A stretch of DNA of 28,543 nt, from contig BTVJ01000094.1 in the NCBI GenBank assembly GCA_045863395.1, positions 1-28,543 on the forward strand. The letters run 5' to 3'. Shown here one piece after another: positions 1 through 28,543 of this stretch; positions within the stretch are counted from its first letter, which is position 1, and each line of letters opens with the position of its first letter. Origin of the DNA: Myxococcales bacterium (GTDB lineage: Bacteria > Myxococcota_A > UBA9042 > JABWCM01 > BTVJ01). Under the pieces are notes generated by a model, which ran no database searches, was not told the origin of the DNA, and saw only the letters and a list, made by a program, of their open reading frames with translations. Made by a program: the position numbers and the translations under genes.

Positions 1-2300
1 TCGCCGGAGCCCCTGGCGAGAAGGGCGACCCCGGCGAGAAGGGCGACCCCGGCGAGAAGGGCGACCCCGGCGAGAAGGGCGATGTGGGCGAGAAGGGCGA
101 CCCCGGCGAGCAGGGCCCCGCTGGCGACCCCGGCCCGGCCGGTCCGCAGGGCCCCGCGGGTCCGTCTTCCGCGTTCGTGTTCAACGTGAAGGCCGAGATC
201 CCCGGCGCTCTGCTCGGTGAGATCCTCACCGTGTCCATCGGCGATCCGTCGGTCGTGACCTTCAAGGTGACCGACGCCATCGGGCGCGGCGCCGTGGGCC
301 TGAAGGCCGGCAACACGGGCGGCAACGTCCGCTTCAACCTGGCCAAGCTCGTTCCCGGGACCGGCGGCAACTCGTCCATCTGGGTCGGCTACATCACGCG
401 CAAGGCGACGTCCGGGGCCAACAACGTGCTCCAGGCCACGTCGGAGCGCACGGGCACGCTCGTCGACCACGGTGATGGCACCTACACCTACACGTTCATC
501 AACAACCTGACGGCGATGGTGGACGCGCTCAACCTCCAGCCGATCACGTTCGAGCCTGCGCTCACCCACCGCCTGGGCATCCAAGTCTCGGGTGGCGGGC
601 TGCCGCCGCTCAACCTCCTGAAGGACTTCGTGCCCGACGGCAGCAACGTCACTGAGTCCCGCAATGTAGCGGCGACTGCCTCGTGCAACGAGTGTCACGG
701 GAAGCTCGCCTTCCACGGCGGCTCCCGCTACGACGTCGCCTACTGCGTCACCTGCCACGTCGCGGACACCTACGACGCGGCGACCCTCGGAACCATCGAG
801 ATGGGCCCCATGATCCACAAGATCCACATGGGCCCGAACCTGCCGAGCGGTCAGGAGTTCGTCCTCGGCAACGCGCACTTCGGAGAGGTCGGCTACCCGC
901 AGCAGATCAACAACTGCCGCAAGTGCCACAACGGCGCCGACGCCGCCACCCCGCAGGGCGACAACTGGAACAAGGTCCCGACGGCCAAGTCGTGCAGCTC
1001 CTGCCACGACAACGTCGACTTCGCGACGGGCGCGGGCCACGTGGCCGGCGCGCAGCCGACGAACGCGATGTGCGCCATGTGCCACAACGCCGACGCCATC
1101 AAGGGCTACCACATGACCGAGAACGTCACGCCCAACAACCCGGTCGTTGCGGCGGGCCTCTCGAACATCGTGTACGAGATCAAGGAGGTCACCATCGACG
1201 CCGCCAACAAGCCCGTGGTCGAGTTCAAGATCACCCGCGACGGCGTCCCGATGGACGTGACCGTGGCCCCGGCGGACCTGACGGGCGGCCCGAGCTTCCT
1301 GCTGCCCTACGCCATGGCGCAGGACGGCATCGACGCGCCCCTCGACTACAACAACTTCGGCCGCTCGGCGGCCCAGCCGGCGACGGCCTCGCTGGCCAAC
1401 CTGCGCGCCGGCACGGCGGGCACGCTGGCCCCGAGCGCCAACGCGGGCTACTACATCGCGTCGATCAACACGGCGTGGCCGGCCGGCTCCACCCTGCGCG
1501 CGGTGTCCCTCCAGGGCTACTTCACGCAGGTCCTCCCGACGGGCAACGTCGCCCGCCACGCGATCTCCGTCTCCAAGGCCGCCACGGGCGACCCGGCCCG
1601 CCGGCAGATCGTGGACAACGCCAAGTGCGCCAACTGCCACGAGTGGCTGGAGCTCCACGGCGGCAACCGCGTGTACGACGCCAACACGTGCGTGATGTGC
1701 CACAACGCGAACCTCACCTCCAGCGGCCGCGGCGCCAACCCGGACCACCTGGCGCTGGCGGCGAGCACCGCCGACGACATGTACGGTCTGGATCCGCTGG
1801 CCTTCCCCGAGGCCACCAACAACCTCAAGGACATGGTCCACGGCATCCATGCGGCCGCGGCCCGCACGAAGCCCTACGAGTTCGTCCGTGACCGCCAGAC
1901 GAGCGGCGTGTACGGCTACGACTGGAGCCACGTGACCTACCCGGGCATCCTCAACCAGTGCGACACGTGCCACAAGGCCGGCACCTACGAGCTGCCGCTG
2001 CCCGAGGGCGTCCTCGCGACCAACAACCGCACGACCTCGGGTGACCCCAACGAGGACCGCGCGGCCGTCCTGGCGGCCCGGGCGAGCGTGCCCAACGCCA
2101 CCGACCTGGTGATCAGCCCGACCGCGGCGACCTGCTACGGCTGCCACACGAGCTGGACCGCCATGGCGCACATGGAGCAGAACGGCGGCGCCATCGACTG
2201 GCCGCGCGCGGACTACGTCGCCGCGAACCCGGTCGAGACCTGCGACGTCTGCCACGGCCCCGGCAAGATCGTGGACATCGAGTTCGTGCACGGTCTGTAG
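1..2300 (+). CDS. OmcA/MtrC-family decaheme c-type cytochrome with N-terminal collagen-like tract (5' end outside window)
   Basis: Frame is open from base 3 ([10 protein letters not shown]...). Ten CxxCH motifs in a 5+5 layout (CNECH, CVTCH, CRKCH, CSSCH, CAMCH / CANCH, CVMCH, CDTCH, CYGCH, CDVCH) separated by beta-rich non-heme domains. Family-like motifs [40 protein letters not shown]. Confidence 0.93.
6..167 (+). repeat. 18 consecutive Gly-X-Y triplets, including an 18-bp tandem repeat GGCGAGAAGGGCGACCCC (GEKGDP)
   Basis: Exact copies at 15-32, 33-50, 51-68 and 87-104; variant at 69-86; followed by [21 protein letters not shown]. Confidence 0.95.
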
Positions 2301-2316
2301 GGTGTGACGAGTGAGG

Positions 2317-2400
2317 GGGCCCGGGCATCTCCCGGGCCCTCGGTCTCTCGGATGGAGCCCGGCCGCGACCCCCGCATGGGGGACCCGCGAGCCGGGCTTC
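2317..2400. terminator. Two GC-rich hairpins between convergent genes (possible terminator or mRNA 3' stabiliser)
   Basis: GGGCCCGGG-catct-CCCGGGCCC (2317-2339) and GAGCCCGGC...GCCGGGCTT (about 2355-2399); no clear U tract. Confidence 0.45.
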
Positions 2401-2432
2401 GTCGTTGGTGGGGGGGGACCGCTGGGCGGGGC

Positions 2433-3578
2433 TCAGTGCGCCGAGTGCGACTGCCACTTCACCGTGTTCTCGTAGATGTGCTTCTCGGGCCGGGGACCGC
2501 GTGGGTAGCTCTGCCACAGCGCGCCCCAGGGCGTCGCGTCGAAGTCGCGGATGTGCTTCTGGCCCACGGTCGGGTACCAGAGGCCGTCGTGGTACAGGTT
2601 CGAGGCGGCAGGCGCCCACACCATGAGCGGGCTGTGCAGGAGGAGACGCTTCAGCGGGCGCAGCGGCCCCTTGCGGATGAGCTGATCGCCCCAGATCACG
2701 AAGCTCTTCTTGGTATTGAACTTCTGCGCAACCGCCGCGATCTCTTCGCCCTCGATGTCCACCTCCCGCAGGTCCGCCACGCCGAGGCCCCGCTCGTGGC
2801 TCATGCGCAGGTAGGGGATGTCCAGGGGGTCGAAGCCCATCAAGCGCGCCGCGACCGCGTCGATGGCCACCTGGTCGGAGGAAGCGAGCACGACGTTCAT
2901 CACCCGCGGGATCATGGTGCGCGGCCCGGCGCCGTCGCCTGCCACGGTGCCGTCCATGACCGCGAACAGGCCCGGGTGGATCTCCTTCTGCATGTAGAGG
3001 AGGTCCACCAGCACCTCGTGCATGAACTCGTGGGCGTAGTGGCGGACCTCCTGAAGGAGCCCACCGAAGGCGTTCTTGATGGCGCCCGTCGTCACGGAGT
3101 GGCCGTGGGTCTTGACCGTAGGCAGGTGCAGCACGCTGCGACCCATGAACATCTTGGGGATGGTGATGCCCTGCGGGAAGATGTCGTTGAGCTTGAGCAG
3201 CGGGCTCTCGAAGCGGTGCCGCACCCACTCCACCTCCGGCAGGGCGGTGAACTTGAGGCCGTAGCGGTCGAGGATCGGCAACCACTTGTTGTTCCAGGCG
3301 CCCTCCCAGGGGTCGGTGACCACCGTCTTGTTCTCGACGGGGTGGATGCGGTCAGGGGAGAGGCCGTCTTCGATCATGGTCTTGACCGCGCCCTCGAGCT
3401 GCCACGGCTGGGTGCTGCACGCCGGAAAGTACTTGGTCCAGCTCAAATTGATCTTGATGACGACGTCGGCCTCCTTCGGCAGCGCGTCGCGCCAGCCGGC
3501 CATGCGCATGGCGCGGCCATAGTCGGCGAGGACGGTCTCCGGAGACGTGCGGAGGAGGACGACCTTGGAACGTGCCAT
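2433..3578 (-). CDS. DUF362 domain-containing protein (381 aa)
   Basis: Start MARSKVVLL preceded by an AGGAG RBS. Motifs VVIKIN, STQP, LPTVKTH, TGAIKNAFG, DGTVAGDGAGP, DQVAID and MGFDP match the DUF362 pattern. Confidence 0.85.
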   Translation of the reverse strand: MARSKVVLLRTSPETVLADYGRAMRMAGWRDALPKEADVVIKINLSWTKYFPACSTQPWQLEGAVKTMIEDGLSPDRIHPVENKTVVTDPWEGAWNNKWLPILDRYGLKFTALPEVEWVRHRFESPLLKLNDIFPQGITIPKMFMGRSVLHLPTVKTHGHSVTTGAIKNAFGGLLQEVRHYAHEFMHEVLVDLLYMQKEIHPGLFAVMDGTVAGDGAGPRTMIPRVMNVVLASSDQVAIDAVAARLMGFDPLDIPYLRMSHERGLGVADLREVDIEGEEIAAVAQKFNTKKSFVIWGDQLIRKGPLRPLKRLLLHSPLMVWAPAASNLYHDGLWYPTVGQKHIRDFDATPWGALWQSYPRGPRPEKHIYENTVKWQSHSAH

Positions 3579-3724
3579 TGTGTGGCTCCTTGGAGGGTGC
3601 ACTCAAGATGCCTCTGCCACGCGCGGCAGGCCGGCTCGAATACACCCTCCTGGCTGTGGGGCGCCGGGGGCGCCGCCAAGGGGGCAACATTGTGACCCGA
3701 GCACACATCCAGGCGCAAGCCCGG

Positions 3725-3753
3725 TGGACACGGGTTGCGGCCCGGGGCAGAAT
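3725..3753 (+). promoter_or_regulatory. Candidate sigma70-type promoter for the 3903 gene
   Basis: TGGACA-17 nt-CAGAAT. Confidence 0.4.
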
Positions 3754-3902
3754 GCGCGCCCGGGGTGAACGGCGCCATCGAGGCGCGGCCCGCAGCGGTC
3801 CGGGACGCCTCGGCACCGGCCAGCGGTGCCGAGCGACACGCCCGGCGATCCCCGACGACATCACGCGGCGCTCCGGCGCCGACAAGGGACAGCGAGGAGA
3901 CC

Positions 3903-4742
3903 ATGAGAGTGAAGCTGTTGGGAGTGGCGCTGGCGGCGATGGCCCTCGGCGCGTGCAAGCAGGAGCAGGCCGCGCCAGCAAAGCCCCAGGAGGGCATCAA
4001 GGTCGCCCCCACGGCGGGCGGGCCGGCGGCTCCACAGGCCGGGGGCCAGGCCGCCGTCCATGGCGCGCCGAGCGCTGGGGACACGGCGACCGCGGCCGGC
4101 AAGGTCTTGGAGACCATGGACGCAGGCGGCTACACGTACCTGCGCATCGAGGCCGCGTCCGGGGAGGTGTGGGCGGCCGTGCGGCAGACCGCGATCAAGC
4201 CGGGCGCCACGGTCAGCATCCAGAACGCCATGGTGATGCGAGGCTTCACGAGCAAGACGCTCGACCGCACCTTCGACGAGATCCTCTTCGGGGAGCTTGG
4301 CTCCGTGGTGGGCGGCGCCGATGCACCGGCTGGCGAGATGCCCCCCGGCCACCCGCCCGTCGCGGCCGTCGCGCCCGCCGAGGGGACCGGTGGTGGCCAT
4401 GGCGCCGGAGCAAAGGCCGAGGTCGGGGAGATCCCGAAGGCGGAGGGCGGCTACACCATCGCCGAGCTGGTCGCGAAGAAGGCGGAGCTCAGCGACAAGG
4501 AGGTGGCGATCCGCGGCAAGGTCACCAAGTTCAACCCCGGCATCATGGGACGCAACTGGGTACACATCCAGGATGGCTCCGGGTCGCCGGAGACCAAGGA
4601 CTTCGACCTGACCGTGACGACCAACGACGACGCCACCATCGACGACGTGGTCCTGATCAAGGGCAAGCTCTCCCTGAACAGGGACTTCGGTGCGGGCTAC
4701 TCCTACGACCTCATCGTGGAAGAGGCGACCCTGTCCCGGTAG
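3903..4742 (+). CDS. NrfJ-like lipoprotein with two OB-fold-like domains and a central MPPGHP motif (279 aa)
   Basis: GAGGAG RBS; lipobox LGA-C; GKVLETMDAGGYTYLRIE...EVWAAV; second domain IRGKVTKFNPGIMGRNWVHIQDG...DFGAGYSY. Family assignment is from motif recognition. Confidence 0.75.
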   Translation: MRVKLLGVALAAMALGACKQEQAAPAKPQEGIKVAPTAGGPAAPQAGGQAAVHGAPSAGDTATAAGKVLETMDAGGYTYLRIEAASGEVWAAVRQTAIKPGATVSIQNAMVMRGFTSKTLDRTFDEILFGELGSVVGGADAPAGEMPPGHPPVAAVAPAEGTGGGHGAGAKAEVGEIPKAEGGYTIAELVAKKAELSDKEVAIRGKVTKFNPGIMGRNWVHIQDGSGSPETKDFDLTVTTNDDATIDDVVLIKGKLSLNRDFGAGYSYDLIVEEATLSR

Positions 4743-4761
4743 CGCCCCCCTGGTTCGCCCG

Positions 4762-5847
4762 TTACGGGGCGCCCGCACCGACGCATCGGACCCCATACCC
4801 CCGGTAGTCGAGCTGGGGGTCCCTCGGGGTGGCGACGTCTCCAGAGACCAGCACCGTGCGGCCCACCGCCATGTGAACCGGCTCCGCGTACCACGCACCA
4901 CCGGCAAGGGGGTAGCCACCCTCCCCTGTGCCGTCCAGCCACTCCCACACGCCGCCGGCCAGGTCGTGGACACCGTAGGGGCTCGCGCCGAGCGGGTGCG
5001 AGCCCACGGGCTCGGTGCCGCCGACGCAGAAGGCGCCGTCGCTGGCGAAGCTCGCCCGGGCACAGCTCGGAGGAGCGTCGCCCCAGGGCCAGACACCGTC
5101 GAGGGGCGCCGGGCCCCGCGCTGCCTTCTGGCGCTCGGCGGCGGAGGGCAGGTGCAGGCCACGCCAGGCGCAGTAGGCACGGGCCATCTCCCAGGAGAGG
5201 GAGGTCGCAGGGTGACGCACCAAGTCGGGGTCGCGAAGGACTCCTTCCACCCGAGCCCCTCCAACCCACCCCCAGGAGGCCGCGGGCTCGGGGCAAGCGC
5301 CCGCGTCGACGCAGGCCGCATATCGGGCGTTTGTGGCAGGATATCTGTCGATCAGGAACGAATCTGACCAAGAGACGGTGAGAATGGCACCCTTCTCTCT
5401 CGTGCCACTCAAAAACTCCCCTGCGAGCACCACAATCATGCTCTGGTCGTCGAAGCGCGGCGTGGCGCTCACCGCCTCGCTCACGGGACCGGAGAAGCCG
5501 CTGGCGTCCACTGCACGAACCGCCACGAAGACGGGGACCTCGTTGGTGAGCCCATCGACGCGCGCAGTCGTTGCCCCGACCACCCACCGGGACTCCCAGG
5601 GCGGCCCGGGGTCGCCCCGGCCAAGCAGCAGCTCGAACCCGGCGACCGGCGTGGCGGTCATGACTTGCCAGACGGCCAGCACCTCGCCGTCGCCAGGCTC
5701 CAGGCGAAGGGAGGACACAGCCGGAGGGGGAGGGAGCGCGGGAACATCGAAGCCAACCGCGTCGGTCACCGACGGCAGGATGACGCCGTCGAGCAGCGGC
5801 TCCTCCGCGCAGGCGGCCAGGAGCAGGGGCAGCGCGCGCCTCAGCAT
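4762..5847 (-). CDS. Lipoprotein with Fn3-like domain and FGE-sulfatase (SUMF1/EgtB/PvdO-type) domain (361 aa)
   Basis: Start MLRRALPLLLAAC overlaps the upstream stop (ATGCTGA). Motifs IDRYPATNARY, LPSAAE, SPYGVHDLAGGVWEW, GGAW, YGVRCV. Confidence 0.85.
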   Translation of the reverse strand: MLRRALPLLLAACAEEPLLDGVILPSVTDAVGFDVPALPPPPAVSSLRLEPGDGEVLAVWQVMTATPVAGFELLLGRGDPGPPWESRWVVGATTARVDGLTNEVPVFVAVRAVDASGFSGPVSEAVSATPRFDDQSMIVVLAGEFLSGTREKGAILTVSWSDSFLIDRYPATNARYAACVDAGACPEPAASWGWVGGARVEGVLRDPDLVRHPATSLSWEMARAYCAWRGLHLPSAAERQKAARGPAPLDGVWPWGDAPPSCARASFASDGAFCVGGTEPVGSHPLGASPYGVHDLAGGVWEWLDGTGEGGYPLAGGAWYAEPVHMAVGRTVLVSGDVATPRDPQLDYRGYGVRCVGAGAP

Positions 5848-7826
5848 CCATCCCCCGCCGCAGTGAAGGGCCCCTCTGCGGCGTCCACTGGGGTGAGGAG
5901 GAGATGCACGTAGCCCTCGCCTTGCGCGTGGCTGACCCGCAGCTCCAGGGTCACCTGCTGCTCCGCGAGGGGCCCCCCGCACGCCTCGAAGAGGACCCGC
6001 AGCGCGCCCGACGTGAACGTGCCTCCCGGATCGCGCGTGACCGCCACCTGGTCCTTGAGCAGGCACCCGACGGGCGTCTCCCCACTGCGAGCGACCGCGC
6101 GGACGTCCACCGTCGTGGAGTCGCTCTCGACGCCGGGAAGCTCCAAACGCAGCGCGATCCCCAGATGGGTCCCGCCCTGGAACCCCTCGCAGATCTCCAC
6201 CTCCCCGCCTGGCTCCAGGGGATGAAAGGTCTTGGCACCGTCGCGCCAGCCGACGGTCACCGCCAGGCTGGGCTCGGCGCACACAGGGGGCTTCGCGACA
6301 ACCCCCTGGCAACAGGCGCAGGGCTTGGGGTCACACCCGACGGGCCAGCCGGAGGGGCAGGCTGGCGCGGCGACGCTAGCAGCGCACGCCACGACGTCAG
6401 GGGCGGGCAACGGCTCGGTGCAGCCCCCGTCGTCGCCGGAGCTGCCGGCGTCGGCCGGACCGGCATCGGCAGCGATGCTCCGCGGGGGATCGAGCGCTGC
6501 CACGTCCACGCAGGGCCCCTCGGGGAGGCAGTCGGCGACCAGCGGGTCGCAGCCAAGCCCGGCCGCCACATAGACGCACCGCACCCCGAATGCGCGCGTG
6601 TCCCCAAACGGGTCCCCCGAGAACGTGAGTACGGGCTCCCAGTGGTTGCGGTACGTCACTGCCAGCGCTTCCGGGCCATAGTACCAGGCACCGCCCCGTA
6701 GGACGCGCTCCGTGCCCGTCTCCGGCCCGCGCGGGTTGCGGCAGGCGACGTCGCGATAGGCGTCCGGAGCCCACCAGTCCGCGGTCCACTGCCAAAGGTT
6801 TCCGACCATGTCCCGCGCCCCTGCCGGGCTCTCGTTGCCGGGCCAGGAGCCCACGGGGGCTATCCCGCCGACGCAGAGGTGGCCATCGTCGTCGAAGTTG
6901 GCCAGGGCGCAGGCCGGCGGAGCATCGCCCCACGGGTGCGGGCCTGGACCAGCCGCAGCCTCCCACTCGGCCTCCGTCGGGAGGCGACCGCCGCGCCAGT
7001 CACACAGATCTGCGGCCGTCTGCCAGTCGAGCGCCACGGCCGGGAAGCCATCGTAGATCGGGTCGTCGAAGTAGTCGGCGACCATGACCGTACCGCTGAT
7101 GAAGCTCTCGGGACGCGCGGGGCGCGGGCACGCTCCCGCGTCCACGCAGGCCCTCAGCTCGGCGTTGGTGGCCGGGTAGCGGTCGATCCAGAACGCGTCC
7201 AGGTAGACGTGGTGGGCTGGTCCCTCGTGGGACAGCCCCCCGTTCCGGCCGAGCAGCACGGCGCCTGCGGGCACAAGCACCCGCGCCCCCCCGTCCCGGC
7301 GCGGCGTCACGACCACGGGCGGAGTGGTGGGGCCTTCCTGGCCCCCAACCACCGCGCCCACCGCCACCCAGACCGCGTGGTCATTGGGCAACCCTACCAG
7401 GGTCGCAGTGGTCGCCCCCTCGACGAGGATCGCACGCTCCCAGGGCGGCCCCGGGAGCTCGACCCGTGCGTAGACGCGGAAGCCGTCTACCGGCGGCCCC
7501 GGCGCGATCTGCCAGCGGAGGCGCGCGGCCCCGTCGCCCGCCTCGACGACGAGGCCGACGGGGGTGCGCACCGGCGGCGGCTGGCCAGGCAACACCAGCG
7601 ACGACTCGCACCCGAGCACCGACAGCAGTGCAAGGAGCCACCCGCATCGGCGTGGCGCTCGCCCGGCGCCCGGTGGCAAGCCGCCCGACACCTCGACGGG
7701 GCGCAGCCAATGGGTCGCGACCGCGGGGGCACAGACCGCCGCCCGCACGCTCGGTGAGCGGCTGCCCGCGGGGGGCTCGCCGCGCCCCGCGCGCACCGAG
7801 CCCGGGCTCTCGCCGACCTTGACCAT
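5841..7826 (-). CDS. Lipoprotein with Fn3-like, FGE-sulfatase, Cys-rich linker and C-terminal GFQG domains (start uncertain; GTG at 7691 also possible)
   Basis: Hydrophobic segment WLLALLSVLG-C; motifs HEGPAHHVYLDAFWIDRYP, RLPTEAEWEAAA, DMVGNLWQW, RVLRGGAW, FGVRCV. Clear paralog of 4762-5847. Confidence 0.85.
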   Translation of the reverse strand: MVKVGESPGSVRAGRGEPPAGSRSPSVRAAVCAPAVATHWLRPVEVSGGLPPGAGRAPRRCGWLLALLSVLGCESSLVLPGQPPPVRTPVGLVVEAGDGAARLRWQIAPGPPVDGFRVYARVELPGPPWERAILVEGATTATLVGLPNDHAVWVAVGAVVGGQEGPTTPPVVVTPRRDGGARVLVPAGAVLLGRNGGLSHEGPAHHVYLDAFWIDRYPATNAELRACVDAGACPRPARPESFISGTVMVADYFDDPIYDGFPAVALDWQTAADLCDWRGGRLPTEAEWEAAAGPGPHPWGDAPPACALANFDDDGHLCVGGIAPVGSWPGNESPAGARDMVGNLWQWTADWWAPDAYRDVACRNPRGPETGTERVLRGGAWYYGPEALAVTYRNHWEPVLTFSGDPFGDTRAFGVRCVYVAAGLGCDPLVADCLPEGPCVDVAALDPPRSIAADAGPADAGSSGDDGGCTEPLPAPDVVACAASVAAPACPSGWPVGCDPKPCACCQGVVAKPPVCAEPSLAVTVGWRDGAKTFHPLEPGGEVEICEGFQGGTHLGIALRLELPGVESDSTTVDVRAVARSGETPVGCLLKDQVAVTRDPGGTFTSGALRVLFEACGGPLAEQQVTLELRVSHAQGEGYVHLLLTPVDAAEGPFTAAGDGC

Positions 7827-7891
7827 GGACCCCACTGTACGCAGTGCTCCGGGGGATTCCAATGGCGCCGCACGTGCCGTAGCATGGCGCC

Positions 7892-8743
7892 ATGGCACCC
7901 CGAGTGTTCCTCCTCCTCGTACTGGCTGGCGCATGCCGCGGCCCCGCCGACGGCGCCACCCCTGTGGACGGCCACTGGCACGCGGGCCTCCTGGCCTTCC
8001 AGGTCCAGGACGGCACCGTCCTCGGTCTGGACCTCCACGGTGTGGGGTGCTCGGGCCCCCTCACCGCAGCCGGCGAGCCAACCTGCGAGGCGCCGCTGGT
8101 CGGTCAGGCTTCCGTCACCGCATCCATCCGCCCCGACGGTGGATTCCACCTGGAGACCGTGTTCGGGCTGACCGTCGAAGGGCGCTTCCTGGCCTCGGAC
8201 CGGGCGGAGGGCTCGTGGTCCTTCGTGGCGCCGAGCGGCTGCTGTTCCGCCAGCGGGACCTTCACCGCCCACCCTGGCGGAGGCGACGAGGCAGAGCCGT
8301 GCACACCGCCCACCGGGGAGGAGACGCTTCGGGTAGGGCTCACCGCAGGGCATGAGGGCCCATCGCCGCGGTTCGTGCGTGCGGGCCCGGCCGTCGAGGT
8401 CGTACCGGGCTTCCAGGGCGCAGTCATGGTCGTCGCGGCGATCCAGGCCACGGGGCTCATCCGCGGGCCGTTCACGCTCGACGTGTCGGTCCGGTTCCCA
8501 GCCACGGCGGTCGCGGGCCACACGCGGAGGCCGGACGCGCGGCTGGACGAGGATCAGTGGGGGTTGGTCTCGATGTTCGTGGTGCTGGAGCACCCGGACA
8601 AGGGCGTGCTCGTCCCGGGCAACCCGGAGGACCTGGCGCTCATCGACGGGCAAGGCGTGGAGCTGACCGCGACCGTGACGAGCCCGTGTGGGCTGCACAT
8701 CTCCGCTGCGGCCAGCGGCGTTGCCCGCTACAGAGACCGGTGA
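7892..8743 (+). CDS. Hypothetical lipoprotein (283 aa)
   Basis: MAPRVFLLLVLAGA-C lipobox; GC3-biased codons; C-terminal half contains VEVVPGFQG. Confidence 0.75.
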   Translation: MAPRVFLLLVLAGACRGPADGATPVDGHWHAGLLAFQVQDGTVLGLDLHGVGCSGPLTAAGEPTCEAPLVGQASVTASIRPDGGFHLETVFGLTVEGRFLASDRAEGSWSFVAPSGCCSASGTFTAHPGGGDEAEPCTPPTGEETLRVGLTAGHEGPSPRFVRAGPAVEVVPGFQGAVMVVAAIQATGLIRGPFTLDVSVRFPATAVAGHTRRPDARLDEDQWGLVSMFVVLEHPDKGVLVPGNPEDLALIDGQGVELTATVTSPCGLHISAAASGVARYRDR

Positions 8744-8769
8744 CGTGGAGCCGTGCAGCTCCGCGCGGG

Positions 8770-9546
8770 TCACCGCCGGCCGCGCCCTCCGCCCCGCCGA
8801 TCACCCCGGCCGCCCCGATCCCCGCGCTCGTCGCGCCCGCCTCTCTCTCCCCGCTCAGACCGCCCTCCCCGGCGCTCCGCGCCAGGATCCGGCGCAGGGG
8901 CCCGATCCGACAGCTCCACGGTCCAGGCGTCCCCCTCCTGGAGCGCCCGCGCGAGCTCGCCCTGTGTATGGATGACGCGAGGGATCAGCGTGGCGAAGCG
9001 CCCGATGGCGTCCAGGCTCTGAGCGCCCCCGGAGGTCCCGAGGCCGGCGACGCCCCGAGAGACGGCCGCCTCCACGGCCAGATCGCCCGCGAGCGGGTCC
9101 CCCCCCTCCACTGCCACGACGATGCCGTGCAACCCCTTGACCCCGTAGAGGTCGTCCGCGAGGCGCGGGCCGTCGGCCACGCGCTCCCCCGGGTGCGCTA
9201 CGACCACCGCCCAGTCGTTGTCGTGAAGCCAAGAGAGCAGGTCGTCGAGGCGCCACAGGCTGTCCTCGCCCGGAGCCCCCCAGCGCGCCCCCAGGTAGTC
9301 GGCGTCATCGAAGGACGGGGGATAGGCCAGGATGCTCCCGCGATCCGTAGGCAGCTCGACTCCGACGAAGATGGGGAAGCCCGTGCTGCGCTCGACGGAC
9401 AGCACCTCGTCCATGTCCGCCTGCACTCCCAGCTCCGCCACACAGACGGCGTCGATCCCTGCGTTGCGGGCCCGGGTGACGATGTCCCCGAGGGAGAGAG
9501 CGCCGCCGGCGCTTCGTGAAGTACGGACCTGGATGTCGATCAACAT
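8770..9546 (-). CDS. PHP-domain protein with degenerate metal ligands and an RGG/RG-rich tail (258 aa)
   Basis: GAGGAG RBS; MLIDIQVRT..S...ARNAGIDAVCVAE, IFVGVEL, VVAHP and GTSGGAQ align with the PHP motifs DLHxHT, TDH, GxE, AHP and GSDAH. Confidence 0.8.
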   Translation of the reverse strand: MLIDIQVRTSRSAGGALSLGDIVTRARNAGIDAVCVAELGVQADMDEVLSVERSTGFPIFVGVELPTDRGSILAYPPSFDDADYLGARWGAPGEDSLWRLDDLLSWLHDNDWAVVVAHPGERVADGPRLADDLYGVKGLHGIVVAVEGGDPLAGDLAVEAAVSRGVAGLGTSGGAQSLDAIGRFATLIPRVIHTQGELARALQEGDAWTVELSDRAPAPDPGAERRGGRSERGERGGRDERGDRGGRGDRRGGGRGRR

Positions 9547-9717
9547 GAGAGCGCTCCTCGCGTCGGTTGCCCCCTCCGTGGGGCTTGGCGGGCCGAGCAT
9601 AGCTCGCGCTCCCGCCCAGGTCCAGCCATGCAGCGCGTTCTTCGTGGGTCACGCGCAGGGGCCGCGGCGATGCGCTGCCCGGGCAATTCCGCCTCAATGT
9701 TCCGGCCACGCCCGCCG

Positions 9718-11301
9718 ATGGGGTTCCGCGTGAAGACGCAACCCACACCGACGTTGTCCCTCCTCGCCGCGGCCCGTGCGCACGCCGTGGCGCTCCCCCT
9801 GCTCATGGCGGTCGCCTGCGGCGCCAACCAGCCAGGCGCTCCTGACGCCGTGGACGACACCGCCGAGGCGCCACCACCCCCAGTGGGCCCGGCGGTCATG
9901 CCGCTGGAGCACGGCCCGCCCGGCACCTGGGGAGCGGCGCCCGAGTGGGCGTCGCCCGAGGACGTCGCGGCAATGGAGTGGGTCAACTGGGCACGAGCGG
10001 CCACTGGGCTTCAGGCATTGATCCTGGACGCCGGGCTCGCCGAGGCCGCCCGAGCTCACGCCGCGTACGTCGTCGCCAACCACGGGGCGTACCTGGCTGG
10101 CCTGTCGCTGCACGCGCAGGTTCCCAGCACCCCTGGCTTCACCGGGGAGACCTGGGTCGACCGACTCAGAGCCACCGGCTGGGAGGGGCCCATCCTCGGG
10201 GAGGTCATCGCCTACCAGCCTCTGGCGGTGGCCTCCGTGTGGCAGTGGATGGACTCTCTCTATCACCGGCTCCCGCTCCTCGGCCCCTCGGCGAGCGCCC
10301 TGGGCTACGGATCGGCACACGGCGAGGGAGTGTGGCTCGGGGTGGTCGAGGTCGGCGGGCAGGAGGGACCCGGGCGGCTGGTGGGATGGCCCCCCAAGGA
10401 CGCAACGGATGTCGCCACCGCCTGGGACGGCCTGGAGGTCCCGCAGCCGGCGCCTCCTCCCGGCGGCTACCCGTCGGGGCCCGTGCTGACCGTGCAGGGC
10501 TCGCCGGGCCAGGACCTGCGCATGACCGCCCACGTGCTGCTCGGACCCGACGGCCCCATCCCGCACGTGGCCCTCGACGGGACGTCCGACCCGCTGCTGC
10601 GGGATCACGCGGCCATCGGGCTGTACGCCGACCAGCCGCTCGACCCAGGCGTCGAGCACCGAGCGCGCGTCGACGGCACCCTGGACGGGGTCGCCTTCAC
10701 GTGGGAGTGGACGTTCACGACCCGGTCCGTGACCGGCTGCTCCCCGACGGCGCAGGACTGTCCGCCGGGTCGCGGGTGCTACGCTGATGCCGGAGGCGCA
10801 CGGTGCGCGTGGCACGGACCGGTCCCCGAGGGAGGCGCGTGCGCGTGGCAGAACGACTGCCTCCCCGGGACCGCGTGTCAGGGGGGCACCTGCCTGCGCT
10901 GGTGTGACGCGGACGACCCGGCAGGCTGCGCGGCCGTATGCCCCGCGGCCTGGTCGCCCATCGGGTCCAGCCCGGGCCTCGGCGTCTGCGACGCCCCCTC
11001 GTGCTCACCCATGTACGGTGGCTGCGGCGGCGGCTCCACGTGCGCCCCGGGCCCGACGCCTGCGTGCGTCGCCCCGGGGGAGGGCGCGGCCGGCTCGTCG
11101 TGCGTGTCGCCCCTGGACTGCGCCGCCGGGACCACCTGCGCCGACCTGGTCGGCGGCCAGCCGAAGTGCATGACGCTCTGCGACGCGACGCCCCTCGGCC
11201 CCGGGGCGGCGGGCGGCGCGAACCTGCCGGGCTGCGACGCCTGCGCCAAGGGCGCGCTCTCGTCGATGGATGGAAGCGGCATCGGCTTCTGCGTAGAGTG
11301 A
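9718..11301 (+). CDS. CAP (SCP)-domain lipoprotein with Ig-like domain and C-terminal Cys-rich repeats (start uncertain)
   Basis: LLMAVA-C lipobox; VNWARAATGL...LAEAARAHAAY...GEVIAY...WMDSLYHRLPLL is a CAP pattern; WEWTFTT ends an Ig-like domain; CSPTAQDCPPGRGC-type repeats follow. Confidence 0.82.
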   Translation: MGFRVKTQPTPTLSLLAAARAHAVALPLLMAVACGANQPGAPDAVDDTAEAPPPPVGPAVMPLEHGPPGTWGAAPEWASPEDVAAMEWVNWARAATGLQALILDAGLAEAARAHAAYVVANHGAYLAGLSLHAQVPSTPGFTGETWVDRLRATGWEGPILGEVIAYQPLAVASVWQWMDSLYHRLPLLGPSASALGYGSAHGEGVWLGVVEVGGQEGPGRLVGWPPKDATDVATAWDGLEVPQPAPPPGGYPSGPVLTVQGSPGQDLRMTAHVLLGPDGPIPHVALDGTSDPLLRDHAAIGLYADQPLDPGVEHRARVDGTLDGVAFTWEWTFTTRSVTGCSPTAQDCPPGRGCYADAGGARCAWHGPVPEGGACAWQNDCLPGTACQGGTCLRWCDADDPAGCAAVCPAAWSPIGSSPGLGVCDAPSCSPMYGGCGGGSTCAPGPTPACVAPGEGAAGSSCVSPLDCAAGTTCADLVGGQPKCMTLCDATPLGPGAAGGANLPGCDACAKGALSSMDGSGIGFCVE

Positions 11302-11335
11302 GCCCGGCGAGAGCCCCCCGTCCAACGCGAGCGAC

Positions 11336-11797
11336 ATGACGTCCAGGTCACATCACCGGGCCTCTGGCCCGCTCCCCGAGGCGACGGCCCTCACGCGGCT
11401 CCGGTGGGCGCGCGACCTGCTCGCGGGCGTCGAGGCCGCGCGCGCCGTGGGCCTGCTCCGCGGAGTCGAGAGCGGCGAGGCGGCCGAGGCCCTGGAGGCG
11501 CTGTCCGCCCAGGTGAAGTGCTGGCGAGCGTGGGTCCGCGACGCGTGGGTCCCCGCAAGGGCGCGGGCGCGGGTGACGGGCCACCCCGTGGACCCGGTGC
11601 TCTATCTGCAGCGGGACGAGAGGCTCCGCAGCCTGCTCTCAGAAGCTGAGCGCCTGACCGACACGAGCGAGCGGCTGGCGGCTGCGGCGATGGCAGCGGG
11701 CCCATCCGCGGCGCGGGCGGTCCCTCGGTGCTGCCCTGACGGGCTGGCCGTCGATGACCTGCTCGACCCCGCGGACGGCAGCGCGCGCCCCGGATGA
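11336..11797 (+). CDS. Hypothetical protein (153 aa, predicted helical)
   Basis: ORF fills the gap between the flanking genes with plausible codon bias; no family recognised. Confidence 0.5.
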   Translation: MTSRSHHRASGPLPEATALTRLRWARDLLAGVEAARAVGLLRGVESGEAAEALEALSAQVKCWRAWVRDAWVPARARARVTGHPVDPVLYLQRDERLRSLLSEAERLTDTSERLAAAAMAAGPSAARAVPRCCPDGLAVDDLLDPADGSARPG

Positions 11798-11798
11798 A

Positions 11799-12209
11799 TC
11801 AGGCAGGCTCGGCGGTCAGGCGAAGCGCCTCGACCCTGTGACGCCGCCTCCAGGGAGCCCACCACGGGACCGAGGCGATGGCGAGGGTCAAGTCGGCGAG
11901 GCGCTGACGCTCGGCGAGGAGGCTCGCCTCGGCGCGCTCCCGGCCCGCCCGCTCGGCGGCCAGCGCCGCCCGGACCCCTTCGAGCTGAGCGGACAGACGC
12001 GCCTCCACGAGAGCGACCTGGGCCTCGGCAAGCGCGACCCGGAGCACCGCCGCGTCGCGCTCCAGCTCGAGGCGCGTCCGCACCTCGATCAGCGCCCGCT
12101 GGTGCTCGGCCAGTGACTTCTTCAGCTCCGCGACCCGGTACGCCATCGAGGACCGGGGGTCCTCGACCTCCACGGGGCGCCCGGTGGCCTCTGTCTCCGC
12201 CTCGCTCAT
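11799..12209 (-). CDS. Hypothetical coiled-coil protein with WWAPWRRR near the C-terminus (136 aa)
   Basis: Strong GAGGAGG RBS before MSEAETE; heptad-like L/A/E/R composition. Confidence 0.75.
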   Translation of the reverse strand: MSEAETEATGRPVEVEDPRSSMAYRVAELKKSLAEHQRALIEVRTRLELERDAAVLRVALAEAQVALVEARLSAQLEGVRAALAAERAGRERAEASLLAERQRLADLTLAIASVPWWAPWRRRHRVEALRLTAEPA

Positions 12210-12296
12210 GCTGCCTCCTCTGGTTCGGGGGGACCGGCCCACCCTACGCTCGTAGAGGAGGATCGCAAGAATTCGGGCGAAGGCGCCAGAAACGCG

Positions 12297-12324
12297 AAAA
12301 GCCAGCCCACGGGGGCTGGCTTTC
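12297..12324 (-). terminator. Intrinsic terminator downstream of tRNA-Gly (potentially bidirectional)
   Basis: AAAA-GCCAGCCC-acgg-GGGCTGGC-TTT on the + strand. Confidence 0.8.
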
Positions 12325-12329
12325 AAGGG

Positions 12330-12402
12330 AGCGGGACACGGGATTCGAACCCGCGACTCTCAGCTTGGGAAGCTGATACTCTACCAACTGAGTTAGTCCC
12401 GC
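12330..12402 (-). tRNA. tRNA-Gly(CCC)
   Basis: GCGGGAC/GTCCCGC acceptor stem, TCAGC-TT CCC AA-GCTGA anticodon arm, GGTTCGAATCC T arm; CCA not encoded (followed by CCC). Confidence 0.96.
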
Positions 12403-12440
12403 AGCGCAGGGGGTGCTGGCCCGCCTGCGAACACCGCGGA

Positions 12441-12469
12441 TTTGTACCGACGGCCACGGAAGATGTCAA
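12441..12469 (-). promoter_or_regulatory. sigma70 promoter of tRNA-Gly
   Basis: TTGACA-17 nt-TACAAA on the minus strand, followed by GC-rich sequence. Confidence 0.7.
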
Positions 12470-12551
12470 CGGGTTTTCTGGCACGAGGCGCCGATTCATC
12501 GCCAACCAGGGCTCCGAGCGCGCCAACCACGCGGCGCTCCAAGCAAAACCT

Positions 12552-12581
12552 TTGACAGCGAGCCCGAGTGCGTGGCATGGT
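12552..12581 (+). promoter_or_regulatory. Candidate sigma70 promoter for the 12719 gene and possibly rne
   Basis: TTGACA-18 nt-CATGGT with TG extension and an upstream A-rich segment. Confidence 0.45.
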
Positions 12582-12718
12582 TCCGCCGCCCGCCGTTCTG
12601 CGGATGGGCGCCTGGTTCGAGGCGTGGTGACGAGGAACGAGCGACGGCTCGCTTCGGTGCCGCGTCGAGAACCCAGAACAGAGGGCAAGACAACAATTCG
12701 CCAGCCCACTCCGAGCCC

Positions 12719-13402
12719 GTGAAGCAACCCCCGACGCTCCTGACGATCACCGTGACCCTGCTCTTGATGGGCGGGTGCGCGAACGATGCGGAGTGCCCCC
12801 AGGGGACGACGCGGGCCGGGGGGCGCTGTACCATCCCGGGGGCAGCCGAGGGCCTCTTCCCAGAGGTCTCCGAGGGCGCGGGCGACGCCCCGCAACAGGA
12901 CACAAGCACCGACGCGGCGCCGGCCGACGCGGACGCCGGCGACGGCTCCACGGCGGCCGACGGCGCGATTCAGGAGGATACCGGCGAGTCAACGACGCCC
13001 GGCGACGCCGATGGAGGCGACGCGGGCGACGGCGAGGGGGTAGGCTGGGTGCCTGCCGCTCGCAGAGACACGAGACGTGACGCGACGGCCGTCGCCGCCC
13101 GGGGTGACGGGGCCACGCGTGGATTCGTAAGCGACGCACACAGGACAGACGAAGACGCCTCGCGCGGCGGAGGGGGCCACACACGGCACCGCACCAAGGC
13201 CGCGGAGGTGCACGCCCGCCAGGTCAGGGGAGCACCCCGGGGCCTGGCAGGTGCGGCAGGTCGATGCACCAGCAACCGCGCTCGGGTGACTCCGGGCGAG
13301 CTCGGACAGATGCGCCACCCGGCGCGAACGCTGGTCGCTTTGCCCACCGCGCTCCGAACGTCGTCCCCCCCTGTGCTGCCTCTCGCCCCAGCGCTGGGCT
13401 GA
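12719..13402 (+). CDS. Hypothetical acidic lipoprotein (only the first ~107 codons look convincingly coding)
   Basis: GTG start, TLLTITVTLLLMGG-C lipobox, CPQGTTRAGGRC and a D/A/G-rich linker; composition changes after about 13040. Confidence 0.55.
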   Translation: MKQPPTLLTITVTLLLMGGCANDAECPQGTTRAGGRCTIPGAAEGLFPEVSEGAGDAPQQDTSTDAAPADADAGDGSTAADGAIQEDTGESTTPGDADGGDAGDGEGVGWVPAARRDTRRDATAVAARGDGATRGFVSDAHRTDEDASRGGGGHTRHRTKAAEVHARQVRGAPRGLAGAAGRCTSNRARVTPGELGQMRHPARTLVALPTALRTSSPPVLPLAPALG

Positions 13403-13544
13403 CAGCGCCCGTCCCCCAGCCACGGGGGGACGGAAGGCGGCACCAGCCCCAGGGTTGGGGCCGCCGACACGAACCCACGCTCGCCTCGCCATCGGAGGGT
13501 CCACCGGCCGCGCCCCAACGCAGCACCGCTGCACGGGAGACCGC

Positions 13545-16175
13545 ATGGCAAAGAAGATGCTCATCAACGTCGACGCGGACGAGAACCGCGTCGCGATCCT
13601 CGAGGACGGGCGCCTCGAGAACCTCGAGATCGAGACGAACCTCAACGAGCAGGTCAAGGGCAACATCTTCAAGGGTGTCGTCCACAAGGTGGAGCAGAGC
13701 CTCCAAGCCGCGTTCGTCGACTACGGGGTGGAGAAGCAGGGCTTCCTGCCCCTCGGAGAGATCCACCCGCGCTACTGGCCGAAGGACGCCGGCAGCAAGC
13801 CCACGATCCAGGACATCCTGCAGAACCGTCAGGAGCTGCTCGTCCAGGTCACCCGGGACGAGATCGGCAACAAGGGCGCCACCCTGACCACCTACGTGTC
13901 GCTTCCCGGGCGCTACCTGGTCCTGATCCCCGAGAGCGAGAAGACTGGCATCAGCCGCAAGCTCTCCGACGAGGAGCGCGCGCGCCTGAAAGAGCTGGTC
14001 ACGGATATGTCGCTGCCCGAGGGCTTCGGGGCGATCATCCGCACGGCCGGGACGGACCGGTCCCTGCCGGAGCTGCAGCTCGACCTGTCCTACCTGACGA
14101 AGGTCTGGGAGGCCATCGAGAGGCGCTTCAAGGAGCAGAAGGGCTCGGGGCTCGTCTATGAGGAGCGGAGCCTGGCGGTGCGCTTCATGCGCGACTACTT
14201 CGCCGACGACATGGAGGAGGTCTGGATCGACGATCCGGAGGGCCACAAGGAGCTGCTGGAGTTCGTCAACCTGATCATGCCGCAGCACGCCAGCCGGGTG
14301 AAGCTCTACCAGGGGCGGGTGCCGCTGTTCATCAAGCAGGGGGTCGAGGACCAGATCGAGGACGTGTTCGCGCGCAAGGTGGAGCTGCCGAGCGGCGGGT
14401 CCATCGTGCTCGACAGCACGGAGGCGCTGGTCGCCATCGACGTGAACAGCGGGCGGGTCAAGGGGGAGGACATCGAGGAGACCGCCTTTACGACCAACAT
14501 GGAGGCCGCGCGCGAGATCGCGCGGCAGGTGGTCATCCGGGACCTGGGCGGGCTGGTCGTCATCGACTTCATCGACATGAAGGACCGCAAGCGCATGCGC
14601 CAGGTGGAGCAGGCGCTGCGGGAGGCGTTCCGCAACGACAAGGCCCGGCGCAAGTTCTCGCGCATCAGCGAGTTCGGCCTCCTCGAGATGACCCGGCAGC
14701 GCATGAAGAGCACGCTGACGAGGACCAGCTTCGAGCGCTGCGACCACTGTGGCGGCCAGGGGCTCGTCCGGTCGGCCGAGTCGGCGGGCATGTACCTCCT
14801 GCGGCGCATCCGGGAGATCTCGGCCCGGGGGAGCGTCCACCAGGTGATCGTGCGCGCACCGATCCCCGTCGCCAACTTCATGCTGAACCGCAAGCGCCCG
14901 GAGCTGCAGGCGCTGGAGATGGACCAGAAGACCCTGGTCGAGGTCTGGGGAGACACGGATCTGCCGCCCAACCAGGCAGTGCTGGAGTCGGTCCACAAGC
15001 GTGGCAAGGGCGCGCCCCAGCGGGTCACGCAGACCGTGGACCTGGTCAAGGCCGAGATCGTGCGCCGTGACGAGGAGAGCCTGAAGCGTGGCATCCTGAC
15101 ACGGGAGCCCGGGCGGAACATCGACTTCCAGAGCCTCTACAAGGAGGTCATCGACGAGCACGGTCCCGCCGAGGTCCCCGCTCCGGCCCCCGTGGCCGCG
15201 TCGGCCCCGCCTCCCGTGGCGCCACCGCCTGCGTACACTCCCCAGCGGCACGCCGCGCCCCCTCCAGAGCCTCCCAAGGAGCGGCGGTTCTCGTGGTGGC
15301 GCAAGCTGTTCGGCGCCGCGGAGGAGCCACCGACCCCACACGTGCCGGCGCCCCAGACCCCAAGCGCGCACGCGCCACAGCATGGGGCGCCGAGCGCACA
15401 CGCGCCGCAGCACGGGGCTCCGAGCGCGCACGGTCAGGCAGGTCCGGCACAGCCTCGGCTCACCACGCCGCTCCACGGGGCGGGCGCACCAGGCCGACCG
15501 CATGCAGGTAGAACACGGGACGCCGCTGAGACTACGGGCCAGACGCGGGCGTCGGCGCCGCGGTCGACGGCACCGCGGGGCGCAGCTCCCGGACAGCGAC
15601 CCTCGGAGAAGTCAGAGAAGCCCGAGGACGAGGCGAAGGGCCCGACCAAGCGCCGCCGCAGGCGCCGGCGGTCGCGCTCCGAGGGCACGCAGCCGGAGAG
15701 CACCACCGCGCCGTTGCTGGACGACCTCGACGACGAGATCGGGGACGACGACGAGGGCCCGGAGGACACGGGTGAGCAGGAGCAGGGCGGCGTCGACGGG
15801 CCGCGCAAGTCCCGCCGGCGCAGGGGTCGAGGGCGGGGCAAGGCCCAAGGAGAGCGCGCAGCGGGAGCCGGCGAGGGAGCGGGGCCAGAGGATGGCGGCC
15901 CCCCGGAGCCCCGGCGTGGGGCCGAAGGTGCAGAGCGCCCTCCACGCGCGCCAGCACACGAAGGGACCGCACCGGCGCACACCGCGGTGAGCGCTCCCAA
16001 CGCTCCCGCACCGGCCAGCCAGGCGCCGCGGCCTGTGCCGCCGCCCCTGCCGCCGCTGCCGCAGCACCCGGCTCCGTCGACGAGCCGGTCGGCTGAGCCC
16101 GCCACCGCTGACAGCCGGTGGATCGTCGACCTGCGGACCCCGTCGCCCAAGCCCACGGACCGGGGCGAGGAGTAG
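13545..16175 (+). CDS. rne: Ribonuclease E (Rne/Rng family) with long disordered C-terminal scaffold (876 aa)
   Basis: [75 protein letters not shown] and Zn-link CDHC; GGGAGA RBS. Confidence 0.95.
15361..15432 (+). repeat. 30-bp tandem repeat in rne ([10 protein letters not shown], about 2.4 copies)
   Basis: Units at 15361-15390 and 15391-15420, partial at 15421-15432. Confidence 0.85.
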
Positions 16176-16179
16176 GGCC

Positions 16180-17454
16180 ATGTTGGACATGAAGCTGGTC
16201 ACGGACTCGCCAGACCTGGTTCGTCGCAAGCTCGCCGAGCGGCGCTCGGAGGTGAACCTGGAGGCCATCCTGGCCCTCAACGAGGAGCGCAAGCGCTTCA
16301 TCCACCTCTACGACGACACGCGGGTCCGGCAGCGGGCGCTGTCGGAGGCGTTCAAGAAGAAGGGCGCGCCACAGGCGGAGCTGGACGCCGCGCGCGCGGA
16401 GCTCCAGGGCATGTCGGCACGCCTCAAGGAGTACGAGGTCGCTCGGGACGAGGCGCAAGCCGCCATGGAGGCGTCCCTGCTGCTGCTCCCGAACCTGCAC
16501 CACGACAGCGTCCCCGTGGGAGCGAGCGCCGAGGACAACGTCGAGGTGCGCCGCTCCGGCGACCCAGTGCCCCTCGGCTTCGACGCGCGGCCCCATGACG
16601 AGCTGGGCGCGAGCCTCGGGATCCTCGACATGGAGGCGGGCGCAAAGATCAGCGGCGCCCGCTTCGCCCTGTACCGCGGGGCGGGAGCGCGGCTGGAGCG
16701 GGCGCTCGCGGCGTTCATGCTCGACCTGCACACCGGGGAGCACGGCTACACGGAGGTGCTGACCCCGTTCCTGGTGAAGCGCGAGAGCATGGTCGGCACG
16801 GGTCAGCTCCCGAAGTTCGAGGAGGAGGCATTCAAGACGGAGGACGACTACTTCCTCATCCCGACCTCCGAGGTGTCGGTGACCAACATCCATCGGGATG
16901 AGATCCTCGACGGGGAGCGCCTGCCCATCAAGTACTCCGCCTGGTCCCCCTGCTTCCGGCGCGAGGCGGGCAGCTACGGGCGCGACACCCGGGGCCTCAT
17001 CCGCCTCCACCAGTTCCAGAAGGTGGAGATGGTCAAGCTCACGACCCCCGAGACCAGCTACGCCGAGCTGGAGAGCCTGGTCGGAAACGCCGAGCACGTC
17101 CTCAGCCTGCTCGGCCTCACCCACCGGACCATGCTGCTGTGCTCCGGCGACCTGGGCTTCGGGGCCGCCAAGTGCTACGACGTGGAGGTGTGGGCTCCCG
17201 GCCAGAACCGCTGGGTGGAGATCTCGAGCTGCAGCAACTGCGAAGACTTCCAGGCGCGGCGCGCAAGCATCCGCTACCGCCCGGACCCCGCAGCCCGCCC
17301 GCGCTTCGTCCACACGCTCAACGGCTCGGGACTTGCCGTCGGGCGCACCATCGTCGCCATCCTCGAGGCGTTTCAGCAGGCGGACGGCTCGGTCCGCATC
17401 CCGGACGTGCTACGTCCCTACATGGGCGGCATGGAGGCCATCCGACGTCCGTGA
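16180..17454 (+). CDS. serS: Serine--tRNA ligase
   Basis: [53 protein letters not shown] and [21 protein letters not shown] lies in the last rne codons. Confidence 0.98.
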
Positions 17455-17500
17455 CAGGGCCGCCGGCGGGGTCGCGGACGCCAGGCCGCCCAGCAGTACG

Positions 17501-17542
17501 TTGAAAAAAGGGGTTGCACATCGACGACCACGCCACTATAGT
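17501..17542 (+). promoter_or_regulatory. Strong sigma70 promoter of the tRNA cluster with UP-like A tract
   Basis: TTGAAAAAAG, then TTGCAC (17514-17519)-17 nt-TATAGT (17537-17542), then a GC-rich discriminator. Confidence 0.8.
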
Positions 17543-17584
17543 TGGCCGCCGATGTGCCGACCGGCCCATCGAATGAGCTGAAAA

Positions 17585-17597
17585 GCTCTTTGAAAAC
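17585..17597 (+). promoter_or_regulatory. boxA (Nus antitermination) element
   Basis: GCTCTTTGAAAAC between the promoter and first tRNA, matching the rrn boxA pattern. Confidence 0.75.
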
Positions 17598-17645
17598 AGA
17601 GAGATTGCGGAGTCGGTGCGGTAGCACGGGCGTAAGCGCGACCAC

Positions 17646-17730
17646 GGAGGGGTGGCCGAGTGGTTTAAGGCAGCGGTCTTGAAAACCGCCGTGCTGAGAG
17701 GCACCGTGGGTTCGAATCCCACCTCCTCCG
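17646..17730 (+). tRNA. tRNA-Ser(TGA)
   Basis: GGAGGGG acceptor strand, GCGGT-CT TGA AA-ACCGC, long variable arm, GGTTCGAATCC; followed by CCG. Confidence 0.96.
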
Positions 17731-17815
17731 CCGAGAACCCGTGACGCTCAGGATCCCGCGAGCGTCACTGGAAGCAGCTCATGGCTCGGGCTCGTCCCCA
17801 CCTTGGGCTTTCCCT

Positions 17816-17910
17816 GGAGAGATGGCCGAGTCGGCCGAAGGCGCTCGCCTGCTAAGCGAGTATAGTGGCATAAACCGCTATCGAGGGTTCGAATCCCTCT
17901 CTCTCCGCCA
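17816..17910 (+). tRNA. tRNA-Ser(GCT)
   Basis: CTCGC-CT GCT AA-GCGAG, long variable arm, encoded CCA. Confidence 0.96.
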
Positions 17911-17911
17911 C

Positions 17912-17988
17912 GCGCCCGTAGCTCAGCTGGATAGAGCGATGGTCTACGGAACCATAGGTCAGAGGTTCGAATCCTCTCGGGCGTACCA
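17912..17988 (+). tRNA. tRNA-Arg(ACG)
   Basis: ATGGT-CT ACG GA-ACCAT anticodon arm; encoded CCA. Confidence 0.96.
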
Positions 17989-18013
17989 AAACTCACCTCG
18001 CGGCGGGAGCCCC

Positions 18014-18514
18014 ATGTCCGACCCAGGCGCACGCTGGCAGGATGCGATGCGGGAGGCGCTGGCCCTGGCCAGGACCGCGGAGGAGCAGGGCGAGGTCCCT
18101 GTCGGCGCGGTGGTGATCGACCCGGCTGGGCACGTCATCGGTCGCGGAGCCAACCGGCGGGAGCTGGACGCAGACCCGACGGCTCACGCCGAGATGGTCG
18201 CGCTTCGACAGGCCGCAAAGGTGCGGGGCAGTTGGCGTCTGAACGGCTGTACGCTGGTCGTCACGCTGGAGCCCTGCCCCATGTGCGCAGGTGCGCTGGT
18301 GGCGAGCCGCCTCGAGCGGGTCGTCTTTGGGTGCCGGGACCCCAAAGGGGGCGCGGTCACGACGCTCTACGCGGTTCCCCAGGATCCGCGGCTCAACCAC
18401 CGCGTCGAGGTGGAGGAGGGAGTGCTCGCCGACGCATGTTCGGCGGTGCTCCAAGGGTTCTTTGCCGACCTTCGCGAACAACGGAGAGCTGGCCGAGTGG
18501 CCGAAGGCGCCTGA
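18014..18514 (+). CDS. tadA: tRNA adenosine(34) deaminase (166 aa)
   Basis: GEVPVGAVV, DPTAHAE, TLEPCPMCAGA, DPKGGA, RLNHR, LQGFF; GGGAG RBS. The stop codon lies inside tRNA-Ser(CGA). Confidence 0.95.
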   Translation: MSDPGARWQDAMREALALARTAEEQGEVPVGAVVIDPAGHVIGRGANRRELDADPTAHAEMVALRQAAKVRGSWRLNGCTLVVTLEPCPMCAGALVASRLERVVFGCRDPKGGAVTTLYAVPQDPRLNHRVEVEEGVLADACSAVLQGFFADLREQRRAGRVAEGA

Positions 18515-18570
18515 CTCGAAATCAGGTGTACCGACAGGTACCGGGGGTTCGAATCCCTCGCTCTCCGCCA
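18483..18570 (+). tRNA. tRNA-Ser(CGA)
   Basis: GGAGAGC/GCTCTCC acceptor stem, CCTGA-CT CGA AA-TCAGG, variable arm GTACC/GGTAC, encoded CCA. Confidence 0.95.
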
Positions 18571-18647
18571 TGGGACGACCGGAGGCAGCCTGGCGCCGGT
18601 CGTCGGATGCTTCGAGGCCGGGAACGCTCCTCTCGGAGCGTCGTTAC

Positions 18648-18735
18648 GGAGAGATGACCGAGCGGCCGAAGGTGCACGACTGGAAATCGTGTGTGCTCTA
18701 ACACGGCACCAAGGGTTCGAATCCCTTTCTCTCCG
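18648..18735 (+). tRNA. tRNA-Ser(GGA)
   Basis: CACGA-CT GGA AA-TCGTG, long variable arm; followed by CCG. Confidence 0.96.
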
Positions 18736-18857
18736 CCGCGCGGCGGGAGCACGCGAAGGGGGGCGGGAGCGCCTGCCGCACCGCCCTCCAGCGCCAGCGC
18801 CGCGAGCGACCTCCTCCGGGAAGGTCGCGCATCCGGCTCCGAACGTGGAGCCGGTTT

Positions 18858-18960
18858 GTGATAGTCGGGGTCTGTGCAATGGCAAAGCCGTGAACTCCGC
18901 CAGGTCCGGGAGGAAGCAACGGTAGCAGCGATGTCATGTGCGGCAGGCCTCGGCTATCGC
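18858..18960 (+). ncRNA. ffs: Signal recognition particle RNA (small 4.5S type)
   Basis: Domain IV core CAGGTCC-GGGA-GGAAGCAAC; closing stem GTGATAGTCGGGGTCTG / CAGGCCTCGGCTATCGC; located upstream of dnaX. Ends approximate. Confidence 0.92.
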
Positions 18961-19128
18961 CCCCATACTTCATGTCGTGGAAGGCGTTACGCGCCCCTGA
19001 GGACGCTCGGCAGCGCGCGTTGGAGGACCGACACGACGCAGCGACGTCCCCTCGACGGCTGAGGCGGCACGAGCACCCGTCGGGAGGCGCGCCCTGGCGC
19101 CCTTCTCGCCGCAACGACGGAAGAGCCC

Positions 19129-20976
19129 ATGTCCTACCTCGTACTCGCACGCAAGTGGCGCCCGACGGGCTTCGACGAGGTCATCGGGCAGGATCACGTC
19201 ACCCGCACCCTGTCGAACGCCATCCGCATGGATCGGGTGGCGCACGCCTTCCTGTTCACCGGGGCCCGCGGGGTCGGCAAGACGTCGACGGCCAGGATCC
19301 TCGCCAAGGCGCTGAACTGCCAGGCGGGACCCACGCCCGAGCCCTGCGGCGAGTGCAACGCCTGCCGCGAGATCCCCCTGGGGACGGCCATCGACGTGCT
19401 GGAGATCGACGGCGCCTCCAACCGCGGCATCGGCGAGATCCGGGAGCTGCGCGAGGGCATCAAATACGCGCCATCCAGGGATCGCTACAAGATCTACATC
19501 ATCGACGAGGTCCACATGCTGACCTCGGAGGCCTTCAACGCCCTGCTCAAGACCCTGGAAGAGCCCCCCGCCCACGTGAAGTTCATCTTCGCGACGACGG
19601 AGCCCCAGAAGATCCCCGTCACCATCCTCTCCCGGTGCCAGCGCTTCGACTTCAAGCGGGTGCCAGCGAGCGCGCTGACGGCGCGGCTCGTCGACATCCT
19701 GAAGGCCGAGGACGTCCACATGGACGAGGCCGCGCTGCACATCATCGCGCGCGAGAGCGAGGGGAGCATGCGCGACGCCATGTCCCTGCTCGACCGGGTG
19801 ATCTCCTTCGCTGGAAATGACGTCACCGGGGACCAGATCGCCGAGATCCTCGGCGTGGCGGACCGCCGCTGGCTCCACGACCTGGTCGACGCGGTGCTGG
19901 GGCAGGACGCGGCGACGGCCCTGGCCATCGTCAACGACGTGCACCAGTACGGCTTCGACATCCAGCACTTCGCGGCCGAGCTGGCGCGCTTCCTGCGGGA
20001 CCTGCTGGTCATCAGGGTGAGCGGCGCGGGCGAGCAGCTCACCGACCTGTCGCAGAGCGAGTACCAGACCCTGGTGCAGCTCGGCGGGCGGCGGTCTGCC
20101 GACGACCTCCTGTCCATCTTTCGCGTGGCCCTGCGCGCCGCCGAGGAGGTCGCGCACTCGCGCTTCCCCAAGCTCACCCTGGAGATGGCGGTCATCCGCA
20201 TGGCGGGGCTCCGGCCGCTGCAGCCCCTCGACGAGCTGCTCGGCAGGCTGGAGGAGCTCGAGCGGAAGCTGCCGGACGGCTTCGTACTCCCGTCGGGGAG
20301 CGTGCAGCCGCCGCGGGCGGAGCTGATGACGCCGCGAGGGCCGGCGCCCTCCCCTGCCCCGCGCCCTTCGCTGCGCCTCGTGCAACAAGAGGAGCAGCTT
20401 GCGCCACCCGCGCAGGTGCAGGCGCTCACCCCGCCCGCGCCGACGCGGCCCGAGGTGCCTCCCACGCCTCCCCGGGTCGAGGCGCCCCGGGTCGAGGCGC
20501 CCCGGGTCGAGGCGCCGGCGCCGGTCCAAGGGCACCTCCTTGCTCCTGCGTCGCTGCGCCCCTTCGAGGCGTGGCTCGCGGAGGCGGATCCCCCCCTGGC
20601 GGGCCAGCTCGCTCAGGCCGCACTCTCGACCGACGCCGGCGAGCTCCTCGTGGCGTTCAAGGACGACCTGTTCCTCTCGTCGTTCCAGCACGGATCGGCC
20701 GCGTGGGAGAGGCTCGCCGCAAGAGTTCAGCAGTTCTTCGGCGACGGGACCCGCCCGCGGGTGTGCCGGCTCGACAATGGGGCAGAGACCACCTGGGATC
20801 GCCTCGAACGGGAGCGAGTGGCCCGAATCGCGAGGCGGGAAGCGGAGGCACGGCAGCACCCTGCGGTCGCCGCCCTCGTCGCGGCCTTCGAGGGGACGGT
20901 GCGGAGGGTCGTGGTGCACGACGACTTGAAGGGCCTCGGCGCTGCCGAGGCCACGGACGAAGCGGAGACATCGTGA
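19129..20976 (+). CDS. dnaX: DNA polymerase III subunit gamma/tau
   Basis: MSYLVLARKWRP, Walker A GARGVGKT, Zn module PCGECNAC, IIDEVH, TILSRCQRF, GSMRDA. Confidence 0.98.
   Translation: MSYLVLARKWRPTGFDEVIGQDHVTRTLSNAIRMDRVAHAFLFTGARGVGKTSTARILAKALNCQAGPTPEPCGECNACREIPLGTAIDVLEIDGASNRGIGEIRELREGIKYAPSRDRYKIYIIDEVHMLTSEAFNALLKTLEEPPAHVKFIFATTEPQKIPVTILSRCQRFDFKRVPASALTARLVDILKAEDVHMDEAALHIIARESEGSMRDAMSLLDRVISFAGNDVTGDQIAEILGVADRRWLHDLVDAVLGQDAATALAIVNDVHQYGFDIQHFAAELARFLRDLLVIRVSGAGEQLTDLSQSEYQTLVQLGGRRSADDLLSIFRVALRAAEEVAHSRFPKLTLEMAVIRMAGLRPLQPLDELLGRLEELERKLPDGFVLPSGSVQPPRAELMTPRGPAPSPAPRPSLRLVQQEEQLAPPAQVQALTPPAPTRPEVPPTPPRVEAPRVEAPRVEAPAPVQGHLLAPASLRPFEAWLAEADPPLAGQLAQAALSTDAGELLVAFKDDLFLSSFQHGSAAWERLAARVQQFFGDGTRPRVCRLDNGAETTWDRLERERVARIARREAEARQHPAVAALVAAFEGTVRRVVVHDDLKGLGAAEATDEAETS
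20470..20514 (+). repeat. 15-bp exact tandem repeat x3 (PRVEA) in the DnaX linker
   Basis: CCCCGGGTCGAGGCG three times. Confidence 0.92.
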
Positions 20977-21314
20977 TGGCAGACGACATGAAGGACGGCA
21001 TCCCCGGCGGCCTCTCCGGCCTGCTCGAGCAGGCCCAGAAGATGCAGGAGCGCCTCAAGACCATCCAGGACCGGGCAGCCCAGAGGACGGTCGACGGCAG
21101 CTCCGGCGGCGGCATGGTCACGGTGACGGTCAACGGCCTGCAGGAGGTCGTGGCGGTGCGCATCGACCCGAGCGTCGTGAACCCGCAGGACGTGGAGATG
21201 CTCCAGGACCTGATCGTCGCCGCCGCCAACGTCGCGCTCCAGAACGTGCGCGAGCACATGGCGTCGGAGATGTCCAACCTCGCTGACGGCATGAAGATCC
21301 CCGGCCTGTTCTGA
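20976..21314 (+). CDS. ybaB: YbaB/EbfC family nucleoid-associated protein (112 aa)
   Basis: QAQKMQ, GSSGGGMVTVTVNG, DVEMLQDLIVAAAN, IPGLF; TGATG coupling with both dnaX and recR. Confidence 0.95.
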   Translation: MADDMKDGIPGGLSGLLEQAQKMQERLKTIQDRAAQRTVDGSSGGGMVTVTVNGLQEVVAVRIDPSVVNPQDVEMLQDLIVAAANVALQNVREHMASEMSNLADGMKIPGLF

Positions 21315-21910
21315 TGATCCTGCCGGCCCCCCTCGAGCGCCTCGTCGCCGCGCTGGCGCGCCTGCCCGGCGTCGGCGAACGGACCGCCACCCGGCTCGCC
21401 TTCCACGTGCTCGACCAGCCGCGCGAATACGCCACGTCGCTGGCGGAGGCCGTCATCGCGGTCAAGGACCGCATCTGCACCTGCACCCTCTGCAACAACA
21501 TCGCCGAGGCCGAGCTGTGCCCCATCTGCGCCGACCCCGGGCGCGACCGGGGCCTCGTGTGCGTGGTGGAGTCCGTGCCCGACCTGCTGGCCATCGAGCA
21601 GACCGGCGAGTACGGGGGAACCTATCACGTCCTCCACGGGGCCCTCGCCCCCCTGCGGGGGATCGGGCCCTCGGACCTGCGCCTGGACGGGCTGGTCCGA
21701 CGGGCCCAGGGCGGCGGCGTCCGGGAGGTCGTCGTCGCAACCAATGTCGACGTGGAAGGAGAAGCGACGGCCCTCTACGTGCGAAGGCTGGTGGCACCCC
21801 ACGGGGTCCGGGTCACGCGCATCGCCTCGGGAGTGCCCATGGGCGGCGACCTGGAGTACATGGACCGGGTCACGCTGGTTCGGGCGCTCACGGGGAGGAG
21901 AGAGATGTGA
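21314..21910 (+). CDS. recR: Recombination mediator RecR
   Basis: LPGVGERTATRLA, C4 zinc finger, YHVLHG, ATNVDVEGEATA, TRIASGVPMGGDLEY. Confidence 0.98.
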   Translation: MILPAPLERLVAALARLPGVGERTATRLAFHVLDQPREYATSLAEAVIAVKDRICTCTLCNNIAEAELCPICADPGRDRGLVCVVESVPDLLAIEQTGEYGGTYHVLHGALAPLRGIGPSDLRLDGLVRRAQGGGVREVVVATNVDVEGEATALYVRRLVAPHGVRVTRIASGVPMGGDLEYMDRVTLVRALTGRREM

Positions 21911-21941
21911 CGCCGCGGCTCGGGCCCAGGGCGGGAACGCC

Positions 21942-21970
21942 TTGCGCCACAGGGGCGGGTGGTCAATAAT
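21942..21970 (+). promoter_or_regulatory. Candidate sigma70 promoter for the secreted-protein operon
   Basis: TTGCGC-17 nt-AATAAT in an otherwise GC-rich intergenic region. Confidence 0.5.
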
Positions 21971-22077
21971 GCGGCGTGTTCGAGTCGCGCCGAGGTCCTG
22001 CTGCCCTCCGAGGAGGAGCAAGTCCAGGCAAGCGTGCGCTCCAGGGGCGGGCACCCGCCCGGACGAGGCTGTCGCGG

Positions 22078-25000
22078 ATGAAGTCGGGCCGATCCAAGGC
22101 AAGCGCGGCGTGGCTGCTCCTGGCCGGGGCCCTCGCCTCGCTGGCGGGCTGCGCGGAGGACGTGGTCGGCGGTGGCGGCGCTGACACACAGGACGCCGTG
22201 GTGGACGGCGGCAGCTCCGAGGACGCGCCCGACGTCGCAGAGCCCCCGGTCGACGCGCCCACCGCGCCGGACACGACGGACACCGCGCCAGACGTCCCCA
22301 GCGGCGACCTCGCCGCCTTCGGCGAGCCCTGCACGGCCGACACCGACTGCGAGAGCGGCCGCTGCGTCCCCGCCGAGGCCGGCTCCGTCTGTACCCAAGC
22401 GTGCCTCGACAAGTGCCCCGCAGGCTGGACCTGCCGCTTCGATCCGGCGCGGTGGTCCCAGCCGAGCGATGGCTACGTCTGCGTCCCGCTCTACACGAAC
22501 CTCTGCCGCCCCTGCCACGACGACGCGGACTGCCGCCCCTATGGCCTGATGCCTGGTGACGCGGTCTGCGTCGCCAGCGGAGACGCCGGCAGCTTCTGCG
22601 GCGCTCCCTGCGATGACCAGGGCGGGTGCCCCGCCGGCTACGCTTGTGGTGACGCGGGGGGCACGGCCCAGTGCCTGCGTACCGAGGGCGAGTGTCCGTG
22701 CAACGGCGCCGCCATCGCGGATGCGGCGACCACGAGCTGTTCCAGGACCAACGACCATGGGACCTGCAAAGGCGAGCGCTCGTGCGAACCCGGCGGCTTG
22801 ACGCCATGCAGTGCCAAGGCCGCCGCCATCGAGAGCTGCAACGGCAAGGACGACGACTGCGACGGCGTGGTCGATGACGACATCCCGGCGACGCCATGCA
22901 AGGTCAAGAGCCCCTTCGGGGAGTGCCCGGGGACGGTGGTGTGCGTCGGCGGCAAGACGGAGTGCACCGGGCCGGAAGCCGTGGAGGAGGCCTGCAACGG
23001 GCTGGACGACGACTGCGACGGCAAGACCGACGAGGGCTTCCCGGACTCGGACGGCGATGCGAAGCCCGACTGCTTGGAGACCGACGGCGACGGCGACGGC
23101 GTGGATGACGAGGACGACAACTGCCCGGAGGTCGCCAACGCTCTGCAAGAGGACCTGGATGGGGACGGCGTGGGCGACGCCTGCGACGCCGACGATGACG
23201 GCGATGGCGCCACGGACGGCGACGACTGCGCCCCACTGGATCCGGCCATCCACCCGGGCGCCAGCGAGGCCTGCAACGGCATGGACGACGACTGCGACGG
23301 CGCCACGGACGAGAACTACCTGGGGCTCGGGGATCCCTGCGACGGCCCGGACGCCGACCAGTGCGCCAGCGGAACGGTGACCTGCAGGAGCGACGGCACC
23401 GGGATCGAGTGCGCCGGCGACGACGGCGGCGCTGGCAAGCCCGAGCTCTGCAACGGGAAGGACGACGACTGCGACGGCCTGGTCGACGAGCTGTTCCCGG
23501 ACCTGGGCAAGCCCTGCGACGGTCCGGATACGGACCAGTGCGCCAACGGCATGGTGGTGTGTGCGGCAACGGGAGAGGCCACCACGTGCGGTCCGGAGTC
23601 GAAAGTCGACCTGAACGATGTGTGCAATGGCCTGGACGACGACTGCGACGGCCAGACCGACGAGGACTACCCTACACTGGGCCAGGCCTGCGACGGACCG
23701 GACGCGGACGAGTGCCTCAATGGCGCGCTCGCGTGCACTCCGGACGGCACGGCGGTCGTGTGCGCAGACGAGGTGGAGCTGTCCGAGGAGCTGTGCGACG
23801 GCAAGGACAACGACTGCGACGGCAAGGTGGACGAGGACTTCCCCCTGCTCGGCCTGCCTTGTGACGGCCCGGACTCCGACAAGTGCAAGAACGGCAAGGT
23901 GATCTGCGCGGCCGACGGCAAGACCACCCAGTGCTCGGCGGAGTTCCCGACGGACGTCGCCGAGGTCTGCAACGGCAAGGACGACGACTGCGACGGCGCC
24001 ACCGACGAGGGGTTCGTTGGTCTCGGCGAGCCCTGCGACGGCCCCGACGCAGACCTCTGCGAGAACGGCGTGAAGACCTGCTCGGCCGATGGAGCGGCCG
24101 TGGTCTGCGGCGTGGAGTCGCCCGAGGGCCTCGTGGAGCTCTGCAACGGCAAGGACGACGACTGCGACGGTGAGACCGACGAGGGGTTCCTTGGCCTTGG
24201 CGGGCCCTGCGACGGACCCGACGCTGACCAGTGCGCCAATGGGACCACGATCTGCGCGGCAGGGGGGGCTGGCACGACGTGCGCCGAGACCATCGAGGAC
24301 ATCGCCGAGGCCTGCAACGGGGTGGACGACGACTGCGACGGCGCCGTGGACGAGGACTTCCCGGGCCTCGGCCTGGCCTGCGACGGCCCCGACGAGGACG
24401 AGTGCATGAACGGCCTCCTGACCTGCACGGCGGACGGCTCCGCGACGGCGTGCACGGGGGAGGGGGGCGGCGTCGTCGAGATCTGCGACGGCAAGGACAA
24501 TGACTGCGACGGGCTCGTGGACGAAGGCTACCCGGGGCTCGGGGAGCCCTGCGATGGCCCCGACGAGGACGAGTGCCCCGGCGGCCTCGTCGCCTGCAGC
24601 GCCGCGGGCGACGGCGTGACCTGCGCGGAGCCTGGGACCGGGTACATCGAGCTGTGCAACGGCCTCGACGACGACTGCGACGGCGCCCTGGATGAAGGCT
24701 ACGACGGCCTCGGCGAGCCTTGTGACGGGCCGGACAACGACCAGTGCCCGAATGGGATCCGGGTGTGCGCGCCAAGCGGCCTCGGGATCGTGTGCGGGCC
24801 GGAGGCGCCTGCGGACATCCCCGAGCTGTGCAATGGAGTCGACGACGACTGCGACGGAGAGATCGACGAGGGCTACGTGGGGCTTGGGCTCGCCTGCGAC
24901 GGCCCGGACGGGGACCTGTGCGAGAACGGGGTGCGGGTGTGCACGCCCGGTGGGCTCGGGGTCACCTGCGGAGTGGAGAGCCCCCAGGGGCTCGTGGAGC

Positions 25001-25743
25001 TGTGCAACGGCCTCGACGACGACTGCGACGGCGAGACGGACGAGGAGTGGCCCACCCTCGGCGCACCCTGCGACGGGCCAGACGGAGACTCGTGCGCGAA
25101 CGGCGTGGTGGTGTGCAGCGCCGACGGTGGCGCTGCGGTGTGCGGGCCCGAGTCCCCGTCAGGGCTGGTCGATCTGTGCAACGGCCTCGACGACGACTGC
25201 GACGGCCTGATAGACGAGGGCTACCCGGGTGTGGGAGCGCCCTGCGATGGCCCCGACCTCGACCTGTGCAAGAGCGGGGTCGGCGCCTGCGCCGCAGACG
25301 GTCTGAGCGTCATCTGCCCCTTCGAGGCCGTCGTGGACCTCGTCGAGGTGTGCAACGGGCTCGACGACGACTGCGACGGCGCGACGGACGAGAGCTTCCT
25401 GCTCCTGGGGGATGCCTGCGACGGCCCGGACGAGGACGACTGCCTCGACGGGACGTGGGCCTGCACCGCCGATGGCGCGGGCCTGGAGTGCACGGGAGAG
25501 GGAGGTTCGACCATCGAGGTGTGCGACGGGAAGGACAACGACTGCGACGGCGAGGTGGACGAAGGGTGCAACCCGACGCGGGTCATGACCACGTTCGGGG
25601 GCGCGGCCCTCGTCGGGACGAGCGGGGGACTGCACGTGACGGCGGGCGCGTGCCTGCCACAGATCAGCGCGAGCGAGGGCCCCTCGGGAGGGGCGGTGTA
25701 TCACGTGAAGCTGGGCCTCTACGCGACGACGGTGGGCCCGTGA
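22078..25743 (+). CDS. Large Cys/Asp-rich lipoprotein with putative metal-binding (MopE-related) repeats and thrombospondin type-3-like repeats (1221 aa)
   Basis: WLLLAGALASLAG-C lipobox; 16 copies of C(N/D)GxD(D/N)DCDG; DxDGDG...DNCP...QEDLDGDGVGDACD segment; short beta-rich C-terminal domain. Confidence 0.9.
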   Translation: MKSGRSKASAAWLLLAGALASLAGCAEDVVGGGGADTQDAVVDGGSSEDAPDVAEPPVDAPTAPDTTDTAPDVPSGDLAAFGEPCTADTDCESGRCVPAEAGSVCTQACLDKCPAGWTCRFDPARWSQPSDGYVCVPLYTNLCRPCHDDADCRPYGLMPGDAVCVASGDAGSFCGAPCDDQGGCPAGYACGDAGGTAQCLRTEGECPCNGAAIADAATTSCSRTNDHGTCKGERSCEPGGLTPCSAKAAAIESCNGKDDDCDGVVDDDIPATPCKVKSPFGECPGTVVCVGGKTECTGPEAVEEACNGLDDDCDGKTDEGFPDSDGDAKPDCLETDGDGDGVDDEDDNCPEVANALQEDLDGDGVGDACDADDDGDGATDGDDCAPLDPAIHPGASEACNGMDDDCDGATDENYLGLGDPCDGPDADQCASGTVTCRSDGTGIECAGDDGGAGKPELCNGKDDDCDGLVDELFPDLGKPCDGPDTDQCANGMVVCAATGEATTCGPESKVDLNDVCNGLDDDCDGQTDEDYPTLGQACDGPDADECLNGALACTPDGTAVVCADEVELSEELCDGKDNDCDGKVDEDFPLLGLPCDGPDSDKCKNGKVICAADGKTTQCSAEFPTDVAEVCNGKDDDCDGATDEGFVGLGEPCDGPDADLCENGVKTCSADGAAVVCGVESPEGLVELCNGKDDDCDGETDEGFLGLGGPCDGPDADQCANGTTICAAGGAGTTCAETIEDIAEACNGVDDDCDGAVDEDFPGLGLACDGPDEDECMNGLLTCTADGSATACTGEGGGVVEICDGKDNDCDGLVDEGYPGLGEPCDGPDEDECPGGLVACSAAGDGVTCAEPGTGYIELCNGLDDDCDGALDEGYDGLGEPCDGPDNDQCPNGIRVCAPSGLGIVCGPEAPADIPELCNGVDDDCDGEIDEGYVGLGLACDGPDGDLCENGVRVCTPGGLGVTCGVESPQGLVELCNGLDDDCDGETDEEWPTLGAPCDGPDGDSCANGVVVCSADGGAAVCGPESPSGLVDLCNGLDDDCDGLIDEGYPGVGAPCDGPDLDLCKSGVGACAADGLSVICPFEAVVDLVEVCNGLDDDCDGATDESFLLLGDACDGPDEDDCLDGTWACTADGAGLECTGEGGSTIEVCDGKDNDCDGEVDEGCNPTRVMTTFGGAALVGTSGGLHVTAGACLPQISASEGPSGGAVYHVKLGLYATTVGP
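23265..25569 (+). repeat. Array of ~57-59 aa coding repeats: ExCNGxDDDCDGxxDExxxxLGxxCDGPDxDxCxxGxxxCxxxGxxxxC
   Basis: 13 full units plus a terminal half unit, read from the translation. Confidence 0.9.
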
Positions 25744-25790
25744 GAGTTCGGCCCCCCACGCCCGGGTGGCCCCAGCGAGGAGTGAGCGAC

Positions 25791-28235
25791 ATGAACGAGC
25801 GACGGTGGAAGAGCTGGGGCGCCCTGAGCGCCGTGTGCGCCTTGGCCCTGGCCCTCGGAGGCCCTGCGGCGGCAGCGGTGCCGCAGGTGATGAACGCCCA
25901 AGGCGTCCTGCGCACGGCGGGCGGACAGGTGGTGGATGGGAGCTACGCGCTCACCTTCTCGCTCTACGGACAGCAAGCGGGCGGGATCCCCCTGTGGACG
26001 GAGACCGTCGGTGGCGTTCCGGTCAAGAGCGGCCTGTTCAGCGTCCTGCTGGGCAACGGCACTCCGATCCCCGCGGCCCTCTTCGCGCAGTCCGACTCCC
26101 TGTGGCTGGCCATCCAGGTCGAAGACGACGTGGAGCTGCCCCGGGAGCGCCTGGTGACCCAGGCCTTCGCCTTCGAGGCACAGCACGCAGCCACGGCGAC
26201 CTTGGCGGACACGGCGACGACCGCCCAGGGGCTCTCCTGCTCCGGCTGCGTCGACGGCGTCGCCATCGCGGCGGGCAGCATCGACGGCGCCAAGATCGCC
26301 GCAGGCGCGGTGGGCTCGGCCCAGATCGCAGACGGGTCGGTGAGCCCGAGCGACGTGTCCTTCAACTACGCGGGCGGCACCACCAAGGGCGGCGCCGCGA
26401 CCAACGTGGAGTGCGTCGGGTGCATCGAGGCCGGCGAGGTCAGCTTCGGGTACGCGGGCAGCGCCACGGCAGGCGGAGCGGCCAGCGACGTCGCATGTAC
26501 GGGCTGCGTGTCCGCGGCAGAGCTGGACTTCGCGGCGGTGACGCAGACGGAGCTGGCGACGGCGATCGCGAACATCTACATCCCGCAGGTGACCCTGGAG
26601 AGCCTCGGCTGCTCCAACGGACAGGTGGCAGAGGTGGTCGGCGGGACCTGGGCGTGCGCCAACAAGCCCCAGGGCACGGTGCCGACCGCCAAGTGCGACG
26701 GGGAGTACGAGGCGCTCCAATGGGACGGCACGTCGTACAAGTGCAAGCAGGTCCTGGCGACCGGCGCCAGCGGCGGCCTGGCCAAGGGCTTCGAGCAGAA
26801 GGACTCGTGGGGCTACACGTGGGACGGCCTGGAGCGCCAGTCGGCCACGTGGGCGGTCGCTGACGCGGCTTGCAAGGCCAAGGGTGGGCGCCTGCCGACC
26901 CTCACGGAGCTCTACCGGGTGAGCGGAGCGGGGCTCTCCGAGGTCGGCAACACCTACGAGACCAACTACCTGTGGACGCGCACACAGTGGGCGCCAGCGC
27001 AGCACGGGCGGGTGCGCCTGACGGACGGCGCCACCGGCGGCCTCGCGGACGACACGGCGAGCGCCTACCGCTGCGTGTGGCCGAACAACACGCTGGGCTA
27101 CTTCGCGGGCAACCACTGCTACGGCCCCCCCGGCGCCGAGTGCTGGACCGACAGCGGCGAGGGCAAGCGCATGCACGTGGACAAGTACGAGCGGCCTGTC
27201 GCGACCTACGTGGCGGCGACCGACGAGTGCAACTTCTACCACGCCCACGTGCCGACGACCCTCGACTTCGCGGAGAACGTCACCGCGGGCACCGGCCTGC
27301 CGAACGGCAGCAACGCGTGGGTCTGGACCAGCGACGCGAGCCGCTACGACCACGCCAACGTCGTGCGATGGACCGGCTCGCAGCCCGCCAGCTTCGACGG
27401 CACCTACAGCACCTGGCAGAGCTACGCCAACAAGTCCGGCAACACCTACAACTTCCGCTGCATCGGCGTGAACTACGACGCGGGCGCCCACCCGAACACC
27501 ATCCTCAACGAGCAGGTGGCCAAGACCACCTACGTCAAGGGCGAGAAGCTCGACATGGGGCTCACCGCCTTCGCCGTGGCGGCCAGCGCGTGCTTCGAGA
27601 AGGGCGGCCACATGGCCATGCAGCGGGACATGATGGAGCTGGTGCGCGACGGCCTGCCCAACGGCACGAACAGCCTGCTCTGGACGGCGGACACCAGCAG
27701 CGCGACGAACACCCAGGTGGTCCGGTGGACGGGCATCGACCCCTCCTACACCGACTACTACTCGACCTACGCGACGTGGAACAACCGCAACGGGAGCCTG
27801 GCCTACCGCTGCGTGTACTACCCGCTCGACACGGACTACGCTGGTCCCACGGGCGGCAAGTGCGTCAGCGACTCCGACTGCTTCACCGTGCAGAAGGGAG
27901 GCACCACGAAGATCAAGATGTGGGCGGACAACTTCGACCGGAGCCCCCTCACCTACATCGGCGCCGTGCGGGCGTGCAACGACGAGGGCGGCCACCTGGC
28001 GTCTGCCCGGGACCTGACCGAGCTGGCGCGGTCCGGCCTCGCCAATGGCTCCAACAACTGGCTGTGGACCGCGGATGCCGTGGACGGGTCGGGTGTGCCC
28101 ACCATCCGCGTGCTGATCATGCGGTGGCTCAACGTGGACACGGCGTTCAACGCGCTCAGCGCCACCTACGCCACGGACTCGAACAAGACGGGGACCCGCC
28201 CCTACCGCTGCGTCTGGACCAACGAGCTGCGCTAG
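25791..28235 (+). CDS. Secreted fibre/adhesin-like protein with CxGC motifs and four tandem C-type-lectin-like domains (814 aa)
   Basis: GAGGAG RBS; Sec signal ending AAAA-VP; N-domain QGVL...LTFSLY...LWTE...GLFSVLLG; four repeats of AxxxC...(RLPT-like)...WT...(Y/F)RC. Confidence 0.85.
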   Translation: MNERRWKSWGALSAVCALALALGGPAAAAVPQVMNAQGVLRTAGGQVVDGSYALTFSLYGQQAGGIPLWTETVGGVPVKSGLFSVLLGNGTPIPAALFAQSDSLWLAIQVEDDVELPRERLVTQAFAFEAQHAATATLADTATTAQGLSCSGCVDGVAIAAGSIDGAKIAAGAVGSAQIADGSVSPSDVSFNYAGGTTKGGAATNVECVGCIEAGEVSFGYAGSATAGGAASDVACTGCVSAAELDFAAVTQTELATAIANIYIPQVTLESLGCSNGQVAEVVGGTWACANKPQGTVPTAKCDGEYEALQWDGTSYKCKQVLATGASGGLAKGFEQKDSWGYTWDGLERQSATWAVADAACKAKGGRLPTLTELYRVSGAGLSEVGNTYETNYLWTRTQWAPAQHGRVRLTDGATGGLADDTASAYRCVWPNNTLGYFAGNHCYGPPGAECWTDSGEGKRMHVDKYERPVATYVAATDECNFYHAHVPTTLDFAENVTAGTGLPNGSNAWVWTSDASRYDHANVVRWTGSQPASFDGTYSTWQSYANKSGNTYNFRCIGVNYDAGAHPNTILNEQVAKTTYVKGEKLDMGLTAFAVAASACFEKGGHMAMQRDMMELVRDGLPNGTNSLLWTADTSSATNTQVVRWTGIDPSYTDYYSTYATWNNRNGSLAYRCVYYPLDTDYAGPTGGKCVSDSDCFTVQKGGTTKIKMWADNFDRSPLTYIGAVRACNDEGGHLASARDLTELARSGLANGSNNWLWTADAVDGSGVPTIRVLIMRWLNVDTAFNALSATYATDSNKTGTRPYRCVWTNELR

Positions 28236-28244
28236 GAGGCGACC

Positions 28245-28543
28245 ATGCGAAGGACAAGGTGGCGAGCGGGGCTGTCGGGCCTCGCGGCGCTCGCGCTGGT
28301 CGCGGCCCTGGGGGGGTGCGGCGACGACGCGACCAGCCCGGGCGCGCAAGTTGGCGACGCGGACGCGACGAGCGAGGACGTGGGGGACGCGGGCGGGGTC
28401 GGTGAGCCGGACGTGGAGCCCCCCTTGGACGTACCGGGGCAGCCTGACGGGTTCGAGAAGCCCGAGGTCGTAGAGGACGTGGGGGGGCCCGACGGGGGCG
28501 GCCTGTCGGAGCCCTGCGAGACCAACGGCGACTGCGAGAGCGG
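28245..28543 (+). CDS. Cys-rich lipoprotein, N-terminal part (runs off window; paralog of 22078-25743; not in ORF track)
   Basis: AGGAGG RBS overlapping the upstream TAG; MRRTRWRAGLSGLAALALVAALGG-C, acidic linker, then LSEPCETNGDCES (compare FGEPCTADTDCES). Confidence 0.85.
   Translation, partial: MRRTRWRAGLSGLAALALVAALGGCGDDATSPGAQVGDADATSEDVGDAGGVGEPDVEPPLDVPGQPDGFEKPEVVEDVGGPDGGGLSEPCETNGDCES

Follow-up and report, generated by a model that had tools for sequence, protein, structure and literature searches.

The final 32 nt of the tadA gene described here are also the 5' part of an intact tRNA-Ser(CGA) gene. This overlap is most probably a side effect of close gene packing that the cell tolerates, and not a feedback switch. 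With a probability of about 0.68, it reflects near-neutral erosion of a spacer, a process likely recurring in an old tRNA-tadA operon and tolerated mainly if the tadA frame meets an early stop codon within the tRNA. By the window we mean the whole stretch of DNA that was analysed (28,543 nt), and positions are given in its coordinates.

The tadA locus

All genes of the locus are on the + strand, in the order serS, sigma70-like site, tRNA-Ser(TGA), tRNA-Ser(GCT), tRNA-Arg(ACG), tadA, tRNA-Ser(CGA), tRNA-Ser(GGA), SRP RNA, dnaX, ybaB/ebfC and recR. The upstream neighbour serS (16180..17454) is an ORF matching TIGR00414 with 506.9 bits. It is followed by a sigma70-like promoter site (17515..17542), a consensus match and the likely start of the tRNA/tadA transcript, which is the sole such site in 17400-19200 (1 found, 0.1 expected in shuffles). 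The tRNA genes, tRNA-Ser(TGA) (17646..17732), tRNA-Ser(GCT) (17816..17910), tRNA-Arg(ACG) (17912..17988), tRNA-Ser(CGA) (18483..18570) and tRNA-Ser(GGA) (18648..18737), were all called by ARAGORN and matched by Rfam RF00005. Then come a weak terminator-like hairpin (18833..18854; 1 found, 0.9 expected), the SRP RNA gene ffs (18863..18958; RF00169, 58.5 bits) and the downstream neighbour dnaX (19129..20976), with ybaB/ebfC and recR behind it. In the consensus scan no terminator-like site was found in the tRNA/tadA cluster ahead of 18833, and the one sigma70-like site lies upstream; both agree with the proposal that tadA is part of an apparent single stable-RNA transcription unit.

Four tRNA-Ser isoacceptor genes were called in the genome, and they all lie in a single cluster (17646-18737) beside serS. 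Upstream of the tRNA/tadA cluster an RNase E/G gene (13455-16175, +) directly adjoins serS, ending 4 nt ahead of it, and a GC-rich hairpin without a T-tract is found at 18574-18609, between tRNA-Ser(CGA) and tRNA-Ser(GGA).

The tadA gene (18014..18514) encodes a tRNA adenosine(34) deaminase of 166 aa and is the sole full-length copy in the genome by tblastn. The protein matches NF008113 with 170.7 bits (cut-off 150), the HAE and PCxxC zinc motifs are visible in its translation, and its matches to TadA proteins in the PDB have E-values down to 7.5e-47. A later start at 18047 is possible (P0002, 155 aa); we preferred 18014, as the nearest homologues reach at least to this point. With this start, the ATG (18014-18016) lies 25 nt past the encoded CCA of tRNA-Arg(ACG), as the original prediction had it. 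This tRNA is the known substrate of TadA and has a single copy among the ARAGORN calls of the genome. At 7 of 63 loci of the class the position equivalent to residue 1 of tadA lies within tRNA-Arg(ACG), 6-15 nt from its 3' end, as estimated from alignment offsets only.

At the other end of the gene, the stop codon TGA (18512..18514) is the sole in-frame stop in 18400-18660 and occupies positions 30-32 of the tRNA-Ser(CGA) gene, in the 5' strand of the anticodon stem. Part of codon 157, codons 158 to 166 and the stop thus make up the 5' strand of the acceptor stem, the D-arm and the 5' strand of the anticodon stem. That the last 32 nt of tadA (18483..18514) belong to the tRNA is confirmed, with one correction to the original prediction: the first Arg codon of the tail (18482-18484), which it had placed in the tRNA, has only two of its three bases there. 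The tRNA itself is intact, as claimed. It was called by ARAGORN, has an encoded CCA, is the sole Ser(CGA) among the ARAGORN calls of the genome, and scores 56.9 bits on RF00005 (cut-off 29), compared with 55.8-67.5 bits for its four neighbours. In a minimum free energy fold of 18440-18620 the acceptor, anticodon and T stems were retained, but the stability was no greater than that of shuffled sequences (z -1.14).

Validity of the junction

An error near 18470-18482 had been named as a possible cause of the missing stop, and the window does come from a 186-contig assembly. The junction is, however, spanned by one contig from each of four studies (X1, 17908-19400; X3, 17978-19236; X5, 18250-18696; X7, 18319-18696). 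These contigs have no gaps and no change at the junction, and differ from the window by at most one other letter, 18440 T>G. This substitution, a Ser-to-Ala change 43 nt upstream of the tRNA, is the sole variant inside tadA in the four bridging contigs. Two further runs from two of the same studies (X2 and X10) agree with the junction as well, homologues at 79% and 68% identity share the same tail, and the same 32-nt overlap is present in nine other genomes. A sequencing or assembly error is thereby ruled out for practical purposes. Of the eight runs compared, all of them consisting of contigs, six are labelled as RNA; their contigs are either long flat pieces that are possibly DNA-derived (X1, X2, X3, X10) or short partial pieces (X19, X20).

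No other credible case of a coding sequence ending in a real tRNA was found in the genome of the window, using a crude codon model. Five other coding sequences end 26-55 nt before a tRNA, and all keep their own stops. A second apparent overlap (contig C1, tRNA-Leu GAG, 34 nt) was rejected as a false ARAGORN call having no Rfam tRNA match and no CCA; the remaining ARAGORN calls within coding sequences were discounted collectively as probably false.

The C-terminal tail

Between the conserved FF motif of the window protein and the tRNA there are 19 nt, which puts the start of the tRNA near the position of the own stop in many relatives. Many TadA proteins of relatives end 4-9 codons after this motif, and the predicted RNase P cut falls 6 codons after it. 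The Staphylococcus aureus enzyme (2b3j) aligns up to residue 158 of the window protein. Residues 1-156, which would remain after the predicted cut, are therefore a core of normal length: they are as long as the whole TadA of many relatives, they keep the entire deaminase core, and loss of the tail itself would cost little.

Among the 120 homologue matches listed, four have a tRNA-type tail. Two of these are the window gene's own forms and the other two are the nearest outside relatives, P0003 (79% identity) and P0004 (68%), the latter with a longer in-frame linker before the tail. P0121, from the same 90% cluster as the window protein, has such a tail too. The overlap is thus retained in the three closest outside proteins, down to 68% protein identity, where the tails of P0121, P0003 and P0004 were read from proteins and not from DNA. 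For annotation, we advise treating such C-termini as translated tRNA and keeping both gene calls.

Distribution among relatives

The original prediction had suggested measuring the overlap across related genomes, and three sets of loci were used for this. The first comprises every tadA locus found in the class (95, from 107 genomes). The second comes from a phylum sample of 151 genomes, where the 30 with the best scores, a non-random choice, gave 28 new loci. The third consists of the 80 top-ranking loci out of 598 from a scan across phyla. The overlap counts cover only loci with a tRNA-Ser called at most 300 nt downstream, which excluded 21/95, 3/28 and 61/80 loci, respectively. Counted in this way, tadA overlaps the downstream tRNA-Ser at 21 of 118 loci: 14/74 in the class, 4/25 in other classes and 3/19 across phyla, the last being one each in Veillonellaceae, Thermodesulfobacteriota and Singulisphaera records. 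The other 97 loci keep their own stop before the tRNA-Ser in the same operon context.

The overlap is 32 nt long in ten cases, 10 nt in four, and 1, 22, 24, 33, 47, 111 and 222 nt in one case each. The overlapped tRNA is mostly Ser(CGA); it is Ser(GGA) in three cases, all in family f8. Loci of this family (e.g. L025, L028) have no upstream tRNAs and carry Ser(GGA) and then Ser(CGA) after tadA, swapped relative to the window. In the two longest overlaps, L188 (222 nt) and L024 (111 nt), the tadA frame crosses the whole of tRNA-Ser(CGA), a nested tRNA as in selB/selC; each comes from a single assembly not checked against reads. At L194, L195, L201, L072 and L108 the tadA stop adjoins the tRNA, with a gap of 0 or 1 nt or a single base in common. 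Cleavage by RNase P at these loci would give an mRNA with its stop codon right at the 3' end.

The nearest upstream tRNA is tRNA-Arg(ACG) at 63 of the 95 class loci and 21 of the 28 other-class loci, and tadA is clamped between it and tRNA-Ser at 48/95 and 18/28, respectively. On this comparison, the clamped layout is ancestral and the overlap is patchy. Both states occur within families f2, f4, f5, f8, f10, f16, f24 and f44 and within genus g5, where two of three loci overlap. In a tree of the TadA core (99 rows, 140 columns), the 18 overlapped rows imply no fewer than 13 changes of state; 43 of its 93 inner branches lack resolution, gain and loss are indistinguishable in it, and the labels were not compared with shuffles. 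Separate origins of the 32-nt overlaps are favoured, since their linkers differ, with 7 to 43 nt between FF motif and tRNA.

Spacer length and reading frame

For the 113 of 118 loci in which the FF motif was located, overlap follows the distance from this motif to the tRNA: 8/9 loci overlap at less than 30 nt, 11/38 at 30-59 nt, 1/28 at 60-99 nt and 0/38 at 100 nt or more. Such a trend is expected if the spacer erodes together with its stop, and part of it is forced, since a stop can hardly fit into a very short spacer. In addition, 16 of the 97 own-stop loci end 0-10 nt before the tRNA, showing a general pull to tight packing that could itself be selected.

In the window, the three frames that enter tRNA-Ser(CGA) meet stops at 32, 175 and 219 nt, and only the first of these stops lies inside the tRNA. 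Of the 20 overlaps of at least 10 nt, 19 offer a frame that reaches a stop in the first 50 nt, and 18 of these 19 use one. When cases are collapsed by family and length, 13 of 14 lineages do so, compared with 6.7 expected under random frames (P 2.7e-4); when all 32-nt cases are taken as one event, the figure is 7/8 versus 4.0 (P 0.027, and 0.083 at a 35-nt cut-off). The cut-off was chosen after the data had been seen, and 35, 50 and 60 nt were all run. Loci without overlap, used as a control, show little such bias (52/91, 45.7 expected). A stop at some point in a tRNA is expected by chance; the choice of frame across relatives exceeds chance.

This bias indirectly supports the view that the stop within the tRNA is used, and makes it likely that the borrowed stop is under purifying selection. 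It also suggests that ribosomes enter the pre-tRNA and terminate there, because the frame would be irrelevant if all messages were cut before translation. The constraint has exceptions in L024 and L188, which read through the whole tRNA. As far as sequence comparison goes, the bias fits selection against long protein tails and selection against ribosomes crossing the tRNA indistinguishably.

Decoding of CGA

At the position originally given, 18494..18496, the overlap contains an in-frame CGA codon, which corresponds to D-arm bases 12-14 of the tRNA gene. The original prediction noted that this codon is normally read by the ICG tRNA and saw in it a speculative feedback loop. In such an autoregulatory loop the codon would sense I34 on tRNA-Arg, so that TadA activity would set ribosome pausing over the tRNA and hence its own synthesis. 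Each of the ten 32-nt overlaps has the CGA in frame, and decoding of CGA is impaired in Bacillus subtilis when I34 is lost (PMC10454642). Yet the codon is fixed by the D-arm and is in frame in none of the ten other overlaps of at least 10 nt (first 38 nt), and tadA has an earlier CGA at 18206. A sensing codon would need decoding that depends on the enzyme's own modification, but the genome encodes a canonical tRNA-Arg(UCG) (Rfam, 68.6 bits) which would read CGA without TadA. Decoding of CGA need not depend on TadA here, and we regard the loop as largely refuted and very improbable.

The tRNA-Arg(UCG) gene is located in a five-tRNA cluster on genome contig C7 (33663-33739; L207:466-540). In the CGN decoding set it lies beside tRNA-Arg(ACG), tRNA-Arg(CCG) and tadA, which are elsewhere in the genome. 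The exact pattern of this tRNA is present in 63 of the 107 class genomes. Of the 14 with an overlap 7 have it, and of the 7 with the 32-nt form 6 have it, where misses in incomplete genomes do not show absence. The pattern was found in 0 of 20 genomes of family f8, and the CGN decoding set therefore differs between families. A pair of ACG and UCG tRNA-Arg is known from other bacteria (PMC3711424).

Interpretation of the overlap

We propose that the spacer between tadA and tRNA-Ser(CGA) was eroded, taking the gene's own stop with it. The tRNA/tadA cluster would be one transcript, and ribosomes moving on the precursor ahead of tRNA folding and cutting would terminate at the borrowed TGA, giving the 166-aa TadA. 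RNase P cuts at the first base of a tRNA, and its cut at 18482/18483 would leave a non-stop mRNA consisting of codons 1-156 and one base. The cut message may then be tagged and cleared by tmRNA/SmpB, or an ArfB-like factor may release an active enzyme of normal length. Rescue of non-stop ribosomes by tmRNA/SmpB or ArfB is established (PMC3985003). RNase P RNA, tmRNA and SmpB, on which the original prediction relied, are all encoded in the genome, and a third ORF with a GGQ domain has ArfB as its best NCBIfam match (66.1 bits, below the cut-off of 100). Overall, the tadA message would serve for a shorter time, a tolerated cost that is presumably small enough to drift and not a selected control circuit.

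Some results count against neutrality. The tails of P0121, P0003 and P0004 indicate that the overlap has been held long within this lineage. The rate of 21/118 is far above the 250 overlaps in 115,660 t(m)RNAs of a genome-wide survey (PMC4131195), the denominator of which includes tRNAs without a coding sequence just upstream. Furthermore, tadA is the sole credible overlap in the window's genome, in which the five other coding sequences ahead of tRNAs keep their stops. These points would also fit the overlap having been selected as a limiter, in which tRNA processing strips the stop, which would curb the TadA output of a strong stable-RNA promoter and prevent off-target editing of mRNA. The overlap is frequent and recurrent at the tadA locus and retained in this lineage; overexpression of TadA raises mRNA editing in A. 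baylyi, with 433 sites (PMC12255301), and editing also increases in S. pyogenes with excess TadA (PMC11472039); and the same model has been proposed for selB/selC (PMC8124441). Against it, within the same operon context 97 of 118 loci have a stop of their own, both states occur among sister genera and within one genus, spacer length predicts overlap, the cut product retains the whole deaminase core, and plasmid overexpression in S. pyogenes gave only a handful of new sites (PMC12255301). The original suggestion that the overlap exists to limit TadA is not borne out, since own stops persist within the same families and one genus and the overlap tracks erosion of the spacer. Because of the retention in the lineage, the high rate at the locus, tadA being the sole credible overlap in the genome, the near-abutting stops and the rise in editing with excess TadA, we still leave the limiter a small share, as an outsider among the readings. 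The same low standing is given to its fuller form, a repeatedly evolved, processing-gated limiter in which a borrowed early stop, RNase P and trans-translation would cap TadA per transcript and make the capacity for A-to-I editing follow the pace of tRNA maturation. Any regulatory effect of the overlap is, on these comparisons, probably minor.

Alternatively, the cost may fall on the tRNA and not on tadA, if ribosomes hinder the folding and processing of tRNA-Ser(CGA). The overlap would then be tolerated because tRNA-Ser(CGA), being partly redundant with tRNA-Ser(UGA), is of little importance, and the frame bias would reflect selection against ribosomes crossing the whole tRNA. By the wobble rule a U34 tRNA-Ser can read UCG, the frame bias fits this reading equally well, and most overlaps involve Ser(CGA). 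But tRNA-Ser(CGA) is an intact, sole-copy, CCA-encoded tRNA scoring like its neighbours, TCG is common in the genome (13.6 per 1000 codons), and the three overlaps in family f8 are with Ser(GGA). We consider a cost on the tRNA unlikely, slightly more so than the limiter, and retain spacer erosion as the preferred reading.

Relation to known systems

Same-strand overlaps of an upstream coding sequence with a t(m)RNA gene have been described as candidates for non-stop mRNAs (Hudson, Lau and Williams 2014, PMC4131195), with smpB/ssrA in Carsonella and an FtsW/RodA-family gene with tRNA-Ile in Helicobacter as examples (PMC4131195). The window gene is of this kind, being a Pfam-positive coding sequence with its stop in a valid same-strand tRNA gene. 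As in that class, a functional coding sequence ends within the tRNA and 5' maturation is predicted to leave a non-stop mRNA (PMC4131195). Unlike the top cases reported there, which are few events among close relatives (PMC4131195), the tadA overlap is found in many separate lineages and with varied lengths. The name tadA has no match in the main text of that paper (PMC4131195).

The selB ORF ends in or spans the gene for tRNA-Sec (selC), with a partial overlap in Dyella/Luteibacter and in a Nitrospirae lineage (Mukai 2021, PMC8124441). Like tadA, selB is a translation-related gene that takes its stop from inside a tRNA, has close relatives with their own stop, and has had the same model of processing versus translation proposed for it (PMC8124441). 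SelB, however, overlaps its own ligand tRNA, which provides a rationale for balance (PMC8124441). The tadA gene overlaps tRNA-Ser (CGA or GGA), which is not its substrate, and has its substrate tRNA-Arg(ACG) upstream. Conservation throughout a clade, as for selB/selC, is not seen either: the overlap is found at 14/74 loci of the class and is mixed within families and one genus.

In arfA, RNase III makes a non-stop mRNA and trans-translation controls it (PMC3985003, PMC4131195). The likeness lies in an RNase cut inside the coding sequence, predicted in the case of tadA, which gives a non-stop mRNA whose truncated product can be active (PMC3985003, PMC4131195). In contrast to the conserved, tested and rescue-tied circuit of arfA, there is nothing that connects TadA with rescue capacity, and most relatives lack the overlap.

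The non-stop-mRNA model for overlaps of coding sequences with tRNAs has already been put forward as a proposal (PMC4131195, PMC8124441). No description of the tadA/tRNA overlap itself was found in a literature search by title or start of abstract, covering few subscription journals and no supplements. The most useful new point is the frame bias, as comparative evidence that ribosomes enter and terminate within a pre-tRNA. With many natural pairs of close relatives with and without overlap, the tadA/tRNA-Ser locus is a convenient test case for RNase P and translation sharing one precursor.

Mixed operons of tRNA and mRNA are known, for example thrU-tyrU-glyT-thrT-tufB of E. coli, which the locus resembles in having a protein gene co-located with tRNAs. 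In Bacillus subtilis, serS also lies ahead of tadA (yaaJ). The gene order there is yaaJ-scr-dnaX-yaaK-recR (PMC10454642), and in both organisms tadA is followed by the SRP RNA gene, dnaX, ybaB/yaaK and recR. The window differs from the B. subtilis order and the tufB operon in that tadA is clamped by tRNA-Arg(ACG) and tRNA-Ser and has lost its own stop.

Away from this locus, the window encodes a multiheme cytochrome of the MtrC/MtrF/OmcA type (84-2300, +) and a large protein with many MopE-type metal-binding repeats (21976-25743, +), which is followed by a protein with C-type lectin and link-domain-like repeats (25766-28235, +).
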